Source of the DNA: Escherichia coli
GTDB taxonomy: Bacteria; Pseudomonadota; Gammaproteobacteria; Enterobacterales; Enterobacteriaceae
Strand: one strand, 5' to 3'
NCBI RefSeq assembly: GCF_044324785.1
Contig: NZ_CP172127.1
DNA: 64,000 nucleotides
Shown here: in pieces, positions 1-64,000 of the stretch
Layout: the number at the start of each line of letters is the position of its first letter
Numbering within the stretch: the stretch's first letter is position 1
Made by a program: the position numbers and the translations under genes
Notes under the pieces: model-generated
Database searches by the model: none
What the model saw: the letters and a program-made list of their open reading frames with translations, nothing else
Told to the model about the DNA's origin: nothing

Positions 1-545
1 GCACTGTTACCACGGGCATTTGCCATCAGCACGGCAATTGAGTACTGATGTGAAAAAAATTGTAAGCGGCGGGTAGATGCCAGTAGGTCGGGTTCCCCCA
101 GACATTGCCCTGTCGTAAACAGTGAACAGGTCGGGTCCATATCCATACCTTGCGGTTGTTCATCGACCACCGTGATGGTTCTGGAACGACGGCCCAGACA
201 TGCACCATGACTCTGATGGTAGATCCCTGGCGTTTTTCGCCACGGTGCGAACACCGCAATTCCACGAATAAAGCGATCGTTATATTCAACGGGAAGGCCG
301 GCAATGATGGTCATTCGCCAGGTCGTTGCAGCATAACAAAGCGGGTCTAACAGCGAGAGATCGGGTGGGGCAGGAAGGGCACGTCGCGAATAATCACACC
401 CCAGTAAAGAAAGCGATGGAAAAACTAACAGCTGACATTGTTGCCTGGCGGCGGCCCTCACAAACTCCAGATGATGAGCTACCTGTTCGGTGAGTGAGGT
501 TTTACGAGGCTCATATTGCGCTGCTGCAACTTTCCAGAACGACAT
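1..545 (-). CDS. yobB: Carbon-nitrogen hydrolase family protein YobB, 3' end cut by window edge
   Basis: Open minus-strand frame from ATG at 543-545 to window start (no stop in frame, checked by hand); translation begins MSFWKVAAAQYEPRKTSLTEQVAHHLEF; sits downstream of holE as in K-12. Not listed in ORF track because it runs off the edge. Confidence 0.75.
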   Translation of the reverse strand, partial: MSFWKVAAAQYEPRKTSLTEQVAHHLEFVRAAARQQCQLLVFPSLSLLGCDYSRRALPAPPDLSLLDPLCYAATTWRMTIIAGLPVEYNDRFIRGIAVFAPWRKTPGIYHQSHGACLGRRSRTITVVDEQPQGMDMDPTCSLFTTGQCLGEPDLLASTRRLQFFSHQYSIAVLMANARGNS

Positions 546-646
546 AATGACTTCCTTTTCAAAATGACTGCAAATTATGGGGGCGGTTTAGAAAATACTC
601 ATAATTTAGCAGGCGTTATGTAAGAAAGTGTAACTCTGTATAAGTT

Positions 647-877
647 TTATTTAAGTTTGGGCTCGTAAGGTAAACGTGACAGATTGACCGAAGCCAAACG
701 GTGGGCGATAAGCCGCTCGCGAAACCAGCTGCGCAAATGTTCAGGCTGTTCACGTTCAACTGCTTCAGCGATCACCGGCATATTGTAGCGTTCTTTAAAT
801 GCCACCCCGGCCGCAGCCAAATCGACATTCACTTTATCCATTTCTGTTTGATCCAGTTTAGCCAGATTCTTCAGCAT
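647..877 (-). CDS. holE: DNA polymerase III theta subunit
   Basis: Track ORF 647..964 trimmed to internal Met; 76-aa product [76 protein letters not shown] recognised as HolE. Confidence 0.9.
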
Positions 878-1015
878 TCTTAATCTCCTCATCATTCGCG
901 GGCAAAAGTTACTAAGAGTGAGCCTGGATGGCAAGCCGGAATTGATGATCCTCGACTCAGACATTAGACAGGGTTATGCTCTGTAAAAAAGTTATTACAA
1001 AAAGGAATAGATAAT

Positions 1016-1390
1016 ATGACTTCAACTGCACGCACCCTTCGCTACGCGCTGGCAATCCTGACCACTTCGTTGGTGACACCTTCCGTCTGGGCACATGCGC
1101 ATTTAACGCATCAGTATCCTGCGGCAAACGCGCAAGTGACAGCTGCCCCGCAGGCAATTACTTTAAACTTCTCGGAAGGCGTTGAAACAGGATTCAGTGG
1201 TGCAAAAATCACGGGGCCAAAAAACGAAAATATTAAAACATTACCGGCGAAGCGGAATGAGCAGGACCAAAAGCAACTGATTGTTCCACTGGCCGATTCG
1301 CTGAAACCCGGAACCTACACCGTTGACTGGCATGTTGTTTCGGTGGACGGGCATAAAACGAAAGGACACTACACCTTTAGCGTGAAATAA
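1016..1390 (+). CDS. yobA: CopC-family periplasmic protein YobA
   Basis: 124-aa ORF with N-terminal signal peptide and AAGGAA Shine-Dalgarno upstream; recognised as YobA; 3 nt before yebZ. Confidence 0.9.
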   Translation: MTSTARTLRYALAILTTSLVTPSVWAHAHLTHQYPAANAQVTAAPQAITLNFSEGVETGFSGAKITGPKNENIKTLPAKRNEQDQKQLIVPLADSLKPGTYTVDWHVVSVDGHKTKGHYTFSVK

Positions 1391-1393
1391 ATC

Positions 1394-2266
1394 ATGCTGG
1401 CGTTTACCTGGATCGCGCTGCGATTTATCCATTTCACCTCGCTGATGCTGGTTTTTGGCTTCGCAATGTACGGTGCCTGGCTGGCCCCCTTAACGATTCG
1501 TCGCTTGCTGACGAAGCGTTTTCTGCGTTTACAACAGCACGCTGCCGTCTGGAGTTTGCTCAGTGCCACTGCAATGCTCGCCGTTCAGGGCGGGTTGATG
1601 GGAACGGGATGGACAGATGTATTTTCGCCAAACATTTGGCAGGCTGTTTTGCAAACGCAGTTTGGTGGCGTCTGGTTATGGCAAATTGTTCTCGCCCTCG
1701 TAACGTTGATCGTCGCCCTTATGCAACCGCGGAATATGCCACGTTTGCTGTTTATGCTCACTACCGCGCAATTTATTCTGCTGGCGGGAGTCGGGCATGC
1801 GACGCTGAATGAAGGGGTAACGGCGAAAATCCATCAGACTAATCACGCGATTCACCTGATTTGTGCGGCGGCGTGGTTTGGGGGATTACTGCCGGTGCTC
1901 TGGTGTATGCAACTCATCAAAGGCCGTTGGCGACACCAGGCTATTCAGGCGCTGATGCGTTTTTCCTGGTGCGGGCATTTTGCGGTGATCGGCGTACTGG
2001 CAAGCGGCGTTCTTAATGCATTGTTGATTACCGGATTTCCCCCCACGCTTACGACTTACTGGGGCCAACTCTTATTGCTCAAAGCTATCCTGGTGATGAT
2101 TATGGTGGTCATCGCGCTGGCTAATCGTTATGTTCTTGTACCGCGCATGAGGCAGGATGAAGATCGTGCGGCTCCCTGGTTTGTGTGGATGACTAAACTC
2201 GAATGGGCGATAGGTGCGGTAGTGCTGGTGATCATCAGCCTGCTTGCGACTCTCGAACCTTTTTGA
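1394..2266 (+). CDS. yebZ: CopD-family inner membrane protein YebZ
   Basis: 290-aa polytopic hydrophobic ORF immediately after yobA; length and sequence match YebZ. Confidence 0.9.
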   Translation: MLAFTWIALRFIHFTSLMLVFGFAMYGAWLAPLTIRRLLTKRFLRLQQHAAVWSLLSATAMLAVQGGLMGTGWTDVFSPNIWQAVLQTQFGGVWLWQIVLALVTLIVALMQPRNMPRLLFMLTTAQFILLAGVGHATLNEGVTAKIHQTNHAIHLICAAAWFGGLLPVLWCMQLIKGRWRHQAIQALMRFSWCGHFAVIGVLASGVLNALLITGFPPTLTTYWGQLLLLKAILVMIMVVIALANRYVLVPRMRQDEDRAAPWFVWMTKLEWAIGAVVLVIISLLATLEPF

Positions 2267-2278
2267 TGGATTACGAAA

Positions 2279-2620
2279 ATGATGAAAAAAAGTATTCTGG
2301 CGTTTCTGTTACTCACCAGTTCTGCAGCGGCGCTGGCTGCACCGCAGGTGATTACCGTCAGCCGTTTTGAAGTGGGTAAAGACAAATGGGCGTTTAATCG
2401 CGAAGAGGTGATGCTGACTTGCCGACCGGGTAATGCTTTGTATGTCATTAACCCAAGTACCCTCGTGCAGTATCCGTTAAACGATATTGCACAAAAGGAA
2501 GTCGCCAGCGGGAAGACTAAAGCCCAGCCCATTTCGGTGATTCAGATTGATGATCCTAACAATCCCGGCGAAAAAATGAGTCTGGCACCGTTTATAGAGC
2601 GAGCTGAAAAACTCTGTTAA
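2279..2620 (+). CDS. yebY: DUF2511 secreted protein YebY
   Basis: 113-aa [23 protein letters not shown]... with signal peptide; third gene of yobA-yebZ-yebY. Confidence 0.85.
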
Positions 2621-2650
2621 TTACCTAAAATAGCCTTTTGATTTCCAATA

Positions 2651-2690
2651 AAAAACCGCCTCAGCTCTTTCACCAGAACGGGCGGTTTTT
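2651..2690. terminator. Bidirectional intrinsic terminator (yebY on +, RyeA on -)
   Basis: aaaaaccgcc...ggcggttttt: GC stem flanked by A-tract upstream and T-tract downstream, so a U-run follows the hairpin on either strand. Confidence 0.5.
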
Positions 2691-2763
2691 AACATTTAAG
2701 CTGATGACCACCGCGCTTTTTATTGACCATTTTGCACGCAAACTGGAAAACCTGGCGTCGTCA

Positions 2764-2774
2764 TCTATTCTTAA
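2764..2774 (+). promoter_or_regulatory. Sigma-S type extended -10 element for sdsR
   Basis: TCTATTCTTAA matches the RpoS extended -10 consensus (TCTATACTTAA) at 10 of 11 positions, placed to start transcription at about 2778. Confidence 0.5.
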
Positions 2775-2777
2775 AGG

Positions 2778-2881
2778 GCAAGGCAACTAAGCCTGCATTA
2801 ATGCCAACTTTTAGCGCACGGCTCTCTCCCAAGAGCCATTTCCCTGGACCGAATACAGGAATCGTGTTCGGTCTCTTTTTA
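2778..2881 (+). ncRNA. sdsR: sRNA SdsR (RyeB), RpoS-dependent
   Basis: Sequence GCAAGGCAACTAAGCCTGCATTAATGCCAACTTTTAGCGCACGGCTCTCTCCCAAGAGCCATTTCCCTGGACCGAATACAGGAATCGTGTTCGGTCTCTTTTT recognised as SdsR; ends in hairpin CCGAA..TTCGG plus T-run; about 104 nt. Confidence 0.7.
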
Positions 2882-3014
2882 TCTGTTAAAAGCCAGAAGC
2901 ATTCCCTTCGCTGACTTTATAGTCAACCATAACACACACTCTACTGTCTGAGTCCAGCGTTTTTTAACATTCTTGTTAAGATTATGTGATCTTTAGCGCG
3001 GGAGGAAAATATTG

Positions 3015-3671
3015 ATGAAACAGCCTGCGCCCGTTTATCAGAGAATTGCGGGTCATCAATGGCGACATATCTGGCTTTCAGGCGATATACACGGTTGTCT
3101 TGAGCAGTTGCGCCGCAAATTATGGCATTGTCGTTTTGATCCGTGGCGAGATTTACTTATCTCAGTGGGAGATGTTATCGATCGTGGGCCGCAAAGTTTA
3201 CGTTGTCTGCAGTTACTGGAACAACATTGGGTTTGTGCGGTAAGAGGCAATCATGAACAGATGGCGATGGATGCGCTGACATCTCAGCAGATGTCTTTGT
3301 GGTTGATGAATGGCGGCGACTGGTTTATTGCGCTGGCAGATAATCAACAGAAACAAGCGAAAACGGCGCTGGAAAAATGTCAGCATTTGCCCTTTATTCT
3401 TGAAGTACACAGTCGCACCGGCAAACATGTTATTGCTCATGCCGATTATCCAGATGATGTTTATGAATGGCAAAAGGACGTTGATTTGCATCAGGTCTTG
3501 TGGAGCCGCTCGCGATTAGGTGAACGCCCAAAAGGGCAGGGAATTAAAGGTGCTGATCATTTCTGGTTTGGTCATACACCGTTGCGACATCGCGTGGATA
3601 TTGGCAACCTGCATTATATTGATACCGGTGCTGTCTTTGGGGGCGAACTGACTCTTGTGCAATTGCAATAA
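3015..3671 (+). CDS. pphA: Serine/threonine protein phosphatase 1 (PrpA)
   Basis: Track ORF 3012..3671 (219 aa) with the second Met giving 218 aa, MKQPAPVYQRIAGHQWRHIWLSGDIHG; calcineurin-like phosphoesterase signature GDxxDRG present (GDVIDRG). Confidence 0.9.
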   Translation: MKQPAPVYQRIAGHQWRHIWLSGDIHGCLEQLRRKLWHCRFDPWRDLLISVGDVIDRGPQSLRCLQLLEQHWVCAVRGNHEQMAMDALTSQQMSLWLMNGGDWFIALADNQQKQAKTALEKCQHLPFILEVHSRTGKHVIAHADYPDDVYEWQKDVDLHQVLWSRSRLGERPKGQGIKGADHFWFGHTPLRHRVDIGNLHYIDTGAVFGGELTLVQLQ

Positions 3672-3863
3672 TTAAAAATCACCGTACTCCTGTGCTGGTC
3701 GCCAGAAACCATCAATAAAATCCTCGATTGGAAAACAACCGCCATGGCGGATCCGTTGATCGCTCATAGAATAAAGACACTGCTGTTCCGTGTTGTAGAC
3801 ATCCACAACAATATCTTCACAACCGCCATCCAGGTAGCAAACAAAAAGTACCAGCGCGAACAT
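3672..3863 (-). CDS. yebW: Small protein YebW (63 aa)
   Basis: Track ORF 3672..3947 trimmed to internal Met: MFALVLFVCYLDGGCEDIVVDVYNTEQQCLYSMSDQRIRHGGCFPIEDFIDGFWRPAQEYGDF. Confidence 0.8.
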   Translation of the reverse strand: MFALVLFVCYLDGGCEDIVVDVYNTEQQCLYSMSDQRIRHGGCFPIEDFIDGFWRPAQEYGDF

Positions 3864-3967
3864 TTCATCCCCGAAGTGTGGTGCCGTACCGTTAAGTTTA
3901 GGAGAGATTTTACAACGGGGGAATAACCAGGACAAATAACCCGCCATGCCGACGGGTTCTTTTTGGA

Positions 3968-4204
3968 TCAGGCAAGACGCATAATCCAGGCATCAGATTG
4001 TTGATCGTAACGGGTACGGTAAAGGACAGAGTGTTCGCCATTTAGCAGGGCAGGAATACTGGTTTCAGCATCCCAGGCATCCAGTTGCATACATAAATCG
4101 GGGTCTGATTTACAAGGAATGGTTAACGTTCGATCACCCGGCGATTCACCGTGTAATTCGCCGTCGTCGATTTCAAAAGCGCCTATGCGCACACTGGTTT
4201 TCAT
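3968..4204 (-). CDS. yebV: Small protein YebV (78 aa)
   Basis: Track ORF 3968..4219 trimmed to Met6: MKTSVRIGAFEIDDGELHGESPGDRTLTIPCKSDPDLCMQLDAWDAETSIPALLNGEHSVLYRTRYDQQSDAWIMRLA. Confidence 0.8.
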   Translation of the reverse strand: MKTSVRIGAFEIDDGELHGESPGDRTLTIPCKSDPDLCMQLDAWDAETSIPALLNGEHSVLYRTRYDQQSDAWIMRLA

Positions 4205-4321
4205 CTTCGTGCTCTCCATTTAGCTGCCGATTGTGGTACGACCAGTCCGATCGCACCATTTTTCAGCCTAGTTGAGGCAGCCGAATGTGCCAGTCAAAAA
4301 GTGCGCTTTTTTTGTGCGCTG

Positions 4322-5761
4322 TCAGGCGTTACCGGTAAAAAGTTTCCCATCTCGCACCAGTTCACGCGGGTAGCTGTTTTTCAGTCGCGAACCAATTCGT
4401 TTGGCTAAACCAATCGGCTGATGCTGGAAAGTAACTAATACATCATCCGCTACTGGCGCGGCTTGCGGGTAAACATCGCGCCCGCGATACCACTCTTCCG
4501 CTTCCTGCGGTGTCAGTTCAAAAGCGTTCACATTGTCGGGGGAGGCAAGGGCAATAACCGCTTCATGCTGCCAGCGATAACCTTTATTATGCGTTTCGGC
4601 AAGTTTAATCCCCAACCGAGAAAATCGGACTTTACCGATCAGGGCTTCAATGCCTACCGGGAACAACCACAGTTCTTTGTCGCGTTGCCAGAGTCGCAGG
4701 TTTCCATCCCAGTTTAAGCCAACACTTGCAGCCGCCTGACGAATTTGTCCGGCTTCGCGATCTTTTACCGGGCTAAACGGAAAATTGCCCACTTTGTATT
4801 TTGGGGCGGGTAACGCAGGAATCGCCTTGGTTTTACGCAGACGAGCAACGAAGAAGCCTTCGCAGTCGTAAATTTGTGGGAAAACATGCAAAAAACCTTC
4901 TTCGGTCAACGCCTTGTTTGCACCAGGGAAGAGATCGCCAAGCGGTAAAAACTCTACTGCGTCGGGGTAAGTCTCTTTCAGCCACAGGCAAACAGCTTCG
5001 TTTTCTTCCTTGTTTAAGGTACAGGTTGAGTAGACCAGCGTACCGCCAGTACGTAAAGCGTGAAAGGCACTGTCGATCAGTTCTCGCTGGGTCGCCGCAA
5101 TTTCCTGATTGCTTTCCGGTGACCAGTTTTTCAGTGCGTCGGGATCTTTGCGCACTACGCCTTCGCCAGAGCAGGGGGCGTCCAGCAGAATGGCATCGAA
5201 CATTTCTGGTAACGCCGCACCAAAGACGCGACCATCAAAATGAGTCAGAGAGACGTTACGGATACCGCAGCGACTGATATTGGCATGTAACACTTTTACC
5301 CGGCTGGCAGAAAACTCATTGGCAAGGATCGCCCCTTCGTTATTCATCCTCGCGGCAATTTGCGTCGTTTTTGAGCCTGGCGCGGCAGCGACATCCATCA
5401 CCCGCTGTGGTGCATTACCGTCAGCAAACAAGGCGGCGACGGGCAACATTGAACTGGCTTCCTGAATATAAAACAGGCCACTTAAATGCTCGGCGGTACT
5501 ACCCAATGGCAAGGCATCTTCATCGTCGCGTTCAATCCAGAAACCTTCTTCACACCACGGAATTGGCGTAAGCGTCCAGCCATAAGGGGCGGTTAATTGC
5601 AGGAAATCAGCAACGGAGATTTTCAGCGTATTAACGCGAATACTGCGGCGCAACGGGCGCTGACAGGCGGCAAGAAAATCATCAAATGAGAGCGTCGAAG
5701 GCATCGCTTCGCGCATTTGTGTCAGAAAGGCGTCCGGGAAATAAACGGTGTGTTGGGCCAC
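4322..5761 (-). CDS. rsmF: 16S rRNA m5C1407 methyltransferase RsmF
   Basis: 481-aa track ORF; annotated product is 479 aa, so probable GTG start two codons in; SAM-methyltransferase motifs ([20 protein letters not shown]) visible. Confidence 0.9.
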
Positions 5762-5840
5762 GAGCATGTACCACTGGCAAAAAAACAGGCGCGCAGTTTA
5801 GCATAAACGCTCCGGCGCAGGCACGCCGGAGCAGTGAGCA

Positions 5841-8474
5841 TTATTTGGGAAGCGCTGTTCCCCATTCACGCCACTCTTTCGGTTCACTTTCCTGCAACAG
5901 GAAGTGCTTGCCTTCCTGAGCTTTCGGTGCCAGCGGCGTACCCGGAGGCGTAGCGAAGGCGATGCCGCCACGGATAAACTGGTTAAAGGTGCCGGTTTTT
6001 ACTACGCCGCCCGTCAGACCAAAGTCCAGACTGTAACCCGATGCCAACCAGAAGACGGAATTGTTACGCACCAGGTGTTGATAGCGTTTACTGATGCGCA
6101 TCGCAATCATCACGCGATCTGACAATGTCCCCAGCGTCATTCCGGTAACCGTACCGACTTCCAGACCACGGAACAGCACAGGTGTACCGATACCTAACGA
6201 ACCGGCTTCCGGCGCTTCAACAATAATGCTTAAGCCATCCAGGTAACGCGAATCAGTTATGGTGGCCTCTTGTAATTCAAAGTCGCGGCGAGGATTGCCC
6301 CGGCCTGGTTCGACGTTGATATACGGCTGGAGGATAGTATCAAGATGCTCAACGCCAGCTGCCGAAATTTGCGGTGTGACCACTGAGAAGCGCGTACCAC
6401 CGCGAGCAAAGGTCTGGACATATTCCGGATAGAGCACCGCCTTTGCCTGTACTTCATTGCGCGCGGTAATCAGATCCAGCGTCTGGATTTGCCCGATATC
6501 AATACCGAGATAGCGAATTGGCATCCCGACCGCCAGTTTTCCGGCATCGAAAGCGTGAAGCGTAATCTGCCCGCCAACCGCACGGGCTGCTGTTTCGGAA
6601 GCATACAGAATACGCTTATCGCCTTTACGCTGACTGGCGCTGGCACCGCTGAGGTTATCGAAGCTAATGGCTCCCTTTAATGCTCTGGAGAGCGGGGATG
6701 CCTGTACGGTCAGGCCACTACCATTCAGCTGAACTTTCGCCCCGCCTTCTGCCCAGAACACGCTATTGCTGGTCAGAAGGTTGCGATACTCCGGCTTAAT
6801 ATGCAGATCGATATCAAACGCGTTAGCTCGCGGACGCACAGTAATAACTTCACCAACTTCAAATTTACGGTACAGCACTACCGATCCTGCCTGCACATCC
6901 GGCAGTGTCTCTGCACTCAAACTTACGGTTGTGGTGGGTAAATCGCTAAGGCTGTTCTCCAGCGCTTTTTCCAGATTGGCATACAGTGGATAGCTGGCTT
7001 TCATCTCGCCTTTATCGCCCGGCAGAATACGTATCCCGCCGTTAATCCATTCTGAGGCGCTGGCACCGAGAAACTCAACGCCATCCAGCCCCACCTTCAC
7101 GTCGACACGGCTGTTGACGACAAATTTGCTATCGCCTTTTACCAGTTCGCGATGCTGAGGCTCGATGGCGACGGTAAAGGTGACGCCTTTGCTGGTGAGT
7201 TTACGATCAATAACCTGGCCTACCTGCACGCCGTGAAGAATGAGCGGCTGACCAGCATCAATGCCGTAACTTTCTGGTGCTGTCAGGGTCAGTGTCAGAA
7301 CATCCGGCTCTTGTAGCAGGGCTTTTTCACCTGGCACAACAACGAACTCTTTGCGTGGCTCGCCATCGCCGGGCACCAACTCAAAGGTTTTTCCGGTCAG
7401 CAGGGCGCTGAGATTGGCATCGCTAAGGGATAATTTCGGATTACGTAATTCGATGCGGGTATTTTCACGAAGCAGGGTGACGACGCTGGGATCAACGGTC
7501 ATTTCTCCGGTGACTTTACCACCAGGATTTAAATCCAGTTTAGTCAGCTGTCCGACTTCCAGCCCCTGATACATTAACGGCGTCGAGTCGGCGGTTAATC
7601 CGGCCCCACTCGGCAGTTCCAGTTTTATTATTACGCCACGCTGGCTGTGGGCGAGATCTTCATACAGACCAAAGGTATCTTCCGCCTCGGCAGGTTTCGA
7701 CTCTTCAGGTGAATCGAAGGCAATCGCACCGTTAACCAGTGCCGCCAGACTTTCCAGTTTCACCTTCGCGCCACTGATACTGACGTTGGCATCAACGCCG
7801 GAAACGTTCCAGAAACGGCTACCTTTTTTCACCAGGTCGGTAAAACGCCGCTCGATCAGGACATCAATCACCACACCTTGCTTGTTGGGATTGATGGCAT
7901 AGTCGTAGACTTTTCCGACCGGGATCTTGCGGAAATAGACCAATGAACCGCTGTTCAGCGAACCGAGATCGGGGGCTTGCAGGTGGATCATCAAATCGCC
8001 ATTGTCCAGCCGATATTTCGGTTGGGTATCGAGTGCGACAAAGTGATCCTGCTCTTTACCTTTACCTGGCATCATGCCGATATAGTTACCACCGACGAGG
8101 GCGTCCAGCCCGGAGACACCTGCCAGCGAGGCCTTTGGCGTCACCAGCCAGAACTGTGTCTCTTCGCGCAGCGCATCTTTCATATCGGACTTGATGCTGA
8201 CCTTGACTTCAATCTTACGAAGATCGTCGCTCAGGCTGATATCCTGCACAGTTCCGACTTCAACGCCCTGATAACGAACAGGCGTACGGCCTGGAACAAT
8301 ACCATCCGCCGACATAAAGTCGATGGTGACGGTATTGCCCCGGTCCTGATAACTGTCCCAAATCAGCCAACCAGCAATCATTAGCGCGATGAACGGCAGC
8401 AGCCAGAAAGGTGAGATACGGCGTTTGTTTTTAATCTGCGCTTCAGTCGTCGAAGCGGGCGTTTCCTGACTCAT
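5841..8474 (-). CDS. letB: Lipophilic envelope-spanning tunnel protein LetB (YebT), multi-MCE domain
   Basis: Track ORF 5841..8516 (891 aa) trimmed to Met15 (MSQETPAST...) gives 877 aa; repeated MCE-like segments; overlaps letA by 32 nt. Confidence 0.9.
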
Positions 8475-9726
8475 GTGCATCCCAAAGTAAGCGGCTGTCC
8501 AGCCATTCCACAGCAAGAATAGTCAAAATTACCGCTGCGCCGAAATAAAACGCAGCCGGTCCCATAGTAAAAGCGAGGATCTGATCGCGATTAATCAGCG
8601 ACATGGTTAAAGATATGACAAACAGGTCGAGCATCGACCAGCGACCAATCCAGGTCACCATCCGCAGTAACAGAATGCGTGTGCGTAAACCTTGCTGGCA
8701 TTTAAAATGAATACTCAACAGTAAAGTGAACATGACGATCACTTTAGTAAACGGTACCAGAATACTGGCGATAAACACGATTCCCGCAACGGCAATGTTG
8801 CTACTTGCCAGCGACATAATTCCGGAAAGAATTGTATCTTCCTGCCGTCCTCCGTTCAGATAAATGATAGAAATAGGCAACAGGTTGGCAGGTAACAACA
8901 AAACGATTGACGCTAACAGCGCCGCCCAGCATTTTTGCAGACTATGACGGCGACGCAGGCGTAGCGGGATATGGCAACGCGGGCAGCGACCACGCTGATC
9001 AGGATAGCCGGTAAAATGGCACCCAAGACAGACACGGAGTTTCTCGTCCCTACGCGTAGCGGGGCGCTGCGGATAAAATCGCTCCCACAGTTCTTCGACA
9101 TTGAGATGTGACAACGTCACCGTCGTTAAAATCACCAACGCCACAAAAGAGAACAAGCCGACACCCGCCTGGATATGGGCATAATCCTGCACCTTTATAG
9201 AAGCAACGCCAATGCCGACCAGGTAGATATCGAGCATTACCCACTCTTTCAGTCGTTCAAGCATCAGCAGTACCGGACGTAAATTCATTCCCAGTCGGTT
9301 ACCAAACCATAAATAAGCTATGGAGGTCACCAGAATGAGGGGGGCACCGATAACGCAGAAAAAGACCATCGACCCCGTTATCGCATCGCCCTGTTTGGTC
9401 ATTTGCCAGATGCCTTGCATAACGTTGGCGTCAATACGAATGCCTAACAGCCAGATATGCAACAGCGGTTCGCCCCAGGCAAACGGCATAAGCAACAGCA
9501 TGGTGAAGGCCATTGCCGCCAGGCGCGTTAGCGACCAGTCGCGCCCGTCACGAATTTTTGCCTGACAGCGCGGACAATAGGCACTTTGATGAGAATTTAT
9601 CTCGGGCAGGCTAAACAGCATGTCACATTGCGGGCAACGTTGGTAATCACCACGCGGCAGTTCCTCACCGATAGCCCTCACTGTTATCTTTTTTGTCGGC
9701 GTAATTTGTGGTGTGTTAAGAGCCAT
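8443..9726 (-). CDS. letA: Inner membrane protein LetA (YebS), PqiA family
   Basis: 427-aa ORF with two CxxC...CxxC zinc-ribbon-like motifs each followed by hydrophobic segments; immediately upstream of and overlapping letB. Confidence 0.9.
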
Positions 9727-9855
9727 GACGTGCCAAATGTAATAAGAATTAACATTAATCTTAACCCATGATGGGAATGATCTTGAGCATTAACGCATTT
9801 AATGCTTATTTTAATAGGCTGGCAGTTCCTGGTAAGACAACCAAGTGATTATATA

Positions 9856-10353
9856 ATGAACAAAACAGAATTTTACGCGGATTTAAATCGCGACTTTAAC
9901 GCGCTGATGGCAGGAGAAACCAGTTTTCTGGCAACGCTTGCGAACACCAGTGCGTTGTTATATGAGCGTCTCACTGACGTAAACTGGGCAGGTTTTTATT
10001 TGCTTGAGGACGATACACTGGTGCTCGGACCATTTCAGGGCAAAATTGCCTGTGTCCGGATACCCGTCGGGCGCGGCGTGTGCGGTACTGCGGTTGCCCG
10101 CAATCAAGTGCAGCGTATCGAGGATGTTCATGCGTTTGACGGGCATATTGCCTGTGATGCGACGAGTAATTCTGAAATTGTTCTGCCGCTGGTGGTGAAA
10201 AATCAGATTATTGGTGTTCTCGACATCGATAGTACCGTCTTCGGTCGCTTTACAGACGAGGACGAGCAAGGCTTACGTCAGCTTGTGGCACAGCTTGAAA
10301 AGGTGCTTGCAACGACGGATTACAAAAAATTCTTTGCGAGCGTCGCAGGATAA
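9856..10353 (+). CDS. msrC: Free methionine-(R)-sulfoxide reductase MsrC (GAF domain)
   Basis: Track ORF 9802..10353 trimmed to MNKTEFYADLNRDFNALMAGETSF... (165 aa). Confidence 0.85.
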   Translation: MNKTEFYADLNRDFNALMAGETSFLATLANTSALLYERLTDVNWAGFYLLEDDTLVLGPFQGKIACVRIPVGRGVCGTAVARNQVQRIEDVHAFDGHIACDATSNSEIVLPLVVKNQIIGVLDIDSTVFGRFTDEDEQGLRQLVAQLEKVLATTDYKKFFASVAG

Positions 10354-10449
10354 TCAACGGATAACGTAGCATTTACTGATAGCGTCATTATAATGACGCC
10401 TGTTCATGCCTGCGCTTGTTGGCTACGTCCGTTGTAATCAGGAAATTTC

Positions 10450-11148
10450 ATGGAAAATCAACCTAAGTTGAATAGCAGTAAAGAAGTAATCGCGTTTCTG
10501 GCCGAACGTTTTCCCCACTGTTTCAGTGCGGAAGGTGAAGCGCGTCCGCTGAAAATCGGTATTTTTCAGGATTTGGTCGATCGTGTTGCCGGGGAAATGA
10601 ACCTGAGCAAAACGCAATTGCGATCCGCTTTACGTCTCTACACTTCGAGCTGGCGTTACCTTTACGGTGTTAAACCCGGCGCAACGCGTGTCGATCTTGA
10701 CGGCAACCCATGCGGTGAGCTGGACGAGCAACATGTAGAGCATGCTCGCAAGCAGCTTGAAGAAGCGAAAGCGCGTGTTCAGGCACAGCGTGCTGAACAG
10801 CAAGCGAAAAAACGCGAAGCTGCCGCAGCTGCTGGTGAGAAAGAAGACGCACCGCGCCGTGAACGCAAGCCACGTCCGACCACGCCACGCCGCAAAGAAG
10901 GCGCTGAACGTAAACCTCGTGCGCAAAAGCCGGTAGAGAAAGCGCCAAAAACAGTAAAAGCACCTCGCGAAGAACAGCACACCCCGGTTTCTGACATTTC
11001 AGCTCTGACTGTCGGACAAGCCCTGAAGGTGAAAGCGGGTCAAAACGCGATGGATGCCACCGTATTAGAAATCACCAAAGACGGCGTCCGCGTCCAGCTG
11101 AATTCGGGTATGTCTTTGATTGTGCGCGCAGAACACCTGGTGTTCTGA
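10450..11148 (+). CDS. proQ: RNA chaperone ProQ
   Basis: 232-aa [28 protein letters not shown]... with basic Ala/Lys/Arg/Glu-rich linker then C-terminal domain. Confidence 0.9.
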
Positions 11149-11167
11149 AACGGAGGCCGGGCCAGGC

Positions 11168-13216
11168 ATGAACATGTTTTTTAGGCTTACCGCGTTAGCT
11201 GGCCTGCTTGCAATAGCAGGCCAGACCTTCGCTGTAGAAGATATCACGCGTGCTGATCAAATTCCGGTATTAAAGGAAGAGACGCAGCATGCGACGGTGA
11301 GTGAGCGCGTAACGTCGCGCTTCACCCGTTCTCATTATCGCCAGTTCGACCTCGATCAGGCATTTTCGGCCAAAATCTTTGACCGCTACCTGAATCTGCT
11401 CGATTACAGCCACAACGTGCTGCTGGCAAGCGATGTTGAACAGTTCGCGAAAAAGAAAACCGAGTTAGGCGATGAACTGCGTTCAGGAAAACTCGACGTT
11501 TTCTACGATCTCTACAATCTGGCGCAAAAGCGCCGTTTTGAGCGTTACCAGTACGCTTTGTCGGTACTGGAAAAGCCGATGGATTTTACCGGCAACGACA
11601 CTTATAACCTTGACCGCAGCGAAGCGCCATGGCCGAAAAACGAGGCTGAGTTGAACGCGCTGTGGGACAGTAAAGTCAAATTCGACGAGTTAAGCCTGAA
11701 GCTGACAGGAAAAACGGATAAAGAAATTCGTGAAACCCTGACTCGCCGCTACAAATTTGCCATTCGTCGTCTGGCGCAAACCAACAGCGAAGATGTTTTC
11801 TCGCTGGCAATGACGGCGTTTGCACGTGAAATCGACCCGCATACCAACTATCTTTCCCCGCGTAATACCGAACAGTTCAACACTGAAATGAGTTTGTCGC
11901 TGGAAGGTATTGGCGCAGTGCTGCAAATGGATGATGACTACACCGTTATCAATTCGATGGTGGCAGGTGGCCCGGCAGCGAAGAGTAAAGCTATCAGCGT
12001 TGGTGACAAAATTGTCGGTGTTGGTCAAACAGGCAAGCCGATGGTTGACGTGATTGGCTGGCGTCTTGATGATGTGGTTGCCTTAATTAAAGGGCCGAAG
12101 GGCAGTAAAGTTCGTCTGGAAATTTTACCTGCTGGTAAAGGGACCAAGACCCGTACTGTAACGTTGACCCGTGAACGTATTCGCCTCGAAGACCGTGCGG
12201 TTAAAATGTCGGTGAAGACCGTCGGTAAAGAGAAAGTCGGCGTTCTGGATATTCCAGGTTTCTATGTGGGTTTGACAGACGATGTCAAAGTGCAGTTGCA
12301 GAAACTGGAAAAACAGAATGTCAGCAGTGTCATCATCGACCTGCGTAGCAATGGCGGTGGGGCGTTGACTGAAGCGGTATCGCTCTCCGGTCTGTTCATT
12401 CCATCCGGTCCGATTGTTCAGGTCCGTGATAACAACGGTAAAGTTCGTGAAGACAGCGATACCGATGGGCAGGTTTTCTATAAAGGCCCGCTGGTGGTGC
12501 TGGTTGACCGCTTCAGTGCTTCGGCTTCAGAAATCTTTGCCGCGGCAATGCAGGATTACGGTCGTGCGCTGGTTGTGGGTGAACCGACGTTTGGTAAAGG
12601 CACCGTTCAGCAATACCGTTCATTGAACCGTATTTACGATCAGATGTTACGTCCTGAATGGCCAGCACTGGGTTCTGTGCAGTACACGATCCAGAAATTC
12701 TATCGCGTTAACGGCGGCAGTACGCAACGTAAAGGCGTAACGCCAGACATCATCATGCCGACGGGTAATGAAGAAACGGAAACGGGTGAGAAATTCGAAG
12801 ATAACGCGCTGCCGTGGGATAGCATCGATGCCGCGACCTATGTGAAATCGGGAGATTTGACGGCCTTTGGACCGGAGCTGCTGAAGGAACATAATGCGCG
12901 TATCGCGAAAGATCCAGAGTTCCAGAACATCATGAAGGATATCGCGCGCTTCAACGCTATGAAGGACAAGCGCAATATCGTTTCTCTGAATTACGCTGTG
13001 CGTGAGAAAGAGAATAATGAAGATGATGCGACGCGTCTGGCGCGTTTGAACGAACGCTTTAAGCGCGAAGGTAAACCGGAGTTGAAGAAACTGGATGATC
13101 TACCGAAAGATTACCAGGAGCCGGATCCTTATCTGGATGAGACGGTGAATATCGCACTCGATCTGGCAAAGCTTGAAAAAGCCAGACCCGCGGAACAACC
13201 CGCTCCCGTCAAGTAA
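11168..13216 (+). CDS. prc: Tail-specific protease Prc (Tsp)
   Basis: Track ORF 11120..13216 trimmed to MNMFFRLTALAGLLAIAGQTFA (signal peptide), 682 aa; 19 nt after the proQ stop. Confidence 0.9.
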   Translation: MNMFFRLTALAGLLAIAGQTFAVEDITRADQIPVLKEETQHATVSERVTSRFTRSHYRQFDLDQAFSAKIFDRYLNLLDYSHNVLLASDVEQFAKKKTELGDELRSGKLDVFYDLYNLAQKRRFERYQYALSVLEKPMDFTGNDTYNLDRSEAPWPKNEAELNALWDSKVKFDELSLKLTGKTDKEIRETLTRRYKFAIRRLAQTNSEDVFSLAMTAFAREIDPHTNYLSPRNTEQFNTEMSLSLEGIGAVLQMDDDYTVINSMVAGGPAAKSKAISVGDKIVGVGQTGKPMVDVIGWRLDDVVALIKGPKGSKVRLEILPAGKGTKTRTVTLTRERIRLEDRAVKMSVKTVGKEKVGVLDIPGFYVGLTDDVKVQLQKLEKQNVSSVIIDLRSNGGGALTEAVSLSGLFIPSGPIVQVRDNNGKVREDSDTDGQVFYKGPLVVLVDRFSASASEIFAAAMQDYGRALVVGEPTFGKGTVQQYRSLNRIYDQMLRPEWPALGSVQYTIQKFYRVNGGSTQRKGVTPDIIMPTGNEETETGEKFEDNALPWDSIDAATYVKSGDLTAFGPELLKEHNARIAKDPEFQNIMKDIARFNAMKDKRNIVSLNYAVREKENNEDDATRLARLNERFKREGKPELKKLDDLPKDYQEPDPYLDETVNIALDLAKLEKARPAEQPAPVK

Positions 13217-13221
13217 TATCA

Positions 13222-13252
13222 ATCAGGCACAAGAAATTGTGCCTGATTTTTT
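13222..13252 (+). terminator. Intrinsic terminator after prc
   Basis: atcaggcacaa-gaaa-ttgtgcctgat hairpin followed by TTTTTT. Confidence 0.8.
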
Positions 13253-13407
13253 AACAGCGGCAAGATGCTGTAAATCAGATGCTACAAAATGTAAAGTTGT
13301 GTCTTTCTGGTGACTTACGCACTATCCAGACTTGAAAATAGTCGCGTAACCCATACGATGTGGGTATCGCATATTGCGTTTTGTTAAACTGAGGTAAAAA
13401 GAAAATT

Positions 13408-14289
13408 ATGATGCGAATCGCGCTCTTCCTGCTAACGAACCTGGCCGTAATGGTCGTTTTCGGGCTGGTACTGAGCCTGACAGGGATACAGTCGAGCAGC
13501 GTTCAGGGGCTGATGATCATGGCCTTGCTGTTCGGTTTTGGTGGTTCCTTCGTTTCGCTTCTGATGTCCAAATGGATGGCATTACGATCTGTTGGCGGGG
13601 AAGTGATCGAGCAACCGCGTAACGAAAGGGAACGTTGGCTGGTCAATACTGTAGCAACCCAGGCTCGTCAGGCGGGGATCGCTATGCCGCAAGTGGCTAT
13701 CTACCATGCGCCGGACATCAACGCTTTTGCAACCGGTGCGCGCCGTGATGCCTCTCTGGTTGCTGTCAGCACCGGTTTGCTGCAGAACATGAGCCCGGAT
13801 GAAGCCGAGGCGGTAATTGCTCATGAAATCAGCCACATCGCCAATGGTGATATGGTCACCATGACGCTGATTCAGGGCGTGGTGAACACCTTCGTTATCT
13901 TTATTTCCCGTATTCTGGCGCAGCTTGCCGCGGGTTTTATGGGCGGAAATCGTGATGAAGGTGAAGAGAGCAACGGCAACCCGCTGATCTACTTTGCGGT
14001 TGCAACGGTTCTGGAACTGGTGTTTGGTATTCTGGCGAGCATTATCACCATGTGGTTCTCGCGTCATCGTGAATTCCACGCTGATGCGGGTTCAGCAAAA
14101 CTGGTTGGTCGCGAGAAAATGATTGCTGCATTGCAGCGCCTGAAAACCAGCTATGAACCGCAAGAAGCAACCAGCATGATGGCTTTCTGCATTAACGGTA
14201 AGTCGAAATCGCTCAGTGAGTTGTTCATGACTCACCCGCCGCTGGATAAACGTATTGAAGCTCTGCGTACGGGTGAATACCTGAAGTAA
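13408..14289 (+). CDS. htpX: Membrane zinc metalloprotease HtpX
   Basis: 293-aa ORF with HEISH zinc-binding motif ([11 protein letters not shown]) and transmembrane segments. Confidence 0.9.
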
Positions 14290-14308
14290 TATGAAGTAAA
14301 TACTAAAA

Positions 14309-14337
14309 AGCGCGTCCTGATCGACGCGCTTTTTTTA
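14309..14337. terminator. Intrinsic terminator after htpX, overlapping the yebQ stop codon
   Basis: agcgcgtc-ctgatc-gacgcgct hairpin with A-run before and T-run after; the T-run contains the minus-strand yebQ stop codon. Confidence 0.75.
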
Positions 14338-15708
14338 TGCCCTGGCTCGTGGCTGAGTGATACGTAAACCACTGACACAGGCAGCAATCACTGCCAGAAT
14401 AGCCGCAGCCATCAGCGAGACGTGCGTACCATTATCACCAAACTGATTTAGCATTAGCGCCACCAGCGCCGCGCCGCTACTCTGACCCAGTAGACGAGCC
14501 GTCCCTAACATGCCACTGGCTCCACCGCTACGTTCACGAGGAGCAGAGGTAATAATGGTGTGGTTATTGGGTGACTGGAATAAGCCAAATCCAGCACCAC
14601 ATAAGATCATCGGCCAGATAATATTGATATCCGCAGGTGACGCGGGTAGTAGAACCAGGGAAAAAAGCCCCGCAGCCATGATTAACAATCCTAAAGCACC
14701 CAGCAATCCTGCATGTACGCGTTCAATCAAATAGCCTGCCAGCGGAGCCATCACCATTGTTGCTAACGGCCACGGTGTCAGAAGTAAACCTGTTTCGACT
14801 TCACTACGCCCGAGCACGGTTTGCAGGTAAAAGGGCAGGGAAACCATTGCCAGCATTTGTGCGCAGAAAGAGCAAACAGATGTGCAAATAGAAAGTGTAA
14901 ACAGCGGGATACGCAGTAAATCCACCGGTAGCAGCGGTACGGGAAGAGAAAGCTGGCGGCGAATAAAGAAAATACCAACGACAACCATTACCACCAGTTC
15001 CGCACCAATCAATGTCAGCGATTGCCCCTGAGCGAAACCACTCAACGCAGTGATAAGCAGGCCGAAGGTTAACGCGTTCATCACGGCGCTGGGCAGGTCG
15101 AAACGGGGTTTACTGGCGCGAGAACCATTGGGTGGCAGAAAACGCATTGCCAGAAGCAGGGCGATAATTCCCAACGGTACGTTGATTAAAAATAACCATT
15201 TCCAGGATGCGATGGAGAGGATTGCTGCAGCAATTGTCGGCCCGGCAGCAGAAGAGACGGCAACAATAAACGAGTTTATGCCCATCCCTCTACCCAGAAA
15301 ACGTTGTGGATAGATCAGGCGGATAAGTGCGGTATTAACGCTCATCAAAGCTGCACCGCCGAAACCTTGTATGACACGCGCAAGGGTGAGCATTTGCAGC
15401 GAATCAGAAAGGGCGCAGAACAGTGAAGACAACAGAAAAACGACCAGACCGCATTTATAAACACGTCGATAGCCAAACATATCCCCCAGAAACGAAAACG
15501 AGAGCAGGGAGATGACAATGGCGATTTGATAGGCGTTCACTACCCAGATGGAACTGGCCGGTGTGGCATGAAGGTCTGTGGCGATTGTTGGCAAGGCGAC
15601 GTTGGCGATTGCACCGTCAAGCACAGCCATCGAAATACCAATCACAATGGTTAATATCGCACCGTATCGCTGGGGCAACGGCAGGCCGTCGGCCTGAACT
15701 TTTGGCAT
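14335..15708 (-). CDS. yebQ: MFS-family efflux transporter YebQ
   Basis: Track ORF 14335..15819 trimmed to MPKVQADGLPLPQRYGAILTIV... (457 aa); 14-TMS-like hydrophobic profile. Confidence 0.85.
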   Translation of the reverse strand: MPKVQADGLPLPQRYGAILTIVIGISMAVLDGAIANVALPTIATDLHATPASSIWVVNAYQIAIVISLLSFSFLGDMFGYRRVYKCGLVVFLLSSLFCALSDSLQMLTLARVIQGFGGAALMSVNTALIRLIYPQRFLGRGMGINSFIVAVSSAAGPTIAAAILSIASWKWLFLINVPLGIIALLLAMRFLPPNGSRASKPRFDLPSAVMNALTFGLLITALSGFAQGQSLTLIGAELVVMVVVGIFFIRRQLSLPVPLLPVDLLRIPLFTLSICTSVCSFCAQMLAMVSLPFYLQTVLGRSEVETGLLLTPWPLATMVMAPLAGYLIERVHAGLLGALGLLIMAAGLFSLVLLPASPADINIIWPMILCGAGFGLFQSPNNHTIITSAPRERSGGASGMLGTARLLGQSSGAALVALMLNQFGDNGTHVSLMAAAILAVIAACVSGLRITQPRARA

Positions 15709-15884
15709 AGGAATTTTATATCTTTGGTGAATAATCAACAGGGGTAAGATTCTAGCACTGATATTCACGGTGGATGTCGCAGAATTGTAACTAACCGGCA
15801 AAAGATGGATTGCGACCACCCAGGTGCGAAATTATAATAAAAAACAGTTCTGATTTTTATAAAACACTCGCAATGAGGTGATAA

Positions 15885-16676
15885 ATGGCTAACGCAGATC
15901 TGGATAAACAGCCTGATTCTGTATCTTCCGTGCTAAAAGTTTTTGGCATTTTGCAGGCGCTGGGTGAAGAGCGCGAAATAGGGATAACCGAGCTGTCGCA
16001 ACGCGTCATGATGTCAAAAAGCACCGTTTATCGCTTTTTACAGACCATGAAAACCCTGGGTTATGTGGCGCAGGAAGGGGAGTCGGAGAAATATTCCCTG
16101 ACCCTGAAATTGTTTGAACTGGGCGCTCGCGCGTTACAAAACGTCGATTTAATTCGTAGCGCAGATATCCAGATGCGTGAGATCTCCCGCCTGACGAAAG
16201 AAACTATCCACCTCGGCGCACTGGACGAAGACAGTATTGTTTACATTCACAAAATTGACTCTATGTACAATTTGCGCATGTATTCACGGATTGGGCGTCG
16301 TAATCCGCTGTACAGCACCGCGATTGGTAAGGTACTGCTGGCATGGCGCGATCGCGATGAAGTGAAGCAAATTCTTGAGGGCGTGGAGTATAAACGCAGT
16401 ACCGAGCGGACCATCACCAGTACAGAAGCGTTATTACCCGTTCTGGACCAGGTGCGCGAGCAGGGGTATGGCGAAGATAACGAAGAGCAGGAAGAAGGGC
16501 TGCGATGCATTGCGGTACCGGTATTTGATCGCTTTGGCGTGGTCATTGCCGGTTTGAGCATCTCCTTCCCGACGTTGCGTTTCTCTGAAGAGCGTTTAAA
16601 GGAATATGTCGCAATGTTGCATACCGCAGCGCGCAAAATTTCTGCCCAAATGGGTTATCACGACTATCCATTCTGA
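15885..16676 (+). CDS. kdgR: IclR-family transcriptional regulator KdgR
   Basis: 263-aa ORF with N-terminal helix-turn-helix and IclR effector domain; recognised as KdgR. Confidence 0.9.
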   Translation: MANADLDKQPDSVSSVLKVFGILQALGEEREIGITELSQRVMMSKSTVYRFLQTMKTLGYVAQEGESEKYSLTLKLFELGARALQNVDLIRSADIQMREISRLTKETIHLGALDEDSIVYIHKIDSMYNLRMYSRIGRRNPLYSTAIGKVLLAWRDRDEVKQILEGVEYKRSTERTITSTEALLPVLDQVREQGYGEDNEEQEEGLRCIAVPVFDRFGVVIAGLSISFPTLRFSEERLKEYVAMLHTAARKISAQMGYHDYPF

Positions 16677-16683
16677 TGAGAGT

Positions 16684-16724
16684 AAGAACCTGTCTGAATA
16701 TCAAACAGACAGGTTCTTTATTTA
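16684..16724 (+). terminator. Intrinsic terminator after kdgR
   Basis: aagaacctgtctg-aatatcaaa-cagacaggttctt perfect 13-bp stem followed by TTTATTT. Confidence 0.8.
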
Positions 16725-16819
16725 GCATGAGAAAAATAAAGTTGAAGGTGGCGTTATATTAAACGCACTTCCGATAAGAATATTTTACTCATGAGTGAGA
16801 ATCTGGTTATTTATTACCC

Positions 16820-17059
16820 TTAACCATTATCGACCACAATATTGCTTTTACGTAACAACGGGCAATCTGTTATCCCCAGAAAACCACTTTTAGTGTGCAG
16901 GTATTGTACCGTGCTGGTGCCTCTGGCGGTCAGATAGGTACATTGCAAACCTAATCCCGCGGCATTCTCTTTGCTTCCAATCAAAACGCCATATCCGCTG
17001 AGTAATAATCCTATCCATACCAGTGCTATCAGCATAACTGTGCGAATGATGAATCGCAT
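16820..17059 (-). CDS. yobH: Small membrane protein YobH
   Basis: 79-aa ORF MRFIIRTVMLIALVWIGLLLSGYGVLIGSKENAAGLGLQCTYLTARGTSTVQYLHTKSGF... Confidence 0.8.
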   Translation of the reverse strand: MRFIIRTVMLIALVWIGLLLSGYGVLIGSKENAAGLGLQCTYLTARGTSTVQYLHTKSGFLGITDCPLLRKSNIVVDNG

Positions 17060-17161
17060 TACAACCTCTTCTCTTTTTATGTTCGCTTAATCGTAGCGGC
17101 AATATGCGCTGAAGCAAGCGACTCATTCTGAAAAAGCACGAATATCGACATAGTTAGGCGC

Positions 17162-17187
17162 TGTTTAACTAACGCATGCTAGTTTAA
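17162..17187 (+). promoter_or_regulatory. Candidate PhoP-box-like direct repeat upstream of mgrB
   Basis: TGTTTAA ... AGTTTAA direct repeat about 30-55 nt upstream of the mgrB start; mgrB is a known PhoPQ target, but the half-site spacing here does not match the 5-nt-spacer consensus, so this is tentative. Confidence 0.3.
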
Positions 17188-17217
17188 TGACATAAGGTAG
17201 GTGAAACGGAGATTGGA

Positions 17218-17361
17218 GTGAAAAAGTTTCGATGGGTCGTTCTGGTTGTCGTGGTGTTGGCTTGCTTGCTGCTTTGGGCGCAGGTATTCAACATGATGTG
17301 CGATCAGGATGTACAATTTTTCAGCGGAATTTGTGCCATTAACCAGTTTATCCCGTGGTGA
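17218..17361 (+). CDS. mgrB: PhoQ-inhibiting small membrane protein MgrB (47 aa, GTG start)
   Basis: Hand translation from GTG: (M)[46 protein letters not shown]; ACGGAG Shine-Dalgarno 7 nt upstream; missed by the track (below 60 aa, non-ATG). Confidence 0.85.
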
Positions 17362-17435
17362 TATCATTTTTTCAGCACTAGATTTTCTTCCTCTCCAGCA
17401 GTGGTAGAATAGCGCCTCTACTCAGAGGTGGTGAA

Positions 17436-17723
17436 ATGAACGAAGTTGTAAATTCAGGCGTGATGAACATTGCGTCTTTGGTTGTATCGGTGGTGGTTCT
17501 TCTTATCGGGCTCATCTTGTGGTTTTTTATCAATCGTGCCAGTTCACGGACTAACGAACAGATTGAACTGCTTGAGGCGTTGCTGGATCAGCAAAAACGT
17601 CAAAATGCACTGTTACGTCGTTTGTGCGAAGCAAACGAACCAGAGAAAGCAGATAAAAAGACCGTTGAGAGTCAAAAATCGGTTGAAGACGAAGATATTA
17701 TTCGTCTGGTCGCCGAACGATAA
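17436..17723 (+). CDS. yebO: Small membrane protein YebO
   Basis: 95-aa ORF MNEVVNSGVMNIASLVVSVVVLLIGLILWFFINRASSRTNEQIELLEALLDQQKRQNALLRRL... Confidence 0.8.
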   Translation: MNEVVNSGVMNIASLVVSVVVLLIGLILWFFINRASSRTNEQIELLEALLDQQKRQNALLRRLCEANEPEKADKKTVESQKSVEDEDIIRLVAER

Positions 17724-18392
17724 TCCTTCCTCAATCTTGAGTAACCCCGTCGTTGAAGGGTTACTCAATTCATCCTGATTATACGCACTGCCATGGTGCA
17801 ACTGCTTCAAATTAAAACTCTGGTCTGACTTCAAATAATTATCATATTATTTATTTGCGTAACGGGATATCAGAAAAAGATATTTAGCCCATTAATTTAT
17901 TAGGATGTTTACATCGGATTTGTGATTAAGTGTGGTATTATTTATTAGCGAAACGTTTCTCTCTTGATTTTTTTGCGCATTCATCAATTTTTCTTATTTT
18001 AAATTTACAATACCTTTGGCGATTGACTTCTCTTTGGGGTGATTGATAGCCGTTAACTGACTGTTTTATGAGAAAAAGTGATATAACTTTTTATTCATTG
18101 CATAGCAGAAAATGTGATATTGCACGCACTATGTAATAACTTCTCCCATTGGCCTGGAACAACTGAACTTATTGAACTATGTTAGAAAATACGTCAGTTT
18201 AAGTATCTGCCTGAACTGGCAAGGTTAAGCACAATGATATATCGGCGCGTATTCCGTTGCATAAGTGTGCAAAAAAAGTGGAAGACGTATCGAGATTTGT
18301 GCGTCTGATCGAGACATGTTTAAAAATGGCTTGCCATAATTAACGTTGTATGTGATAACAGATTTCGGGTTAAACGAGGTACAGTTCTGTTT

Positions 18393-18536
18393 ATGTGTGG
18401 CATTTTCAGTAAAGAAGTCCTGAGTAAACACGTTGACGTTGAATACCGCTTCTCTGCCGAGCCTTATATTGGTGCCTCATGCAGTAATGTGTCAGTTTTA
18501 TCTATGTTATGCCTGCGGGCGAAGAAAACAATCTAA
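18393..18536 (+). CDS. yobF: Small protein YobF (47 aa), co-transcribed with cspC
   Basis: Hand translation [47 protein letters not shown]; stop 12 nt before the cspC start. Confidence 0.8.
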
Positions 18537-18548
18537 GGAATTTTTCAA

Positions 18549-18758
18549 ATGGCAAAGATTAAAGGTCAGGTTAAGTGGTTCAACGAGTCTAAAGGTTTTG
18601 GCTTCATTACTCCGGCTGATGGCAGCAAAGACGTGTTCGTACACTTCTCTGCTATCCAGGGTAATGGTTTCAAAACTCTGGCTGAAGGTCAGAACGTTGA
18701 GTTCGAAATTCAGGACGGTCAGAAAGGTCCGGCAGCTGTTAACGTAACAGCTATCTGA
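18549..18758 (+). CDS. cspC: Cold-shock-family protein CspC
   Basis: 69-aa [72 protein letters not shown] with RNP1/RNP2 motifs. Confidence 0.95.
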
Positions 18759-18803
18759 TCGAATCCACTGATCTGAAGTGTGAATACGCTTCAATCTCGC
18801 TAT

Positions 18804-18830
18804 AAAGCCTCGTCGAATGCGAGGCTTTTT
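18804..18830 (+). terminator. Intrinsic terminator after cspC
   Basis: aaagcctcg-tcgaatg-cgaggctttttt hairpin plus T-run. Confidence 0.8.
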
Positions 18831-18923
18831 ACTTTGCTTTCTCTTCGCTCCAGTCGTTCGGATATTTGCCCGCCGCGTGATTCGCGTTACACTTGCGGCC
18901 TTTAGTATCCTGCCGGAGTTGTC

Positions 18924-19733
18924 ATGTCGTTTTCCTGTCCACTTTGCCATCAGCCTCTTTCGCGTGAAAAAAACAGCTATATCTGTCCCCAGCGACATCA
19001 GTTTGATATGGCGAAAGAAGGGTATGTCAATCTGCTGCCCGTTCAGCATAAACGGTCTCGTGATCCGGGCGACAGCGCGGAAATGATGCAAGCACGCCGC
19101 GCATTCTTAGATGCCGGACATTATCAGCCGCTGCGTGATGCAATTGTCGCTCAACTGCGGGAACGGCTTGATGAAAAGGCCACAGCGGTGCTGGATATTG
19201 GCTGTGGTGAAGGGTATTACACACACGCATTTGCCGATGCGCTGCCCGAAATCACCACGTTTGGCCTGGATGTCTCGAAGGTAGCGATAAAAGCGGCGGC
19301 GAAACGCTATCCGCAGGTCACTTTTTGTGTTGCTTCCAGCCACCGTTTGCCGTTTTCCGATACCAGTATGGACGCCATAATACGTATTTACGCGCCGTGT
19401 AAAGCAGAAGAATTAGCGCGAGTAGTGAAGCCTGGCGGTTGGGTCATTACTGCCACGCCGGGACCGCGACATTTGATGGAGCTGAAGGGGCTGATTTACA
19501 ATGAAGTACATCTTCATGCACCACATGCAGAACAACTGGAAGGTTTTACATTACAGCAGAGTGGTGAGTTGTGTTATCCGATGCGTCTTCGCGGTGACGA
19601 AGCCGTCGCATTATTGCAGATGACGCCGTTTGCCTGGCGTGCGAAGTCAGAAGTCTGGCAAACACTGGCAGCAAAAGAAGTGTTCGACTGCCAGACGGAC
19701 TTTAATATTCACCTCTGGCAGCGTTCTTATTAA
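18924..19733 (+). CDS. rlmA: 23S rRNA m1G745 methyltransferase RlmA
   Basis: 269-aa ORF with N-terminal Cys4 zinc motif (CPLCHQ...CPQRH) and SAM-binding DIGCGEG motif. Confidence 0.9.
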
Positions 19734-20296
19734 CCGTGGAAGTGCGTCCAGAGGATCTGGACGCCGATGCCGATCAGTACCAGCCCACCGAGAATTTCCG
19801 CTTTTTTCCCAATAATTGAGCCGATAAAGCGACCAACCATCATCCCTAATGTCGACATAATCAAGGTTGCACAACCAATGGCCAATGCGGTCGCGATAAT
19901 GTTGACCTGCAGAAAGGCGAGACCAACACCCACAGCCATGGCATCCAGGCTGGTGGCAATCGCGGTGGTTACCAGTAGCCAGAAACCGTGTCGACGGCGC
20001 GGTTCTTGATCTTCATCATCTGCGCCACGAAAACCCTCAATAATCATTCGCCCGCCGAGGAATATCAGCAGCACAAACGCAATCCAGTGGTTCCATTCAA
20101 GGACAAACCGGCTGGCTAACATGCCCATTCCCCAGCCGATCAGCGGCGTCAGGGTTTCGACGGCACCAAAAATAAGGCCGGTTCGCAACGCTTCAGAAAA
20201 TTTCGGTTTATGGAGGGTGGCACCTTTACCGATTGATGCAGCAAATGCATCCATCGACATACCAAACGCAAGAAGAACAGTAGCAGTGATATTCAT
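19730..20296 (-). CDS. mntP: Manganese efflux pump MntP
   Basis: Track ORF 19730..20350 trimmed to [25 protein letters not shown]... (188 aa); stop codon overlaps the rlmA stop in a TTAA tetranucleotide. Confidence 0.85.
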
Positions 20297-20525
20297 GACA
20301 ACGTCCTGACCGGGGTATCCATAAAACACATCATCGCCCCCAGCAAACATGCATACATGAACGACAAACCGCGATGGTTTTCGCGTTCATGCAGGCATAG
20401 CGATTGATGTGCATATGGTCTCGCCTGACTGAAAGTGTTCAGTCCGTACGTGCCACGTTTTGCAACGAGTATGTTGACACGTACATTTCCGGAATCTGGA
20501 AATCGGCTACTCCCCAAATGAGGGC
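20297..20525 (-). ncRNA. mntP 5' leader containing yybP-ykoY-type Mn2+ riboswitch
   Basis: Minus-strand leader contains the hallmark motif TTGGGGAGTAGCC (plus-strand 20507-20519 region) and an ...AGACCATATGCACATC... segment; known long Mn-responsive mntP leader. Confidence 0.6.
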
Positions 20526-20661
20526 GCAACCTTAACATATTTTGAGAATATAAAACAACTGTTGGAATATATTATTTCATTGCTTTATTGATAACGATTT
20601 TCATTTAGATTTATATATCAATGAAACGTTAAAATAAATAACAAATAAGGGAAGGGGTAAT

Positions 20662-20718
20662 ATAGCCTAAGCTATGTCTGATTATTAAAAATACACTAAA
20701 CATAGCTTTGGCTAAATT
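20662..20718. promoter_or_regulatory. Two MntR-box-like palindromes upstream of the mntP leader
   Basis: ATAGCCTAAGCTAT (perfect 5-bp arms) at 20662-20675 and AAACATAGCTTTGGCTAAATT at about 20698-20718, resembling the AAACATAGC..GCTATGTTT MntR operator. Confidence 0.45.
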
Positions 20719-20724
20719 GATAAC

Positions 20725-21183
20725 TTATTGAGTTGAAACGAGAAGCTTATAAATTTTTTCCAGATCGTCGATATTTCGAACGCGGATTAACAGCCGACGC
20801 TGTTCTAATTGCATCACCAACACGCCATCTTCCGACAAGTTCATCGCTTTGATTCGGCTATATTCAATCCAGACATTGGCGAAGAAAAAACCTTTTTGTT
20901 TAAAGATGATCTTCGGAACGCGGATCCAGAATATATAAAAACCCATCAGAGCCAGTGCACTTAATAACCATGTTGTTATTAGCGCGCCATGATTCGTGAC
21001 GTTGTTATAGATAAGAATGACAATCAATCCGACGAAGATAACGCTATCGATGCGACCACGCCGGAGCAAAGGAATTGCCAGCAGAGTGGGGCCGTTACGG
21101 CGGGGCATGATGAACTGATCGTAGATCGCGAAGGCCAGGAGTGCGGCGATGAAAAGAATCAGTACCAGGTCCGTGATTGTCAT
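20725..21183 (-). CDS. yobD: Inner membrane protein YobD (UPF0266)
   Basis: 152-aa hydrophobic [43 protein letters not shown]... Confidence 0.85.
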
Positions 21184-21195
21184 TAATCCTCCAGA

Positions 21196-21222
21196 TAAAA
21201 AAACGGGGCCAAAAGGCCCCGG
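21196..21222 (-). terminator. Intrinsic terminator after manZ
   Basis: Minus strand reads ccggggcc-tttt-ggccccg followed by TTTTTTT. Confidence 0.8.
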
Positions 21223-21237
21223 TAGTGTACAACAGTC

Positions 21238-22098
21238 TTACAGTCCCAGCAGGCCGCAAGCGTAACCAGCGATACCGATGACGAAGAAGCCAACGATGAT
21301 CCACAGCGGGTTAACTTTTTTGCGTAGTAGCCACATACAGGCAAAGGTCAGCAGCAGTGGTACCAGGCCTGGCATTAACTGGTCCAGAATAGTCTGAACA
21401 GTGGTAACGTGTTCTTTGCCCGTCTGGTCAGTAATGCGAGAGACAACCAGCGGGATGTTGACATGCGTCCACTTGTTAACTAATGCCCCCATGACAAACA
21501 GGCCGAGGATAGACGCCCCTTCCGTCAGTTTTTGCAGGAAACCACCACCCATATCTTTAACGATATCGATACCTTTGGAGTAACCATACGCTACGCCGTA
21601 GTAACGGGTTGCCAGACGCACCAGGTTAAACAAGATGAAGAACAGCAGCGGACCTAACAGGCTGCCGCTCATTGCGATACCGGCACCAAGCGCTGCAAAT
21701 ACCGGACGTACGGTTCCCCAGAAGATCGGGTCGCCTACACCAGCCAGCGGCCCCATCAAACCGACTTTGATACCGTTGATAGCACCGTCATCGATCTCTG
21801 CGCCATTAGCACGCTGTTCTTCCAGCGCCAGGGTTACGCCGAGAATCGGCGCAGCCACGAACGGCTGGGTGTTAAAGAACTCCAGGTGACGGCGAATAGC
21901 TTGTTTACGAGCTTCGTTGTTCTCAGGGTAGAGGCGACGAATTGCCGGTACCATAGAGAAGCAGAAACCCAGTGCCTGCATACGTTCGAAGTTCCATGAA
22001 CCCTGGAAGAGGTTAGAACGCAGGAAGACGCCACGAATATCACTTTGAGTGAGTTTTTTCTCGGTGGTAGTTTGAGTTGTATCAACCATTTCGCTCAC
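21238..22098 (-). CDS. manZ: PTS mannose-specific EIID component
   Basis: 286-aa ORF MSEMVDTTQTTTEKKLTQSDIRGVFLRSNLFQGSWNFERMQALGF...; last gene of manXYZ. Confidence 0.9.
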   Translation of the reverse strand: MSEMVDTTQTTTEKKLTQSDIRGVFLRSNLFQGSWNFERMQALGFCFSMVPAIRRLYPENNEARKQAIRRHLEFFNTQPFVAAPILGVTLALEEQRANGAEIDDGAINGIKVGLMGPLAGVGDPIFWGTVRPVFAALGAGIAMSGSLLGPLLFFILFNLVRLATRYYGVAYGYSKGIDIVKDMGGGFLQKLTEGASILGLFVMGALVNKWTHVNIPLVVSRITDQTGKEHVTTVQTILDQLMPGLVPLLLTFACMWLLRKKVNPLWIIVGFFVIGIAGYACGLLGL

Positions 22099-22101
22099 CT
22101 G

Positions 22102-22902
22102 TTAGTCCAGTTCGTTATCGAGATCGTTGTTACCAGCAGCCTGAGCAGGCGCACCGGCTACGCGGTTGTATTTCGGGCTAAGTTGGATGTAGAGCACTGC
22201 CATAACAGTACCAATCACACCCAGAGCAACCAGGTTAAAGTTGGTGAATGCTGCGGTTACGAAGCCGAGGTAGAAGAACGGCATCAGGTAGCCAGCACGC
22301 ATCATGTTGATAACCATCGCATAACCAACCACCACGATCATGCCACCGGCGATATTCAGACCATTGGTCACCACTTCCGGAATCGCATTCAGCATGTTCT
22401 GTACTTCGCTGGTACCAACAGACAACGCAACGATGACGGCCGGAATAGCCACACGCATTGCTTGCAGGAACAGAGAAGAAACGTGGATCCAGGAAATCGC
22501 TGTCAGGTTGCCGTTATCAGCAGCCTTATCCGCAGCGTGCTGGAAAGCAACGGTAATAGTACGAACGATGATGGTCAGTACCTGGCCCGCAGCGGCCAGA
22601 GGGATTGCCAGTGCGATACCTGCACCAATGCTCTGATGACCTGCGATAACCAGAATAGTAGAAATGATGGAAGCCAGAGCGGCGTCAGGCGCAACTGCAG
22701 CACCGATGTTCATCCAGCCCAGCGCGATCATTTCCAGCGTACCACCGATAATAATACCGGTTTTCATATCGCCAAGAACGATACCCACCAGGGTACACGC
22801 GATTAGCGGACGGTGAAACTGAAATTCATCGAGGATTGATCCCATACCTGCGATACAGGCTACGATAAATACCAGCACAATTTGAAGAGTGGTAATCTCC
22901 AT
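22102..22902 (-). CDS. manY: PTS mannose-specific EIIC component
   Basis: 266-aa polytopic ORF; stop of manY is 3 nt before the manZ start. Confidence 0.9.
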   Translation of the reverse strand: MEITTLQIVLVFIVACIAGMGSILDEFQFHRPLIACTLVGIVLGDMKTGIIIGGTLEMIALGWMNIGAAVAPDAALASIISTILVIAGHQSIGAGIALAIPLAAAGQVLTIIVRTITVAFQHAADKAADNGNLTAISWIHVSSLFLQAMRVAIPAVIVALSVGTSEVQNMLNAIPEVVTNGLNIAGGMIVVVGYAMVINMMRAGYLMPFFYLGFVTAAFTNFNLVALGVIGTVMAVLYIQLSPKYNRVAGAPAQAAGNNDLDNELD

Positions 22903-22964
22903 TGTACTTCTCCTGTTTACGTAAGACTAAAGTGTGAAAACTGAGTGATAATCAACACAATACG

Positions 22965-23936
22965 TTACTTATCGATTTTGCTGATCAGATCCATCATTTT
23001 CAGTTTCGGATCGGTGGAAACCTTACGGACTTCCAGCTCAATACCGCGCGCATTCAGTTTCTTGAACGCCTCGATATCTTTTTCATCAACCGAAACCGCG
23101 TTATTCACCTGGGTTTTACCCTGACGGAATGCCATACCACCGACGTTAACAGAGGTGATTTTCACGCCGCCTTCAACGAGACGCTCTACATCTGTTGGGT
23201 TGGTAAATAACAGCATTACACGTTCGCCAGCATATTTCGGGTTGTTGTAGACGCGAATCATTTTGGCAACATCAACTACGTGTGCTGTTACGCCCGGAGG
23301 TGCAACCTGGGTGAGCAGTGTCTTACGAACGGTATCCGCAGCCACTTCATCACTAACAACAATAATACGGGAGACATTGGTTTCTTTGGTCCAGCGGGTG
23401 GCGACCTGACCGTGAATCAGACGGTCGTCGATACGCGCAAGGCCAATAACCATGTAGTCGTTTGGCCCCATTGGTTTTGCCGGAGTTGGAGCCGCTTTTG
23501 GTGCTGCGGCAGCGGGTGCTGGCGCAGCTTTTTCAACCGGTTTGGCTTTCAGTGCTTTCACGCCTTCACGGCCTGTTTCTACTGCCAGCGCAACCAGTTC
23601 ATCAAAGCTTGGGTCATCATCACGGGCCATTAACGTTTCCACGAGCATTGGAATGTTAACGCCTGCAATGACTTCATAATGCTCTTTGTCGACGACAATG
23701 CGGCTGGCAGCATTGAACGGGCTGCCTCCCCATGTATCAACGAGAAACAGCACGCCTTTAGTGGTGTCGAGTTTTGCCAACTGAGCGTTGTACTTTTCAA
23801 TCAGCGTTTCGGCATTTTCACCTGGAACGAAATCGATCCAGCCGACGTTTTCCTGCTCGCCTAACAGCATTTCTGCCGTTTTAAGCAACTGCTCTGCAGC
23901 CCAACCATGTGTGCCTATAACAATAGCAATGGTCAC
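22965..23936 (-). CDS. manX: PTS mannose-specific EIIAB component
   Basis: 323-aa ORF MTIAIVIGTHGWAAEQLLKTAEMLLGEQENVGWIDF... with Ala/Pro-rich hinge (KAAPAPAAAAPKAAPTPAKP) between the IIA and IIB domains. Confidence 0.9.
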   Translation of the reverse strand: MTIAIVIGTHGWAAEQLLKTAEMLLGEQENVGWIDFVPGENAETLIEKYNAQLAKLDTTKGVLFLVDTWGGSPFNAASRIVVDKEHYEVIAGVNIPMLVETLMARDDDPSFDELVALAVETGREGVKALKAKPVEKAAPAPAAAAPKAAPTPAKPMGPNDYMVIGLARIDDRLIHGQVATRWTKETNVSRIIVVSDEVAADTVRKTLLTQVAPPGVTAHVVDVAKMIRVYNNPKYAGERVMLLFTNPTDVERLVEGGVKITSVNVGGMAFRQGKTQVNNAVSVDEKDIEAFKKLNARGIELEVRKVSTDPKLKMMDLISKIDK

Positions 23937-24050
23937 TTGCTACCTCCTTTATTATCGTTAACACCTCAACGTGCCAGATGTATTTTTGAATCGTCGTCCA
24001 CAATCGAATCGATTCAGATAAGGGCTACAACCAAAAACCCCTGCGTTTCG

Positions 24051-24101
24051 CGATTTATTTTAGATATCGAAAAAATTATTTTATGTGATGAAGATCCGTA
24101 A
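24051..24101. promoter_or_regulatory. Candidate Mlc/NagC-type operator and CRP-like half-site in the manX-yoaE divergent region
   Basis: TTATTTTAGATATCGAAAAAATTATTTTA (A/T arms around a central CG) followed by TGTGATGAAGATCCGTA; manX is a known Mlc/CRP target. Pattern-based only. Confidence 0.3.
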
Positions 24102-24398
24102 TTTAACTTTCGATTAGCAGAAATTTCGAAAGGTAAAATATCCTTGTCACATTCGTTTGCAAAGGAAGGTAAATCTTTGCCAAATCAGAGGCGTCTCTGA
24201 TATGTTTAACTCCCGTTTAACAACCATGGAGTATAGGGCAGTAGCCCGCAGTATGGATCGTCACCGACGTCATTTCAGCATCAGGCCTTTTAACGCCTGC
24301 CTTTCTGGCACTCTATGCCGCACCTTTCGTTTGCATTTTGTCGTTACGCCTGCATTATTTCTGGCGTCGAATAGCTATTCCTTAAGCAGGAGCTTGTC

Positions 24399-25955
24399 AT
24401 GGAATTCTTAATGGACCCCTCAATTTGGGCGGGGCTACTCACGCTTGTTGTTCTCGAAATTGTGCTGGGTATCGATAACCTGGTCTTCATCGCCATTCTT
24501 GCTGACAAACTGCCGCCAAAACAACGCGATAAAGCGCGTTTGCTGGGATTATCACTGGCGCTGATTATGCGTCTGGGGCTGCTGTCGCTGATTTCATGGA
24601 TGGTCACGCTGACCAAACCGCTATTTACCGTCATGGATTTCTCCTTCTCCGGACGTGACCTGATTATGTTGTTCGGGGGAATATTCTTGCTGTTCAAAGC
24701 AACAACCGAACTGCATGAACGGCTGGAAAACCGCGATCATGATTCCGGTCACGGTAAAGGCTACGCCAGTTTCTGGGTGGTCGTCACACAGATCGTCATC
24801 CTTGACGCCGTCTTCTCGTTGGATGCGGTAATTACGGCAGTAGGGATGGTTAACCATCTGCCAGTGATGATGGCGGCGGTAGTGATTGCGATGGCGGTTA
24901 TGCTGCTGGCATCGAAACCGCTGACGCGATTTGTTAACCAGCATCCAACGGTGGTGGTGCTCTGTCTGAGCTTCCTGTTAATGATTGGTCTGAGTCTGGT
25001 GGCAGAAGGTTTCGGTTTCCACATTCCGAAAGGTTACCTGTATGCCGCGATTGGCTTCTCGATCATCATCGAAGTGTTTAACCAGATTGCGCGTCGCAAC
25101 TTTATTCGTCACCAGTCGACTTTGCCGCTGCGAGCGCGTACTGCCGATGCCATCCTGCGTTTGATGGGCGGGAAACGTCAGGCCAATGTTCAGCACGATG
25201 CCGATAACCCGATGCCGATGCCGATCCCGGAAGGTGCATTTGCCGAAGAAGAACGTTACATGATTAACGGCGTACTCACGCTGGCGTCGCGTTCTCTGCG
25301 CGGGATCATGACGCCGCGCGGTGAAATAAGCTGGGTTGACGCTAATCTCGGGGTCGATGAAATCCGCGAGCAGCTGCTCTCCTCACCGCACAGCCTGTTC
25401 CCGGTATGTCGCGGTGAACTGGATGAAATCATCGGAATCGTACGTGCTAAAGAACTGCTGGTGGCGCTGGAAGAGGGCGTTGATGTGGCGGCGATTGCTT
25501 CGGCGTCTCCGGCGATTATCGTCCCTGAAACCCTCGATCCGATCAACCTGCTGGGCGTGCTGCGTCGTGCTCGCGGGAGCTTTGTTATCGTGACCAACGA
25601 GTTTGGTGTGGTACAAGGCTTGGTCACGCCGCTGGATGTGCTGGAAGCCATTGCGGGTGAATTCCCGGACGCTGACGAAACGCCGGAAATCATTACTGAT
25701 GGTGACGGCTGGCTGGTAAAAGGCGGTACAGATTTGCATGCCTTGCAGCAGGCGCTTGATGTTGAGCACCTTGCCGATGACGATGATATCGCGACGGTCG
25801 CGGGCCTCGTGATCTCGGCAAATGGTCACATTCCCCGTGTGGGCGATGTGATTGATGTAGGTCCACTGCATATCACCATCATTGAAGCCAATGATTATCG
25901 TGTTGATCTGGTTCGCATTGTTAAAGAGCAACCGGCGCACGATGAAGATGAGTAA
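24399..25955 (+). CDS. yoaE: TerC-family membrane protein with CBS/CorC C-terminal domains, YoaE
   Basis: 518-aa ORF: N-terminal polytopic TerC-like half, C-terminal soluble CBS-pair and transporter-associated region. Confidence 0.9.
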
Positions 25956-25958
25956 GCG

Positions 25959-27557
25959 TTAACGTAACGGCATAACGGGCGTGATATGTCCATTATGCCG
26001 GGCGGGCGGCGGTTGGCTGCCCGCCAGCCATTTGGGAAAATCACGTAGCGGCATCGGCTGTGCGTACAAATACCCTTGCAAAATATGCACGCCATGACGG
26101 CGCAAATACTTCGCCTGTTCTTGCGTTTCCACGCCCTCCGCCACCAGTTCAATATTCAGTCTTTGCCCCAGCGCGATGATGATATCGGTCACCGTCGAGT
26201 TAACCGCGTCAGAACCTATAGCTGCGGTAAATGACTTATCAATTTTCAGCACGTCAGGACGTAATGTTTCAAGCCAGGAAAACGAGCTGTTGCCGGTGCC
26301 GAAGTCATCAATCGCCAGTTTGACGTTTTTACGATGCAGCTCGCGGGCAATCCGATAATCCACATCCAGTAAGGCATCGCGTTCGGTGATTTCGAGGATC
26401 AGTTGCTGAATCGGGTGAGCGCTAAACCAGTACTGATTGAGATCTTTTATCAGCACACCACGGCGAAAATGGCTGGGTGCGACGTTAATGCCAACATGAA
26501 ACTGACTACTCATAGGGAAAACATGGCGCTGACGAATGGTTTCTGCCATCACATAGCGGGTCAGTGGCACAATTAAATGATGTTCTTCCGCGATAGGAAT
26601 AAACACATCCGGTGAAATCCAGCCCTGACGCGGATTGTTCCAGCGCAGCAAAATCTCTACACCAATACATTGCTGGCTGCGCGCATTAAGCAAAGGCTGA
26701 CAGAACAATTCGAACTCATGTTGCGCCAGGCCCAGATTGATTTCACGGGAAAAACTCATCCGGTAAGCGGTCGCCAGCCAGGCGATATAGCCCACAAGTA
26801 AACTTAGAAGCACCGCCAGCGGTAATTGTGTTGGAAGATAGTGCCATGCCAGCGCCGTAGCCCCCGGACCATTAACGTTAATGGTAAAAGGAAAGCGTTG
26901 CGAAGAAACCTGATAGTTTTCATTGTCTTCAGGTTGCGGAAGGGTATCTACCAGCCCATTACCATAGAGCAAATGCCGATTGTCCACCGTCAGGCTGGCG
27001 CTACTGATTTGCGGCAGTTGTGGCTCAAGCAGCATTGCCGCCAGTAAGTCGATGTTAATCATCTCCATGACCCCAGCATTGCTACTGCCCGCTGCTGGCG
27101 TCCATTGAATCAAAACCGGACTGCCTTTAATCAGGGCACGGTCGATCGTCAGGCGTAAAAGTGGTTGCGGTGCAGGAAGTTCAGCCAGAATGTCCACGAC
27201 GGGCACATTGCGATAACCAAAAATGCTGGAGCAATAAAGTGTGCCGTCTTGCACCAGGCCAATGGATCGCACAGTTTGGAGTTTTGCCGCCTGTTTACGT
27301 AATGGCAAATGGGCGACAGAGCAGGGCAGACCAATTAGCGGAAGTAAGACTTCGCTACCTGCCTGTAGGGGAAGCAGTACTTTATCTAATTCCTCTACAG
27401 CGTGATTGGCGAATTGTACTACCCGTTGTTGATTTAAGTTACGCTGTGAAATAAATCGCACGCTCAGGGTCGAAGCGAGCGTAACGAGTGCGCAAATCGT
27501 ACAAACAATCATTCGATTACGGCGATAGGTTTTAATGATCCGTTGTGCTTTTTGCAT
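25959..27557 (-). CDS. pdeD: c-di-GMP phosphodiesterase PdeD (YoaD), CSS-motif sensor plus EAL domain
   Basis: Track ORF 25959..27587 trimmed to MQKAQRIIKTYRRNRMIVCTI... (532 aa); EAL-domain motifs EITER, DDFGTG and QGYLY visible. Confidence 0.85.
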   Translation of the reverse strand: MQKAQRIIKTYRRNRMIVCTICALVTLASTLSVRFISQRNLNQQRVVQFANHAVEELDKVLLPLQAGSEVLLPLIGLPCSVAHLPLRKQAAKLQTVRSIGLVQDGTLYCSSIFGYRNVPVVDILAELPAPQPLLRLTIDRALIKGSPVLIQWTPAAGSSNAGVMEMINIDLLAAMLLEPQLPQISSASLTVDNRHLLYGNGLVDTLPQPEDNENYQVSSQRFPFTINVNGPGATALAWHYLPTQLPLAVLLSLLVGYIAWLATAYRMSFSREINLGLAQHEFELFCQPLLNARSQQCIGVEILLRWNNPRQGWISPDVFIPIAEEHHLIVPLTRYVMAETIRQRHVFPMSSQFHVGINVAPSHFRRGVLIKDLNQYWFSAHPIQQLILEITERDALLDVDYRIARELHRKNVKLAIDDFGTGNSSFSWLETLRPDVLKIDKSFTAAIGSDAVNSTVTDIIIALGQRLNIELVAEGVETQEQAKYLRRHGVHILQGYLYAQPMPLRDFPKWLAGSQPPPARHNGHITPVMPLR

Positions 27558-27687
27558 GCGGGCCACCCTGTAAGCGTATGGCGACAAACGCCTGACGCAA
27601 CAGTGGAAGTGTAGTGGGGAAAATTACAGCAGACGAGAAAGCGGGGATAAATTCGCCCATCCGTTGCAGATGGGCGAGAAAGAAGTA

Positions 27688-29052
27688 TTAGTCACACTGG
27701 ACTTTGATTGCCAGACCACCGCGTGAGGTTTCGCGGTATTTGGCGTTCATGTCCTTACCGGTTTCGTACATCGTTTCGATAACCTTATCTAGCGAGACGC
27801 GCGGTGCGCTGGTGCGGCGCAGAGCCATCCGTGCGGCGTTAATCGCCTTCACAGAGGCAATAGCATTACGCTCAATGCACGGCACCTGAACCTGCCCTGC
27901 AACAGGGTCACAGGTCAGACCGAGGTTGTGCTCCATGCCAATTTCCGCCGCCACACAAACCTGTTCCGGGCTACCGCCCAACAGCTCGGCAAGGCCCGCA
28001 GCAGCCATTGAACAGGCAACACCCACTTCGCCCTGGCAACCAACTTCCGCACCGGAAATAGAGGCGTTCATTTTATACAATGCACCAATCGCGCCCGCTG
28101 CCATAAAGTAACGGGTATAGATGTCCGGGCTGACCGATTCAATAAAGTGGTCATAGTAAGCCAGCACTGCCGGAACGATACCGCAGGCACCGTTGGTTGG
28201 CGCAGTTACCACACGACCACCGGCGGCGTTTTCTTCGTTAACTGCCAGCGCAAACATGTTTACCCAGTCAATGACATTCATCGGATCGTTAGACAGTTTA
28301 TCGCTGGAAACCAGCATCCGGCGCAGGGCAGACGCACGACGCGGCACGCGCAGCGGGCCTGGCAGTACGCCTTCGGTGTTCATCCCGCGATCGATACATG
28401 CCTGCATGGTTTGCCAGACATGCGCGAAATACTCGTCGATCTCTTTCTTGCTGTGCAGCGCCAGTTCATTCTGCATAGCGAGACCAGACAGCGAATAGCC
28501 GGTTTCGTTACAGTACGCGAGCAGTTCGGTGGCAGATTTGAACGGATACGGCACGCTCACTTCGTTGGCGGCATCCTGACCAAAGTGTTCTTCATCGACG
28601 ATAAAACCGCCGCCGATGGAATAATAAGTTTTGCTGTAGACGACTTCATCGCCATTATAGGCGTGGATTTGCATACCGTTTTCATGCAGCGGCAGGTTAC
28701 CGTTATGAAAACGCATCCCGTTGTCGCGCGGGAAATCCACTTCATGCCGTCCCTGTGCCAGCAGCAGACGTTCGCGCTCTTCTACGTCGCGAATAAAACC
28801 GGGAATACTGTCGATATCCACGGTGGCAGGTTCGTTACCTGCAAGACCCATAATAATGGCGATATCGGTGTGGTGGCCTTTACCCGTCAGCGACAGTGAA
28901 CCATAAACGTCCACGGCAACGCGAGTAACGCTATCCAGTAAGCCTTTTTCGACCAGATCATCGACGAACTGTTTACCCGCCTTCATAGGCCCTACGGTAT
29001 GGGAAGATGAGGGACCAATCCCCACCTTAAACATGTCGAATAGACTAATCAC
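27688..29052 (-). CDS. sdaA: L-serine dehydratase 1
   Basis: 454-aa [32 protein letters not shown]... recognised as SdaA. Confidence 0.9.
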
Positions 29053-29235
29053 GATAATACTCCTGACAAGGTGACTGGACTTCCAGTAACGAACTAATAA
29101 CAGCGCATAGTGTAAGAGGGAACGCGGCGACTGGCTTAACTATTCACATGAATTAAACTAATCAAAAACCGCGATTTAACTAATATTGCGATGATTGTCT
29201 CAAGTAGTGTTTTGTAGATGTAAAGATAAGTATAG

Positions 29236-29814
29236 TCAGGGTTTCACACCAATTTGCAGCGCCAGTTCACGAATTATGCCTGCGGTCATTCCCCATACAA
29301 AATACTGTTCGTACCAGGACAGCCATACCCGATGTGAATCGCCACGGCGGTAGATATCTAAAGGGTGATAACGACCCAGATGTAATGCCTGGGCGAGCGG
29401 CATTTCAAACACCGCCGAGACTTCATCTTCACTGGCGCGATACGGCAGATCGGGCGGGATAATGCCGACCACCGGGGTTACCTGGTAGCCAGTTACGCTA
29501 TCGACGGGCGGCAGCACGCCGATAACTTCAACGGCGGAAGGCGGTATAGCGACCTCTTCTTCAGCTTCGCGCAGCGCGGCGGCGATAACTGATGTGTCCG
29601 TGTCATCGACTGCACCTCCAGGGAATGCCACTTGTCCGGCGTGTTTACGCAGATGAATCGAACGCTGAGTCAGCAATAACCCCGGTTGCGGTCGACGGAC
29701 GATGGGGATTAACACGGCAGCCTGACGATGATTTAGGGTTTCCCGGTTAATTTGCGGGCGCAAAAGTTGAAAGCGCGATAAAAAATCATCAAGCGTCAGG
29801 CTACGGTATTCCAC
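29236..29814 (-). CDS. nudL: Nudix CoA pyrophosphohydrolase NudL
   Basis: 192-aa ORF with Nudix box ([23 protein letters not shown]); start 3 nt after the pabB stop. Confidence 0.85.
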
Positions 29815-29817
29815 GTC

Positions 29818-31179
29818 TTACTTCTCCAGTTGGCGTAATATCTTATTAACTTTATCAAAAGTTTCCTGATATTCCGCTTCTTCCTGGCTATCGGCGACAA
29901 TTCCACCGCCCGCAGAGCAGTAAATTTGTCCGTTAATGGCAGTCAGCGTGCGGATAGTAATGCTGGTGTCCATGTTGCCGCAAAAGCTCAAATAGCCAAT
30001 GCTGCCGCACCAGGCATTGCGTCGGTGCGGTTCCAGTTCGTCGATAATTTCCATAGCCCGTACTTTCGGAGCCCCAGTTATTGAGCCACCAGGAAAAGCT
30101 GCGCGCAGCAGATCGCTGGCGTGTAACTGTTCTGGTAGCCGCGCCGTTATGGTGCTGACCAGATGATGCACGGCAGGGAAGGGTTCGACCACGAACAGCT
30201 CTGGTACTTTTACCGAACCAGCTACGGCAACGCGACCGATATCATTACGCATTAAATCAACAATCATCAGATTTTCAGCGCGATCTTTCGCTGAGTTCGC
30301 CAGTTTTTCTGCTTGTTTGCTATCTTCCTGAGGATCGGGCAGGCGTGGTAGCGTGCCTTTAATCGGGCGGGTCTGGATTTCACTATTATCACAAAGGATA
30401 AACCGCTCTGGCGAAAGGCTTAAAATCGCACCCTGTTCAAGACGTAAAAAAGCGCTAAACGGCGCGCGGTTGGCCTGATTAAGCTGAAGGAATGCCTGCC
30501 ATTCATCGCCAGAATAGGTCGTATGAAAACGCTGGGCGAGATTCACCTGATAGCAATCACCACTGTGCAGATATTCCTGTACCTGGCGAAATTTTTCGCC
30601 GTACTGCTCGCGGGTCATATTGGATTGCCAGTCGGAAGTGAGCGTGAAATCTTCCTGCGGCGAGAATTGCTGGCTTTCCAGCCAGGCCCGACGAGCATTG
30701 ACATCATTATGACTCAGCAAAGAAACTGTTTGACGCTGGTGGTCAACAACCAGCGCCCAGTCGTAGATACCCACTACCATATCAGGCAGAACGATATCTT
30801 GCTGCGCAATTTCTGGCAGTGACTCAAAACGGCGGCCCAGATCGTAGCCAAACAACCCCAGCGCGCCGCCCTGAAATGGCAAATCTTCGTTATGCGCTGG
30901 GCGAATGTCTGCGCGATCCAGCACCTGCTGGAGCACCTGTAGCGGGTCATCAGTGGTCGTTGTGCGTTTTTCGCTTTCACTAACAACGGTTTCTTTACCG
31001 AAAGTGGTTAAAGTGCAAATCGGCTCGGCGACCACAATATCAAAGCGGCTATACGGATGATCGGCATAGCCGGAGTGTAAAAGCATCGCCCACGGCAGGT
31101 GGCTTAAGCGGGAGAAATAAAATTCAGCGGCGTCCTGACGCCAGGGTAAAGTAATCACAGCGGGAGATAACGTCTTCAT
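29818..31179 (-). CDS. pabB: Aminodeoxychorismate synthase component 1
   Basis: 453-aa chorismate-binding enzyme ORF; recognised as PabB. Confidence 0.9.
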   Translation of the reverse strand: MKTLSPAVITLPWRQDAAEFYFSRLSHLPWAMLLHSGYADHPYSRFDIVVAEPICTLTTFGKETVVSESEKRTTTTDDPLQVLQQVLDRADIRPAHNEDLPFQGGALGLFGYDLGRRFESLPEIAQQDIVLPDMVVGIYDWALVVDHQRQTVSLLSHNDVNARRAWLESQQFSPQEDFTLTSDWQSNMTREQYGEKFRQVQEYLHSGDCYQVNLAQRFHTTYSGDEWQAFLQLNQANRAPFSAFLRLEQGAILSLSPERFILCDNSEIQTRPIKGTLPRLPDPQEDSKQAEKLANSAKDRAENLMIVDLMRNDIGRVAVAGSVKVPELFVVEPFPAVHHLVSTITARLPEQLHASDLLRAAFPGGSITGAPKVRAMEIIDELEPHRRNAWCGSIGYLSFCGNMDTSITIRTLTAINGQIYCSAGGGIVADSQEEAEYQETFDKVNKILRQLEK

Positions 31180-31252
31180 CAGTCCTGACTCTACTGGCTA
31201 TGTGCCGGGTAGCATGAAATAATTAGCGCCAACAATTTAGCAGGAGTTAACA

Positions 31253-31432
31253 ATGTTTGCAGGTTTACCTTCACTCACCCATGAACAGCAGCAAAAAGCC
31301 GTCGAGCGGATCCAGGAACTGATGGCACAAGGGATGAGCAGCGGCCAGGCAATCGCGCTGGTGGCAGAAGAGCTGCGTGCCAACCATTCCGGCGAGCGAA
31401 TCGTGGCGCGTTTTGAGGATGAAGACGAGTAA
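31253..31432 (+). CDS. yoaH: UPF0181 small protein YoaH (59 aa)
   Basis: Hand translation [59 protein letters not shown] with CAGGAG Shine-Dalgarno; track shows only the antisense ORF. Confidence 0.8.
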
Positions 31433-31486
31433 CACACTTATCCGTATCGTTTTCGTTATAGAAGCCGATGGTTATTTGATTGTGAG

Positions 31487-31527
31487 AAAAAGGACGCTTT
31501 TCATATGTGATTAAAAGCGTCCTGACC
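31487..31527. terminator. Hairpin terminator between convergent yoaH and yoaC
   Basis: aggacgctttt-catatgtgatt-aaaagcgtcct 11-bp stem; on the minus strand it is followed by a T-run, so it is best supported as the yoaC terminator. Confidence 0.65.
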
Positions 31528-31551
31528 CATTTATGCTGATGTAAATTTAAC

Positions 31552-31851
31552 TTAGACCAGTGCTTTTAGTTCTTCCTGCATATATGTTGAAAAGTATTCA
31601 GGATTTTTAATCACAGAGCGTTCACCTGTCTCCATTTTTTTTGCCCATCCAACCATTTTTTCCGTGAACCCAGGGTTCCAGCCTTCCTGGTCAGCTCGCG
31701 CCGTAATATCAGCGGCACTCGCGGGTACTCCCAGTTCTTTTAAATATTTAAAGATTCCCTTCGCCGTGCTTTCATTCATCGAACTTGGTGTTGGCGCTGA
31801 TACATCCATGGCACCAATGAAATCCAGGGCTTTATCTATTACAGCAGGCAT
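31552..31851 (-). CDS. yoaC: DUF1889 protein YoaC
   Basis: Track ORF 31552..31911 trimmed to MPAVIDKALDFIGAMDVSAPTPSS... (99 aa). Confidence 0.8.
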   Translation of the reverse strand: MPAVIDKALDFIGAMDVSAPTPSSMNESTAKGIFKYLKELGVPASAADITARADQEGWNPGFTEKMVGWAKKMETGERSVIKNPEYFSTYMQEELKALV

Positions 31852-32272
31852 ATTCTTATCCTTAAAATTAACCATGTTATCGATAAGGCTATATATGACC
31901 TTAATTTGCATCTAATATCAAAGGGATTATAACGATATGGCACGAGTTAACCTGTTGACATTCAGGTGTTTTAAAGGTAGCAGCTCATGGTGTGTTATCC
32001 AGTAAGAGGGAGAAAATTAACGGTCAGTCCGCACGCTATAACCAAATTGTTCAGCTAAGAAAGAAAACCAGAGATGCTAATCGAAGGGTGAACACAACGG
32101 CATTGTTATGTTTATTTATATAGTTAGTTTTATAGCTAAAATTGAAATTATAAAAATAAATAATGAATTAGCAGGAGCATCAACAGTAATATCTTAATCT
32201 CTGGTCGATTTATGTAAAACCGACCAGTATTATCGATAAATTATCGTCTGACTTATTTTGCTTCGATAAAGC

Positions 32273-32617
32273 TTACACCGCAGCCACAATCTTAATTTCA
32301 ACTTTATACTTCGGGTTCATCAAACCCGCTTGTACCGTGCAGCGCACCGGCGCATGACCCGCGACAACCCAGGCATCCCACGCTTTATTCATCGCCGCGA
32401 AGTCGTTTTTATCGGCCAGGAAAATGGTGGCATCCAGAATGCTCGATTTATTGCTGCCCTGTTTTTCCAGCACGGCGTCAATCTGCGCCAGCGTGTTGGC
32501 GGTTTGCTCAAAGGCATCGGCGTCGAGGTTTTCCGGTACACCAGTGTAGTAGAGCGTGTTGTTGTGGATTACTACATCAGACCAGCGGGCTTCAGCATCG
32601 ATACGAACGATAGTCAT
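32273..32617 (-). CDS. yoaB: RidA/YjgF-family protein YoaB
   Basis: Track ORF 32273..32665 trimmed to MTIVRIDAEARWSDVVIHNNTLYYTGVPENLDADAFEQT... (114 aa). Confidence 0.8.
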   Translation of the reverse strand: MTIVRIDAEARWSDVVIHNNTLYYTGVPENLDADAFEQTANTLAQIDAVLEKQGSNKSSILDATIFLADKNDFAAMNKAWDAWVVAGHAPVRCTVQAGLMNPKYKVEIKIVAAV

Positions 32618-32748
32618 CATTTTGTCCTCATTATACTTCCATTTTCGTGCTGCAAAGACTGCCACAATGTGAGGTCGCCGTCACCACTTCAACTGGCGAA
32701 AGCGCCCTCATCCTGACATAATCCCTGTTCAAATCAACAGGGGGTAGT

Positions 32749-34659
32749 GTGACGGACGATTTTGCACCAGACGGTCAGCTGGCGAAAGCGATACCAGGCT
32801 TTAAGCCGCGAGAACCACAGCGACAGATGGCGGTAGCCGTCACCCAGGCGATAGAAAAAGGCCAGCCGCTGGTGGTGGAAGCAGGAACCGGTACGGGCAA
32901 AACCTACGCTTACCTGGCCCCTGCGCTGCGGGCGAAAAAGAAAGTCATTATCTCGACCGGCTCAAAAGCGTTGCAGGATCAGCTCTACAGCCGCGATTTG
33001 CCAACAGTCTCAAAGGCGTTGAAATATACGGGCAACGTGGCGTTGCTGAAAGGGCGCTCAAACTACCTCTGCCTCGAACGTCTCGAACAGCAGGCGCTGG
33101 CGGGCGGCGATCTGCCGGTACAAATCTTAAGCGATGTGATCCTGCTGCGCTCCTGGTCTAATCAAACAGTCGATGGTGATATCAGCACCTGCGTCAGCGT
33201 GGCGGAAGATTCACAGGCGTGGCCGCTGGTCACCAGCACCAACGACAACTGTCTTGGCAGCGACTGCCCGATGTATAAAGATTGCTTTGTGGTCAAAGCA
33301 CGTAAAAAAGCGATGGACGCCGATGTGGTGGTGGTAAACCATCATCTCTTTCTGGCGGATATGGTGGTTAAAGAGAGTGGATTTGGCGAGTTGATCCCGG
33401 AAGCGGACGTCATGATCTTCGACGAAGCCCATCAGCTACCGGACATTGCCAGCCAGTATTTTGGTCAGTCACTCTCCAGTCGACAACTGCTCGACCTGGC
33501 AAAAGACATCACCATCGCCTACCGCACCGAATTAAAAGACACCCAGCAGTTACAAAAGTGCGCTGATCGTCTTGCCCAGAGTGCGCAGGATTTTCGTCTG
33601 CAACTCGGTGAGCCAGGTTATCGCGGTAACCTGCGTGAGCTGTTAGCTAATCCGCAAATTCAGCGGGCATTTTTACTGCTCGATGACACCCTGGAACTTT
33701 GTTATGACGTGGCGAAACTGTCACTGGGGCGTTCCGCCTTGCTGGATGCGGCATTTGAGCGCGCCACGTTGTATCGCACACGGCTGAAGCGGCTAAAAGA
33801 GATCAATCAGCCGGGCTACAGCTACTGGTACGAATGCACTTCGCGCCATTTTACTCTGGCTCTCACGCCGCTCAGCGTGGCGGATAAATTCAAAGAGTTA
33901 ATGGCGCAAAAGCCCGGTAGCTGGATCTTCACCTCAGCAACGCTGTCGGTGAACGACGATCTGCATCATTTCACCTCGCGGCTTGGGATAGAACAGGCGG
34001 AGTCGTTGCTATTGCCAAGCCCGTTTGATTACAGCCGCCAGGCGTTACTCTGTGTGCCGCGCAACCTGCCGCAAACCAATCAACCGGGCTCCGCACGGCA
34101 ACTGGCGGCAATGTTGCGACCGATCATCGAAGCTAACAACGGTCGTTGTTTTATGCTTTGTACCTCGCACGCCATGATGCGCGATCTGGCCGAGCAGTTC
34201 CGCGCTACCATGACGCTTCCCGTTTTGTTGCAGGGGGAAACCAGCAAAGGGCAACTGTTGCAGCAATTTGTCAGTGCCGGTAATGCGCTTCTTGTGGCAA
34301 CCAGTAGTTTCTGGGAAGGGGTGGACGTGCGTGGCGATACATTGTCATTGGTAATTATCGACAAATTGCCGTTTACCTCGCCGGATGATCCACTGTTAAA
34401 AGCGCGCATGGAAGATTGTCGTTTGCGCGGTGGCGACCCGTTCGATGAAGTACAACTGCCGGATGCGGTGATTACTCTCAAGCAGGGAGTAGGGCGACTG
34501 ATTCGCGACGCCGACGATCGCGGCGTGCTGGTGATTTGCGATAATCGGCTGGTGATGCGCCCTTACGGCGCGACGTTTCTCGCCAGTCTGCCGCCCGCGC
34601 CGCGCACCCGTGACATTGCCCGTGCGGTTCGCTTCCTTGCGATACCATCCTCCAGGTAA
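32749..34659 (+). CDS. yoaA: DinG-family ATP-dependent DNA helicase YoaA
   Basis: 636-aa ORF with Walker A (GTGKT), DEAH box (DEAH) and an Fe-S-type Cys cluster region; recognised as YoaA. Confidence 0.9.
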   Translation: MTDDFAPDGQLAKAIPGFKPREPQRQMAVAVTQAIEKGQPLVVEAGTGTGKTYAYLAPALRAKKKVIISTGSKALQDQLYSRDLPTVSKALKYTGNVALLKGRSNYLCLERLEQQALAGGDLPVQILSDVILLRSWSNQTVDGDISTCVSVAEDSQAWPLVTSTNDNCLGSDCPMYKDCFVVKARKKAMDADVVVVNHHLFLADMVVKESGFGELIPEADVMIFDEAHQLPDIASQYFGQSLSSRQLLDLAKDITIAYRTELKDTQQLQKCADRLAQSAQDFRLQLGEPGYRGNLRELLANPQIQRAFLLLDDTLELCYDVAKLSLGRSALLDAAFERATLYRTRLKRLKEINQPGYSYWYECTSRHFTLALTPLSVADKFKELMAQKPGSWIFTSATLSVNDDLHHFTSRLGIEQAESLLLPSPFDYSRQALLCVPRNLPQTNQPGSARQLAAMLRPIIEANNGRCFMLCTSHAMMRDLAEQFRATMTLPVLLQGETSKGQLLQQFVSAGNALLVATSSFWEGVDVRGDTLSLVIIDKLPFTSPDDPLLKARMEDCRLRGGDPFDEVQLPDAVITLKQGVGRLIRDADDRGVLVICDNRLVMRPYGATFLASLPPAPRTRDIARAVRFLAIPSSR

Positions 34660-34716
34660 TTTGTTACGGAGTATGGTATGATGCGCGCCTTTTTATTGAT
34701 CTAAGCACGAAGACCC

Positions 34717-35412
34717 ATGCGAATTCTGGCTATCGATACCGCGACAGAGGCCTGCTCTGTCGCTCTGTGGAACGACGGCACTGTCAACGCTCATTTTGAG
34801 CTTTGCCCTCGTGAACATACTCAACGAATTTTACCGATGGTGCAGGATATCCTGACCACCAGCGGAACTTCCCTGACTGACATTAACGCTCTGGCTTACG
34901 GGCGCGGCCCCGGTAGCTTTACTGGCGTGCGCATTGGTATTGGCATCGCGCAAGGGCTGGCACTTGGCGCAGAGCTGCCGATGATTGGCGTCTCCACGCT
35001 AATGACGATGGCGCAAGGGGCGTGGCGCAAAAACGGCGCAACACGCGTGCTGGCAGCCATTGACGCGCGAATGGGCGAAGTTTACTGGGCCGAATATCAG
35101 CGTGATGAAAACGGTATCTGGCACGGTGAAGAAACCGAAGCCGTACTCAAACCTGAACTCGTTCATGAACGGATGCAACAGCTTTCCGGGGAATGGGTGA
35201 CGGTAGGTACAGGCTGGCAAGCCTGGCCGGATCTCGGTAAAGAGAGCGGGCTGGTTTTGCGCTACGGAGAAGTTTTACTGCCAGCGGCGGAAGATATGCT
35301 GCCGATTGCTTGTCAGATGTTTGCCGAGGGTAAAACGGTGGCGGTGGAACATGCCGAACCGGTTTATTTACGTAACAACGTCGCATGGAAGAAACTTCCG
35401 GGCAAAGAATGA
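34717..35412 (+). CDS. tsaB: tRNA t6A37 biosynthesis protein TsaB (YeaZ)
   Basis: 231-aa [21 protein letters not shown]... (inactive Kae1/TsaD paralogue fold). Confidence 0.9.
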
Positions 35413-35450
35413 ATCTTAAGAGTATGCCCTGAGAAAAAAGGAGTCGCATC

Positions 35451-36032
35451 ATGGCGGTTCAAAAGAATGTTATCAAAGGCATACTGGCAGGTACGTTTGC
35501 GCTAATGCTGAGCGGTTGTGTCACTGTGCCGGACGCCATTAAAGGCAGCAGTCCCACGCCGCAACAAGATTTAGTTCGGGTGATGAGTGCGCCGCAGCTG
35601 TACGTTGGTCAGGAGGCTCGCTTTGGCGGCAAAGTGGTTGCGGTACAAAACCAGCAAGGGAAAACCCGCCTGGAAATTGCTACCGTACCGCTGGACAGCG
35701 GTGCCAGACCGACGCTGGGAGAACCTTCTCGCGGGCGCATTTATGCCGATGTGAATGGTTTTCTTGATCCGGTCGATTTCCGTGGGCAGCTGGTGACAGT
35801 TGTCGGGCCAATCACCGGTACGGTTGACGGAAAAATCGGCAACACGCCCTATAAATTTATGGTGATGCAGGCAACAGGTTACAAACGTTGGCATTTAACC
35901 CAGCAGGTGATTATGCCGCCTCAGCCGATTGATCCATGGTTTTATGGCGGTCGTGGCTGGCCCTATGGCTACGGCGGATGGGGCTGGTATAATCCCGGCC
36001 CTGCGAGAGTACAAACAGTTGTAACTGAATAA
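35451..36032 (+). CDS. yeaY: Slp-family outer membrane lipoprotein YeaY
   Basis: 193-aa ORF with lipobox (LSGC) and Gly/Trp/Tyr-rich C-terminus. Confidence 0.85.
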
Positions 36033-36053
36033 TTGCTTGTTTTTAAAGAAAAA

Positions 36054-36087
36054 GAAACAGCGGCTGGTCCGCTGTTTCTGCATTCTT
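36054..36087 (+). terminator. Hairpin after yeaY
   Basis: gaaacagcgg-ctggt-ccgctgtttc perfect 10-bp stem followed by a T-rich tract (tgcattctt). Confidence 0.5.
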
Positions 36088-36146
36088 ACGGTAAAGATAA
36101 AAATAAATAGTGACGCGCTTCGCAACCTTTTCGTTGGGTAATTATC

Positions 36147-36164
36147 AAGCTGGTATGATGAGTT
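36147..36164 (+). promoter_or_regulatory. Candidate FadR operator upstream of fadD
   Basis: AAGCTGGTATGATGAGTT matches the FadR consensus AACTGGTCNGACCNGTT at about 11 of 16 informative positions; about 75-90 nt upstream of the fadD TTG start. Confidence 0.45.
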
Positions 36165-36236
36165 AATATTATGTTAACGGCATGTATATCATTTGGGGTT
36201 GCGATGACGACGAACACGCATTTTAGAGGTGAAGAA

Positions 36237-37922
36237 TTGAAGAAGGTTTGGCTTAACCGTTATCCCGCGGACGTTCCGACGGAGATCAACCCTGACCGTT
36301 ATCAATCTCTGGTAGATATGTTTGAGCAGTCGGTCGCGCGCTACGCCGATCAACCCGCGTTTGTGAATATGGGGGAGGTGATGACCTTCCGCAAACTGGA
36401 AGAACGCAGTCGCGCGTTTGCCGCTTATTTGCAACAAGGGTTGGGACTGAAGAAAGGCGATCGCGTTGCGTTGATGATGCCTAATTTATTGCAATATCCG
36501 GTGGCGCTGTTTGGCATTTTGCGTGCCGGGATGATTGTCGTAAACGTTAACCCGTTGTATACCCCGCGTGAACTTGAGCATCAGCTTAACGATAGCGGCG
36601 CATCGGCGATTGTTATCGTGTCTAACTTTGCCCACACTCTGGAAAAAGTGGTTGATAAAACCGCCGTTCAGCACGTAATTCTGACCCGTATGGGCGATCA
36701 GCTATCTACGGCAAAAGGCACGGTAGTCAATTTCGTTGTTAAATACATCAAGCGTCTGGTGCCGAAATACCATCTGCCAGATGCCATTTCATTTCGTAGC
36801 GCCCTGCACAACGGCTACCGGATGCAGTACGTCAAACCCGAACTGGTGCCGGAAGATTTAGCTTTCCTGCAATACACCGGCGGTACCACTGGTGTGGCGA
36901 AAGGCGCGATGCTGACTCACCGCAATATGCTGGCGAACCTGGAACAGGTTAACGCGACCTATGGTCCGCTGTTGCATCCGGGCAAAGAGCTGGTGGTGAC
37001 GGCGCTGCCGCTGTATCACATTTTTGCACTGACCATTAACTGCCTGCTGTTTATCGAACTGGGTGGGCAGAACCTGCTTATCACTAATCCGCGCGATATT
37101 CCAGGGTTGGTAAAAGAGTTAGCGAAATATCCGTTTACCGCTATCACTGGCGTTAACACCTTGTTCAATGCGTTGCTGAACAATAAAGAGTTCCAGCAGC
37201 TGGATTTCTCCAGTCTGCATCTTTCCGCAGGCGGAGGGATGCCTGTTCAGCAAGTGGTGGCAGAACGTTGGGTGAAACTGACTGGACAGTATCTGCTGGA
37301 AGGTTATGGCCTGACCGAGTGTGCGCCGCTGGTCAGCGTTAACCCGTATGATATTGATTATCATAGTGGTAGCATCGGTTTGCCGGTGCCATCGACGGAA
37401 GCCAAACTGGTGGATGACGACGACAACGAAGTACCACCGGGTCAACCGGGTGAGCTTTGTGTCAAAGGACCGCAGGTGATGCTGGGTTACTGGCAGCGTC
37501 CGGATGCTACCGATGAAATCATCAAAAATGGCTGGTTACACACCGGCGACATCGCGGTGATGGATGAAGAAGGATTCCTGCGCATTGTCGATCGTAAAAA
37601 AGACATGATTCTGGTTTCCGGTTTTAACGTCTATCCCAACGAGATTGAAGATGTCGTCATGCAGCATCCTGGCGTACAGGAAGTCGCGGCTGTTGGCGTA
37701 CCTTCCGGCTCCAGTGGTGAAGCGGTGAAAATCTTCGTAGTGAAAAAAGATCCATCGCTTACCGAAGAGTCACTGGTGACTTTTTGCCGCCGTCAGCTCA
37801 CGGGCTACAAAGTACCGAAGCTGGTGGAGTTTCGTGATGAGTTACCGAAATCTAACGTCGGAAAAATTTTGCGACGAGAATTACGTGACGAAGCGCGCGG
37901 CAAAGTGGACAATAAAGCCTGA
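36237..37922 (+). CDS. fadD: Long-chain fatty acid-CoA ligase FadD (TTG start)
   Basis: Track ORF 36171..37922 trimmed to TTG-initiated (M)[25 protein letters not shown]... (561 aa); AMP-binding motif [11 protein letters not shown] present. Confidence 0.9.
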
Positions 37923-37940
37923 GCGTTAAGTCAGTCGTCA

Positions 37941-37967
37941 GACGCCGGTTAATCCGGCGTTTTTTTT
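37941..37967 (+). terminator. Intrinsic terminator after fadD
   Basis: acgccgg-ttaat-ccggcgt hairpin followed by TTTTTTT. Confidence 0.85.
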
Positions 37968-37991
37968 GACGCCCACTAAAGAGAATACAAT

Positions 37992-39119
37992 TTGAATTAC
38001 CAAATGATTACCACGGACGATGCGCTGGCTTCTTTGTGTGAAGCCGTCCGTGCCTTTCCGGCGATAGCCCTGGATACTGAATTTGTTCGTACGCGCACCT
38101 ATTACCCGCAACTGGGTCTAATTCAACTTTTTGATGGTGAGCATCTGGCGCTAATTGATCCTCTCGGGATCTCCGACTGGTCACCGCTGAAAGCGATCCT
38201 GCGCGATCCGTCCATCACAAAATTTCTCCATGCGGGCAGTGAAGATCTGGAAGTGTTCCTCAATGTCTTTGGCGAATTACCACAACCCTTGATTGACACG
38301 CAAATCCTTGCTGCCTTCTGCGGACGCCCGATGTCATGGGGTTTCGCTTCCATGGTGGAAGAGTATTCCGGCGTTACGCTGGACAAGAGTGAATCGCGCA
38401 CCGACTGGCTGGCCAGACCGCTGACCGAACGTCAGTGTGAATACGCAGCGGCGGATGTCTGGTATCTGTTACCGATCACCGCAAAGCTTATGGTAGAAAC
38501 GGAGGCCTCCGGCTGGCTACCTGCGGCGCTGGATGAATGCCGCCTGATGCAAATGCGTCGTCAGGAAGTCGTTGCACCGGAAGATGCCTGGCGTGATATT
38601 ACCAATGCCTGGCAGTTACGCACACGCCAACTGGCCTGTCTGCAACTGTTAGCCGACTGGCGACTGCGCAAGGCGCGGGAGCGCGATCTGGCGGTGAACT
38701 TTGTCGTGCGTGAAGAGCATTTGTGGTCGGTAGCGCGTTATATGCCGGGAAGTTTAGGCGAACTGGACAGCCTGGGCTTATCCGGTAGCGAAATCCGCTT
38801 TCACGGTAAAACGCTGCTGGCGCTGGTGGAAAAAGCGCAGACATTGCCGGAAGAGGCCTTACCGCAGCCGATGCTTAACCTGATGGACATGCCGGGTTAT
38901 CGTAAAGCGTTTAAAGCGATTAAGTCGTTGATTACTGACGTGAGCGAAACGCACAAGATCAGCGCCGAATTGCTGGCATCGCGTCGGCAAATCAACCAAC
39001 TGCTGAACTGGCACTGGAAACTGAAACCGCAGAACAATTTGCCGGAGCTGATTTCCGGCTGGCGTGGTGAGCTGATGGCGGAAGCATTACACAATTTATT
39101 GCAGGAATATCCGCAGTAA
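37992..39119 (+). CDS. rnd: Ribonuclease D
   Basis: 375-aa ORF with DEDDy 3'-5' exonuclease and HRDC regions; recognised as Rnd. Confidence 0.9.
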   Translation: MNYQMITTDDALASLCEAVRAFPAIALDTEFVRTRTYYPQLGLIQLFDGEHLALIDPLGISDWSPLKAILRDPSITKFLHAGSEDLEVFLNVFGELPQPLIDTQILAAFCGRPMSWGFASMVEEYSGVTLDKSESRTDWLARPLTERQCEYAAADVWYLLPITAKLMVETEASGWLPAALDECRLMQMRRQEVVAPEDAWRDITNAWQLRTRQLACLQLLADWRLRKARERDLAVNFVVREEHLWSVARYMPGSLGELDSLGLSGSEIRFHGKTLLALVEKAQTLPEEALPQPMLNLMDMPGYRKAFKAIKSLITDVSETHKISAELLASRRQINQLLNWHWKLKPQNNLPELISGWRGELMAEALHNLLQEYPQ

Positions 39120-39125
39120 AATCTT

Positions 39126-39168
39126 CCGAAGCCGGACTGGGCGCGCTCAGCGCCACATCCGGCTTCGG
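39126..39168. repeat. REP-like palindromic element between convergent rnd and yeaX
   Basis: ccgaagccgg ... ccggcttcgg 10-bp inverted repeat enclosing a GC-rich core; contains the CCGGATG-type REP signature (catccggc). Confidence 0.45.
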
Positions 39169-39172
39169 CAAA

Positions 39173-40138
39173 CTACAAATCCAACACCAGGCGTTTACCC
39201 TTCGCGCGCGAACAACAGATCAACATACTTTGCTGGCTGGCACGCTCTTCATCGCTAAAATACTGATCCCGATGGTCAGCTTCACCTTCCAGTATTGCCG
39301 TTTCGCAGGTTCCGCATACCCCTTCACGACATAAACATTCCACTTTCGCTGCTTTATTATTTTCAATAACCTGCAAAATAGTCATCTCTTCCGGCACCAC
39401 ATACTCTTTACCGGAACGGGCAAGCACCAGGGTAAATGCATCGCCGGTTTTGTCTTCAATCGCAAATTGTTCAAAGTGCAGCGTATCGGCGGCGATGTCC
39501 AGACGCGCAGCTTCACTTCTTACCGCCTCATTTAGCGCTTCGGGGCCACAGGTATAAACATGTGTGCCAGGTTCGATATCCGCCAATAATCGCGCTAATT
39601 CCAGTCGTGTTCCGGTTGATGAATGATGCAAATGGACTTTCTCAGCCTGCGGATGCTGGACTAGCTCATCACGAAATGCGCAACTTTCTGGATTTCGTGA
39701 GCAGTAATGTAACTGCCAGTCGACGTCGCTGTATTGCATCTCTGCCAGGTGCGACAGGAAAGGGGTGATACCAATGCCTCCCGCGATAAACAGATGCTTT
39801 CTGGCCGAGGGAATTAGCGCAAACAGGTTATTAGGCGTTGAAATCGTTAACCGATCGCCCACTTTTACCTGCTGATGCAAAAAGCGGGAACCGCCGCGCG
39901 AGTTTTCCTCCAGCCGAACGGCAATCTGATAACAAGAGGTGTCATGCGGCGAACTCAGTAGTGAATACGCATTGCTGTACTCGTTATCACCATCGCTCAT
40001 CTGCACAATGACGTGACTTCCTCCGGTAAACGCAGGTAATGGTTTGCCATCGGTTGCCACCAGCGTGAAGCGTTTCACCTGTTCGGTAAGCGGTTCAATT
40101 TGGCTCACCTGTACTTCAAACATTTGATAGTCTGACAT
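39173..40138 (-). CDS. yeaX: Carnitine monooxygenase reductase subunit YeaX (CntB); FNR-like reductase with C-terminal 2Fe-2S ferredoxin
   Basis: 321-aa ORF with C-terminal Cys cluster (CREGVCGTCE) typical of plant-type ferredoxin domains. Confidence 0.85.
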   Translation of the reverse strand: MSDYQMFEVQVSQIEPLTEQVKRFTLVATDGKPLPAFTGGSHVIVQMSDGDNEYSNAYSLLSSPHDTSCYQIAVRLEENSRGGSRFLHQQVKVGDRLTISTPNNLFALIPSARKHLFIAGGIGITPFLSHLAEMQYSDVDWQLHYCSRNPESCAFRDELVQHPQAEKVHLHHSSTGTRLELARLLADIEPGTHVYTCGPEALNEAVRSEAARLDIAADTLHFEQFAIEDKTGDAFTLVLARSGKEYVVPEEMTILQVIENNKAAKVECLCREGVCGTCETAILEGEADHRDQYFSDEERASQQSMLICCSRAKGKRLVLDL

Positions 40139-40193
40139 TGCTGTACTCCATCAAAAATCAGCCCAGCGGCGGAAAATACCGCCGCCGATGTCA

Positions 40194-41318
40194 TTAGTCC
40201 TTAAACACCTGCGCCAGCAGATTATGGAAATGGGCGATACCATGTTCGGAAATTCCGCTACCGCTACTGTCGGCCATGATGCGCCCCTGACCACGATAGC
40301 CACGCGATTTCAGCCCTTTCTGTACGCTTTCAACCAGACGTAAATCTTCCGGACGGAACACATCGCGATACCACTCAATCAGCGATTTTTGCTCGTCGGT
40401 TAACTCTTCATTGGTGAAGTAAATATCGTAGTTTTGCAGGGTAGTTTCAGAATCCACCGGGAATTCATAAATGACCGTCATCATCCCTTTGATCGGGGTG
40501 ACGTTCAGCATCGTGCACGGCCACAGCCAGAAACCGTGGAATGCCGCATCCGTGCCCTCTTCGAATTTGAAAGACTGTTCGGACGGTTTGGCGAAACCGT
40601 ACTGCAGCGTCCAGTTACCGTGCATGGTGTGCCAGTAACGATCAACCTGAACGGAGTCGGAGAAACCTGGATGCGCCGGACCACAGTGATAGCACTCGAG
40701 ATAGTTATCGACAATGTTCTTCCAGTTGGCAGGCGTGCGGGTGGTAAAGCGGGCCGCCAGTTTCAGGTCGTGGACTTCCGGGCAGGCTTCCAGCACTTTC
40801 GCGCCCAGACCGGGTAACTGATCTTCTACGCTGGTGGCGTTGGGGTCCATGTTGATGAAGACGAATCCGGCATATTCTTCCAGACGCACCGGAACCAGTT
40901 GCGCTTTGTCGCTATCGAAATTGGCGACGTTTTCGCAGTTACGTGCATGGGCCAGATTGCCATCGAGTTTGAATGCCCATGCGTGATACGGGCAGGTAAT
41001 CACATTTTTTGCTTTTCCTTCACCGCTCAACAACTGATGACCACGGTGCGGACACACGTTATAGAACGCGCGCAAAACCTTATCACGACCGCGTACCAGC
41101 ACGATGCTTTCGCCAATGATCTCACGCGTCACATAATCATTGGCATTAGCCAGTTCGCTGCTGTGAGCGACGCAAATCCAGCTTTTGGCGAAGACGTTCT
41201 CTTTTTCGTGTTCAAAGGCGTTCTGATCGGTATAAAAACGGGCAGGAATGGTCCACGCCTCTTGCGGGTTAGCGCAAAAATTTTCGGGTAGTACAAAGTC
41301 AGGGCTCAGATTGCTCAT
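40194..41318 (-). CDS. yeaW: Carnitine monooxygenase oxygenase subunit YeaW (CntA), Rieske-type
   Basis: Track ORF 40194..41438 trimmed to MSNLSPDFVLPENF... (374 aa); Rieske motif CPHRGHQ...CPYHAW present. Confidence 0.85.
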   Translation of the reverse strand: MSNLSPDFVLPENFCANPQEAWTIPARFYTDQNAFEHEKENVFAKSWICVAHSSELANANDYVTREIIGESIVLVRGRDKVLRAFYNVCPHRGHQLLSGEGKAKNVITCPYHAWAFKLDGNLAHARNCENVANFDSDKAQLVPVRLEEYAGFVFINMDPNATSVEDQLPGLGAKVLEACPEVHDLKLAARFTTRTPANWKNIVDNYLECYHCGPAHPGFSDSVQVDRYWHTMHGNWTLQYGFAKPSEQSFKFEEGTDAAFHGFWLWPCTMLNVTPIKGMMTVIYEFPVDSETTLQNYDIYFTNEELTDEQKSLIEWYRDVFRPEDLRLVESVQKGLKSRGYRGQGRIMADSSGSGISEHGIAHFHNLLAQVFKD

Positions 41319-41349
41319 AGGGTTACCTTTATCGTTAGGATGATGGCGC

Positions 41350-42960
41350 TCAGTTGTCGCCTTTGAATACGGTTCCCGCAGGGAGCACTGGTGTTTTTTC
41401 CAGGGCTTCAACCGGTGTCTGCGGGAGATAATGTTCAACTTGATGAGCCGGAATGTCGGCGTAATCCTGTTTCAGCCAGCGAATAAATCCGCCGACTTTC
41501 ACCAGTAAAATGACGAGGAAGGGAAGGGCTGTGAGCACGACGGTGGTTTTCATCGTTTCCAGCGAAGCACCGGTAAACAAGATGGAAAGCGGGATCAGAG
41601 TGATCACCACGCACCAGAAAAGACGCAGCCCACGGTCAGGATCTTCACCTTCCTGGAGATTACGCGTACTGGTCGCCGCCATGGTGTAGGCCACCGCATC
41701 CATATGCGAGGCAAGGAAAATAATCATCACGCCCAGGTATGCGGCGAGGAACAATTTACCGGCTGGCAACGACATCAGAACTTGCTGCACAGCTGTTTCA
41801 CCGCCCAGTGTTTCCAGCACCTGTGGGACGTTGATTACGCCATTGATAAACTGATGAATGGCATAGCTTTCCATTACGCCGAAGAAGAACCAGCAACCGA
41901 CGGTGCTGCCGAGGATCAGTCCCCAGATAACTTCTTTAATCTTATGACCGCGGGAAACGCGGGTGACAAACATTGCTACGCCAGGCGTGTATGAGATCCA
42001 CCACAGCCAGTAGAAAACGGTCCAGTTGCGGGTAAATGAACCATCGCCAAGCGGATCGGTGAATAAGCTCATTTGCAGGAAGTTTTGCGTGGTCAGGCCG
42101 ATGGCATTGATGATGCTGTTGGTAATAAATTCGGTTGGACCGACAATCAGCACCAGTAATGGCAGCAGGAACGCGCCCCAGCCAACCATTTTGCTCAGAC
42201 GTTGCAAACCGTTGTTGATACCAATCCATGAGCTTAGGCAAAAAATGCCGCCGGAAAGCAGGATCACAAATGCCTGCACGGTGAAGTTATCGGGTAAACC
42301 GGTCAGTGCGGAAAGTCCACGAGTAAAGGTTGCTGCGGTGACAACAAGGGAAATAGTCAGTGCGCCGACAGTGGCGATCAGGAACATCAAATCAACCAGT
42401 TTTCCCCATGGGCCTTGCGGGCGAACGCCGGTAATCGCGGCAATAATGCCGGAAAGACTCAGACCTTTGTTTTTCCGCACATGAAAGTGATAAGCCATGA
42501 TTAATGAGGCCAGCGTATAAGTTGCCCAGGCGCTGATGCCCCAGTGGAAGAAGGAGTAAGGGACGCTAAATTCGAGTGCCTGTTGTGAACGCGGTGCGAT
42601 ATTTAATCCAGGCGTTTGATAATAATAGGCCCATTCAGCAACCCCCCAATAAAGCGTAGAAGAACCTAAACCGGCACAAATAAACATAAACAGCCAGGAG
42701 AGCGTGCTGTATTCCGGTTTTCCTTCGCCAAGACGAATATTGCCGTATTTACTGGTGGCTAAATAAATCACCAGTCCCATTGCCAGCAAAACCAATACCT
42801 GTACGGCGGAACCTAACGTACGCGTAACAAAAGTGTATATTGCGTTGGCCGCGTCGGCCGATTGTTGTGGGAAAAGGCTTAATGCAGCTGCGATGAAAAG
42901 AATGGCCACCAGGCTGATGCTTATCAGCGGCACATCTTTTTTCTTAACATTGCTCATCAT
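41350..42960 (-). CDS. yeaV: BCCT-family transporter YeaV (probable carnitine/betaine-type carrier)
   Basis: 536-aa polytopic ORF; N-terminal region resembles CaiT/BetT-type BCCT carriers from the first Met, so the full ORF is kept; exact start uncertain. Confidence 0.8.
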
Positions 42961-43210
42961 GAGTCATCTCCTGGGCATAAAAGCCCGTCTCTGGCTTTTG
43001 CCAGTTGTAATTATTTGCAGGGTAATGAGTTGTATGTTGTGTTTAACAAATTGATTATTTGCATGTTACATAAATTAAACAATTAAGAATACGGAAAGCC
43101 ATAAAACACGAAACGGAAACAATAAAAGGTGAAATGACGCAGGTTATTAACTGCAAAGAACGAATAAAAAAACCGCGTCAGTGACGCGGTTCAAATAAAC
43201 TGGTTTGACC

Positions 43211-44296
43211 TTAACGCAAAATAATTTTGCAAATCGCGTCGGCAACCTGTGGCGTGGTGGCACTGCCTTTCATATCCGGTGTTTTCGGCCCGTGAGCAAT
43301 CACTTCTTCAATCGCTGCCAGAATACCGTTATGCGCTTGCTGGAAACGCTCATCGCCATTGCCGAGAAAATCGAGCATCATTGCACCGGCCCAAATTGTG
43401 GCAATAGGGTTAGCAATATTTTTCCCGTAGATATCCGGCGCGGAACCGTGAACAGGCTCGAAGAGCGACGGGAAAGTGCGTTCCGGATTCAGGTTGGCGG
43501 ATGGGGCAATGCCAATGGTGCCGGTGCAGGCCGGGCCAAGATCGGAAAGGATATCGCCAAACAAATTGGACGCCACCACCACATCGAAGCGTTCCGGCTG
43601 CATCACAAAACGCGCGCAGAGAATATCAATATGCTGCTTGTCCCAGCGGATCTCCGGGTAATTCTCGGCCATTGCTTCCACTCGCTCATCCCAGTACGGC
43701 ATGCTGATGGCTAAACCGTTTGATTTAGTGGCAGAGGTTAGCGTCTTACGTGGGCGGCTTTGCGCAAGTTCGAAGGCATAACGCAAAATGCGATCGACAC
43801 CACGACGCGTAAATACCGATTCCTGAATGACGACTTCATGCTCTGTACCTTCATTCACTCTACCGCCGAGCGAGGAATATTCGCCTTCGGTGTTTTCCCT
43901 GACCACGTAAAAATCGATGTCGCCAGGCTGTTTTCCCGCCAGCGGGCAGGGAACGCCAGGAAAGAGACGAACCGGGCGCAGGTTGACGTACTGGTCGAAT
44001 TCACGACGAAATTTCAGCAGCGAACCCCACAACGAAATATGGTCCGGAACGGTGTCCGGCCAGCCGACGGCACCAAAATAGATGGCGTCGAAACGGCTAA
44101 GTTGCTCATGCCAGTCGTCCGGCATCATTTTACCGTGATGGCTGTAATACTCGCAGCTCGCCCACTCCATTTGCTCAAAACTCAAGGCGAAGCCCCAGCG
44201 CTCAGCGGCAGCCTGTAACACGCGAATCCCTTCAGGAAGGACTTCTTTGCCAATCCCGTCTCCCGGGATCGCAGCAATACGCATCGTTTTCATCAT
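43211..44296 (-). CDS. dmlA: D-malate dehydrogenase (decarboxylating) DmlA
   Basis: 361-aa isocitrate/isopropylmalate dehydrogenase-family ORF MMKTMRIAAIPGDGIGKEV... Confidence 0.9.
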   Translation of the reverse strand: MMKTMRIAAIPGDGIGKEVLPEGIRVLQAAAERWGFALSFEQMEWASCEYYSHHGKMMPDDWHEQLSRFDAIYFGAVGWPDTVPDHISLWGSLLKFRREFDQYVNLRPVRLFPGVPCPLAGKQPGDIDFYVVRENTEGEYSSLGGRVNEGTEHEVVIQESVFTRRGVDRILRYAFELAQSRPRKTLTSATKSNGLAISMPYWDERVEAMAENYPEIRWDKQHIDILCARFVMQPERFDVVVASNLFGDILSDLGPACTGTIGIAPSANLNPERTFPSLFEPVHGSAPDIYGKNIANPIATIWAGAMMLDFLGNGDERFQQAHNGILAAIEEVIAHGPKTPDMKGSATTPQVADAICKIILR

Positions 44297-44398
44297 TGGG
44301 TTCTCACTTCCTGACCATCAAAATTGACAACATCACCATCCTATAATTGACTGAAAAGGAATTAATCCCCGTAACTGGTGAAACATAAAACACGAATC

Positions 44399-45322
44399 AT
44401 GAATAATTTACCGCTGCTGAACGATTTGCGCGTCTTTATGCTGGTGGCTCGCCGGGCTGGTTTTGCCGCCGTGGCGGAAGAACTGGGCGTTTCACCGGCG
44501 TTCGTCAGCAAGCGCATCGCCTTGCTGGAGCAAACGCTAAACGTGGTGTTGTTACACCGCACCACCCGCCGCGTCACCATTACCGAAGAAGGAGAGCGGA
44601 TTTATGAATGGGCGCAGCGGATTTTGCAGGATGTCGGTCAGATGATGGACGAACTTTCTGACGTGCGTCAGGTGCCACAGGGGATGCTGCGTATTATCAG
44701 CAGCTTTGGTTTTGGACGACAGGTGGTGGCTCCGGCGTTATCAGCGCTGGCGAAGGCGTATCCGCAACTGGAATTACGTTTTGATGTGGAAGACCGGCTG
44801 GTCGATTTGGTCAATGAAGGTGTCGATCTCGATATTCGCATTGGCGATGACATCGCCCCTAATTTAATCGCCCGCAAACTGGCGACCAATTACCGCATTC
44901 TCTGCGCGTCGCCGGAATTTATTGCGCAACATGGCACGCCGAAACATTTAACCGATCTTTCTGCATTGCCGTGCCTGGTCATTAAAGAGCGCGATCATCC
45001 TTTTGGTGTCTGGCAATTACGCAATAAAGAAGGCCACCATGCGATTAAAGTCACCGGCCCACTGTCGTCTAATCATGGAGAAATTGTCCATCAGTGGTGT
45101 CTCGATGGGCAGGGGATTGCTCTGCGTTCCTGGTGGGATGTTAGCGAAAACATTGCCAGTGGTCATTTAGTGCAAGTGCTACCGGAATATTACCAGCCAG
45201 CGAACGTCTGGGCCGTTTATGTTTCAAGGCTGGCGACGTCAGCGAAAGTGCGGATAACGGTAGAATTTTTACGCCAGTATTTTGCCGAGCACTACCCGAA
45301 TTTTTCACTGGAGCATGCCTGA
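44399..45322 (+). CDS. dmlR: LysR-type transcriptional regulator DmlR
   Basis: Track ORF 44378..45322 trimmed to MNNLPLLNDLRVFMLVARRAGFAAVAEELGVSPAFVSKRI... (307 aa); divergent from dmlA. Confidence 0.85.
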   Translation: MNNLPLLNDLRVFMLVARRAGFAAVAEELGVSPAFVSKRIALLEQTLNVVLLHRTTRRVTITEEGERIYEWAQRILQDVGQMMDELSDVRQVPQGMLRIISSFGFGRQVVAPALSALAKAYPQLELRFDVEDRLVDLVNEGVDLDIRIGDDIAPNLIARKLATNYRILCASPEFIAQHGTPKHLTDLSALPCLVIKERDHPFGVWQLRNKEGHHAIKVTGPLSSNHGEIVHQWCLDGQGIALRSWWDVSENIASGHLVQVLPEYYQPANVWAVYVSRLATSAKVRITVEFLRQYFAEHYPNFSLEHA

Positions 45323-45379
45323 TTAATGATTCAATTATCGGGTTGATATCGGGTTAAAACCTGATTTTCTCCTTTCTAA

Positions 45380-46087
<708 letters not shown>

Positions 46088-46170
46088 TACTTTCAGCCCG
46101 CGTTGTCGCGGGCTTCCCATCTGTAATCCTCCCTGATTCTTCTCTGATATGGTGCTAAAAAGTAACCAAT

Positions 46171-46193
46171 AAATGGTATTTAAAATGCAAATT
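46171..46193 (+). promoter_or_regulatory. Candidate NsrR operator upstream of yeaR
   Basis: AAATGGTATTTAAAATGCAAATT resembles the NsrR inverted repeat (AANATGCATTT-N-AAATGCATNTT); about 70-90 nt upstream of yeaR, a known NsrR target. Confidence 0.4.
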
Positions 46194-46259
46194 ATCAGGC
46201 GTACCCTGAAACGGCTGGAATAAACCATTTTCAGCGCATTCACCGAAGGAGGGAAAAGG

Positions 46260-46619
46260 ATGCTGCAAATCCCACAGAATTATATTCATACGCGCTCAAC
46301 GCCTTTCTGGAATAAACAAACTGCGCCTGCCGGAATATTCGAACGTCATCTTGATAAAGGAACGCGCCCGGGAGTTTACCCACGCCTTTCCGTTATGCAT
46401 GGGGCGGTCAAATATCTCGGCTACCCTGATGAACACAGTGCAGAGCCTGATCAAGTGATCCTTATCGAAGCGGGGCAGTTTGCGGTGTTCCCTCCAGAAA
46501 AGTGGCACAACATTGAAGCCATGACTGACGATACTTATTTCAACATTGACTTCTTCGTTGCCCCTGAAGTCCTGATGGAAGGTGCGCAACAACGGAAAGT
46601 CATTCATAACGGGAAATGA
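46260..46619 (+). CDS. yeaR: DUF1971 protein YeaR
   Basis: 119-aa ORF MLQIPQNYIHTRSTPFWNKQTAPAGIFERHLDKGTRPGVYPRLSVMHG... Confidence 0.85.
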   Translation: MLQIPQNYIHTRSTPFWNKQTAPAGIFERHLDKGTRPGVYPRLSVMHGAVKYLGYPDEHSAEPDQVILIEAGQFAVFPPEKWHNIEAMTDDTYFNIDFFVAPEVLMEGAQQRKVIHNGK

Positions 46620-46622
46620 ATC

Positions 46623-46805
46623 ATGGGCAAAGCAACGTATACCGTGACCGTCACCAATAACAGCAATGGCGTTTCTGTCGATTATGAAACAGAGACGCCG
46701 ATGACTTTGCTGGTGCCAGAAGTGGCGGCTGAAGTGATAAAAGATCTGGTGAATACCGTGCGTTCTTATGACACGGAAAACGAACATGATGTTTGTGGTT
46801 GGTAA
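46623..46805 (+). CDS. yoaG: Small protein YoaG (60 aa)
   Basis: 60-aa ORF MGKATYTVTVTNNSNGVSVDYETETPMTLLVPEVAAEVIKDLVNTVRSYDTENEHDVCGW; 3 nt after the yeaR stop. Confidence 0.8.
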   Translation: MGKATYTVTVTNNSNGVSVDYETETPMTLLVPEVAAEVIKDLVNTVRSYDTENEHDVCGW

Positions 46806-46952
46806 TTATCTCTGATCGTTGATGGCGCAATTTCTGCGCCATCGCAAAAAAATCCTCCGTGATGCTCGTCACAAATTTTGCCCTCCCGATGTTGTGCTAT
46901 GCTTTTTATCAGCGACTAACCCGCTAATGCAAAACAGATAAGTGAGGAAACA

Positions 46953-47201
46953 ATGGGCATTCTGTCATGGATTATTTTTGGGCTTATTGCCGGTATTCTG
47001 GCGAAGTGGATCATGCCAGGTAAAGATGGTGGTGGATTCTTTATGACTATCCTGCTGGGGATAGTCGGTGCCGTAGTCGGCGGATGGATCAGCACGCTGT
47101 TTGGCTTTGGTAAAGTCGATGGCTTCAATTTTGGCAGCTTCGTGGTTGCCGTTATTGGCGCGATTGTCGTGCTGTTTATCTACAGAAAGATTAAAAGTTA
47201 A
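46953..47201 (+). CDS. yeaQ: GlsB/YeaQ/YmgE-family small membrane protein YeaQ
   Basis: 82-aa ORF MGILSWIIFGLIAGILAKWIMPGKDGGGFFMTILLGIVGAVVGGWISTLFGF... Confidence 0.85.
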   Translation: MGILSWIIFGLIAGILAKWIMPGKDGGGFFMTILLGIVGAVVGGWISTLFGFGKVDGFNFGSFVVAVIGAIVVLFIYRKIKS

Positions 47202-47214
47202 CGTTTAAATTGCA

Positions 47215-47248
47215 CAAAGGCTGCACACAGGCAGCCTTTGCTATTTTC
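47215..47248 (+). terminator. Intrinsic terminator after yeaQ
   Basis: caaaggctgc-acacag-gcagcctttg hairpin followed by ctattttc. Confidence 0.7.
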
Positions 47249-47259
47249 TAGATGTGACG

Positions 47260-47334
47260 TTACCACCATCCCAGCTCAGTGCCGAGTACGACAATAATCG
47301 CCACACCCATCATAATAATCGTTGTTTTTTTCAT
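47260..47334 (-). CDS. yoaJ: Tiny hydrophobic protein YoaJ (24 aa)
   Basis: Hand translation of minus strand MKKTTIIMMGVAIIVVLGTELGWW; start 2 nt after the yoaK stop. Confidence 0.7.
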   Translation of the reverse strand: MKKTTIIMMGVAIIVVLGTELGWW

Positions 47335-47336
47335 CT

Positions 47337-47435
47337 TTATGCTCCCGGGGCAGCATAGCCGCCAATAAAAAACCATGCTAAAAATACGACCGCTGTAATA
47401 AAGATTACAACCGGAAAAATAATACCGATTCGCAT
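47337..47435 (-). CDS. yoaK: Tiny hydrophobic protein YoaK (32 aa)
   Basis: Hand translation of minus strand MRIGIIFPVVIFITAVVFLAWFFIGGYAAPGA; sits between dgcP and yoaJ on the same strand. Confidence 0.7.
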   Translation of the reverse strand: MRIGIIFPVVIFITAVVFLAWFFIGGYAAPGA

Positions 47436-47467
47436 GTTATCACCAATCAAAAGGATGTGAATACGCC

Positions 47468-48493
47468 TCAGGAATGTAGCGCTGGATGCGCGACAAAAGG
47501 GGTTTTCTGTTTGTGTTTTTTCTCCTGATACATCGCGATATCGGCAGCATGCAGGGCACTGTCTGCATCGGTCGTTTCAGGATCGACTTCTACTATGCCA
47601 AGACTGGCACCGGGATAATACAAATCAACATCACCTAAGTGATATTCTCCACGTATTTGCTGTTGAATACGTTCTCGCAGCGACGAAATATCCGCATTCT
47701 CGTTGTTCAGTGAAACAACCAAAAACTCATCACCGCCGAGACGACCAATAACTTCGCCATTTTGCTGGAGCGTATTAAGGCGCTCGCCAACCTGAATGAG
47801 GAACAAATCACCACTATTATGACCAAAACGATCGTTGATTAATTTGAAGTTATCCAGATCGATAAACGCGATCATTATCTTATGGTTAAGATGTCGGGCG
47901 AGAGAAAACAGCGTCGTCAGGTTTTCAAAAATCGCCCGCCGATTCGGTAGCCCGGTTAACGAGTCGGTATACGATTGCGCAATCAGCGCAGCATTGGCTT
48001 CGCGCAGCTGTTCTACCAGCGCCTCTTTTTGAATATATTGTGCAATCAGTCCGGCGAATAACTGCAAAACCTGTTCCGCGCGTTCACTCCACTGGCGCTT
48101 CTCACTACTGGCGGCGCAAAGCGTGCCATAGAATGATCCATCCGGTAAGTGAATTGGCGTGCTCAGAAATGTGGTGATGCCAAGATTGCGTGCCGCAATA
48201 CAGTCGCCCCAACGGTCAGGGACTTCATCGCTGAAAAAGCAGTTTTCATCAATGGCGCGTTTGCATAACGAGTAATCCCACGAGACGGTAAAATTCTCCG
48301 GGATGTGCATTTTCTGGCTGTTACGGGCAAACATAATATGCTGCAGGCGCGCTTCGACATCCACTTTGGTCAGGTAGGTTGATTCCATATCAGTGACCAT
48401 TTCCAGCATCTCCAGAAGCTGTCGGACCAGGCTTTCCAGTGACTGTTCTTTGGCAAGGGATTGCGAGACGCGGGCGATAATCTGATCTGACAC
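47468..48493 (-). CDS. dgcP: Diguanylate cyclase DgcP (YeaP), GAF-GGDEF; GTG start
   Basis: Track ORF 47468..48622 trimmed to GTG-initiated (M)SDQIIARVSQSLAKEQSLESLVRQLLEML... (341 aa); GGDEF active-site motif RLGGDEF present. Confidence 0.85.
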   Translation of the reverse strand: MSDQIIARVSQSLAKEQSLESLVRQLLEMLEMVTDMESTYLTKVDVEARLQHIMFARNSQKMHIPENFTVSWDYSLCKRAIDENCFFSDEVPDRWGDCIAARNLGITTFLSTPIHLPDGSFYGTLCAASSEKRQWSERAEQVLQLFAGLIAQYIQKEALVEQLREANAALIAQSYTDSLTGLPNRRAIFENLTTLFSLARHLNHKIMIAFIDLDNFKLINDRFGHNSGDLFLIQVGERLNTLQQNGEVIGRLGGDEFLVVSLNNENADISSLRERIQQQIRGEYHLGDVDLYYPGASLGIVEVDPETTDADSALHAADIAMYQEKKHKQKTPFVAHPALHS

Positions 48494-48675
48494 GAAACAA
48501 CTCCAGGATACGGCGGGTAAATGCTGATTATTTAATCTTTGCAGGCATGATAAAACATCATCAACAAAGATGAAACAAGGCGTAATATGATTTGAGTGAA
48601 TGTAATAAAAATAGTGCTGCAAAACAAAACGATACCGCGATACTCTAAGCCTGGATAAATATGTGAGATCAATAA

Positions 48676-48930
48676 ATGAAAATTATCAGTTTTGTTCTGC
48701 CTTGCTTGCTGGTTCTGGCTGGTTGTTCAACCTCTTCTCAGCCAGAAGCACCTAAACCGCCGCAGATTGGTATGGCAAATCCGGCGTCGGTCTATTGCCA
48801 GCAGAAGGGCGGGACGCTCATTCCAGTGCAGACAGCGCAAGGGGTCAGCAACAATTGCAAATTACCGGGCGGTGAAACGATTGATGAATGGGCATTGTGG
48901 CGACGGGACCATCCGGCTGGTGAAAAATAA
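48676..48930 (+). CDS. yoaF: DUF333 lipoprotein YoaF
   Basis: 84-aa ORF with lipobox (LAGC) MKIISFVLPCLLVLAGCSTSSQPEAPKPPQIGMANPASVYCQQKGG... Confidence 0.8.
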   Translation: MKIISFVLPCLLVLAGCSTSSQPEAPKPPQIGMANPASVYCQQKGGTLIPVQTAQGVSNNCKLPGGETIDEWALWRRDHPAGEK

Positions 48931-48951
48931 CCGCCGGATGCTGTACTAAAA

Positions 48952-49299
48952 TCACAAGCTACGTAGCCAGTCGGCCAGCACCAGCGCATGGTTCTGCGTG
49001 GTGTTTTTTGCTGAGTAGAGCAGGGTCAGCGGCTGTTTTTTGGCGATGTCCGCCAGCCGCTTTCCTTCTTGCTCGTGTTGCGCCAGTTCTGCAAGATATT
49101 GCTCGCGAAAGGTTGCAAAATCGACGACTTCGCCGTGAAAGGCTTTGCGCAGTTCCGTTGACGGCGTGATTTCTTTATCCCACTCATCAAGGGCTAAATC
49201 GGTTTTTTTGATACCACGCGGCCAGAGGCGGTCGACCAGTACGCGATAACCATCGCTCTGTTCTGCCGGATCATAAACGCGTTTGCACTGAATATTCAT
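48952..49299 (-). CDS. yeaO: DUF488 protein YeaO
   Basis: Track ORF 48952..49320 trimmed to MNIQCKRVYDPAEQSDGYRVLVDRLWPRGIKK... (115 aa). Confidence 0.8.
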   Translation of the reverse strand: MNIQCKRVYDPAEQSDGYRVLVDRLWPRGIKKTDLALDEWDKEITPSTELRKAFHGEVVDFATFREQYLAELAQHEQEGKRLADIAKKQPLTLLYSAKNTTQNHALVLADWLRSL

Positions 49300-49353
49300 C
49301 GTGTTTGTTCTCCCTTCCACGCATGATTGGTCACGTCACTATAGCACCGGATA

Positions 49354-50535
49354 TTAGCGAATTTCTTTGTCTCTCCCGGCGCAAAGTCCGAAAATCGCCA
49401 TCAGTAGTGAAAGTATGGCAACACCCATCAATGGTATGGACCAGTCACCGTTAGTATCGTGTATTTTACCCATCAGCGGCGGCCCACAGGCTGCCAGCAA
49501 ATACCCGACGGATTGTGCCATCCCCGAGAGTGCCGCCGCCTGATGCGCAGAACTTGCCCGAAGACCAATGAACGTCAACCCTAGTATCATTGTTGCGCCG
49601 GAACCAAAACCGAAAAGCAGAGTCCAGGTGATCGCGTGCGCTGGCATAAAGCAGAGCCCAACCGCGCCCACTGCGCACATCAAGGCAACGAACGCTGCAA
49701 TACCACGCTGATCTTTCACATGATGTAAGAAAAGTGGGATCAGCAAACCGGGAGCTGCTGTGGCTAGTTGCAGCAAACCATGCAGTGAACCCGCCTGTGC
49801 TTCGCTATAGCCGTGACTGATGAGGATCGCCGGAAGCCAGCCAATAATCACGTAATAGATCAGTGAGTTGATCCCAAGAAACAATGTTACCTGCCAGGCA
49901 AGCGGCGAACGCCAGATACCCCGAGTATGTAAGGCGCGTGAGGTACTCAAATTTGCATGTTGTTGACTTCGCCACTGTGGCAGCCATAAAAAAAGAGCCA
50001 GCAGAGGAAAACACATCAGCATGAGCAACGCGCCTTGCCAGCCAAAACCGTTCAAAGCCAGCGGCACGACCATAGCCGATCCCAGTGCCGCTGCAGCTCC
50101 CATTGTCAGGGAATATGCGCCGGTAAGTCTGGCGACGGAATGAGGGAAATCGCGTTTAATTAATCCTGGCAGTAAGACATTGCCTAATGCAATCCCACCG
50201 CCAATGACCGCTGTACCGCCAAATAATAAGTAAGGCGAAGGGAGAGAGCGAATTGCGATACCAGCACAGATCAAAAGTAACGCGGCAAACAGGCTACGCT
50301 CCATACCAAAACGTCGCGCCACCGGGGCAGCCAGCGGTGAGATTAGCGCAAAGGCTAATAATGGCAGGGTGGTCAATAAGCCGGTTTGCGCCGTCGTCAG
50401 CGAGTAAGCGAAACGAATCGTATCCAGTAACGGTGCTGCGCCGGTAAAGGTGACGCGTAATGTTGTGGCAATCATTAGAATGCCAGCGATAAGGACAATC
50501 CTGTTTTTGCCGCTTAATGAAGTTGAACAGGTCAT
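49354..50535 (-). CDS. yeaN: MFS transporter YeaN (cyanate-transporter-like family)
   Basis: 393-aa 12-TMS-like ORF; divergent from nimR. Confidence 0.85.
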   Translation of the reverse strand: MTCSTSLSGKNRIVLIAGILMIATTLRVTFTGAAPLLDTIRFAYSLTTAQTGLLTTLPLLAFALISPLAAPVARRFGMERSLFAALLLICAGIAIRSLPSPYLLFGGTAVIGGGIALGNVLLPGLIKRDFPHSVARLTGAYSLTMGAAAALGSAMVVPLALNGFGWQGALLMLMCFPLLALFLWLPQWRSQQHANLSTSRALHTRGIWRSPLAWQVTLFLGINSLIYYVIIGWLPAILISHGYSEAQAGSLHGLLQLATAAPGLLIPLFLHHVKDQRGIAAFVALMCAVGAVGLCFMPAHAITWTLLFGFGSGATMILGLTFIGLRASSAHQAAALSGMAQSVGYLLAACGPPLMGKIHDTNGDWSIPLMGVAILSLLMAIFGLCAGRDKEIR

Positions 50536-50631
50536 ATGCTTCTCATTGTTACAAACGAGGCTGTACCTTACCGTTTTTATTGTTATGTTGAATCAAGCTA
50601 AAATGACAAATTATCGCTAAATTCGGACAAA

Positions 50632-51453
50632 ATGATGCATAGGTTGAATCTCAATGGCTATGAACCCGACCGACACCATGAAGCCGCGGTCGCATTTTGT
50701 ATTCACGCCGGAACGGATGAGTTAACCAGTCCTGTACATCAGCACCGCAAAGGGCAGCTGATACTGGCGCTACATGGTGCAATTACCTGTACGGTGGAAA
50801 ATGCTTTGTGGATGGTGCCGCCGCAATATGCGGTTTGGATACCGGGAGGGGTGGAACATAGCAATCAAGTGACAGCTAACGCTGAACTCTGTTTTCTGTT
50901 TATCGAACCCAGCGCAGTGACAATGCCGACAACCTGTTGCACATTGAAAATATCGCCCTTATGCCGGGAATTAATTTTAACCCTGGCAAACAGGACGACG
51001 ACTCAGCGTGCTGAGCCGATGACCCGCAGATTAATTCAGGTCCTGTTTGATGAACTCCCTCAGCAGCCACAACAACAGCTGCACCTACCCGTTTCTTCTC
51101 ATCCTAAAATTCGCGCGATGGTGGAGATGATGGCGAAAGAGCCCGTCGAGTGGGGGTCATTGGGGCAATGGGCTCGCTTTTTTGCGATGAGTGAACGCAA
51201 TCTTGCCCGACTGATAGTGAAAGAGACGGGGTTGAGTTTTCGCCAGTGGCGTCAGCAGTTACAGCTGATTATGGCGCTTCAGGGATTAGTGAAAGGCGAT
51301 ACTGTACAGAAAGTTGCTCATACGCTGGGGTATGATTCAACAACGGCCTTTATTACTATGTTTAAGAAAGGCCTGGGGCAAACGCCAGGCCGATATATTG
51401 CGGGATTAACTACTGTTTCCCCACAATCAGCGAAACCAGACCCGCGGCAATAA
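50632..51453 (+). CDS. nimR: AraC-family transcriptional regulator NimR (YeaM)
   Basis: 273-aa ORF with N-terminal cupin-like domain and C-terminal AraC helix-turn-helix; 3' end overlaps yeaL by 44 nt. Confidence 0.85.
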
Positions 51454-51856
51454 GCGGGCCAACCGGTACGCCGCGAAACAGCGCCACGCCCAAAACAGTG
51501 CCCACCAGCAGCCCGGCGACCAGTTGCGGCTGGCTGCCCATTAACGTCACGCCGCGCCCACCTAGCCAGGAGACAATAACGCCTACTGCAATTGCCACCA
51601 GCGATTTCCAGTTCAGAAACGAGTGAATCAGGGTTGAGGGCGGTAGCGTCCCGCTGGCGATGGGGGCCATAACGCCAATCGTCAGAATGATTATCCCGAT
51701 ACTTAGCCCCTGTTTTTCAATCCACGGGAAAAAGGTGCTTAACGGTGTGACGCGGACAATGATTAACACCAGAATTGAAACGGCGACAGTGGTGTTATGA
51801 CTGATAAAGCCCAGCGCAGCTAACCCGAGCAGGATCAGCAAAGTGACATCAAACAT
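51410..51856 (-). CDS. yeaL: UPF0756 membrane protein YeaL
   Basis: 148-aa hydrophobic [42 protein letters not shown]... Confidence 0.8.
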
Positions 51857-52025
51857 CGTGGTTTCCTTGCCAAAGAATAATAAGCCTGCTTACTTTACGC
51901 TTGCTGCAGGAAGGAAGTAGAAAATCTTTACGTTTTTTGCATAAAAAATCAGGCGAACTGTCATCAAACTGCCATTTGCGCACGCTAACAATAACGTGAA
52001 AACAGCTATCTCCCGGGGGCATACT

Positions 52026-52130
52026 ATGAACGATCAAATGTTCGTCGAGACTCTGATTATCACGTCATCGTTTTTTGCCATTGCTGTTGTGCTGGTTTTG
52101 TCCGTTCTTCTTATCGAACGGACAGGCTAG
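52026..52130 (+). CDS. yoaI: Small membrane protein YoaI (34 aa)
   Basis: Hand translation [34 protein letters not shown]; its stop abuts the yeaK stop on the opposite strand. Confidence 0.7.
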
Positions 52131-52634
52131 TTACGCAGTGCGGCGGAAATTGACCAGTTCTGGTTGCGCAATGCGCAAATAATCCGCGGTTTTCAAAATA
52201 ACGGATTTATCCAGCATGCCTGCATTGAAGGCGATTTCATCAAATCGTTCGAAGAGTAGGGGATCGGCAACCAGTTTGAGTTTTGGATGGAAGCTGAAAG
52301 GGGGGATCGCGCCGAAGACACAGCCTGTGAGTTCATCGACTTCCGCCGGGCTGGCCAACGAAGCGCGTAATCCGCCTATATGGCTGGCGAGTTGGCTCAG
52401 ATCGGCCTGTTGATCGGCAGCGAGGATCGCCAGAACATGTTGATTTACACCATTGCCTTTGACTTTACATACCAGTGCCTTAGCCCCCTGGCCTAAAGCG
52501 GTGCCACGAATTTCTGACACCGCTTCACATTTACCTACCGCTTCATGGGTAACGACGCGGAAGTCAGCACCTTCTTGTGATAATAAAGCGATTAACCGCT
52601 GATGCGTCACGCTTCCTTTAGCCATTTCAGTCAT
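52131..52634 (-). CDS. yeaK: YbaK/ProX-family aminoacyl-tRNA deacylase YeaK
   Basis: 167-aa ORF MTEMAKGSVTHQRLIALLSQEGADFRVVTHEAVGKCEAVSEIRGTALGQGAKALVCK... Confidence 0.85.
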   Translation of the reverse strand: MTEMAKGSVTHQRLIALLSQEGADFRVVTHEAVGKCEAVSEIRGTALGQGAKALVCKVKGNGVNQHVLAILAADQQADLSQLASHIGGLRASLASPAEVDELTGCVFGAIPPFSFHPKLKLVADPLLFERFDEIAFNAGMLDKSVILKTADYLRIAQPELVNFRRTA

Positions 52635-52676
52635 TTCATGCTCCTGAGATTACAAGCAAACAACCACAGAAGGTTA

Positions 52677-54167
52677 TCATGAACGGCTGTTTTTGTTCTG
52701 CTTATTGACATATAAACGCTCATCGGAAGCTTTATACGCATCATGTAACGTATCGTTTTCTTTCATCGCGTAAATACCGGAAGAGAAGCCGATCTCTTTC
52801 TGCGGCGCGATATGTTGCAGACGTTTTTCGATACGTTCAGGCAGTTGTGCTGCAATTTGCGGCGTTGAATCGACAAGAATGATGCAGAATTCATCGCCAC
52901 CGAGTCGGATGGCATAATCACTTTTACGAATCGACTGTTTAATCGCCTGCGCTAATAACGTAATCGCTAAATCCCCCTCCTGATGACCGAGGGTGTCATT
53001 TATTTGCTTTAACTTGTCCATGTCAATTGCAATAAACATCACCGAAGAACCGGATTGCACCAGTTTCTGCAACCGCTGCTCCAGTTCAGGGGTTAAAATT
53101 TTGCGATTATACAGTCCAGTCATCGCATCACTAATATTTTCTCGCGACACATTTTGGTATAAACGGAAGTGCATCCGGACCATATTCAACAAAATTAATG
53201 CCGTCAAAATCCAGAACAGAACGCTTTTCCACGAAGACGTGATAAAGTAAAGAATATCAATGGATAACGAGACACGAATGCCGCCCGGTAAGTCATGGAC
53301 GTAACTGACATACTGGAACAGATTATCTTCGCTCTGGTTGATGATAATGTCGCGCCCCGAATCGGTATCGGTTAGCGTGACATTGAGAAAACGCCAGAGG
53401 AGAGGGCGGTCATGAGTGTAAAAGATATTCCGCAGATTGTTTTTGTTAATATCCAGCAGCACAATCCCTTTTAGCTGCCCTGCGACATATACCGGCGTCA
53501 GCAAACTCATCACGTTCTGTTTAGTACGCTGATCCTGGTAAATGCTCGATAATACGGTACGCCCGGTAAATACCTTTTCAATATCTTTGCGATCGATGCC
53601 AATACTTCCTGACTGCAGGAAAGACCAGTTATTCATCGCAAAGTACTCAACATTAACCGGCTCATAAAAATAGACATAGCGGTCATTGAGATCGAGATAA
53701 TAGTGAAATTTCTCTTCGGCCATCCCAAGACCTGAACCGTAATCATCCTGGTGGCGGTTGCCTTCCACTGCCTGATCAAAAGCGGGTAATAGTGCAGCAG
53801 CTTCCACAATTGTGTCGCAGTCAGTGGATGCGGTTTGTAGTGTGCCGCGTAAGCCCGGGTATTTATGGGCAGTCAGGTTTAAGCCATGGGTATTATTGGC
53901 AGACTCAAAAGCCTCGCAGATGGCGCGCCGCTGTTCTGGCGACACTTCCGACTGCTCAGCAGCGAGAGCGCGCATCACATGCGCGGCAATACTCTGATTC
54001 TGATACTTATCATAAAGAAAGGAGGAGTCTGCTCTCTGCACGATATAGCGCAGATAGGCACTCATTGCTCTGTCGCTGGCGACAAGTTCAAAAATAAGGA
54101 AGGAAGATGTCAGCACAATGACACTTGCGGCGATAAAATGCCGGAGCATTCTATGGTGCAATTTCAT
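52677..54167 (-). CDS. dgcJ: Diguanylate cyclase DgcJ (YeaJ), membrane sensor plus GGDEF
   Basis: Track ORF 52677..54347 trimmed to MKLHHRMLRHFIAASVIVLTSSF... (496 aa); GGDEF motif RLGGDEF present. Confidence 0.85.
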   Translation of the reverse strand: MKLHHRMLRHFIAASVIVLTSSFLIFELVASDRAMSAYLRYIVQRADSSFLYDKYQNQSIAAHVMRALAAEQSEVSPEQRRAICEAFESANNTHGLNLTAHKYPGLRGTLQTASTDCDTIVEAAALLPAFDQAVEGNRHQDDYGSGLGMAEEKFHYYLDLNDRYVYFYEPVNVEYFAMNNWSFLQSGSIGIDRKDIEKVFTGRTVLSSIYQDQRTKQNVMSLLTPVYVAGQLKGIVLLDINKNNLRNIFYTHDRPLLWRFLNVTLTDTDSGRDIIINQSEDNLFQYVSYVHDLPGGIRVSLSIDILYFITSSWKSVLFWILTALILLNMVRMHFRLYQNVSRENISDAMTGLYNRKILTPELEQRLQKLVQSGSSVMFIAIDMDKLKQINDTLGHQEGDLAITLLAQAIKQSIRKSDYAIRLGGDEFCIILVDSTPQIAAQLPERIEKRLQHIAPQKEIGFSSGIYAMKENDTLHDAYKASDERLYVNKQNKNSRS

Positions 54168-54347
54168 GATAAATGGCACTCCTTCGGTTAGTGAAACGAG
54201 AAAACCAGTTAAAGTTCGATTGCGGCCTGGCACAGGGGCGCTAATTATACTCATCTCTGCGCCGCTGGGGAGGGGAAATTTAGGGGTAATAGTAATAAAT
54301 TGTATGCAAAAGCCACGCAAAAAGCATGGCTCTGAATATTTTTGCAC

Positions 54348-55823
54348 TTAAATATGATGAATAATCACTTTGTTGCCCCCATCGCTTTTCGCTTCGCGTA
54401 AGGCTTTATCTGCTTCCGTCATGACAAGCGAGATATTACGTGTGTCACCCGTTGAAAAAACCGTGCCAATACTGATGGTCATTTGCTCAGGAACATCATA
54501 TCTGTTACTAAAGCCGGTCAGGAGTTCGACATTTTTACGCATACGATCCGCAATGATTTTTGCCTGGGCACTATTGAGTTCGGTAAATAGCAAGCCAAAC
54601 ACCTCACCCTCCAGTCGCGCTAAAATATCATCGGGGCGGATGCTTTGCTGGATAATATCGACAATTGAAACCAGCACTTTATCACCCACACGATGTCCCC
54701 ATTGGGCATTGATGCGTTTGAACTGATTAATATCAACCAGCATGACACAGAAGTCCTTAACAACAGGTCGCGACAATAATGACTCTACGCTGTTGAAAAA
54801 GTAGCGCCGATTATAAATATTGGTCAGCACATCATGAACTGCCAGTTTGCTGGAGAGTTGCAGTTCCTGAAAAATGTTATAAATCAGAAAAGACACAACA
54901 AACAGTTTACTGGAGACTTCAATCCCGCGACTGATATACCAGATGGTATAATTATACTCATCCAGAGTCAGTAGAAGTAAGTTGCAGCATAGCGATGCCA
55001 GACATAATAATGCTATTAACGGCCATAGTTCGCTGGCTAATCGTGTACGCATGATAATAAAGAACAGTAAAAATGCCCACAGACAAACCAATATTTTTGT
55101 ATAGTTGATTCCCCAGGTCGCAGTATGGTTGTCCGGACAGTAATCGACGACATACAAAGAATAGTCAGCGTTATAACTGCTCAGATTGTGTGCCAGAAGG
55201 GGAAAAACTAAAAAAGGAATCAGCGCCAGCAACAGGATCCCCGTTTTTTTCTTATTGTTGTCAAGGATGTTGTCTTTACCATAACAAAAGAGCGCCAGCG
55301 AGGTTAAACAAATAAAACTGAGTTGGCGGAAAATATAGAAAATAGAAACATCATTCGACTTTGTCTGGATCAGTGTGCTGTCGTTGATTGGTTTATGGAT
55401 AATTACAATGGTTTCAACTAAATAGATAAGGCCACTTAAAAATGCAAGGCTTAAAATGAGTGTTGGTAAAATTTGTTTGTTAGTGAAATATTTCATTAAC
55501 ATGAAAAGAAAAATGACGGCGTTAAGGAAAAACAAAGCCACAACAACCATCAGGTAATTCATCTGTGGGATGAGTTTTACATTCGTGTTTTCGTTATATA
55601 AGGTAGTAATGCAAAATAAAATTAACGTCAGCAATAAACTGAAAATAAAAAAGCCTTGAGCTTTTAATTTTTGTGTACCCATAGAAACCATAAAAAGGAG
55701 AGCAATGTGAGTGCTGGATTTTATTGATGGCAGAGATATATAGTTTTGACCAGGATCAATTTTCGTTAACGATAAAAAATATTTAAAGAATAACCCCAGG
55801 GAAACACGTGTTGACCGAATCAT
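54348..55823 (-). CDS. dgcI: GGDEF-domain membrane protein DgcI (YeaI), MASE-type N-terminal domain
   Basis: 491-aa ORF: long polytopic N-terminus plus C-terminal GGDEF domain with variant motif (RLEGEVF in place of GGDEF). Confidence 0.85.
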   Translation of the reverse strand: MIRSTRVSLGLFFKYFLSLTKIDPGQNYISLPSIKSSTHIALLFMVSMGTQKLKAQGFFIFSLLLTLILFCITTLYNENTNVKLIPQMNYLMVVVALFFLNAVIFLFMLMKYFTNKQILPTLILSLAFLSGLIYLVETIVIIHKPINDSTLIQTKSNDVSIFYIFRQLSFICLTSLALFCYGKDNILDNNKKKTGILLLALIPFLVFPLLAHNLSSYNADYSLYVVDYCPDNHTATWGINYTKILVCLWAFLLFFIIMRTRLASELWPLIALLCLASLCCNLLLLTLDEYNYTIWYISRGIEVSSKLFVVSFLIYNIFQELQLSSKLAVHDVLTNIYNRRYFFNSVESLLSRPVVKDFCVMLVDINQFKRINAQWGHRVGDKVLVSIVDIIQQSIRPDDILARLEGEVFGLLFTELNSAQAKIIADRMRKNVELLTGFSNRYDVPEQMTISIGTVFSTGDTRNISLVMTEADKALREAKSDGGNKVIIHHI

Positions 55824-55969
55824 TTTTCCGAATGATTGTTTTCTGGAACTAAATTGTGTAAAGGTTATGCTGTCATATTTAAAGCGATTGTAAGCTAATG
55901 TATGTAATAAATGAGATAATTTACAGTGAGCTAAAAATCAGCCAGGCGATAATGACCCGGCTGATAGTT

Positions 55970-57265
<1,296 letters not shown>

Positions 57266-57365
57266 CTACATTTGCCAACTGTATGCTACGCCTGTGTTGC
57301 CGCTTCTCTGGCCCACGGTTCGCTGTCGTTGTAGGCCCGGTAGCATGTGTACCGGGCCAGGGTTG

Positions 57366-59300
57366 TTAAGACGATTTACGTACGCGCAAATACCATTCGC
57401 ACAGTAAACGCACCTGTTTACGGGTGTAGCCTTTTTCCATCATACGGTCGACAAAGTCGTCATGTTTCTTCTGCTCGTCGGTTGACGTTTTGGCGTTAAA
57501 CGAAATAACCGGCAACAGCTCCTCGGTATTGGAGAACATTTTCTTCTCAATAACCGTGCGCAGTTTTTCATAGCTGGTCCAGTTCGGATTGCGTCCGCTG
57601 TTATTCGCTCTGGCGCGCAGTACGAAGTTAACAATCTCGTTGCGGAAATCTTTTGGATTACTGATCCCCGCCGGTTTCTCGATTTTCTCCAGCTCGGCGT
57701 TAAGAGACTCGCGGTCAAACAACTGCCCGGTATCCGGATCGCGATACTCCTGATCCTGAATCCAGAAATCCGCGTAGGTAACATAACGGTCGAAAATGTT
57801 TTGCCCATATTCGGAATAGGATTCAAGGTAGGCCGTCTGGATCTCTTTGCCGATAAACTCGGCATATTTCGGGATCAGATAACCTTTCAGGAACTCCAGA
57901 TAGCGTTCTGCCTGCTCTTGCGGGAACTGCTCGCGCTCGATCTGCTGTTCCAGGACGTAGAACAGATGGACCGGGTTTGCCGCCACTTCTACATGATCGA
58001 AGTTGAACACGCGGGAGAGGATCTTAAACGCAAAACGCGTCGACAGACCGTTCATCCCTTCATCGACACCGGCATAGTCACGATATTCCTGATACGACTT
58101 GGCTTTGGGATCGGTGTCTTTCAGACTTTCGCCATCATAAACCCGCATCTTTGAATAAATGCTGGAGTTTTCTGGCTCTTTCAGGCGCGAAAGAATGGAG
58201 AAACGTGACAGTGTTTCCAGCGTGCCAGGGGCGCAGGGGGCGTGAGTCAATTCACTGTGATTAAGCAATTTCTCGTAGATTTTGATCTCTTCGGAAATGC
58301 GCAAGCAATACGGCACCTTCACGATGTAAACACGATCGAGGAAGGCTTCGTTGTTTTTGTTATTACGGAAAGTGACCCATTCGGATTCGTTCGAGTGGGC
58401 GAGAATAATCCCGTTGAACGGCAGGGCGGAGATACCTTCCGTCCCGTTGTAGTTACCTTCCTGAGTGGCGGTTAGCAAGGGATGCAGCACTTTTATCGGT
58501 GCTTTAAACATCTCGACAAATTCCATGATCCCCTGATTGGCGCGGCACAGCGCACCGGAATAGCCGTAGGCGTCCGGGTCATTCTGCGCGTAGTGTTCGA
58601 GTTTACGAATATCGACTTTCCCAACCAGCGCGGAGATGTCCTGGTTGTTCTCATCACCGGGTTCCGTTTTGGCGATAGCAATTTGTTGCAGAATTGACGG
58701 CCAGACCTTCACTACCCGGAACTTAGTGATATCGCCACCAAATTCATGCAGGCGTTTTGCCGCCCACGGCGACATGATGGTGCCGAGATAACGGCGAGGA
58801 ATGCCATACTCTTTTTCCAGAATCTGCGCATCTTCCTGCGGATTGAAAAGACAGAACGGATGATCGTTGACCGGGCTACGCTCACCGTTGGCGCTCAATA
58901 CATAAATCGGTACGAGCTGCATTAATGATTTCAGTCGCTCAGCAAGCGATGATTTACCCCCACCCACAGGCCCCAGCAGATACAGGATTTGTTTCTTCTC
59001 TTCCAGCCCCTGAGCCGCGTGTTTCAGATAAGAGACAATCTGTTCAATCGCGTCTTCCATGCCGTAAAACTCTTCAAACGCCGGATAACGTGCAATGACC
59101 CGGTTAGAAAAGAGTCGAGAAAGTCTGGGTTCCTGGGCTGTATCGACCATGACAGGCTCACCGATAGCCATCAATAGCCGCTCAGCCGCGTTGGCATAAG
59201 CACTGCGATCTTGCCGACAAGTGGTAAGAAACTCCTGCAGTGTGAACTCTTCGTCCTTGGCAGCTTCATATCGCTGGCGATAGTGATCGAATATATTCAT
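57366..59300 (-). CDS. yeaG: PrkA-family serine protein kinase YeaG
   Basis: 644-aa ORF; Walker A P-loop (LLGPVGGGKSSL) near the N-terminus; recognised as YeaG. Confidence 0.9.
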   Translation of the reverse strand: MNIFDHYRQRYEAAKDEEFTLQEFLTTCRQDRSAYANAAERLLMAIGEPVMVDTAQEPRLSRLFSNRVIARYPAFEEFYGMEDAIEQIVSYLKHAAQGLEEKKQILYLLGPVGGGKSSLAERLKSLMQLVPIYVLSANGERSPVNDHPFCLFNPQEDAQILEKEYGIPRRYLGTIMSPWAAKRLHEFGGDITKFRVVKVWPSILQQIAIAKTEPGDENNQDISALVGKVDIRKLEHYAQNDPDAYGYSGALCRANQGIMEFVEMFKAPIKVLHPLLTATQEGNYNGTEGISALPFNGIILAHSNESEWVTFRNNKNNEAFLDRVYIVKVPYCLRISEEIKIYEKLLNHSELTHAPCAPGTLETLSRFSILSRLKEPENSSIYSKMRVYDGESLKDTDPKAKSYQEYRDYAGVDEGMNGLSTRFAFKILSRVFNFDHVEVAANPVHLFYVLEQQIEREQFPQEQAERYLEFLKGYLIPKYAEFIGKEIQTAYLESYSEYGQNIFDRYVTYADFWIQDQEYRDPDTGQLFDRESLNAELEKIEKPAGISNPKDFRNEIVNFVLRARANNSGRNPNWTSYEKLRTVIEKKMFSNTEELLPVISFNAKTSTDEQKKHDDFVDRMMEKGYTRKQVRLLCEWYLRVRKSS

Positions 59301-59735
59301 GGTATGCCGTCCTTTCGTTTTTTAGCACAGGTTAAGAGCCGTTCATATGAATAGTAGAGGCTCCCGGAAGAGGTAAACTGAACGACGTCTCTTGCTAAAA
59401 CACAGCAACTCTCATGCCATTTTATCGACGATGAGAACAACGTGCCCGGTGATACACCTTCAAAATTAAGCGTAGATGGCAAATGGAAAACTTGCCTACA
59501 CGGCTTTCTTAATTTCAATGGCATATCAACAACTCATCCATAAATTTTGCATAATTAATGTAAAGACCAGGGTCGCCAGTAACGCTAAATTCATTTGGCT
59601 GTAAGCGCGATGTCATCCGCGTCAGGAAAATTAAACAGTTACTTTAAAAAATGAAAACGTAAAAAGGTTGGGTTTCGATGTATTGACGGGTAAACTTTGT
59701 CGCCCGCTAAACATTTGTTTAAGGAATGATTAATT

Positions 59736-60482
59736 GTGACCAAACTCAAACTTCTGGCACTTGGAGTGCTTATCGCAACGTCTGCAGGCGTAGCGCACGC
59801 TGAAGGTAAATTTTCCCTGGGCGCAGGCGTAGGTGTCGTTGAACACCCATATAAAGATTACGATACCGATGTTTACCCAGTACCGGTAATCAACTATGAA
59901 GGCGATAACTTCTGGTTCCGTGGCTTAGGTGGTGGTTACTACCTGTGGAATGACGCAACGGACAAACTTTCAATTACCGCTTATTGGTCGCCGCTTTACT
60001 TCAAAGCGAAAGACAGTGGCGATCACCAAATGCGTCACCTGGATGACCGTAAGAGCACCATGATGGCTGGTCTGTCTTATGCTCACTTTACCCAGTACGG
60101 TTACCTGCGTACCACCCTGGCTGGCGATACCCTGGATAACAGCAACGGCATCGTCTGGGATATGGCCTGGTTGTATCGTTACACCAACGGTGGCCTGACC
60201 GTGACTCCGGGTATTGGTGTGCAGTGGAACAGCGAAAACCAGAACGAATACTATTATGGCGTATCGCGCAAAGAGTCTGCTCGCAGCGGTCTGCGTGGCT
60301 ATAACCCGAACGACAGCTGGAGCCCTTACCTGGAGCTGAGCGCCAGCTACAACTTCCTCGGCGACTGGAGTGTTTACGGTACCGCGCGCTACACCCGTCT
60401 GTCTGATGAAGTTACTGACAGCCCAATGGTGGATAAATCCTGGACTGGCCTGATTTCTACCGGGATCACCTACAAATTCTGA
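59736..60482 (+). CDS. mipA: MltA-interacting outer membrane protein MipA
   Basis: 248-aa ORF with signal peptide and beta-barrel-like C-terminus ending in the aromatic ...TYKF. Confidence 0.9.
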   Translation: MTKLKLLALGVLIATSAGVAHAEGKFSLGAGVGVVEHPYKDYDTDVYPVPVINYEGDNFWFRGLGGGYYLWNDATDKLSITAYWSPLYFKAKDSGDHQMRHLDDRKSTMMAGLSYAHFTQYGYLRTTLAGDTLDNSNGIVWDMAWLYRYTNGGLTVTPGIGVQWNSENQNEYYYGVSRKESARSGLRGYNPNDSWSPYLELSASYNFLGDWSVYGTARYTRLSDEVTDSPMVDKSWTGLISTGITYKF

Positions 60483-60571
60483 TAATGCATCTTTCCAGGG
60501 CATTTTGTGCATAAAAACAGGGCGTAATGCCCTGTTTTGCATTACGGTGGTGCAATACCTGGGAGGAAACA

Positions 60572-61426
60572 ATGCAACAAAAAATGATTCAATTTAGTGG
60601 CGATCTCTCACTGCCAGCCATAGGGCAGGGAACATGGTATATGGGCGAAGATGCCAGTCAGCGTAAAACAGAAGTTGCTGCACTACGCGCGGGCATTGAG
60701 CTCGGTTTAACCCTCATTGATACCGCCGAAATGTATGCTGATGGCGGTGCCGAAATGGTGGTTGGGGAAGCATTAACCGGCCTGCGTGAGAACGTCTTTC
60801 TCGTCTCTAAAGTCTATCCGTGGAATGCTGGCGGGCAAAAAGCGATAAATGCATGCGAAGCCAGTTTACGCCGTCTCAATACTGATTATCTCGATCTCTA
60901 CTTATTACACTGGTCTGGCAGTTTCGCTTTTGAAGAGACTGTCGCAGCGATGGAAAAATTGATTGCCCAGGGAAAAATCCGCCGCTGGGGCGTTTCTAAC
61001 CTTGATTATGCCGATATGCAGGAACTCTGGCAGCTGCCGGGGGGAAATCAGTGTGCCACTAATCAGGTGCTTTACCATCTCGGTTCACGAGGGATTGAGT
61101 ACGATCTACTCCCCTGGTGCCAGCAACAGAAGATACCGGTGATGGCTTACAGTCCGTTAGCTCAGGCCGGGCGGTTGCGCAATGGGCTGCTAAAAAACGC
61201 AGTAGTCAACGAAATTGCACATGCTCACAATATCAGCGCGGCACAAGTATTGTTAGCGTGGGTAATCAGCCATCAGGGGGTGATGGCGATTCCAAAAGCG
61301 GCCACGATAGCCCATGTCCAACAAAATGCGGCTGTGCTTGAGGTTGAACTTTCGTCAGCGGAATTAGCTATGCTGGATAAGGCATATCCGGCACCAAAAG
61401 GTAAAACTGCGCTGGATATGGTGTGA
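60572..61426 (+). CDS. yeaE: Aldo-keto reductase YeaE
   Basis: Track ORF 60527..61426 trimmed to MQQKMIQFSGDLSLPAIGQGTWYMGED... (284 aa). Confidence 0.85.
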   Translation: MQQKMIQFSGDLSLPAIGQGTWYMGEDASQRKTEVAALRAGIELGLTLIDTAEMYADGGAEMVVGEALTGLRENVFLVSKVYPWNAGGQKAINACEASLRRLNTDYLDLYLLHWSGSFAFEETVAAMEKLIAQGKIRRWGVSNLDYADMQELWQLPGGNQCATNQVLYHLGSRGIEYDLLPWCQQQKIPVMAYSPLAQAGRLRNGLLKNAVVNEIAHAHNISAAQVLLAWVISHQGVMAIPKAATIAHVQQNAAVLEVELSSAELAMLDKAYPAPKGKTALDMV

Positions 61427-61468
61427 TGTTGATACGTGCCGGATGCATCGCACCCGGCACACAACATT
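61426..61468. repeat. REP-like palindrome between convergent yeaE and yeaD
   Basis: gatgttg-atac-gtgccggatgcatcgcacccggcac-acaacatt: nested inverted repeats with GCCGGATG core. Confidence 0.45.
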
Positions 61469-61476
61469 AACGCAAA

Positions 61477-62361
61477 TTAACGTTTGGCAACGCGAATGGA
61501 TTGCGCCAGATGTGCAGGTTTTTCTTTGGTGACTTTTTGCGTTTCTGAAGCGTAAGCCGTTTCTACACAAACAAAGGTCTTGTAGCCATCGTCCGGCATG
61601 TCGCCCATGCTAACTGAAAGCGCCGGTCCCGGATTCCAGCCTACAACGTTCAGATGATGCTGGTGACCTACGGCGATAATACGATTCAGCGCTTCATCAT
61701 TAATCACGCTGCAATCTTGCGGATTCAGATACACGCGATCGGTACGGTCAGGGAAGGTCTGAATACCGTCGGTCAGTACATCTTCTTTCGCGTCATTCAC
61801 TTTATCAATGAAGCGATCGCCCAGCCCACTGACGCTTACCTTAGCGATATCACCCACGTTAAAGTAGGTATGCAGGGCAGAGGTGGTTTCAAATTCGCCA
61901 TGTGATTCAAGATCGATTTCACAGGTTTTACCCACGCGGAAATGCGCTAACAGCGTAAAGTCGTGCGGCCAGAATTTTTTCGTCTCTTCGCTTTGCGTCA
62001 ATTCAAAAGTCAGCGCTACGCCATCAGCATCTTCATGATGTGATTTCAGCGTCCACGGCAGGTTGCGGGCAAAACCGTGCGCAGGCAGGCCTTGTTGTGC
62101 AGCCGGACCAAACCACGGCCAGCAAACCGGTACGCCACCGCGAATAGCGACGCCATTTTTGAACGGTGTGTTATTGCTCAACCACAGAACTTCTTCTTCA
62201 CCCGCAGGTTTCCATGAGAGAAGGTGTGCGCCCTGTAATGCAAAAGAGGCTTTTACCTGGGGATGATCGACCACAATGAGGTCCAGTTCATCCAGTTTAC
62301 GACGGGAGAGGACAGGGGAGATTTGTTCGATGACCGGAAGGGCAAAAATTTTCTTAATCAT
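61477..62361 (-). CDS. yeaD: Putative glucose-6-phosphate 1-epimerase YeaD (aldose-1-epimerase family)
   Basis: Track ORF 61477..62382 trimmed to MIKKIFALPVIEQISPVLSRRKLDELD... (294 aa). Confidence 0.85.
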   Translation of the reverse strand: MIKKIFALPVIEQISPVLSRRKLDELDLIVVDHPQVKASFALQGAHLLSWKPAGEEEVLWLSNNTPFKNGVAIRGGVPVCWPWFGPAAQQGLPAHGFARNLPWTLKSHHEDADGVALTFELTQSEETKKFWPHDFTLLAHFRVGKTCEIDLESHGEFETTSALHTYFNVGDIAKVSVSGLGDRFIDKVNDAKEDVLTDGIQTFPDRTDRVYLNPQDCSVINDEALNRIIAVGHQHHLNVVGWNPGPALSVSMGDMPDDGYKTFVCVETAYASETQKVTKEKPAHLAQSIRVAKR

Positions 62362-62392
62362 GACGCAGTCCTTTAACTTCATTTTATCAGGT

Positions 62393-62423
62393 AAAAAAAA
62401 GAGCGACCGAAGTCGCTCTTTTT
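62393..62423 (-). terminator. Intrinsic terminator after gapA
   Basis: aaaaaaaa-gagcgac-cgaa-gtcgctc-ttttt: symmetric hairpin with U-run on the minus strand downstream of the gapA stop. Confidence 0.8.
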
Positions 62424-62444
62424 AGATCACAGTGTCATCTCAAC

Positions 62445-63452
<1,008 letters not shown>

Positions 63453-63781
63453 CTATTTGTTAGTGAATAAAAGGTTGCCTGTAAAATTACAAAAACCTTA
63501 CGCAGCGTCAAGCGGAATCGTGTCAATCATTGCGACAAATCAATCCTGTGCCTAAGCATTACGCGACTGACTCGCCTCACTCTTCCTTTGGGCTTGAGAC
63601 CACATGGGGTCGGCGTCCCGAATTTTAAAGGGCAATTACGATAAAAATGTGATTTTCATCACGATTTAGGTGCAGCCATTTCGTCGAGATCAAGTTTAGG
63701 ACAAATTTTTGCCAGTTGGTGTTAATGTTTTGTTAGAATCAGTCGCGTAATGTGAGCACGATTAAAGTGAGATGTGAGCAA

Positions 63782-64000
63782 ATGGCTAATAAACCTTCGG
63801 CAGAAGAACTGAAAAAAAATTTGTCCGAGATGCAGTTCTACGTGACGCAGAATCATGGGACAGAGCCGCCATTTACGGGTCGTTTACTGCATAACAAGCG
63901 TGACGGCGTATATCACTGTTTGATCTGCGATGCCCCGCTGTTTCATTCCCAAACCAAGTATGATTCCGGCTGTGGCTGGCCCAGTTTCTACGAACCGGTG
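63782..64000 (+). CDS. msrB: Peptide methionine sulfoxide reductase MsrB, 3' end cut by window edge
   Basis: ATG at 63782; [73 protein letters not shown] with CxxC zinc motif; divergent from gapA. Confidence 0.9.

What the first reader, a model, noticed from the sequence alone, without database searches (positions are those of the whole stretch)
17162..17361. mgrB: GTG-initiated 47-aa PhoQ regulator invisible to the ORF track, with an antisense ORF in its place
The only track ORF here is 17179..17367 on the minus strand (62 aa), but the plus strand encodes the 47-aa MgrB from a GTG start with a well-placed Shine-Dalgarno. Upstream there is a GTTTAA direct repeat reminiscent of PhoP half-sites, although the spacing is not canonical.
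Basis: partly seen in the sequence, partly recalled or inferred. Interest (0 to 1): 0.4.

Follow-up and report, generated by a model that had tools for sequence, protein, structure and literature searches.

The report
E. coli mgrB gene and promoter

Summary
Window 17218..17361 (+) is mgrB (b1826). Its DNA is identical to E. coli K-12 from the promoter to past the stop codon. It is annotated in about 5,420 of 5,426 complete E. coli genomes and matches the MgrB equivalog model over its full length. The GTG start and the GGAG 6 nt upstream are real. Both are conserved in about 19 genera: GTG 80/81, TTG 1, ATG 0.

The minus-strand 62-aa ORF is a by-product of mgrB codon usage. It is broken by stops in 49/81 orthologs, shows no coding signature and has no Shine-Dalgarno. 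It appeared "in place of" mgrB only because of an ORF-length cut-off.

The GTTTAA repeat exists at 17163-68 and 17182-87 but is not a PhoP half-site pair. The real PhoP box is TAGTTA-GGCGC-TGTTTA at 17151-17167, with the canonical 5-nt spacer, at -41..-25 from the published TSS (17192). It begins 11 nt before the finding's start coordinate. The second GTTTAA overlaps the -10 hexamer TAGTTT (17180-85) and is Escherichia-specific.

This is already known and ordinary. The one mildly new point is that the GTG start is almost invariant across the family while neighbouring synonymous purine sites are saturated.

The parts
17118..17136 (-). Distal conserved block, homologous to the second (reverse-orientation) PhoP box footprinted in the Salmonella yobG/mgrB promoter. 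On the minus strand it reads CTTTTTCAGAATGAGTCGC. It abuts the -35 (TTGCTT, plus-strand 17112-17117) of the divergent yobH promoter.
   Evidence: Zwir 2012 (PMC3335776) Table 1 gives the distal box GTTTTTAGGAATGATTCAC. The Salmonella locus L081 carries its reverse complement at the aligned position, and the block ATGATTCCTAAAA is conserved across genera. PhoP binding in E. coli is inferred, not shown. The E. coli copy is more degenerate.
17151..17167 (+). Proximal PhoP box TAGTTA-GGCGC-TGTTTA: direct repeat, 5-nt spacer, at -41..-25 from the TSS, taking the place of a -35 element.
   Evidence: It matches the KGTTTA-N5-KGTTTA consensus with 2 mismatches. xAGTTA-N5-[GT]GTTTA is conserved at a fixed distance in 78/81 orthologous promoters. 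GTTA and GTTTA are invariant in the 19-genus alignment. It aligns with the DNase-footprinted Salmonella box ACAGTTACTCCTGGTTTAA.
17163..17168 (+). It lies inside the 3' half-site of the PhoP box.
17177..17185 (+). Extended -10 promoter element TGcTAGTTT: TG at 17177-78 and hexamer TAGTTT at 17180-85, which is -12..-7. It starts 12 nt after the PhoP box.
   Evidence: TG, and the T, A and T of the hexamer, are invariant or nearly so across 19 genera. The 12-nt box-to-hexamer distance equals the Salmonella architecture I/II spacing, and the Salmonella -10 is TAATTT. Its position fits the mapped TSS.
17182..17187 (+). It overlaps the -10 hexamer (-10..-5) and is not a conserved PhoP half-site.
   Evidence: GTTT is present here in only 2 of 78 orthologous promoters, E. 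coli and Escherichia sp. E1V33. The G-T-T columns are variable.
17192..17192 (+). Transcription start site (A). The 5'UTR is 26 nt, 17192-17217.
   Evidence: Kim et al. 2012 PLoS Genet (PMC3415461), supplement file 2: mgrB TSS with 46 reads, 5'UTR 26 nt, upstream string ending ...TAGTTTAATGACA. The A is nearly invariant across genera.
17208..17211 (+). Shine-Dalgarno GGAG, 6 nt before the start codon.
   Evidence: GGAG with a 6-nt spacer is present in 75/81 orthologs. Positions -10..-7 are G/G/A/G in 75-80 of 81.
17218..17361 (+). mgrB coding sequence: GTG start at 17218-20, 47 codons, TGA stop at 17359-61. Product: [47 protein letters not shown].
   Evidence: Identical to K-12 b1826. NCBIfam NF007635 equivalog scores 89.9 bits over 1-47/47, and Pfam PF13998 scores 66.3 bits. 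The exact sequence is UniProt MGRB_ECOLI and is seen on at least 1000 contigs. A Ribo-RET initiation peak at the annotated start is published.
17179..17367 (-). Spurious 62-aa antisense ORF, in codon register with mgrB. It is not a gene.
   Evidence: No family hit. Stops in this frame in 49/81 orthologs. Probability 0.31 of being open from codon usage alone. Synonymous:nonsynonymous 311:1024, against 986:349 for the sense frame. No SD within range of its ATG.

Best explanation
This is the mgrB locus of E. coli, working as already described for K-12.

When PhoQ is activated (low Mg2+, cationic peptides, acid pH), phosphorylated PhoP binds the direct-repeat box TAGTTA-N5-TGTTTA (17151-17167). 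The box sits where a -35 element would be. PhoP recruits RNA polymerase to the extended -10 TGcTAGTTT (17177-17185). Transcription starts at A17192. The 26-nt unstructured leader carries GGAG 6 nt before a GTG start (17218).

The 47-aa product inserts in the inner membrane (N-in, C-out, TM about W6-F24). It binds PhoQ through its TM helix (W20) and its periplasmic tail (C28, D31, F34, G37, C39, W47) and inhibits PhoQ. This closes a negative feedback loop on the PhoQ/PhoP system.

Shown here: gene identity, start codon, SD, promoter geometry, and their conservation. Taken from the literature: TSS, Ribo-RET initiation, PhoQ inhibition, important residues. Inferred: PhoP contacts exactly at 17151-17167 in E. 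coli, by homology to the footprinted Salmonella box and by conservation.

The minus-strand ORF is a non-coding by-product. The second GTTTAA is the -10 hexamer.
For: - DNA is identical to K-12 MG1655 across 17060-17440 except one base at 17129. K-12 annotates b1826 mgrB 'PhoQ kinase inhibitor' at the same 144 bases.
- The 1.1-kb region is present in 5424/5426 complete E. coli genomes with mgrB annotated. The 256-nt promoter+CDS unit is intact in 5419.
- Family models: NF007635 at 89.9 bits (cut-off 40), full length; PF13998 at 66.3 bits (cut-off 27).
- Synteny kdgR-yobH-mgrB-yebO.
- 80 orthologous loci: GTG 80/81, TTG 1, ATG 0; GGAG at a 6-nt spacing in 75/81; PhoP box, 12 nt, TGnTAnnnT in 78/81. 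Invariant columns coincide with the box, -10, TSS, SD and GTG.
- Published E. coli TSS with a 26-nt UTR.
- Salmonella S1 mapping and DNase footprint of the homologous box, and -10 TAATTT.
- IS insertions at -21, -23, -29 and -46 are described as lying between the PhoP site and the start codon. That fits a box ending at -51.
- Function and residues: Lippa & Goulian 2009; Yadavalli et al.. All listed residues are present in the window's protein.
- Ribo-RET peak at the annotated start in low Mg2+.
- Klebsiella GTG>GTA in the initial codon gives non-functional MgrB.
- Coding signature: entropy by codon position 0.53/0.23/1.07, and 986 synonymous against 349 nonsynonymous differences.
Against: - On sequence alone the PhoP box is not remarkable. 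It has 2 mismatches to the consensus, and the window has 36 matches of that quality against about 17 expected.
- The primary E. coli promoter papers (Kato 1999, Minagawa 2003) could not be read. The E. coli box boundaries therefore rest on homology, conservation and TSS geometry, not on an E. coli footprint that I saw.
- No intrinsic terminator was found between mgrB and yebO, so the 3' end of the transcript is undefined.
Confidence: 0.97

Rival explanations
1. The two GTTTAA copies (17163-68 and 17182-87) are a non-canonical PhoP site with 19-bp periodicity. PhoP also binds the downstream copy, for instance to repress at high PhoP-P by occluding the -10.
For: AGTTTA at 17181-86 is a good single half-site by sequence. 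Such a close GTTTAA pair is uncommon in the window: 2 found, 0.2 expected.
Against: The downstream copy lies at -10..-5 of the mapped TSS, inside the -10 hexamer. It is absent from 76 of 78 orthologous promoters, whose -10 is TAACCT, TAATTT or TATCCT. It has no partner hexamer 11 bp upstream (TAACGC at 17170-75). The upstream copy already has a canonical partner at 17151-56. A single A-to-G change from the Salmonella/Citrobacter TAATTT creates the repeat.
Confidence: 0.04
2. The minus-strand 62-aa ORF (17179..17367) is a real, possibly Escherichia-specific, protein-coding gene that overlaps mgrB.
For: It is an intact ATG-initiated ORF. A few older automated annotations list it as a hypothetical protein, for example E. 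coli 536 ECP_1769 and HMP drafts; the exact sequence is on 12 contigs.
Against: It is in codon register with mgrB, so its stops correspond to the rare sense codons TTA, CTA and TCA. The chance that it is open over the CDS is 0.31 from codon usage alone. It is interrupted in 49/81 orthologs, including the nearest Escherichia species, where the longest antisense ORF is 31 aa. Substitutions are 311 synonymous against 1024 nonsynonymous in its frame. It has no family match and no SD within 19 nt of the ATG. Current RefSeq annotation omits it.
Confidence: 0.01
3. The annotated GTG is not the true start, and translation begins at another codon. Candidates are an upstream extension, as in the 58-62-aa database entries, or the internal ATG at 17232 in another frame.
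For: Many database entries for MgrB are 58-62 aa.
Against: An in-frame TGA at 17188-90 leaves no start codon upstream of 17218. The long E. coli entries are C-terminal stop-loss or frameshift alleles. The long Klebsiella and Lelliottia entries read the GTG as Val. The equivalog model aligns 1-47 to 1-47. GGAG sits 6 nt upstream in 75/81 orthologs. A Ribo-RET peak at the annotated start is published. GTG>GTA inactivates the Klebsiella gene.
Confidence: 0.01

Closest known systems
E. coli K-12 mgrB (yobG, b1826), PhoQ kinase inhibitor
   Same: The DNA is identical for promoter, 5'UTR, CDS and downstream region. Neighbours are the same. The protein is the same, UniProt MGRB_ECOLI.
   Different: Nothing within the functional unit. 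There is one base difference at window 17129 (T against C in K-12), in the spacer of the putative distal box, about 90 nt upstream of the start.
Salmonella enterica yobG/mgrB promoter (Zwir et al. 2012, 'architecture II')
   Same: The proximal direct PhoP box lies 12 nt upstream of a weak -10 (TAATTT against TAGTTT). There is a conserved distal reverse block, a single PhoP-dependent TSS, and a 26-nt leader.
   Different: The first half-site is TAGTTA in E. coli and CAGTTA in Salmonella. E. coli has one extra base between the -10 and the TSS. The E. coli distal block is more degenerate. Only the Escherichia -10 happens to spell GTTTAA.
yoaL-yoaE (mgpA) PhoP-activated promoter in the same window (24203-24244)
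   Same: The layout is the same: PhoP box, 12 nt, -10, 6 nt, TSS. PhoP binding is published for the identical Shigella sequence.
   Different: Its box is near-consensus (1 mismatch), its leader is 155 nt long and holds the small ORF yoaL, and it drives a CorC/CNNM-type cation transporter, not a feedback peptide.
SafA (B1500/YneN), the other small membrane regulator of PhoQ in E. coli
   Same: It is a small single-pass inner-membrane protein that acts directly on PhoQ (established knowledge).
   Different: SafA activates PhoQ, belongs to the EvgS/EvgA regulon, and is restricted to E. coli and Shigella. It has no sequence relationship to MgrB.

Membership tests
MgrB (Pfam PF13998; NCBIfam NF007635 equivalog) | Profile match above the curated cut-off over the full length | tested here: met
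   NF007635 scores 89.9 bits (cut-off 40), residues 1-47 against model 1-47. PF13998 scores 66.3 bits (cut-off 27).
MgrB (Pfam PF13998; NCBIfam NF007635 equivalog) | About 47 aa with N-terminal KK, one TM helix containing W20, and a periplasmic tail with C28, D31, F34, G37, C39 and W47 | tested here: met
   All these residues are present in the translation. The residue list comes from Yadavalli et al.. They are invariant or nearly so in alignment A3.
MgrB (Pfam PF13998; NCBIfam NF007635 equivalog) | Conserved genomic context (kdgR/yobH upstream, yebO downstream) | tested here: met
   yebO also follows mgrB in two distant orthologs.
MgrB (Pfam PF13998; NCBIfam NF007635 equivalog) | Binds and inhibits PhoQ (negative feedback) | not testable with these tools
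   Shown experimentally for the identical K-12 protein by Lippa & Goulian 2009.
PhoP-activated promoter with a PhoP box (Kato 1999 consensus; Zwir 2012 architectures I/II) | Two (T/G)GTTTA-like hexamers as a direct repeat separated by 5 nt | tested here: met
   TAGTTA-GGCGC-TGTTTA at 17151-17167, conserved in 78/81 orthologs.
PhoP-activated promoter with a PhoP box (Kato 1999 consensus; Zwir 2012 architectures I/II) | Box ends 12 nt upstream of the -10 hexamer and overlaps the -35 position relative to a mapped TSS | tested here: met
   The box ends at 17167, the -10 starts at 17180, and the TSS is at 17192, so the box is at -41..-25.
PhoP-activated promoter with a PhoP box (Kato 1999 consensus; Zwir 2012 architectures I/II) | PhoP-P physically protects the box; transcription depends on phoP and low Mg2+ | not testable with these tools
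   Footprint and S1 mapping are published for the Salmonella homolog. PmgrB is the standard PhoP reporter in E. coli. PhoP EMSA on the E. coli mgrB promoter is used as a positive control.
   13 nt lie between the hexamers, a 19-bp period.
   The first copy is conserved. The second is present in 2 of 78 and is variable.
Protein-coding gene (antisense 62-aa ORF) | ORF kept open in relatives, excess of synonymous change, ribosome-binding site | tested here: not met
   Stops in 49/81 orthologs. 311 synonymous against 1024 nonsynonymous differences. No SD.

The most novel reading that the evidence does not exclude
The non-ATG start is itself a selected feature of mgrB. GTG is kept in 82 of 83 orthologs examined (one TTG, no ATG), spanning about 19 named genera plus two distant relatives. 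Synonymous A/G sites a few codons away are fully randomised, and no conserved RNA structure explains the constraint. The reading is that a deliberately sub-optimal start codon, paired with a strong and precisely spaced GGAG, sets the amount of MgrB made per transcript. That would set the gain of the PhoQ/PhoP negative feedback, and an ATG allele would over-repress PhoQ. I found no discussion of this in the searchable literature.
Probability: 0.35. Interest if true: 0.3.

Novelty: already known. Interest (0 to 1): 0.1.

Why it matters
mgrB is medically relevant. Its loss causes colistin resistance in Klebsiella and trimethoprim tolerance in E. coli, and it is the textbook example of a small protein that ORF-length filters miss. 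Nothing here is new biology.

The practical value is for the scan:
- A 60-aa ORF cut-off replaces a real 47-aa gene with its in-register antisense shadow. Some older genome annotations made the same error.
- A motif repeat seen by eye near a promoter can be half regulator site and half core promoter.

The near-invariant GTG start is a small testable point about how feedback strength is set.

Tried and rejected
- Conserved RNA structure in the leader and initiation region. The single-sequence fold is no better than shuffles (z = -0.17). RNAalifold on 19 genera predicts 0 pairs. Rejected as an explanation for the GTG constraint.
- Intrinsic terminator after mgrB. None was found between 17361 and yebO.
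- The primary E. coli promoter papers (Kato 1999; Minagawa 2003) are not held in the library. I used Kim 2012 TSS data and the Zwir 2012 Salmonella footprints instead.
- Solved structures: none for MgrB by sequence.
- Defence-system models: no hit for either ORF.
- N-terminally longer MgrB forms. Database entries of 58-64 aa are stop-loss or frameshift alleles, or over-extended calls that read the GTG as Val.
- Profile search to reach far relatives. The listed hits were all Enterobacteriaceae. The exhaustive search shows a small family: 31 representatives at 50% identity.
- P0183, a 235-aa protein with five weak MgrB-like stretches, looks like a low-complexity repeat and was not pursued.
- The near-consensus PhoP box at 24203 looked like a possible new regulon member but is already published.

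Full report
**What is in the sequence.** The mechanical ORF list shows a 62-aa ATG ORF on the minus strand (17179..17367). With the length threshold lowered to 20 aa, it also shows a 47-aa GTG ORF on the plus strand (17218..17361) encoding [47 protein letters not shown]. An in-frame TGA at 17188-90 precedes it with no start codon in between, and GGAG lies at 17208-11, 6 nt before the GTG. GTTTAA occurs at 17163-68 and 17182-87. The 'invisibility' of the plus-strand ORF comes from an ORF-length cut-off.

**Identity.**
- The 47-aa product matches the NCBIfam equivalog for MgrB end to end (NF007635, 89.9 bits, cut-off 40) and Pfam PF13998 (66.3 bits). The 62-aa antisense product matches nothing.
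- The 1.1-kb region is found in 5424 of 5426 complete E. coli genomes, with mgrB annotated between yobH and yebO.
- In K-12 MG1655 the same 144 bases are b1826, 'PhoQ kinase inhibitor'.
- The window is identical to K-12 from 17060 to 17440 apart from one base at 17129.
- Strain N3 is colinear with the whole first 50 kb of the window.
- The exact protein is UniProt MGRB_ECOLI, seen on at least 1000 contigs.
- The 256-nt promoter+CDS unit is intact in 5419 of 5426 genomes.

**Start codon and SD.** I fetched 80 orthologous loci from named species of about 19 genera.
- The start codon is GTG in 80 of 81 sequences including the window, TTG in one (Kluyvera cryocrescens), and never ATG.
- GGAG lies 6 nt upstream in 75 of 81.
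- Two more distant relatives recovered through an exhaustive protein search (57% identity) also start at GTG.
- Published evidence agrees. There is a Ribo-RET initiation peak at the annotated E. coli start under low Mg2+ (PMC11429745). E. coli cloning primers begin GTGAAAAAG. A GTG>GTA change in the initial codon gives non-functional MgrB in colistin-resistant Klebsiella (PMC9334626).

**Promoter.**
- Kim et al. 2012 (PMC3415461, supplement 2) map the E. coli mgrB TSS with a 26-nt 5'UTR and give the upstream string ...CATAGTTAGGCGCTGTTTAACTAACGCATGCTAGTTTAATGACA. This places +1 at window 17192.
- Zwir et al. 2012 (PMC3335776) mapped and footprinted the Salmonella homolog (yobG). It has a direct PhoP box ACAGTTACTCCTGGTTTAA positioned as in promoters where the box lies 12 nt upstream of the -10. 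The -10 is TAATTT, and there is a second, reverse box GTTTTTAGGAATGATTCAC further upstream.
- In the 81 promoters, the pattern xAGTTA-N5-(G/T)GTTTA, 12 nt, TAnnnT recurs at a fixed distance from the start codon in 78.
- In a 19-genus alignment the invariant or nearly invariant columns are exactly GTTA (17153-56), GTTTA (17163-67), TG (17177-78), the T, A and T of the -10 (17180, 17181, 17185), the TSS A (17192), GGAG (17208-11) and GTG.
- The E. coli promoter is thus: PhoP box TAGTTA-GGCGC-TGTTTA at 17151-17167 (-41..-25), extended -10 TGcTAGTTT at 17177-85, and +1 at 17192.
- IS insertions at -21, -23, -29 and -46 from the start codon, which the authors describe as lying between the PhoP site and the start codon (PMC8483737), fit a box ending at -51.

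**The GTTTAA repeat.** The upstream copy is the 3' half-site of the real box. Its partner TAGTTA lies 11 bp upstream, just outside the finding's start coordinate. The downstream copy spans -10..-5 and overlaps the -10 hexamer. It is found only in Escherichia (2 of 78 promoters). Elsewhere the hexamer is TAACCT, TAATTT or TATCCT, and one A-to-G change from TAATTT produces it. It has no partner hexamer at the canonical spacing. On sequence alone the true box is unremarkable: 2 mismatches, with 36 such matches in the window against about 17 expected. Its assignment rests on conservation, TSS geometry and homology to a footprinted site. I did not see an E. coli footprint.

**The antisense ORF.**
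- It is in codon register with mgrB, so its stop codons correspond to sense TTA, CTA and TCA. With 5 Leu and 1 Ser and the window's own codon usage, the chance that it stays open over the CDS is 0.31.
- It is interrupted in 49 of 81 orthologs.
- Variation is concentrated at sense third positions (entropy 0.53/0.23/1.07).
- Single-base codon differences are 986 synonymous to 349 nonsynonymous in the mgrB frame, but 311 to 1024 in the antisense frame.
- Its ATG has no SD within range.
- A few older automated annotations did call it a hypothetical protein, for example E. coli 536 ECP_1769. Current RefSeq does not.

**Mechanism.** For the identical K-12 protein, published work shows the following. 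It is a 47-aa inner-membrane peptide whose deletion strongly raises PhoP-regulated transcription and whose over-expression lowers it. It interacts with PhoQ. Salmonella and Yersinia homologs act the same way (PMC2789325). W20 in the TM helix, the two N-terminal lysines, and C28, D31, F34, G37, C39 and W47 are functionally important, and all are present here. The locus is therefore the negative-feedback arm of PhoQ/PhoP.

**A small point that may be new.** Synonymous purine sites in conserved Lys and Gln codons of the same genes are near 50:50 A/G (K3 38:40, Q22 43:35, Q33 39:39), so divergence is saturated. Even so, the first base of the start codon is never A. No conserved RNA structure covers the initiation region. 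This suggests selection for GTG itself, plausibly to set MgrB dosage. I found no discussion of it in the searchable literature. There is no genome-wide baseline, so this remains an inference.

**Verdict.** This is a correctly identified, thoroughly known gene.

Noticed in passing
window 24203-24244 (+), upstream of yoaL (24253-24411) and yoaE (24399-25955): This is the best PhoP-box match in the window (TGTTTA-ACTCC-CGTTTA, 1 mismatch). It is followed by 12 nt, -10 TATAGG (24232-37) and the published yoaE TSS (5'UTR 155 nt, so window 24244), the same layout as mgrB. yoaE encodes a CorC/CNNM-type cation transporter (MgpA in Salmonella). PhoP binding to the identical Shigella sequence is already published (PMC5775216).
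   Followed up: yes
window 17083-17136, yobH-mgrB divergent intergenic region: A distal block is conserved across genera (...TGAAGCAAGCGACTCATTCTGAAAAA...). It contains both the homolog of the Salmonella second, reverse PhoP box and the -35 (TTGCTT) of the divergent yobH promoter (-10 TACGAT, published TSS at window 17083, only 2 reads). Its conservation could reflect the yobH promoter, PhoP binding, or both. Whether yobH is PhoP-regulated is unknown to me. The single difference from K-12 (17129) lies in this block.
   Followed up: partly
window 17402-17417: yebO has its own extended -10 promoter (TGgTAGAAT, 17402-10). Its published TSS has a 19-nt leader, placing it at window 17417. The leader folds into a CCTCT/AGAGG hairpin that overlaps the yebO SD. 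No terminator was seen between mgrB and yebO.
   Followed up: partly
database entries P0001, P0004, P0007, P0035, P0051, P0053, P0055, P0056 (E. coli); P0023, P0026, P0091-P0095 (Klebsiella, Lelliottia): Many 'MgrB' entries of 58-81 aa are one of two things: natural stop-loss or frameshift alleles in E. coli (probable loss of function), or over-extended N-termini in which the GTG start is read as Val. Gene callers regularly mis-start this gene.
   Followed up: partly
NZ_CM132967.1 (E. coli strain 744), hit H37: Only the last 49 nt of the 256-nt mgrB unit remain, next to kdgR. This is an apparent natural deletion that removes yobH, the mgrB promoter and most of the CDS. Seven of 5,426 complete genomes lack an intact unit.
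   Followed up: no
annotation of mgrB in recent RefSeq records: The newest PGAP name is 'PhoP/PhoQ regulatory lipoprotein MgrB'. However, C16 is replaced by Gly in Superficieibacter and relatives (…LGLLIW…), and Lippa & Goulian localise the protein as a transmembrane inner-membrane peptide. The 'lipoprotein' label looks questionable.
   Followed up: no
window 2740-2884; 18373-18833; 37881-37966: Rfam gathering-score hits: the overlapping sRNA pair SraC/RyeA (-) and SdsR/RyeB (+); the cspA-thermoregulator model over yobF-cspC (called cspE in strain N3); and sroD at the 3' end of fadD.
   Followed up: no
L084 1487-1563 and L085 1585-1642 (distant mgrB orthologs from Logan assemblies, organisms unknown): Both keep the same promoter grammar. 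L084 has GAGTTA-GCGAA-TGTTTA, 12 nt, then TATACT. L085 has GGTTTA, 12 nt, then TGaTAGCAT. Both have a GTG start and yebO immediately downstream. L084 lacks yobH and kdgR upstream.
   Followed up: partly
P0183 (235 aa, metagenomic): A protein with five tandem stretches that weakly resemble the MgrB periplasmic motif (…FAIDRFIPYTISGKTCDRS…). It is probably a low-complexity coincidence.
   Followed up: no

Follow-up and report, generated by a model that had tools for sequence, protein, structure and literature searches.

The 669-bp yebO-yobF gap of Escherichia coli as a probable transcriptional control region of the yobF-cspC operon

The 669-bp gap between yebO and yobF (17724-18392), located in an E. 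coli DNA stretch of 64,000 nucleotides (hereafter, the window), very probably serves to control transcription of the yobF-cspC operon and, on its left side, includes the 3' terminus of the mgrB-yebO transcript. The region is an ordinary one, and its main features are largely known. The anatomy of the gap, its conservation pattern and the loss of a short open reading frame (ORF) in Escherichia albertii come from the present analysis, while start sites, binding of CRP, H-NS and RpoD, and targeting by small RNAs are taken from the literature. The outcome is mostly negative: a candidate 22-codon ORF does not belong in the list of small proteins, and the gap does not represent a new RNA element. 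On the positive side, four islands conserved at fixed distances were mapped in 78 Enterobacteriaceae, with a look-alike of the RbsR operator in one of them and a palindrome common to two others. The look-alike, recognized by its sequence, is the only lead with some novelty, possible but unproven.

CspC is a global RNA chaperone, and its locus has been repeatedly hit by adaptive mutations, which makes a map of the control region useful. The yobF-cspC locus was mutated in 12 of 24 aging-colony isolates (PMC13162491), and Salmonella mutants at the cspC locus gain growth on succinate (PMC10965054). Insertions were also found in natural E. coli: in the ST131 strain MB1341 (L087 696-811), IS1 is located at the place where yobF begins in other strains, and in FDAARGOS_1279 (hit H5), IS1 interrupts the stretch from yebO to cspC. 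A parallel exists in aging colonies in the laboratory, where IS1 and IS5 insertions at yobF-cspC were selected (PMC13162491).

Table 1. Features of the yebO-yobF gap and adjacent genes (window positions, except in the last row)
Feature	Position	Strand	Remarks
mgrB	17218-17361	+	
yebO	17436-17723	+	
Hairpin probably ending the mgrB-yebO transcript	17737-17768	+	11-bp stem TTGAGTAACCC/GGGTTACTCAA, 10-nt loop
AT-rich spacer, fast-evolving	17769-17946		No conserved element outside Escherichia
Island A	17947-18009		Column conservation 0.7-0.9
Candidate 22-aa ORF MRKSDITFYSLHSRKCDIARTM	18068-18136	+	Judged a chance ORF
Island B	18090-18119		TGCATAACTATGCA-type palindrome in most genera, then an A-rich run
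CRP binding site TGTGAtattgcACGCA	18113-18128		Centre 18120.5, -70.5 from the distal start
Island C	18154-18192		Distal promoter
Distal yobF promoter (island C)	18155-18191	+	Mapped start and hexamers
Leader of the distal transcript, 202 nt	18191-18392	+	
Island D	18258-18271		Palindrome TGCATAAGTGTGCA, consensus CGCATAACTGTGCA; -134 from the yobF ATG
Conserved TGTGCG-N-GATCGAG element	18298-18313		Centre 18305.5, -61.5 from the start 18367
Proximal (main) yobF promoter	18320-18369	+	Mapped starts and invariant hexamers
5'UTR GGGTYAAACGAGGTACAGTTCTGTTT, 26 nt	18367-18392	+	Shine-Dalgarno GAGG at 18376-18379
yobF	18393-18536	+	In operon with cspC, probably served by the gap
cspC	18549-18758	+	In operon with yobF
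cspC terminator	18804-18828		3' of cspC
rlmA	from 18924	+	
MBL-fold ORF in other genera (examples)	L004 968-1969; L062 968-1975		Coordinates of the loci L004 and L062

General Characteristics of the Gap

The window belongs to the E. coli chromosome and represents the reverse strand relative to K-12 MG1655 (NC_000913.3, ~1,862,000-1,926,000), with which it is collinear at ~98% identity; the K-12 coordinate equals 1,925,984 - p, where p is the window position. In K-12 the gap has the identical length of 669 bp, with 12 substitutions and no indel. The earlier note on this DNA had described the gap as the largest in the window and strongly AT-rich, and both statements are borne out. Among the intervals of the collinear K-12 region that are annotated without any feature, it ranks first, the runner-up being the 435-bp interval mipA-yeaG. 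With 35.4% GC, compared with 49.5% in the window as a whole, it belongs to the lowest 0.8% of 669-bp windows. A segment of ~225 bp at 42832-43057, present in the window and absent from K-12 MG1655, with the blast break at approximately the K-12 dmlA-yeaV intergenic region, leaves this rank unchanged. The expectation that such DNA represents a regulated leader bound by nucleoid proteins is justified in part: the gap is a promoter region with published H-NS binding, but the leader occupies only its last 30% (18191-18392).

The genes mgrB and yebO form one transcript (PMC5861431), which is probably ended by a hairpin located downstream of yebO. The hairpin folds with -18.4 kcal/mol (z = -3.25); its tail, AUUCAUCC, is not a U-run, and it was missed by the terminator scan because a T-run is absent. 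The stem is preserved in E. albertii, where substitutions at the base are matched on the two sides (CTGAGTA...TACTCAG). The gene yebO also has its own mapped start (old coordinate 1906591, 32 reads, 19-nt UTR) and, therefore, is not expressed solely by read-through from mgrB; a promoter-like site TTAACC-17-TATCAT was found upstream of this start, in the mgrB-yebO spacer (17339-17367).

The hairpin is followed by the fast-evolving spacer, which among the 80 loci compared can be aligned to E. albertii only (85%), with a column conservation of 0.14-0.6. Windows of 200 bp across 17800-18099 contain 28-30% GC, and the yobF/yebO spacer has been flagged as H-NS-bound (PMC3946193), a combination typical for AT-rich DNA bound by H-NS.

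Transcription Starts and Promoters of yobF-cspC

Two starts of yobF are present in the list of Kim 2012 (PMC3415461, supplementary file 2), the coordinates of which are old and 1976 lower than the current ones: 1905641, corresponding to window position 18367 (249 reads, 26-nt UTR), and NC_000913.2 1905817, corresponding to 18191 (107 reads, UTR 202). Starts at 1907615-1907618, i.e., 18366-18369 in the window, were obtained independently by tagRNA-seq (PMC7075262). Start mapping had been proposed earlier as a check of a long leader, and the published maps answer it on both sides, with a start at 18191 giving the 202-nt leader and the main start at 18367 giving only 26 nt. Such lists cover few growth conditions, and a promoter repressed in those would be missed.

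The proximal promoter comprises an A-tract TTAAAAA (18320-18326), the -35 hexamer TTGCCA (18331-18336), a 17-bp spacer and an extended -10 element TGtGATAAC (18351-18359), with the start at 18366-18369. It is a TG-extended TTGCCA-17-GATAAC promoter of the sigma-70 type, with starts 7-10 nt downstream in two data sets, and TTGCCA-17-GATAAC is also the sigma-70 promoter of yobF reported by Shimada 2014 (PMC3946193). The hexamer TTGCCA is present in all 78 aligned sequences, and TGTGATAAC in 76 of them. A weaker promoter-like site, GAGACA-18-CATAAT (18311-18340), overlaps it. A gSELEX peak of RpoN holoenzyme at ~18356, near the proximal promoter, is known from the literature; a sigma-54 promoter here or at island C was rejected by eye, since the GG/GC spacing does not fit. 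Further upstream, the listed variants of the TGTGCG-N-GATCGAG element retain TGTGCG and GATCGA. The element resembles a CRP half-site and may be functional.

The distal promoter is represented by the hexamers TGGAAC (18155-18160) and TATGTT (18178-18183), separated by 17 bp. Island C, in which it lies, was singled out from conservation first, and the published start was matched afterwards; in Kim 2012 (PMC3415461), the 50-nt sequence upstream of the distal start ends with ...TATGTTAGAAAATA, and the upstream sequence of the 18191 start is given as ...CTGGAACAACTGAACTTATTGAACTATGTTAGAAAATA. The form TGGACG-17-TATGGT is found in most genera, while E. coli has TGGAAC-17-TATGTT; TGGACG or TGGAAC occurs in 58/78 sequences, and TATGGT, TATGTT or TAAGGT in 68/78. 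More than one peak of RpoD holoenzyme was reported in the '670 bp spacer' by Shimada 2014 (PMC3946193), which does not give their positions. A half-site of DeoR, TGTTAGAA, was considered for island C, and no convincing match was obtained.

The CRP site upstream of the distal promoter was established in vitro by Footprint-seq (PMC12871828, Table 1), where it is presented as agTGCGTgcaataTCACAttt with a Kd of 8.7 nM, centred at K-12 1907867 and assigned to the gene yobF; yobF was also recovered as a CRP target by genomic SELEX (gSELEX; PMC3105977). With a mapped start, recognizable hexamers and the CRP site on the correct helical face, the distal promoter is a weak sigma-70 promoter, and CRP bound at -70.5, a class-I position, would activate it. 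The full CRP site is specific to Escherichia, and the distal promoter is conserved more widely.

Conserved Islands across Enterobacteriaceae

The comparative set included 80 loci of Enterobacteriaceae anchored on yobF, 78 sequences of which were aligned with MAFFT. The gene order mgrB-yebO-(gap)-yobF-cspC is conserved across the loci. The 430 bp upstream of the core are always gene-free and AT-rich, with a mean of 38% GC against 50% for the loci. In blastn comparisons, an identity of 88-95% starts sharply at ~18295 in 79 of the 80 loci, and the yebO coding region shows ~70%. In the 78-sequence alignment, four islands (A-D) at fixed distances from yobF are set in fast-evolving AT-rich DNA.

Islands B and D have a common palindrome of the type TGCATA-NN-T(A/G)TGCA, the two copies being ~166-170 bp apart in many genera. 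The island D palindrome (at most 2 mismatches) was found at -131 to -134 in 47 of the 80 loci, and matches of the D-like motif at ~-300, corresponding to island B, in many loci. Motifs of NtrC, ArgR, Fis, DnaA, MarA and KdgR gave no convincing match with islands B and D. Islands A, B and D are presumably bound by factors.

Island A opens with the palindrome AGCGAAACGTTTCTCT (17947-17962), which is similar to operators of the LacI family, being closest to that of RbsR, and closes with a TGCATAAC half-site. Of its 16 positions, 15 agree with the rbsD operator TCAGCGAAACGTTTCGCTGA, the presence of which just upstream of rbsD was confirmed in K-12; the chance expectation of so good a match in 669 bp is ~1.5e-5, a value computed after the motif had been seen. 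In 48/80 loci, the 16-mer (at most 2 mismatches) precedes the yobF start codon by ~390-470 bp. A working RbsR operator at this place, through which ribose would control yobF-cspC or an unannotated transcript from island A, either by itself or by looping with the palindromes of islands B and D, seems unlikely. If the operator did work, it would provide a direct link from RbsR to the RNA chaperone CspC and a mechanism for the fast growth on succinate common to the Salmonella rbsR and cspC mutants. Such a link is only possible, because the Salmonella study credits the RbsR effect to RpoS, the levels of which are unchanged in the cspC mutant (PMC10965054).

Another reading of island A is an unannotated small RNA or condition-specific transcript, silent without ribose, with a putative start at ~17947, the extended -10-like motif TGgTATTAT just upstream of the palindrome (17933-17941) and an RbsR-type operator overlapping the start, as at rbsD. 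The likeness of the palindrome to the rbsD operator and its conserved position are consistent with such a transcript, as are the AT-rich -10-like hexamers that most genera have 5-8 bp before the palindrome, the several RpoD holoenzyme peaks in the spacer (PMC3946193) and the succinate phenotype of both Salmonella mutants (PMC10965054). However, the list of Kim 2012, obtained under limited growth conditions, contains no start at island A and none within 240 bp of the palindrome, no terminator-like structure follows, the -10 motif was assigned by eye and is below the scan threshold, and RpoS accounts for the RbsR effect in the Salmonella study. The existence of this transcript is accordingly doubtful.

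Leaders and RNA Structure

The earlier note considered a long structured leader plausible, and in the broadest form of this view, a single structured leader or riboregulator of yobF-cspC would be transcribed from most of the gap. A 202-nt leader does exist, and its length is kept at 196-217 nt across genera, with the islands at fixed spacing. In Salmonella 4/74, the yobF-cspC start is at 1893683, and the 5'UTR is described as containing Tn5 insertions placed 172-181 nt downstream of this start (PMC10965054), so that it is at least 181 nt long; hence the long leader is used in Salmonella too. On the other hand, this leader begins at 18191 rather than near 17724, and the stronger start yields a leader of 26 nt. 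The conserved part of the long leader coincides with DNA elements of the proximal promoter.

The covariation analysis of the leader across Enterobacteriaceae suggested in the earlier note speaks against a conserved fold. In RNAalifold with 24 genera, none of the 19 predicted pairs was compensatory, and the covariation term was -0.11 kcal/mol; the variable part of 63-80 nt is poorly aligned, so that a hairpin confined to one lineage may exist there. The folding z-scores are weak, with -1.4 for E. coli and -0.8 on average over 78 sequences, 9% of which are below -2. The Rfam scan (E <= 1) revealed no family inside the gap; its sole match, cspA (RF01766), covers 18373-18833 with 139.7 bits (gathering score 78), mostly from coding sequence. 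With this evidence, the 202-nt leader stands, a conserved structure in it is not supported, and transcription of most of the gap as a riboregulator is very unlikely. The preferred reading remains a control region with two mapped promoters.

The 26-nt UTR is almost invariant across the aligned sequences. It is here that small RNAs have been reported to act: OxyS pairs near the Shine-Dalgarno sequence of yobF (PMC10965054) and CyaR targets yobF mRNA (PMC5861431).

Strong conservation extends into yobF. In codons 1-13 (18393-18431), third positions have a conservation of 0.985 against 0.995 and 0.989 for the first and second positions (81 sequences); for third codon positions of cspC, the value falls to 0.90, and the C-termini of YobF are variable, being truncated in several genera. 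This suggests nucleotide-level constraint, RNA or DNA, on the 5' end of yobF. Weak 5' ends within yobF, assigned to cspC in Kim 2012 (PMC3415461), are located at 18420-18437.

The Candidate 22-Codon ORF

The ORF proposed in the earlier note is present, and its translation is exactly as claimed. Instead of a weak ribosome-binding site, the 20 nt before the ATG (AGCCGTTAACTGACTGTTTT) contain no purine-rich motif and no Shine-Dalgarno sequence 5-12 nt before the start. Nor does the ORF correspond to a tiny annotated gene: the gap of K-12 MG1655 is free of features, and in 30 RefSeq genomes of E. coli, sampled across the identity range, nothing is annotated under it. Both variants of the peptide are absent from a collection of 15 billion proteins, which is weak evidence, as gene callers skip ORFs so short.

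A real small-protein gene specific to E. coli is nevertheless what the variation within the species could indicate, since all 8 of the diverse E. coli compared retain the ORF intact, the changes being a conservative R14K and one synonymous substitution, and its stretch varies less than the flanks. However, the ORF overlaps island B and the footprinted CRP site, and these DNA sites, rather than coding, account for the local conservation. ORFs of this size occur in the gap at chance frequency: five ATG ORFs of at least 22 codons were found against 4.6 +/- 1.8 expected from 1000 dinucleotide-preserving shuffles, and the longest ORF of the gap has 30 codons, while the longest ORF in shuffles has a mean of 50. 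The only starts listed between yobF and yebO by Kim 2012, under limited growth conditions, are 18191 and 18367, both downstream of the ORF.

Outside E. coli the frame is not preserved, which is one of the two outcomes named in the earlier note as refuting the proposal. In the sister species E. albertii, ATA stands where E. coli has the ATG, and a 1-nt deletion alters the peptide after residue 7; neither Citrobacter nor Salmonella has an equivalent start codon or frame. In the 78-sequence alignment, no column at the ORF has a conserved start opening an ORF of stable length. Taken together, the 22-codon ORF is most likely a chance reading frame, its translation in E. coli is unlikely, and a dedicated small-protein gene is highly improbable.

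Two further candidates were rejected. The gene yobI, considered as an annotated gene of this gap, is placed beside ruvA in PMC3946193, and the K-12 gap is featureless. Among other conserved short ORFs in the gap, the sole stable column is GTG at 18299 (13-18 codons); this frame is part of the invariant DNA of the promoter, and variation in it shows no preference for third codon positions.

Gene Content between the Neighbouring Genes in Other Genera

An ORF of 325-335 aa, similar to MBL-fold hydrolases, is located directly after yebO in 33 of the 80 loci (among L004-L083). It is absent from Escherichia, Salmonella, Citrobacter and Klebsiella, and some Buttiauxella have only fragments of it (39-92 aa), so that loss does happen. 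Loci with this gene still have ~530 bp of separate gene-free AT-rich DNA with the same islands before yobF; since the islands lie between the MBL-fold gene and yobF, the E. coli gap corresponds to that region and not to the gene. That the gap is a decayed remnant of the hydrolase gene lost in Escherichia is extremely improbable, and the candidate was rejected, as tblastn against the E. coli gap yielded only a 7-residue match (E = 8.6).

On the other side of the operon, most genera have an ORF of 581 aa between cspC and rlmA (L008 3086-4831), while E. coli and E. albertii are without this ORF, cspC being immediately followed by rlmA. By eye, its product resembles PBP3/FtsI-type penicillin-binding proteins and the PBP3 paralog of Salmonella.

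Proposed Organization of the Control Region

From left to right, the gap is organized as follows. The hairpin probably ends the mgrB-yebO transcript and is followed by ~180 bp of fast-evolving AT-rich DNA, reportedly bound by H-NS. Four short islands, conserved across Enterobacteriaceae at fixed distances from yobF, come next. Island A carries the LacI/RbsR-type palindrome as a candidate operator; island B has a palindrome in most genera and, in E. coli, a site of high affinity for CRP. Island C is a weak sigma-70 promoter producing the 202-nt leader from 18191, with CRP at -70.5 in a presumably activating class-I position, and island D provides a second palindrome of the island-B type. The invariant strong promoter (A-tract, TTGCCA, 17 bp, TGtGATAAC) then gives the main transcript at 18366-18369, the 26-nt leader of which is the published place of action of OxyS and CyaR. 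The 22-codon ORF is most likely a chance frame running across island B and the CRP site.

Comparison with Known Systems

The palindrome of island A is most similar to the RbsR operator of rbsDACBK (LacI/GalR family): AGCGAAACGTTTCTCT matches the core AGCGAAACGTTTCGCT in 15 of 16 positions, and the central CGAAACGTTT is kept across genera. In contrast to the rbsDACBK operator, this candidate is separated from the two mapped starts downstream by 244 bp and 420 bp, an abnormal position for a repressor, and its right half-site decays to GTTTT in many genera.

Class I CRP promoters, of which malT is an example, have the CRP site near -70.5. The distal yobF promoter is of the same build, since the weak TGGAAC/TATGTT pair is combined with a nanomolar CRP site 70.5 bp upstream. 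It differs from promoters of the malT type in that the complete site is confined to Escherichia and the dependence on CRP is only predicted.

Similarity to the cspA thermoregulator (RF01766) is limited to cspC and the 176 nt upstream of it, the match beginning a few nt from the proximal start. The match is almost wholly outside the gap, and where cspA has its leader, cspC has the yobF ORF.

In size and in its intergenic setting near known small-protein genes, the 22-codon ORF is similar to the validated small proteins YobF and MgrB. Unlike them, it has no ribosome-binding site, promoter, conservation beyond the species or annotation.

The closest known system is the yobF-cspC promoter region itself, with the promoters yobFp1, yobFp2 and cspCp8 (RegulonDB/EcoCyc, cited in PMC13162491). 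This is the same locus, and there is no difference in kind; these three promoters may correspond to the starts 18367 and 18191 and to the 5' ends of cspC inside yobF (18420-18437). To the known locus are added the conservation map across genera and the position of the footprinted site of CRP relative to the distal start (-70.5).

Follow-up and report, generated by a model that had tools for sequence, protein, structure and literature searches.

Results

The locus carries the known yobF-cspC operon

The window, a 64,000-nt stretch of Escherichia coli contig NZ_CP172127.1 (assembly GCF_044324785.1), carries on its plus strand a 47-codon open reading frame (ORF) that begins with ATG and ends with TAA at 18534-18536 (18393..18536, +), followed, after a 12-nt spacer, GGAATTTTTCAA (18537-18548, +), by a gene of 69 codons plus TGA (18549..18758, +). 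These positions confirm a first-pass annotation of this DNA, which had placed within 18393-18758 a 47-aa ORF ending 12 nt upstream of cspC on the same strand. The product of the ORF is 100% identical to K-12 YobF (b1824), and matches Pfam PF10736 (DUF2627/DUF2527) with 105 bits (cut-off, 25), residues 1-38 covering the 38-position model. The downstream gene is cspC (b1823), whose orthology is indicated by synteny with yobF and rlmA. It encodes a protein identical to K-12 CspC and 83% identical to K-12 CspE, comprising a cold-shock domain of ~70 aa (Pfam CSD PF00313, 114.5 bits).

Over 18243-18772, the window differs from K-12 at only four positions, all of them synonymous and within cspC, while the leader and spacer are identical. 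The neighbors are also those of K-12, with yebO upstream and rlmA and mntP downstream, so that the two differ in nothing substantive and the window carries another strain's copy of this locus. Of 5426 complete E. coli genomes, 5403 contain the region, with yobF annotated in 10/10 among the matches listed. Each of the 84 species-level loci, drawn from Enterobacteriaceae, Yersiniaceae, and Pectobacteriaceae, has cspC directly downstream of yobF on the same strand. The locus is the known bicistronic yobF-cspC operon, annotated in RefSeq and published, and the notion that it had been overlooked is accordingly incorrect. It is true that yobF was missing from the ORF track, but this reflects a length threshold only, as the ORF shows up when the minimum is lowered to 20 aa. 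With that setting, 46 ORFs fall wholly or partly on a 2.3-kb stretch, so an ORF of the size of yobF is not by itself evidence of a gene; what marks yobF as real is its identity to K-12 YobF, its Pfam match, its presence across E. coli genomes, and its constant position next to cspC.

A single transcript with a probable conserved promoter and a terminator downstream of cspC

Because the leader is identical to that of K-12, published 5' ends of the yobF-cspC mRNA (1907615-1907618 in K-12; PMC7075262) map onto the window, placing transcription start sites at 18366..18369 (+). A 5' UTR of 27 nt has been reported for yobF (PMC5230787). An extended -10 element, TG-T-GATAAC (18351..18359, +), precedes the mapped 5' ends by 7-12 nt and lies within a conserved block, GT(A/G)TGT(G/A)ATAAC. 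The hexamer TTGCCA (18331..18336, +), invariant in 12 aligned genera of Enterobacteriaceae, Yersiniaceae, and Pectobacteriaceae, is placed as a -35 element 17 nt upstream of the -10 element compatible with the published 5' ends. Together, TTGCCA and the extended -10 appear to constitute the yobF-cspC promoter. The first consensus promoter considered, GAGACA-18-CATAAT (18311-18340), was set aside, as its -10 hexamer is not conserved beyond Enterobacteriaceae and transcription from it would begin ~20 nt too far upstream to match the published 5' ends. Two promoters for the K-12 operon, yobFp1 and yobFp2, are listed in EcoCyc/RegulonDB, as cited in PMC13162491.

Downstream of cspC lies an intrinsic terminator (18804..18833, +) formed by a 10-bp stem, AAAGCCTCG...CGAGGCTTT, and a T-rich tail on its 3' side; the hairpin itself (18804-18828) aligns with the 3' hairpin of Rfam RF01766. 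Consensus scans of 18380-18560 revealed no terminator-like or promoter-like sequence, and the only terminator-like hairpin is the one 3' of cspC, in agreement with the first-pass statement that yobF and cspC are not separated by a terminator. According to PMC13162491, databases contain a predicted promoter internal to the operon, cspCp8, but a promoter scan inside yobF returned no consensus match for it. Co-transcription of the two genes, also proposed at first pass, is supported by these empty scans together with the published operon status (PMC8599858, PMC10965054), the transcript evidence itself coming from the literature. Deletion of yobF in Salmonella is polar on cspC (PMC8599858), and IS insertions in yobF in E. 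coli lower expression of yobF and cspC together (PMC13162491). A single mRNA would thus be expected to start at 18366-18369 from the conserved extended -10 promoter and to end at the terminator (18804-18833). Upstream of cspC, its 183 nt would then constitute a long leader, nearly invariant in Enterobacterales, with yobF as an ORF inside it.

Initiation signals of yobF and cspC differ in predicted accessibility

The Shine-Dalgarno (SD) sequence of yobF, GAGGU (18376..18380, +), is unusually distant from the start codon, with 12 nt from its end (18380) to the AUG (18393), or 13 nt when counted from the GAGG core; the start context is AUGUG. Published data place its aligned spacing at 21, compared to 12-15 in most genes (PMC9841429). 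The predicted probability that this SD is unpaired at 37 C is 0.20-0.29, in contrast with 0.73 for the SD of cspC. The yobF SD is also covered by a putative pairing site for the small RNA OxyS, GGGUUAAACGAGGU (18367..18380, +), which contains a single mismatch relative to OxyS 5'-ACCUCUUUUAACCC. Pairing of OxyS near the yobF SD and repression have been reported, and this was proposed to lower CspC (PMC10965054). A whole-length duplex between OxyS and the leader, calculated with RNAduplex, was not better than that of shuffled sequences (70/500), while the local complementarity of 13-14 nt was retained, so that support for the OxyS site derives from the literature and this local complementarity. 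A second small RNA, CyaR, targets the 5' end of the yobF mRNA (PMC5861431). Given an SD that is distant, predicted to be mostly paired, and coincident with the OxyS pairing site, yobF is expected to be translated weakly.

The signals of cspC were read directly from the sequence. The stop codon of yobF is fused to the cspC SD, AAGGA, to give TAAGGA (18534..18539, +), and 9 nt separate this SD from the cspC AUG. The sequence TCTAAGGA is conserved regardless of whether yobF is still in frame at that point. Upstream of the SD, a small hairpin, U-GCC[UGCG]GGC-G (18510..18521, +), lies within yobF codons 40-43. Its GCC/GGC stem, which served as the search pattern, was matched in 55/55 unique sequences, with a fourth pair that is canonical in 48/55 and represented by five pair types (UG, CG, UA, AU, and GU). 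Loops are mostly YNCG (UNCG-like), and 13 nt separate the hairpin from the downstream cspC SD in 51/55 sequences. It is translated in E. coli-type loci but falls 3' of the stop codon in loci of the 38-codon type. These features suggest that cspC would be translated mainly from its own exposed SD, positioned 13 nt past the conserved YNCG-loop hairpin. CspC is known to be an abundant protein and, based on this abundance and on the features of the two SDs, cspC is likely the more efficiently translated of the pair. In ribosome profiling, the yobF-cspC operon was highlighted for an extreme inequality in translation efficiency between its genes (bioRxiv 10.1101/109264).

The position of the yobF stop codon varies among species

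The position of the yobF stop codon was compared among 84 loci, 80 of them taken as top tblastn hits in a genome scan with an E. coli-like query, with four others added. With frequencies that are biased by this choice of loci, the stop falls 12-13 nt from cspC, with the TAA inside the cspC SD, in 42/84 loci, 23-26 nt upstream of cspC in 12/84, and 36-46 nt upstream in 27/84, while yobF overlaps cspC by 14 nt in 2/84 and is truncated in 1/84. In Yokenella, the stop occurs at codon 25, yet the nucleotides beyond it stay conserved. In the outgroups (three genera, four loci), yobF has 38 codons in every case and the gap to cspC is 36-41 nt. The geometry expected for coupling is therefore not conserved among orthologous loci, which fall into five stop classes.

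Since the outgroups all have 38 codons, the 12-nt geometry is probably derived, resulting from readthrough by a TAA to TTA change at codon 39. Such a change would allow the ORF to continue to the next in-frame stop, making the position of that stop within the SD a lineage-specific accident, and coupling measured in E. coli or Salmonella would then not be generalizable to Klebsiella, which has the 38-codon form, or to Enterobacter.

Constraint on the leader appears to act mainly at the nucleotide level

Nucleotide diversity in yobF was determined by codon position. For codons 1-38 of yobF, diversity is 0.042/0.036/0.042 at the three positions; for cspC it is 0.002/0.0007/0.147, a classical coding signature. 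Flanking sequence shows a diversity of 0.41-0.62, and third positions of rlmA, a rough synonymous-site baseline from 7 loci only, one of 0.52-0.55. Variant codons in yobF comprise 43 nonsynonymous and 7 synonymous changes (86% nonsynonymous, where random mutation would give 79%), compared to 7 nonsynonymous and 68 synonymous in cspC. Thus, neither the synonymous excess nor the third-position variability characteristic of protein-type evolution was found in yobF. A 24-nt block, CGTTGAATACCGCTTCTCTGCCGA (18437..18460, +), corresponding to yobF codons 15-23, is identical in 24/24 aligned genera, third codon positions included. Invariant blocks also occur at 18372-18390 and 18510-18521. Part of this block is paired by RNAalifold with CAGUAAAGAAGU, without covariation. 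Moreover, the differing C-terminal tails of YobF arise from one and the same conserved DNA read in shifted frames. An ORF on the minus strand or in another frame was considered as the source of the constraint and rejected, because diversity is flat across the three phase classes, which leaves none of the six frames with a coding signature.

The flat diversity over codon positions, together with the 43 versus 7 variant codons, implies that selection is mainly on the RNA or DNA sequence. On this comparative evidence, the constraint on the leader appears to act mainly on nucleotides and not detectably on the amino acids of YobF, a nucleotide-level pattern that is newly described here, and it would reflect a function of the RNA or the DNA. 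With regard to structure, the single-sequence fold of the leader gave z = +1.51, with 195/200 shuffled sequences folding at least equally well. In RNAalifold over 24 genera, the covariation term was -0.04; every long-range pair is invariant, and covariation is confined to the small hairpin. It is conceivable, and we propose it tentatively, that the conserved entity is a cspC promoter-plus-leader RNA of ~230 nt, in which yobF is a weakly translated ORF left open by chance, and the Pfam family largely a six-frame shadow of it.

YobF as a possible independent small protein

An alternative is that YobF acts in trans as an independent small membrane protein that shares the cspC promoter, with no significance in cis and with nucleotide conservation that is incidental, arising, for example, from dense small RNA or protein binding sites and strong codon preferences. 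Evidence for this comes from work on a yobF deletion, which slows growth in low Mg2+ and is rescued by a plasmid copy but not by a copy with the ATG changed to TAA (PMC11429745). This requirement for the start codon implies an effect in trans of either the YobF product or translation of the RNA itself. His-tagged YobF was also expressed and fractionated with membranes, while a GFP fusion was cytoplasmic, which counts against a membrane protein (PMC11429745). YobF was additionally detected by epitope tagging (Hemm 2008/2010), and heat shock was reported to induce it at a post-transcriptional level (Hemm 2010), both as cited in PMC11429745. Consistent with a protein function, Siccibacter carries an in-frame deletion of 3 nt that preserves the frame.

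In contrast, the 7 synonymous versus 43 nonsynonymous changes and the flat diversity over codon positions argue against this explanation, as does the fate of the hydrophobic tail, which is cut to 14 residues or frame-shifted in half of the species. The Kyte-Doolittle maximum of 1.15 over 19 residues is below the level of a transmembrane helix, and in Yokenella conservation of the nucleotides persists downstream of an ORF that ends at codon 25. We therefore consider it unlikely that YobF is solely an independent protein of this kind. Conversely, the in-trans phenotype of yobF counts against a purely nucleotide-level explanation, as it would not have been predicted from the flat codon-position pattern.

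As described at first pass, yobF is a cysteine-containing ORF, with cysteines at positions 2, 30, and 40. The three are not maintained together across species: some have Y or N at position 2, S replaces the cysteine at position 30 in 33 loci, and C40 falls in the unconserved tail. The missing protein-type evolution leaves YobF in its HMM-defined family, but questions what that family represents.

Relationship to the cspA thermoregulator

The leader could also sense temperature as a relative of the cspA thermoregulator, with alternative folds of its 183 nt that set the translation or stability of yobF and/or cspC in heat or cold, and with yobF incidental to this. Rfam RF01766 matches 18373-18833 with 139.7 bits against a gathering score of 78, and the small hairpin aligns with the cspA-model element GCCGAAAGGC at high posterior probability. 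Additionally, RNAalifold pairs the yobF SD, GAGGUAC, with GUGCCUC 95 nt downstream, and the heat-shock induction of YobF is reported to be post-transcriptional (Hemm 2010, as cited in PMC11429745). However, the leader alone (18330-18548) gave no cspA match even at E<=10, only noise, indicating that the RF01766 score comes from the coding region and terminator, and the homology to the cspA leader suggested by the full-length match was dropped following this search. The 5' portion of the full alignment has low posterior probabilities, and MAFFT alignment of the leader to the K-12 cspA and cspE leaders showed no convincing similarity. The K-12 cspE upstream region likewise holds no yobF-like sequence.

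Between 30 and 45 C, predicted accessibility of the SD went from 0.16 to 0.26 with one 5' end and from 0.33 to 0.27 with another, small changes that do not resemble the opening of a thermometer. The proposed pairs are all invariant and thus lend no support to an SD/anti-SD helix. Furthermore, we take cspC to be a constitutively expressed rather than a cold-induced csp gene, which also counts against a thermosensor. Like the genes with 159-nt leaders (cspA/B/G/I), cspC is a csp gene with a long, highly conserved leader (183 nt here) and a small GCC-loop-GGC hairpin shortly upstream of the SD. Unlike the cspA leader, which contains no translated ORF, that of yobF-cspC does, and its modeling predicts no temperature-dependent refolding. 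Given these differences, a thermosensor strikes us as distinctly unlikely.

Possible influence of yobF translation on cspC

The proximity of the two genes raises the possibility of tight coupling, whereby cspC would be translated largely by ribosomes that terminate within its SD and reinitiate 12 nt further on, or that open an inhibitory structure, so that CspC output would be set by translation of yobF, a strong form of the first-pass idea. As in known translationally coupled pairs, the genes are on the same strand, separated by a 12-nt gap, and the upstream stop is fused to the downstream SD; the conserved hairpin 13 nt upstream of the SD would, moreover, be unwound by a ribosome translating yobF. 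The action of OxyS at the yobF SD, with a phenotype via CspC, is also compatible with coupling (PMC10965054), although mRNA decay or polarity explains this effect equally well. Unlike in coupled pairs, the geometry is not conserved, being restricted to 42/84 loci and missing in the outgroups, and the cspC SD is strong and predicted to be exposed unaided (0.73 unpaired), with a hairpin that excludes it. Furthermore, the yobF SD is poorly placed and predicted to be mostly paired, and the two genes are translated at very different efficiencies, extremely so according to bioRxiv 10.1101/109264, such that the trickle of ribosomes from yobF would be insufficient for an abundant protein. Tight coupling is, in our estimation, highly unlikely.

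The first-pass annotation had seen in the 12-nt distance a possible translational influence on cspC; as a designed feature this is disfavored by its occurrence, at 12-13 nt, in only 42/84 loci, by a cspC SD predicted to be 73% unpaired, and by the unequal translation efficiencies of the two genes. In the literature, we found no demonstration that this stop-start distance gives translational influence. Taken together, the sequence comparisons do not favor direct translational coupling from yobF to cspC. In E. coli, ribosomes finishing yobF would stop on the cspC SD and would have to unwind the hairpin, but the effect on cspC initiation may be small and modulatory at most, so that we infer weak coupling. 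Instead, yobF would influence cspC chiefly through the shared transcript, by promoter activity, small RNA-triggered silencing or decay, and the polarity of insertions.

Finally, yobF might be an attenuation-type leader peptide (like mgtL, tnaC, or pyrL) in which the progress of ribosomes on yobF controls transcription into cspC by a terminator/antiterminator switch or Rho access, for which one could cite a short ORF in a long conserved leader with nucleotides rather than amino acids conserved, the antitermination activity of CspC and CspE themselves (cited in PMC13162491), and the lowered cspC expression upon yobF deletion in Salmonella (PMC8599858) or IS insertion in E. coli (PMC13162491), but this is most improbable given that the stretch from the yobF start to cspC contains no intrinsic terminator, that a composition scan found no C-rich, G-poor rut-like stretch (GC skew never < -0.08), that alternative helices are without covariation support in a leader less structured than shuffled sequences, and that the position of the stop, on which attenuators critically depend, is spread over 60 nt in different species. 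The locus resembles leader small ORFs of the mgtL/mgtS type, which encode small proteins, in having a small ORF that precedes the gene for a regulator, post-transcriptional induction under stress (heat, low Mg2+), and targeting by small RNAs. It differs from them in that yobF is without attenuator structure, terminator, rut-like site, or purifying selection at the peptide level.

Discussion

Based on the data presented above, we think it likely that the locus as a whole is best explained as a shared-transcript operon in which yobF lies in a conserved leader and cspC is mainly self-initiated. The pairing of yobF and cspC adds nothing new in itself, since the operon is annotated, YobF has been detected experimentally, and both small RNA control and adaptive loss-of-function mutations have been published. 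What the comparison does add is that yobF, though called a conserved protein family, is without a coding signature, which calls for caution in using conservation as evidence for small proteins. The stop-position and nucleotide-conservation data, although by-products of this analysis, may prove useful for research on small proteins and on csp regulation.

If the conserved entity is indeed the promoter-plus-leader RNA, then the phenotype reported for the YobF peptide may be secondary, or may depend on translation of the RNA. The leader would in that case represent an undescribed cis-regulatory element, for example one providing single-stranded platforms for autoregulation by CspC and CspE, or alternatively platforms that serve other RNA-binding proteins and small RNAs. 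In either case, a very strongly constrained leader lies upstream of a gene for a global RNA chaperone that is a recurrent target of adaptive mutation.

Identity and organization of the yobF-cspC locus

The yobF ORF (18393-18536, + strand) runs for 47 codons from an ATG start to a TAA stop at 18534-18536, and a 12-nt spacer, GGAATTTTTCAA (18537-18548, +), separates it from the 69 codons of cspC (18549-18758, +). The stop codon is fused to the cspC Shine-Dalgarno (SD) sequence within TAAGGA (18534-18539, +). A 47-codon ORF is unremarkable by itself, as the 2.3-kb stretch around yobF is overlapped by 46 ORFs of 20 aa or longer. Its product, however, is 100% identical to K-12 YobF (b1824) and matches Pfam PF10736 at 105 bits (cut-off 25), while the 69-aa CspC carries a cold-shock domain (PF00313, 114.5 bits). 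The neighbors are kdgR, yobH, mgrB, and yebO upstream and rlmA, mntP, and yobD downstream; HMM score and synteny assign YobF to its family, and cspC is a bona fide CspA-family gene. Only four differences from K-12 were found across 18243-18772, all in cspC and all synonymous, and the 801 bases around the site are present in 5403 of 5426 complete E. coli genomes, with RefSeq annotating yobF beside a cold-shock gene. Since the locus is K-12 yobF-cspC itself, its existence was already known.

Consensus scans from the yobF start to the cspC start detected no terminator-like and no sigma-70-like sequence, and the only terminator-like hairpin lies 3' of cspC (18804-18828, +), where a T-rich tail follows it. 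The first-pass annotation had thus described the layout accurately: a 47-codon ORF, 12 nt from cspC on the same strand, with no terminator between them.

All E. coli records listed carry the RefSeq/PGAP name 'cspE' (transcription antiterminator/RNA stability regulator CspE) for 18549-18758. Since its product matches K-12 CspC exactly but K-12 CspE at only 83% identity, this name has been wrongly propagated. Other elements were also noted in the window. A Mn2+ (yybP-ykoY) riboswitch upstream of mntP (20427-20523, −) scored 41.9 bits against an Rfam gathering score of 45 and was absent from the whole-window gathering-threshold scan; it was recovered only when scanning by E-value. A palindromic element (~20648-20729) that lies between the mntP leader and yobD gave weak matches to several miRNA-hairpin models on both strands (E 0.01-1) and probably represents a REP-like sequence or some other long hairpin. 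Strong Rfam matches at 2740-2884 and 37881-37966 correspond to the overlapping antisense pair SraC/RyeA and SdsR/RyeB and to sroD, none of which is related to yobF-cspC.

The position of the yobF stop codon varies among species

Scanning a single genome for each species identified 186 YobF relatives, the best 80 loci of which were kept, and exact-protein look-ups supplied outgroup loci from Serratia, Rouxiella (two loci), and Brenneria. Among the resulting 84 loci (83 retrieved plus the window, after setting aside one retrieved locus without the yobF start), cspC directly follows yobF in every case, and the yobF stop falls into five classes. An ORF of 46-47 codons with a gap of 12-13 nt occurs in 42 loci (Escherichia, Salmonella, Citrobacter, Buttiauxella, Cedecea), 43 codons with a gap of 23-26 nt in 12 (Enterobacter, Lelliottia, Mangrovibacter), and 38 codons with a gap of 36-46 nt in 27 (Klebsiella, Raoultella, Kluyvera, Pluralibacter, Franconibacter, and the outgroups Serratia, Rouxiella, and Brenneria). 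Two loci (Huaxiibacter and a Leclercia MAG) have 56 codons and a 14-nt overlap with cspC, and one (Yokenella) has 24 codons and a gap of 83 nt. The differing C-terminal tails are one conserved DNA stretch read in different frames. Codon 39 is TAA in all three outgroup genera and TTA in E. coli, so the E. coli form is most simply explained by loss of a stop codon, so that yobF extends to the following stop in the same frame, which is the TAA within the conserved TCTAAGGA. The 12-nt gap would then be a derived, lineage-specific state rather than a conserved design.

Individual loci illustrate how the frame has changed. In Huaxiibacter chinensis (locus L050) and the Leclercia sp. MAG (L061), both at local positions 1501-1671, a 1-nt indel shifts yobF into a frame that passes across both the SD and the start codon of cspC, producing the 56-codon form with its 14 nt of overlap. 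In Yokenella regensburgei (L077, 1501-1672), a premature TAA replaces TAT at codon 25 and the leader nucleotides past it are conserved as in other genera, reflecting either natural loss of the ORF with the RNA kept or a sequencing error.

Conservation of yobF is at the nucleotide level

Nucleotide diversity across 80 aligned species was 0.62 far upstream, 0.10 in the promoter and 5' UTR, 0.040 in yobF codons 1-38, and 0.41 after cspC. By codon position, cspC displayed a textbook coding signature (0.002/0.0007/0.147), while yobF codons 1-38 lacked periodicity (0.042/0.036/0.042); as all three phase classes are flat, a coding signature is absent from every frame on both strands. Third positions of yobF were 3.5-fold less variable than those of cspC and ~10-fold less variable than those of rlmA (0.52-0.55, a baseline of only 7 loci). 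Distinct variant codons in yobF comprised 7 synonymous and 43 nonsynonymous changes (86% nonsynonymous, versus 79% expected from random mutation), compared to 68 and 7, respectively, in cspC. Locus selection relied on peptide similarity, a bias that would deplete nonsynonymous rather than synonymous differences and therefore runs against the 7-versus-43 result. Among the blocks identical across 24 genera in three families is CGTTGAATACCGCTTCTCTGCCGA (18437-18460). These patterns indicate that constraint on the leader and yobF acts on the nucleotide sequence, with additional amino-acid-level selection undetectable. Small counter-signs are an in-frame 3-nt deletion in Siccibacter and a frame that stays open up to and including codon 38 in 83 of 84 loci, although an open frame would be expected anyway given so little nucleotide change.

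Putative promoter and structure of the cspC leader

Published K-12 5' ends (1907615-1907618, PMC7075262; a 27-nt 5' UTR, PMC5230787) align to 18366-18369, giving cspC a 183-nt leader (18366-18548) that is mostly yobF. A putative −35 element TTGCCA (18331-18336, +) and, after a 17-nt spacer, an extended −10 element TG-T-GATAAC (18351-18359, +) fit these ends, and the blocks holding both show no variation across genera ranging from Escherichia to Serratia, Rouxiella, and Brenneria. GAGACA-18-CATAAT, the candidate proposed by the consensus scan, was rejected, as its −10 is unconserved beyond Enterobacteriaceae and the 5' end it implies is incorrect. Three promoters have been given for the operon: yobFp1, yobFp2, and an intragenic 'cryptic' cspCp8 (PMC13162491). 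Within the 670-nt yebO-yobF intergenic region (17724-18392), examined from 18273, conservation starts only near 18297, with diversity falling from 0.62 in 18273-18296 to 0.10.

The yobF SD, GAGGU (18376-18380, +), is separated from the AUG by 12 nt (13 nt counted from the GAGG core), an unusually long distance; its listed aligned spacing is 21, versus 12-15 in most genes (PMC9841429). The start AUGUG (18393-18397) is a context potentially permitting two-frame initiation; no ambiguity was predicted for yobF (PMC9841429). Partition-function folding at 37 °C predicted the yobF SD to be 20-29% unpaired and the cspC SD 73%. Overall, the leader has less structure than shuffled sequence (z = +1.51), and a composition scan found no rut-like C-rich stretch in it. 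Covariation supports only a 4-bp hairpin, U-GCC[UGCG]GGC-G (18510-18521, +). The GCC/GGC stem was itself the search pattern and was present in each of the 55 unique sequences. A canonical fourth pair occurs in 48 of these, in five types (UG 24, CG 11, UA 8, AU 3, GU 2), most loops are YNCG, and the distance from the hairpin to the cspC SD downstream of it is 13 nt in 51 of 55. RNAalifold also proposed pairing of the yobF SD (GAGGUAC) with GUGCCUC (18473-18479) and of CAGUAAAGAAGU with GCUUCUCUG (covariation term −0.04); since all these pairs are invariant, they are neither supported nor refuted.

Influence of yobF on cspC

It is quite likely that yobF influences cspC mainly through their shared transcript. 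The genes are treated as an operon, and a Salmonella yobF deletion is polar on cspC and complemented by a cspC plasmid only (PMC8599858). OxyS represses a yobF::gfp translational fusion by pairing near the yobF SD, with lowered CspC as the proposed outcome (PMC10965054, citing Tjaden 2006 and Hemm 2010), and the OxyS-complementary stretch GGGUUAAACGAGGU (18367-18380, +) includes this SD. yobF mRNA co-purifies with the sRNA CyaR (PMC5861431); the neighboring small genes mgrB (17218-17361) and yebO (17436-17723) are on the same list as yobF (18393-18536). In ageing colonies, the operon is a hotspot for adaptive IS insertions and nonsense mutations (PMC13162491), and a ribosome-profiling study cites it as an extreme of within-operon inequality in translation efficiency (bioRxiv 10.1101/109264). 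Events at the 5' end (promoter activity, OxyS or CyaR pairing, insertions, and ensuing decay) would be passed on to cspC, which would initiate at its own exposed SD and be translated at a far higher rate than yobF. An E. coli ribosome completing yobF would melt the 18510-18521 hairpin and end on the cspC SD, where it could transiently help or hinder initiation, but yobF ribosome flux is probably too small to matter for cspC.

The chief counter-evidence concerns YobF itself. The protein is detected by epitope tagging and, according to papers citing Hemm 2010, is induced post-transcriptionally by heat shock; low Mg2+ also induces it, and it is found in the membrane fraction when His-tagged and in the cytoplasm as a GFP fusion (PMC11429745). 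Deletion of yobF causes a low-Mg2+ growth defect that is rescued in trans by a plasmid copy, but not by an ATG-to-TAA copy (PMC11429745), which shows that yobF translation matters for more than cspC. Among the alternatives, YobF acting purely as an independent protein in trans is unlikely. A cspA-like thermosensor is quite unlikely: the locus matches the Rfam cspA model at full length (139.7 bits), but this score is carried by the coding region and terminator, the leader alone yields no cspA match in Rfam and aligns unconvincingly with the K-12 cspA and cspE leaders, and predicted SD accessibility is barely temperature-dependent. Strong termination-reinitiation coupling is very unlikely, as yobF-cspC resembles translationally coupled pairs in spacing only, a geometry not conserved among its relatives. 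A leader-peptide attenuator is highly improbable, no testable attenuator feature having been found in the leader. These alternatives are not all mutually exclusive. Of the earlier proposal of co-transcription with possible translational influence, the first part stands, given the operon literature and the lack of an intervening terminator or promoter consensus, while the 12-nt geometry is conserved in only 42 of 84 loci.

Literature searches found no discussion in print of the non-coding-like conservation of yobF or its variable stop; both add modestly to a known locus and do not amount to a novel type of system. An invariant leader with so little structure would be well suited as a platform to which single-strand RNA-binding proteins (CspC/CspE, Hfq, ProQ) and sRNAs bind, and we tentatively suggest, as a possibility short of the favored view, that the conserved object may be an undescribed cis-acting cspC leader RNA, with YobF as a by-product.

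What the first reader, a model, noticed from the sequence alone, without database searches (positions are those of the whole stretch)
19730..19733. rlmA and mntP stop codons overlap in a palindromic TTAA
The plus-strand rlmA stop (TAA, 19731-19733) and minus-strand mntP stop (19730-19732) share three bases. No intergenic terminator is possible, so each mRNA 3' end must lie inside the other gene. Together with the riboswitch-controlled mntP leader, this could link rRNA methyltransferase expression to Mn-dependent mntP read-through.
Basis: seen in the sequence. Interest (0 to 1): 0.35.

Follow-up and report, generated by a model that had tools for sequence, protein, structure and literature searches.

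The report
Overlapping rlmA/mntP stops with embedded hairpins
The rlmA and mntP genes of this Escherichia genome really do end back-to-back in a shared TTAA, but this is a common, already annotated kind of 4-base overlap, and published RNA 3'-end maps show that the rlmA message simply ends at a conserved hairpin 37-40 bases inside mntP, with no evidence of manganese-dependent cross-talk.

Summary
The TTAA is real. The rlmA stop is TAA at 19731-19733 (+) and the mntP stop is at 19732-19730 (-). The two stop codons share two bases, not three, and the CDS overlap is 4 nt. E. coli K-12 carries the same annotation. This is the known modal class of convergent overlap (TTAA/CTAA/TTAG/CTAG). It is kept in 64 of 80 Enterobacteriaceae species; Klebsiella and Raoultella have a 3-nt spacer instead.

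The overlap itself is less informative than two hairpins that flank it.
- **Hairpin 1** (19744-19764) lies inside mntP, 10 nt after the rlmA stop.
- **Hairpin 2** (19688-19721) lies inside rlmA, 8 nt after the mntP stop.

Each hairpin is the strongest synonymous-site structure outlier in its host gene. Two published E. coli 3'-end datasets place the rlmA mRNA end 6-9 nt after hairpin 1 (window 19770-19773). Bicyclomycin data show that read-through beyond this point is Rho-dependent. This is the known pattern of Rho termination followed by trimming back to a protective stem-loop. The mntP 3' end has not been mapped; hairpin 2 is my prediction.

The proposed link between Mn, mntP and rlmA has no supporting data, and the architecture looks like insulation. 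Low interest.

The parts
18924..19733 (+). rlmA CDS (23S rRNA m1G745 methyltransferase), stop TAA at 19731-19733
   Evidence: ORF list. NCBIfam NF008300 equivalog, 475.6 bits. RefSeq annotation.
19730..20296 (-). mntP CDS (Mn exporter, 188 aa), stop TAA at 19732-19730, followed in frame by a second TAA at 19729-19727
   Evidence: NCBIfam NF008546, 413 bits, aligned 1-188/188. Annotation. Sequence.
19730..19733 (.). TTAA tetramer holding both stop codons. The CDS overlap is 4 nt and the stop codons share 2 nt.
   Evidence: Sequence. One of the four tetramers named for convergent 4-bp overlaps in PMC2174442. Conserved in 64/80 species.
19744..19764 (+). Hairpin 1: GCGUCCAG-AGGAU-CUGGACGC (8 bp, no U tract). 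It lies in mntP codons 178-185, 10 nt downstream of the rlmA stop, and is the 3'-terminal stem-loop of the rlmA mRNA.
   Evidence: Fold -17.5 kcal/mol, z -2.5 in the 45-nt rlmA-sense context; the 31-nt core on the mntP-sense strand gives -15.8 kcal/mol, z -4.6. It is the most stable conserved 31-nt window on the mntP-sense strand and third on the rlmA-sense strand. It is the top synonymous-resampling outlier of 60 mntP windows on the rlmA-sense strand (delta -5.4 kcal/mol). Covariation is moderate. G.U pairs outnumber A.C mismatches 46:11 on the rlmA-sense strand. The published 3' ends lie 6-9 nt after the stem.
19770..19773 (+). Experimentally mapped steady-state 3' end of the rlmA transcript (K-12 1906214 and 1906211/2, transferred by alignment)
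   Evidence: Adams 2021 Supplementary file 1, in two of the three growth-condition tabs (two separate rows; which tabs was not checked). TRS 2023 tables. Coordinate mapping.
19765..19880 (+). C-rich, G-poor tract on the rlmA read-through RNA (antisense to mntP); candidate Rho loading region
   Evidence: GC skew -0.27 to -0.41 in the 80-nt windows spanning 19760-19879. Published Rho termination region with Rho score 10.2. Dar & Sorek place rut sites just downstream of protective stem-loops. The rut assignment is an inference.
19688..19721 (-). Hairpin 2: CUGCCAGA-(18 nt)-UCUGGCAG. It lies in rlmA codons 255-266, 8 nt downstream of the mntP stop, and is the predicted 3'-terminal stem-loop of the mntP mRNA.
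   Evidence: Fold -17.8 kcal/mol, z -4.5. It is the most stable of 125 rlmA windows on the mntP-sense strand and by far the strongest synonymous-resampling outlier there (delta -5.18 against a next best of -2.16). Its function is inferred; no mntP 3' end has been mapped.
19678..19687 (-). Predicted (not observed) position of the mntP mRNA 3' end, a few nt after hairpin 2
   Evidence: Inferred by analogy with hairpin 1 and the rlmA end. No intrinsic-terminator-like site occurs on the minus strand downstream of the mntP stop within 18300-19730.
20427..20523 (-). Mn2+ (yybP-ykoY) riboswitch aptamer in the mntP 5' leader
   Evidence: RF00080, 41.9 bits, E 1.4e-9, below the gathering score of 45. 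The E. coli mntP riboswitch is described in PMC11647493.
20303..20449 (-). mntP leader region containing the published premature 3' end (K-12 1905681, window 20303) and Rho termination region (K-12 1905535, window 20449)
   Evidence: TRS table. Adams Supplementary file 2. Mapping. Rho termination in the leader is relieved by Mn.

Best explanation
This is an ordinary 4-nt tail-to-tail gene overlap. Because there is no intergenic DNA, the 3'-end signals of each gene are written into the last 12-15 codons of the other gene.

For rlmA, several steps are shown by published data. RNA polymerase passes the TAA and enters mntP in antisense. The steady-state mRNA ends 6-9 nt after an 8-bp GC-rich hairpin that has no U tract (hairpin 1). 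Transcription beyond that point is suppressed by Rho.

Other steps are inferred from the published general model. Rho loads on the C-rich antisense-mntP RNA just downstream, terminates diffusely, and 3'-5' exonucleases trim back to hairpin 1, which then protects the message.

For mntP everything is inferred. The mirror-image element, hairpin 2 inside rlmA, would play the same role when mntP is transcribed under Mn.

The net effect is to define and stabilise two independent 3' ends and to limit antisense read-through. It is not to couple the two genes. The TTAA itself is probably a passively maintained compaction: the hairpins are also kept where the stops are separated by 3 nt (Klebsiella, Raoultella).
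For: Overlap and gene identities. Known class with the named tetramers. Conservation and variants across 80 species.

rlmA 3' end:
- Term-seq places it at 1906214(-), classed 'primary rlmA / antisense mntP', in two of the three growth-condition tabs.
- The independent TRS method places it at 1906211/2(-) and prints the same hairpin at -17.5 kcal/mol.
- These map to window 19770-19773.

Rho dependence: Rho score 10.2, p 1.3e-31, with downstream reads rising from 22 to 530 under bicyclomycin. No U tract follows the hairpin, and no intrinsic-terminator-like site is found at the junction. A C>G tract lies directly after hairpin 1. General model.

Selection on the hairpins:
- Hairpin 1 is the most stable conserved window on the mntP-sense strand and third on the rlmA-sense strand; hairpin 2 is fourth on the mntP-sense strand.
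- Synonymous resampling puts hairpin 1 first of 60 windows on the rlmA-sense strand.
- Synonymous resampling puts hairpin 2 first of 125 windows on both strands.
- In the fixed-register test, 17 cells show changes on both sides against 3.9 +/- 2.1 in shuffles.
- G.U versus A.C asymmetry is 46:11 in favour of the rlmA-sense strand for hairpin 1.
Against: - The mntP 3' end has never been mapped in the datasets I could read, so half of the symmetric model is prediction.
- Exonuclease trimming at this locus is assumed from the general model, not shown.
- A 3' end 6-9 nt after a stem is also the geometry of direct hairpin-dependent termination.
- Hairpin 1 is not a unique outlier. Two other mntP windows (63 and 216 nt from the stop) show similar synonymous constraint.
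- A fixed-register 8-bp covariation scan did not single hairpin 1 out.
- In many genera the outer stem pairs only with a register shift or bulge.
- The species are related, so shuffle-based significance is inflated.
- Hairpin 2 shows no strand asymmetry in wobble pairs (16 versus 12).
Confidence: 0.7

Rival explanations
1. One reading: the overlap is a regulatory coupling device. When Mn opens the riboswitch and MntR activates the promoter, mntP transcription runs into rlmA in antisense. It then lowers RlmA through head-on polymerase collisions or through an RNA duplex with the rlmA 3' end (excludon-like).
For: Both transcripts must cross the junction. The mapped rlmA end (19770-19773) and any complete mntP mRNA would be complementary over at least 41-44 nt, and over about 90 nt if mntP ends after hairpin 2. 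mntP transcription is strongly conditional on Mn and Rho. No intrinsic terminator follows mntP on the minus strand.
Against: - No dataset or paper links rlmA expression to Mn or mntP.
- The conserved hairpin directly after each stop, together with Rho-dependent suppression of read-through, is what insulation would look like.
- The arrangement is the commonest class of convergent overlap and needs no special function.
- Klebsiella and Raoultella separate the stops by 3 nt but keep the hairpins.
- There is no known physiological logic tying m1G745 methylation to Mn (my own knowledge).
Confidence: 0.1
2. Collision-driven bidirectional termination (model of Ju 2019 and Wang 2022). The hairpins pause polymerases arriving from either side, and head-on plus trailing collisions set both 3' ends.
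For: The pair is convergent, with hairpin-forming sequence in the region both transcripts would cover. The model requires a stem-loop for ends at well-defined positions.
Against: - mntP is almost silent without Mn: it is terminated in its leader, and no mntP 3' end is detected. Yet the rlmA end is sharp in ordinary media.
- The read-through is bicyclomycin-sensitive, which implicates Rho.
- The model predicts efficient termination for highly expressed pairs, and neither of these genes is highly expressed.
- There are two separate hairpins rather than one shared palindrome.
Confidence: 0.08
3. Hairpin 1 is a weak, U-less intrinsic terminator. The 3' end at +6 to +9 nt would be made directly by RNA polymerase release, with Rho acting only as a backstop on polymerases that escape.
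For: A GC-rich 8-bp stem at -15 to -17 kcal/mol with a 3' end 6-9 nt after it. Dar & Sorek discuss mixed or transitional terminators.
Against: The tail is CGAUGCCGAU with a single U (the TRS table lists 1 U). The consensus scan does not call it. A Rho score of 10.2 indicates that most stopping is Rho-dependent.
Confidence: 0.1
4. The hairpins are by-products of protein sequence and codon usage, and the overlap is a frozen accident. No RNA-level function would exist.
For: The inner stems come from conserved residues: Q-I-L-W in MntP, and C-Q...W-Q in RlmA. The hairpin 2 stem is mostly invariant, which says nothing either way. Related species inflate the statistics (note).
Against: - Real sequences are 3.5-5.4 kcal/mol more stable than synonymous resamples that encode the same peptides, and they rank first in each gene.
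- Compensatory changes include paired amino-acid changes: Val/Thr GTC..ACG versus Ala/Ala GCC..GCA.
- Paired synonymous changes also occur: TTGCCAG..CTGGCAA in at least four species.
- A real RNA 3' end sits at hairpin 1.
Confidence: 0.05

Closest known systems
4-bp convergent (tail-to-tail) gene overlaps sharing stop codons (Lillo & Krakauer 2007, PMC2174442; also Rogozin 2002 and Johnson & Chisholm 2004, as cited in PMC2478687)
   Same: Two real convergent genes whose stops sit in one TTAA tetramer. 4 bp is the modal overlap length, and TTAA, CTAA, CTAG and TTAG are the four permitted tetramers. All four occur at this locus in different species.
   Different: Nothing differs. This is a plain member, already annotated in E. 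coli K-12.
Rho-dependent transcripts ending at protective stem-loops without U tracts (Dar & Sorek 2018, PMC6061677)
   Same: A precise steady-state 3' end just after a stable stem-loop, no U tract, a C>G sequence downstream, bicyclomycin-sensitive read-through, and an end located inside a neighbouring coding region.
   Different: The stem-loop is encoded in the last codons of a convergent gene, only 10 nt after the stop. It shows synonymous-site and amino-acid-level co-variation across genera. A mirror-image hairpin sits on the other side of the junction. Trimming by PNPase or RNase II has not been shown for this locus.
Overlapping bidirectional terminators of convergent gene pairs (Ju et al. 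2019; Wang et al. 2022, bioRxiv 10.1101/2022.10.23.513370)
   Same: A convergent pair, transcripts that overlap at their 3' ends, and hairpin-forming sequence in the shared region.
   Different: There is no intergenic region at all. There are two separate hairpins rather than one palindrome. One partner (mntP) is nearly silent under the conditions where the rlmA end is sharp. Rho dependence is documented.
Canonical intrinsic (Rho-independent) terminator
   Same: A GC-rich stem-loop with the RNA end a few nt after it.
   Different: There is no U tract and the consensus scan does not detect it.
Excludon / antisense interference between neighbouring genes (my own knowledge: Listeria excludons, Sesto et al. 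2013)
   Same: Conditional transcription of one gene necessarily produces RNA antisense to its neighbour.
   Different: Excludons involve long antisense transcripts with demonstrated reciprocal expression. Here the mapped overlap is tens of nt, read-through is curtailed by Rho, and no reciprocal expression is documented.

Membership tests
4-nt convergent stop-codon overlap | Two convergent, genuine protein-coding genes | tested here: met
   NCBIfam equivalog hits well above cutoff for both genes. RefSeq annotation. Orthologues in 80 species.
4-nt convergent stop-codon overlap | Both stop codons are contained in one tetramer of the set TTAA/CTAA/TTAG/CTAG | tested here: met
   TTAA at 19730-19733. 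Tetramer set from PMC2174442. 64/80 species carry one of the four.
Intrinsic terminator | Stable GC-rich stem-loop | tested here: met
   Hairpin 1 has 8 bp. It folds at -17.5 kcal/mol (z -2.5) in the 45-nt rlmA-sense context, and the 31-nt core on the mntP-sense strand folds at -15.8 kcal/mol (z -4.6).
Intrinsic terminator | U-rich tract (about 7-8 nt) immediately after the stem | tested here: not met
   The tail is CGAUGCCGAU. No terminator-like site is called at the junction on either strand. After hairpin 2 the tail is UCGAACAC, followed later by CUUCUUUUG.
Rho-dependent terminator with protective 3' stem-loop | Steady-state 3' end immediately downstream of a stable stem-loop lacking a U tract | tested here: met
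   Published 3' ends 1906214 and 1906211/2(-) map to window 19770-19773, 6-9 nt after the stem. Fold. Shown for rlmA only.
Rho-dependent terminator with protective 3' stem-loop | Read-through increases when Rho is inhibited | tested here: met
   From published data, not my own experiment: Rho score 10.2, p 1.3e-31, downstream reads 22 to 530 with bicyclomycin (Adams 2021 Supplementary file 2).
Rho-dependent terminator with protective 3' stem-loop | C-rich, G-poor (rut-like) RNA downstream of the stem-loop | tested here: met
   GC skew -0.27 to -0.41 in the 80-nt windows spanning 19760-19879 on the rlmA-sense strand. This is composition only; Rho binding is not shown.
Rho-dependent terminator with protective 3' stem-loop | Longer precursors trimmed by PNPase or RNase II back to the stem-loop | not testable with these tools
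   This needs RNA-seq of pnp and rnb mutants at this locus. The Dar & Sorek supplementary tables are not held.
Overlapping bidirectional terminator (SEnd-seq class) | Mapped 3' ends of both convergent transcripts that overlap across a shared hairpin | tested here: inconclusive
   Only the rlmA end is mapped. No mntP 3' end appears in either dataset. Ju 2019 is not held. There are two hairpins rather than one.
yybP-ykoY Mn2+ riboswitch (mntP leader) | Match to the Rfam RF00080 covariance model at or above the gathering score | tested here: inconclusive
   41.9 bits against a gathering score of 45; E 1.4e-9 in a 1.4-kb search; absent from the gathering-threshold scan. The literature treats the E. 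coli mntP leader as a Mn riboswitch.
   No expression data with and without Mn for rlmA were found.

The most novel reading that the evidence does not exclude
The two mutually embedded hairpins and the forced 3' overlap could form a conserved Mn-responsive antisense module. Under Mn excess, induced mntP transcripts would end after hairpin 2 and become complementary to the last 90 nt or so of the rlmA mRNA. This would trigger duplex cleavage or polymerase collisions that lower RlmA. As a corollary, the C-terminal residues of MntP (positions 179 and 184) and the synonymous sites of RlmA codons 255-266 would evolve under selection from the neighbour's RNA rather than from their own protein.
Probability: 0.1. 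Interest if true: 0.5.

Novelty: new member of a known kind. Interest (0 to 1): 0.2.

Why it matters
The overlap itself matters little. It is a textbook 4-nt convergent overlap, annotated in thousands of E. coli genomes.

The modest value is as a clean, well-conserved worked example of what happens to 3'-end signals when two convergent genes have no spacer. Each gene's 3' stem-loop is written into the other gene's final codons. Codon choice there, and at hairpin 1 apparently amino-acid choice too, is constrained by the neighbour's RNA.

The locus also gives a concrete, cheap prediction for the unmapped mntP 3' end.

It also flags a practical caveat. Rho inhibition raises antisense-mntP RNA coming from rlmA, which could contaminate assays of mntP that are not strand-specific.

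Tried and rejected
- **Rfam gathering-threshold scan of the whole window.** It did not report the mntP riboswitch. A local E-value scan was needed.
- **Fixed-register 8-bp helix scan of the 1437-column mntP+rlmA alignment, as a covariation control.** Many spurious helices passed, and hairpin 1 failed the 80% pairing threshold because its outer stem shifts register in many genera. I dropped this as a test and used register-free tests instead: the mean local MFE profile and synonymous resampling.
- **30-nt windows for rlmA.** They were too short for the 34-nt hairpin 2, so I repeated the scan with 36-nt windows anchored on Gln266.
- **Searches for a mapped mntP 3' end.** None was listed in Adams 2021 or TRS 2023. 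No supplements were held for Dar & Sorek 2018 or the Rend-seq annotation paper. The TERMITe supplements had nothing for this locus. Ju 2019 and Dambach 2015 are not held.
- **Literature searches.** Searches for mntP+rlmA, rlmA+manganese and yebN+rrmA gave only a deletion table and nothing on regulation.
- **Canonical intrinsic terminator at the junction.** Rejected because there is no U tract.
- **Hairpins as a pure protein or codon-usage artefact.** Rejected on the synonymous-resampling results.
Full report
**1. The observation**

The window is Escherichia DNA. It is 98.3% identical to K-12 across this stretch. The closest matches are E. coli VCSW7 and Escherichia sp. MOD1-EC7003.

The local gene order is cspC (18549-18758 +), rlmA (18924-19733 +), mntP (19730-20296 -), yobD (20725-21183 -).

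Bases 19730-19733 read TTAA. The rlmA stop is TAA at 19731-19733. The mntP stop is TAA on the minus strand at 19732-19730. However, the two stop codons share two bases (19731, 19732), not three, and the coding sequences overlap by four.

RefSeq annotates exactly this arrangement in K-12: mntP 1905688..1906254 (+) and rlmA 1906251..1907060 (-). The 1.66-kb query aligns at 95% identity or better in 5422 of 5426 complete E. coli genomes.

**2. Is the overlap unusual?**

No. In prokaryotes, 4 bp is the modal overlap length. [quoted passage not shown]

I examined the junction in 80 Enterobacteriaceae species:

| Junction type | Species | Notes |
|---|---|---|
| 4-nt overlap | 64 | 53 TTAA, 7 CTAA, 3 TTAG, 1 CTAG |
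| Spacer of 1-16 nt | 13 | 10 have 3 nt, mostly Klebsiella and Raoultella |
| Longer overlap (13 or 48 nt) | 3 | |

The arrangement is therefore old and stable, but it drifts among the equivalent solutions. That pattern fits passive retention: an indel in the tetramer would change both C-termini. It does not require a dedicated function.

**3. What lies around the overlap**

Two inverted repeats flank the TTAA.

- **Hairpin 1** (19744-19764) is GCGTCCAG-aggat-CTGGACGC. It lies in mntP codons 178-185 and begins 10 nt after the rlmA stop.
- **Hairpin 2** (19688-19721, read on the minus strand) is CTGCCAGA-(18 nt)-TCTGGCAG. It lies in rlmA codons 255-266 and begins 8 nt after the mntP stop.

In the window both fold at -16 to -18 kcal/mol. 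Against dinucleotide shuffles, z is about -4.5 for the tight windows and -2.5 for hairpin 1 in its 45-nt rlmA-sense context.

Neither hairpin is followed by a U tract. The consensus scan finds no intrinsic-terminator-like site at the junction, and none on the minus strand anywhere downstream of mntP within 18300-19730.

**4. Experimental 3' ends (published data)**

- **Term-seq.** Supplementary file 1 of Adams et al. 2021 (PMC7815308) lists a 3' end at 1906214(-), classed 'primary' for rlmA and 'antisense' to mntP. It appears in two of the three growth-condition tabs. The printed 61-mer places the end 6 nt after the 3' arm of hairpin 1. I checked the register against the manZ terminator row.
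- **TRS.** The independent TRS analysis (PMC10687069) gives 1906211/1906212 (range 1906209-1906219). It prints the same hairpin at -17.5 kcal/mol and gives a 41-nt 3' UTR.
- **Mapping.** By alignment these positions are window 19770-19773, which is 37-40 nt inside mntP.
- **Rho dependence.** Supplementary file 2 of Adams et al. lists a Rho termination region at 1906268(-) (window 19716). The Rho score is 10.2 and p is 1.3e-31. Reads in the 800 nt downstream rise from 22 to 530 with bicyclomycin.
- **Candidate rut site.** Immediately after hairpin 1 the rlmA-sense strand is C-rich and G-poor, with GC skew -0.27 to -0.41 in the 80-nt windows spanning 19760-19879.

This is the pattern Dar & Sorek (PMC6061677) described for Rho-dependent transcripts. 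Such transcripts have precise steady-state ends just after stable stem-loops without U tracts, including ends inside downstream coding regions. The rut sites lie just beyond, and PNPase or RNase II trims back to the stem-loop.

For mntP, neither dataset lists a 3' end after the gene. They list only a leader 3' end at 1905681(+) (window 20303) and a Rho region at 1905535(+) (window 20449). This agrees with Prakash et al. 2024 (PMC11647493). They show that Rho terminates in the riboswitch leader and early ORF unless Mn restores translation.

**5. Are the hairpins selected?**

- **Mean local stability.** I computed the mean MFE of 31-nt windows across 80 species along a 1437-column alignment of both genes. 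On the mntP-sense strand hairpin 1 is the most stable window (-11.4 against a gene-wide -5.5 +/- 2.0) and hairpin 2 is fourth. On the rlmA-sense strand hairpin 1 is third.
- **Synonymous resampling, hairpin 1.** I redrew codons while keeping each species' peptide. Hairpin 1 ranks first of 60 mntP windows on the rlmA-sense strand (real minus resampled = -5.4 kcal/mol, background -0.4 +/- 1.5). It ranks second on the mntP-sense strand (per-sequence detail).
- **Synonymous resampling, hairpin 2.** Hairpin 2 ranks first of 125 rlmA windows on both strands. On the mntP-sense strand the difference is -5.18 against a next best of -2.16 (background -0.15 +/- 1.0). It is also the most stable window on that strand.
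- **Covariation, hairpin 1.** The changes include coupled amino-acid changes: Val/Thr (GTC..ACG) in Escherichia and Salmonella versus Ala/Ala (GCC..GCA) in Citrobacter and Enterobacter. Other solutions occur in Trabulsiella, Cedecea and Kluyvera.
- **Fixed-register test, hairpin 1.** 76% of cells pair, against 52% or less for slid controls. 17 cells show changes on both sides, against 3.9 +/- 2.1 in shuffles.
- **Strand asymmetry.** For hairpin 1, wobble pairs that pair only on the rlmA-sense strand outnumber the reverse 46 to 11. This fits function in the rlmA RNA. Hairpin 2 shows no such asymmetry (16 versus 12).

Caveats:
- The species are related.
- The outer stem of hairpin 1 needs a bulge in many genera.
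- A naive fixed-register scan did not single hairpin 1 out.
- Two further mntP windows, 63 and 216 nt from the stop, show comparable constraint.

**6. Mechanism**

Shown:
- The rlmA mRNA ends just after hairpin 1, inside mntP.
- Read-through beyond that point is Rho-sensitive.
- Both hairpins are conserved beyond what the proteins require.

Inferred:
- Rho loads on the C-rich antisense-mntP RNA.
- Exonucleases trim the transcript back to hairpin 1.
- Hairpin 2 does the same job for mntP, giving a predicted end near 19678-19687 on the minus strand.

I rate this at about 0.7 overall: higher for the rlmA half and about even odds for the mntP half.

Rivals:
- Collision-driven bidirectional termination (0.08). 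This is disfavoured because mntP is nearly silent where the rlmA end is sharp, and because of the bicyclomycin effect.
- A U-less intrinsic terminator with Rho as backstop (0.1).
- A pure coding artefact (0.05).

**7.

The structural deduction holds, and it is confirmed experimentally for rlmA. The regulatory deduction has no support. I found no expression data or paper linking rlmA with Mn or mntP. The riboswitch acts at the 5' leader. The junction looks built to stop and stabilise two transcripts. The idea remains testable: complete mntP and rlmA mRNAs must be complementary over at least about 41-44 nt.

**8. Comparison and novelty**

The overlap is a plain, already annotated member of the 4-nt convergent class. 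The rlmA 3' end is a member of the Dar & Sorek class of Rho-dependent ends at protective stem-loops. Three of that class's four defining features are met: one by published mapping combined with my fold, one by published data, and one by composition here. Exonuclease trimming is untestable with these tools. The site fails the U-tract criterion for an intrinsic terminator. Membership of the SEnd-seq 'overlapping bidirectional terminator' class cannot be decided without an mntP end.

What seems undescribed for this locus is the mirror-image pair of coding-embedded hairpins and their synonymous and amino-acid co-variation. That is a new instance of a known kind, not a new kind. Interest is 0.2.

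Noticed in passing
window 19796-19825 and 19948-19980 (both inside mntP): Two further 30-nt windows of mntP, 63 and 216 nt upstream of its stop, show synonymous-site structure constraint as strong as hairpin 1. The signal is stronger on the antisense (rlmA-sense) strand (delta -4.85 and -5.36 kcal/mol). The first is a strong hairpin in Klebsiella and Kosakonia (-17 to -20 kcal/mol) but is essentially lost in Escherichia (-3 kcal/mol). They could be backstop structures for rlmA read-through or features of the mntP mRNA; I could not tell which.
   Followed up: partly
window 19984-20014 (+): A terminator-like site lies on the rlmA-sense strand, deep inside mntP: AACCGTGTCGACGGCGCGGTT followed by CTTGATCTTC (fold -13.6 kcal/mol). 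It is about 250 nt past the rlmA stop and is a possible secondary stop for antisense read-through.
   Followed up: no
window 19727-19732 (-): In Escherichia, mntP ends with two in-frame stops, TAA TAA. The second is the complement of rlmA's Ser-Tyr codon bases. It is absent in most other genera.
   Followed up: no
window 19734-20296, minus-strand gene versus plus-strand RNA: Bicyclomycin raises RNA antisense to mntP about 10-fold through rlmA read-through (Adams Supplementary file 2). The reported 20-fold bicyclomycin induction of 'mntP' was measured by RT-PCR with ORF primers (PMC11647493). If the reverse transcription was not strand-specific, that figure could partly reflect the antisense RNA.
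   Followed up: no
window ~18926-18928 (+), K-12 1907056-1907058 (-): The TRS tables list an 'internal' 3' end right at the rlmA start codon, after a structured leader and before a U-rich run (GUCAUGUCUUUUUCC in K-12). This may be an attenuation or processing site for transcripts entering rlmA from cspC.
   Followed up: no
window 20427-20523 (-): The well-studied E. coli-type mntP Mn riboswitch scores 41.9 bits, below Rfam's gathering score of 45 for RF00080. A standard gathering-threshold annotation therefore misses it.
   Followed up: yes
window 20297-20350 (-): The mechanical ORF for mntP extends 18 codons upstream to an ATG at 20350 (206 aa). The family model and RefSeq support the 188-aa protein starting at 20296.
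   Followed up: yes
window 2740-2884, 18373-18833, 37881-37966: Rfam gathering-threshold hits elsewhere in the window: SraC/RyeA (-) overlapping SdsR/RyeB (+) at 2740-2884; a cspA-type thermoregulator model covering the yobF-cspC region; and sroD at 37881-37966.
   Followed up: no
loci L045 (Huaxiibacter), L048 (Lelliottia sp.), L082 (Kluyvera intermedia): In these species rlmA appears to have lost its usual stop and runs 13-48 nt into mntP in antisense. They would be natural test cases for how far the overlap can grow. I did not check them for sequencing or annotation error.
   Followed up: no
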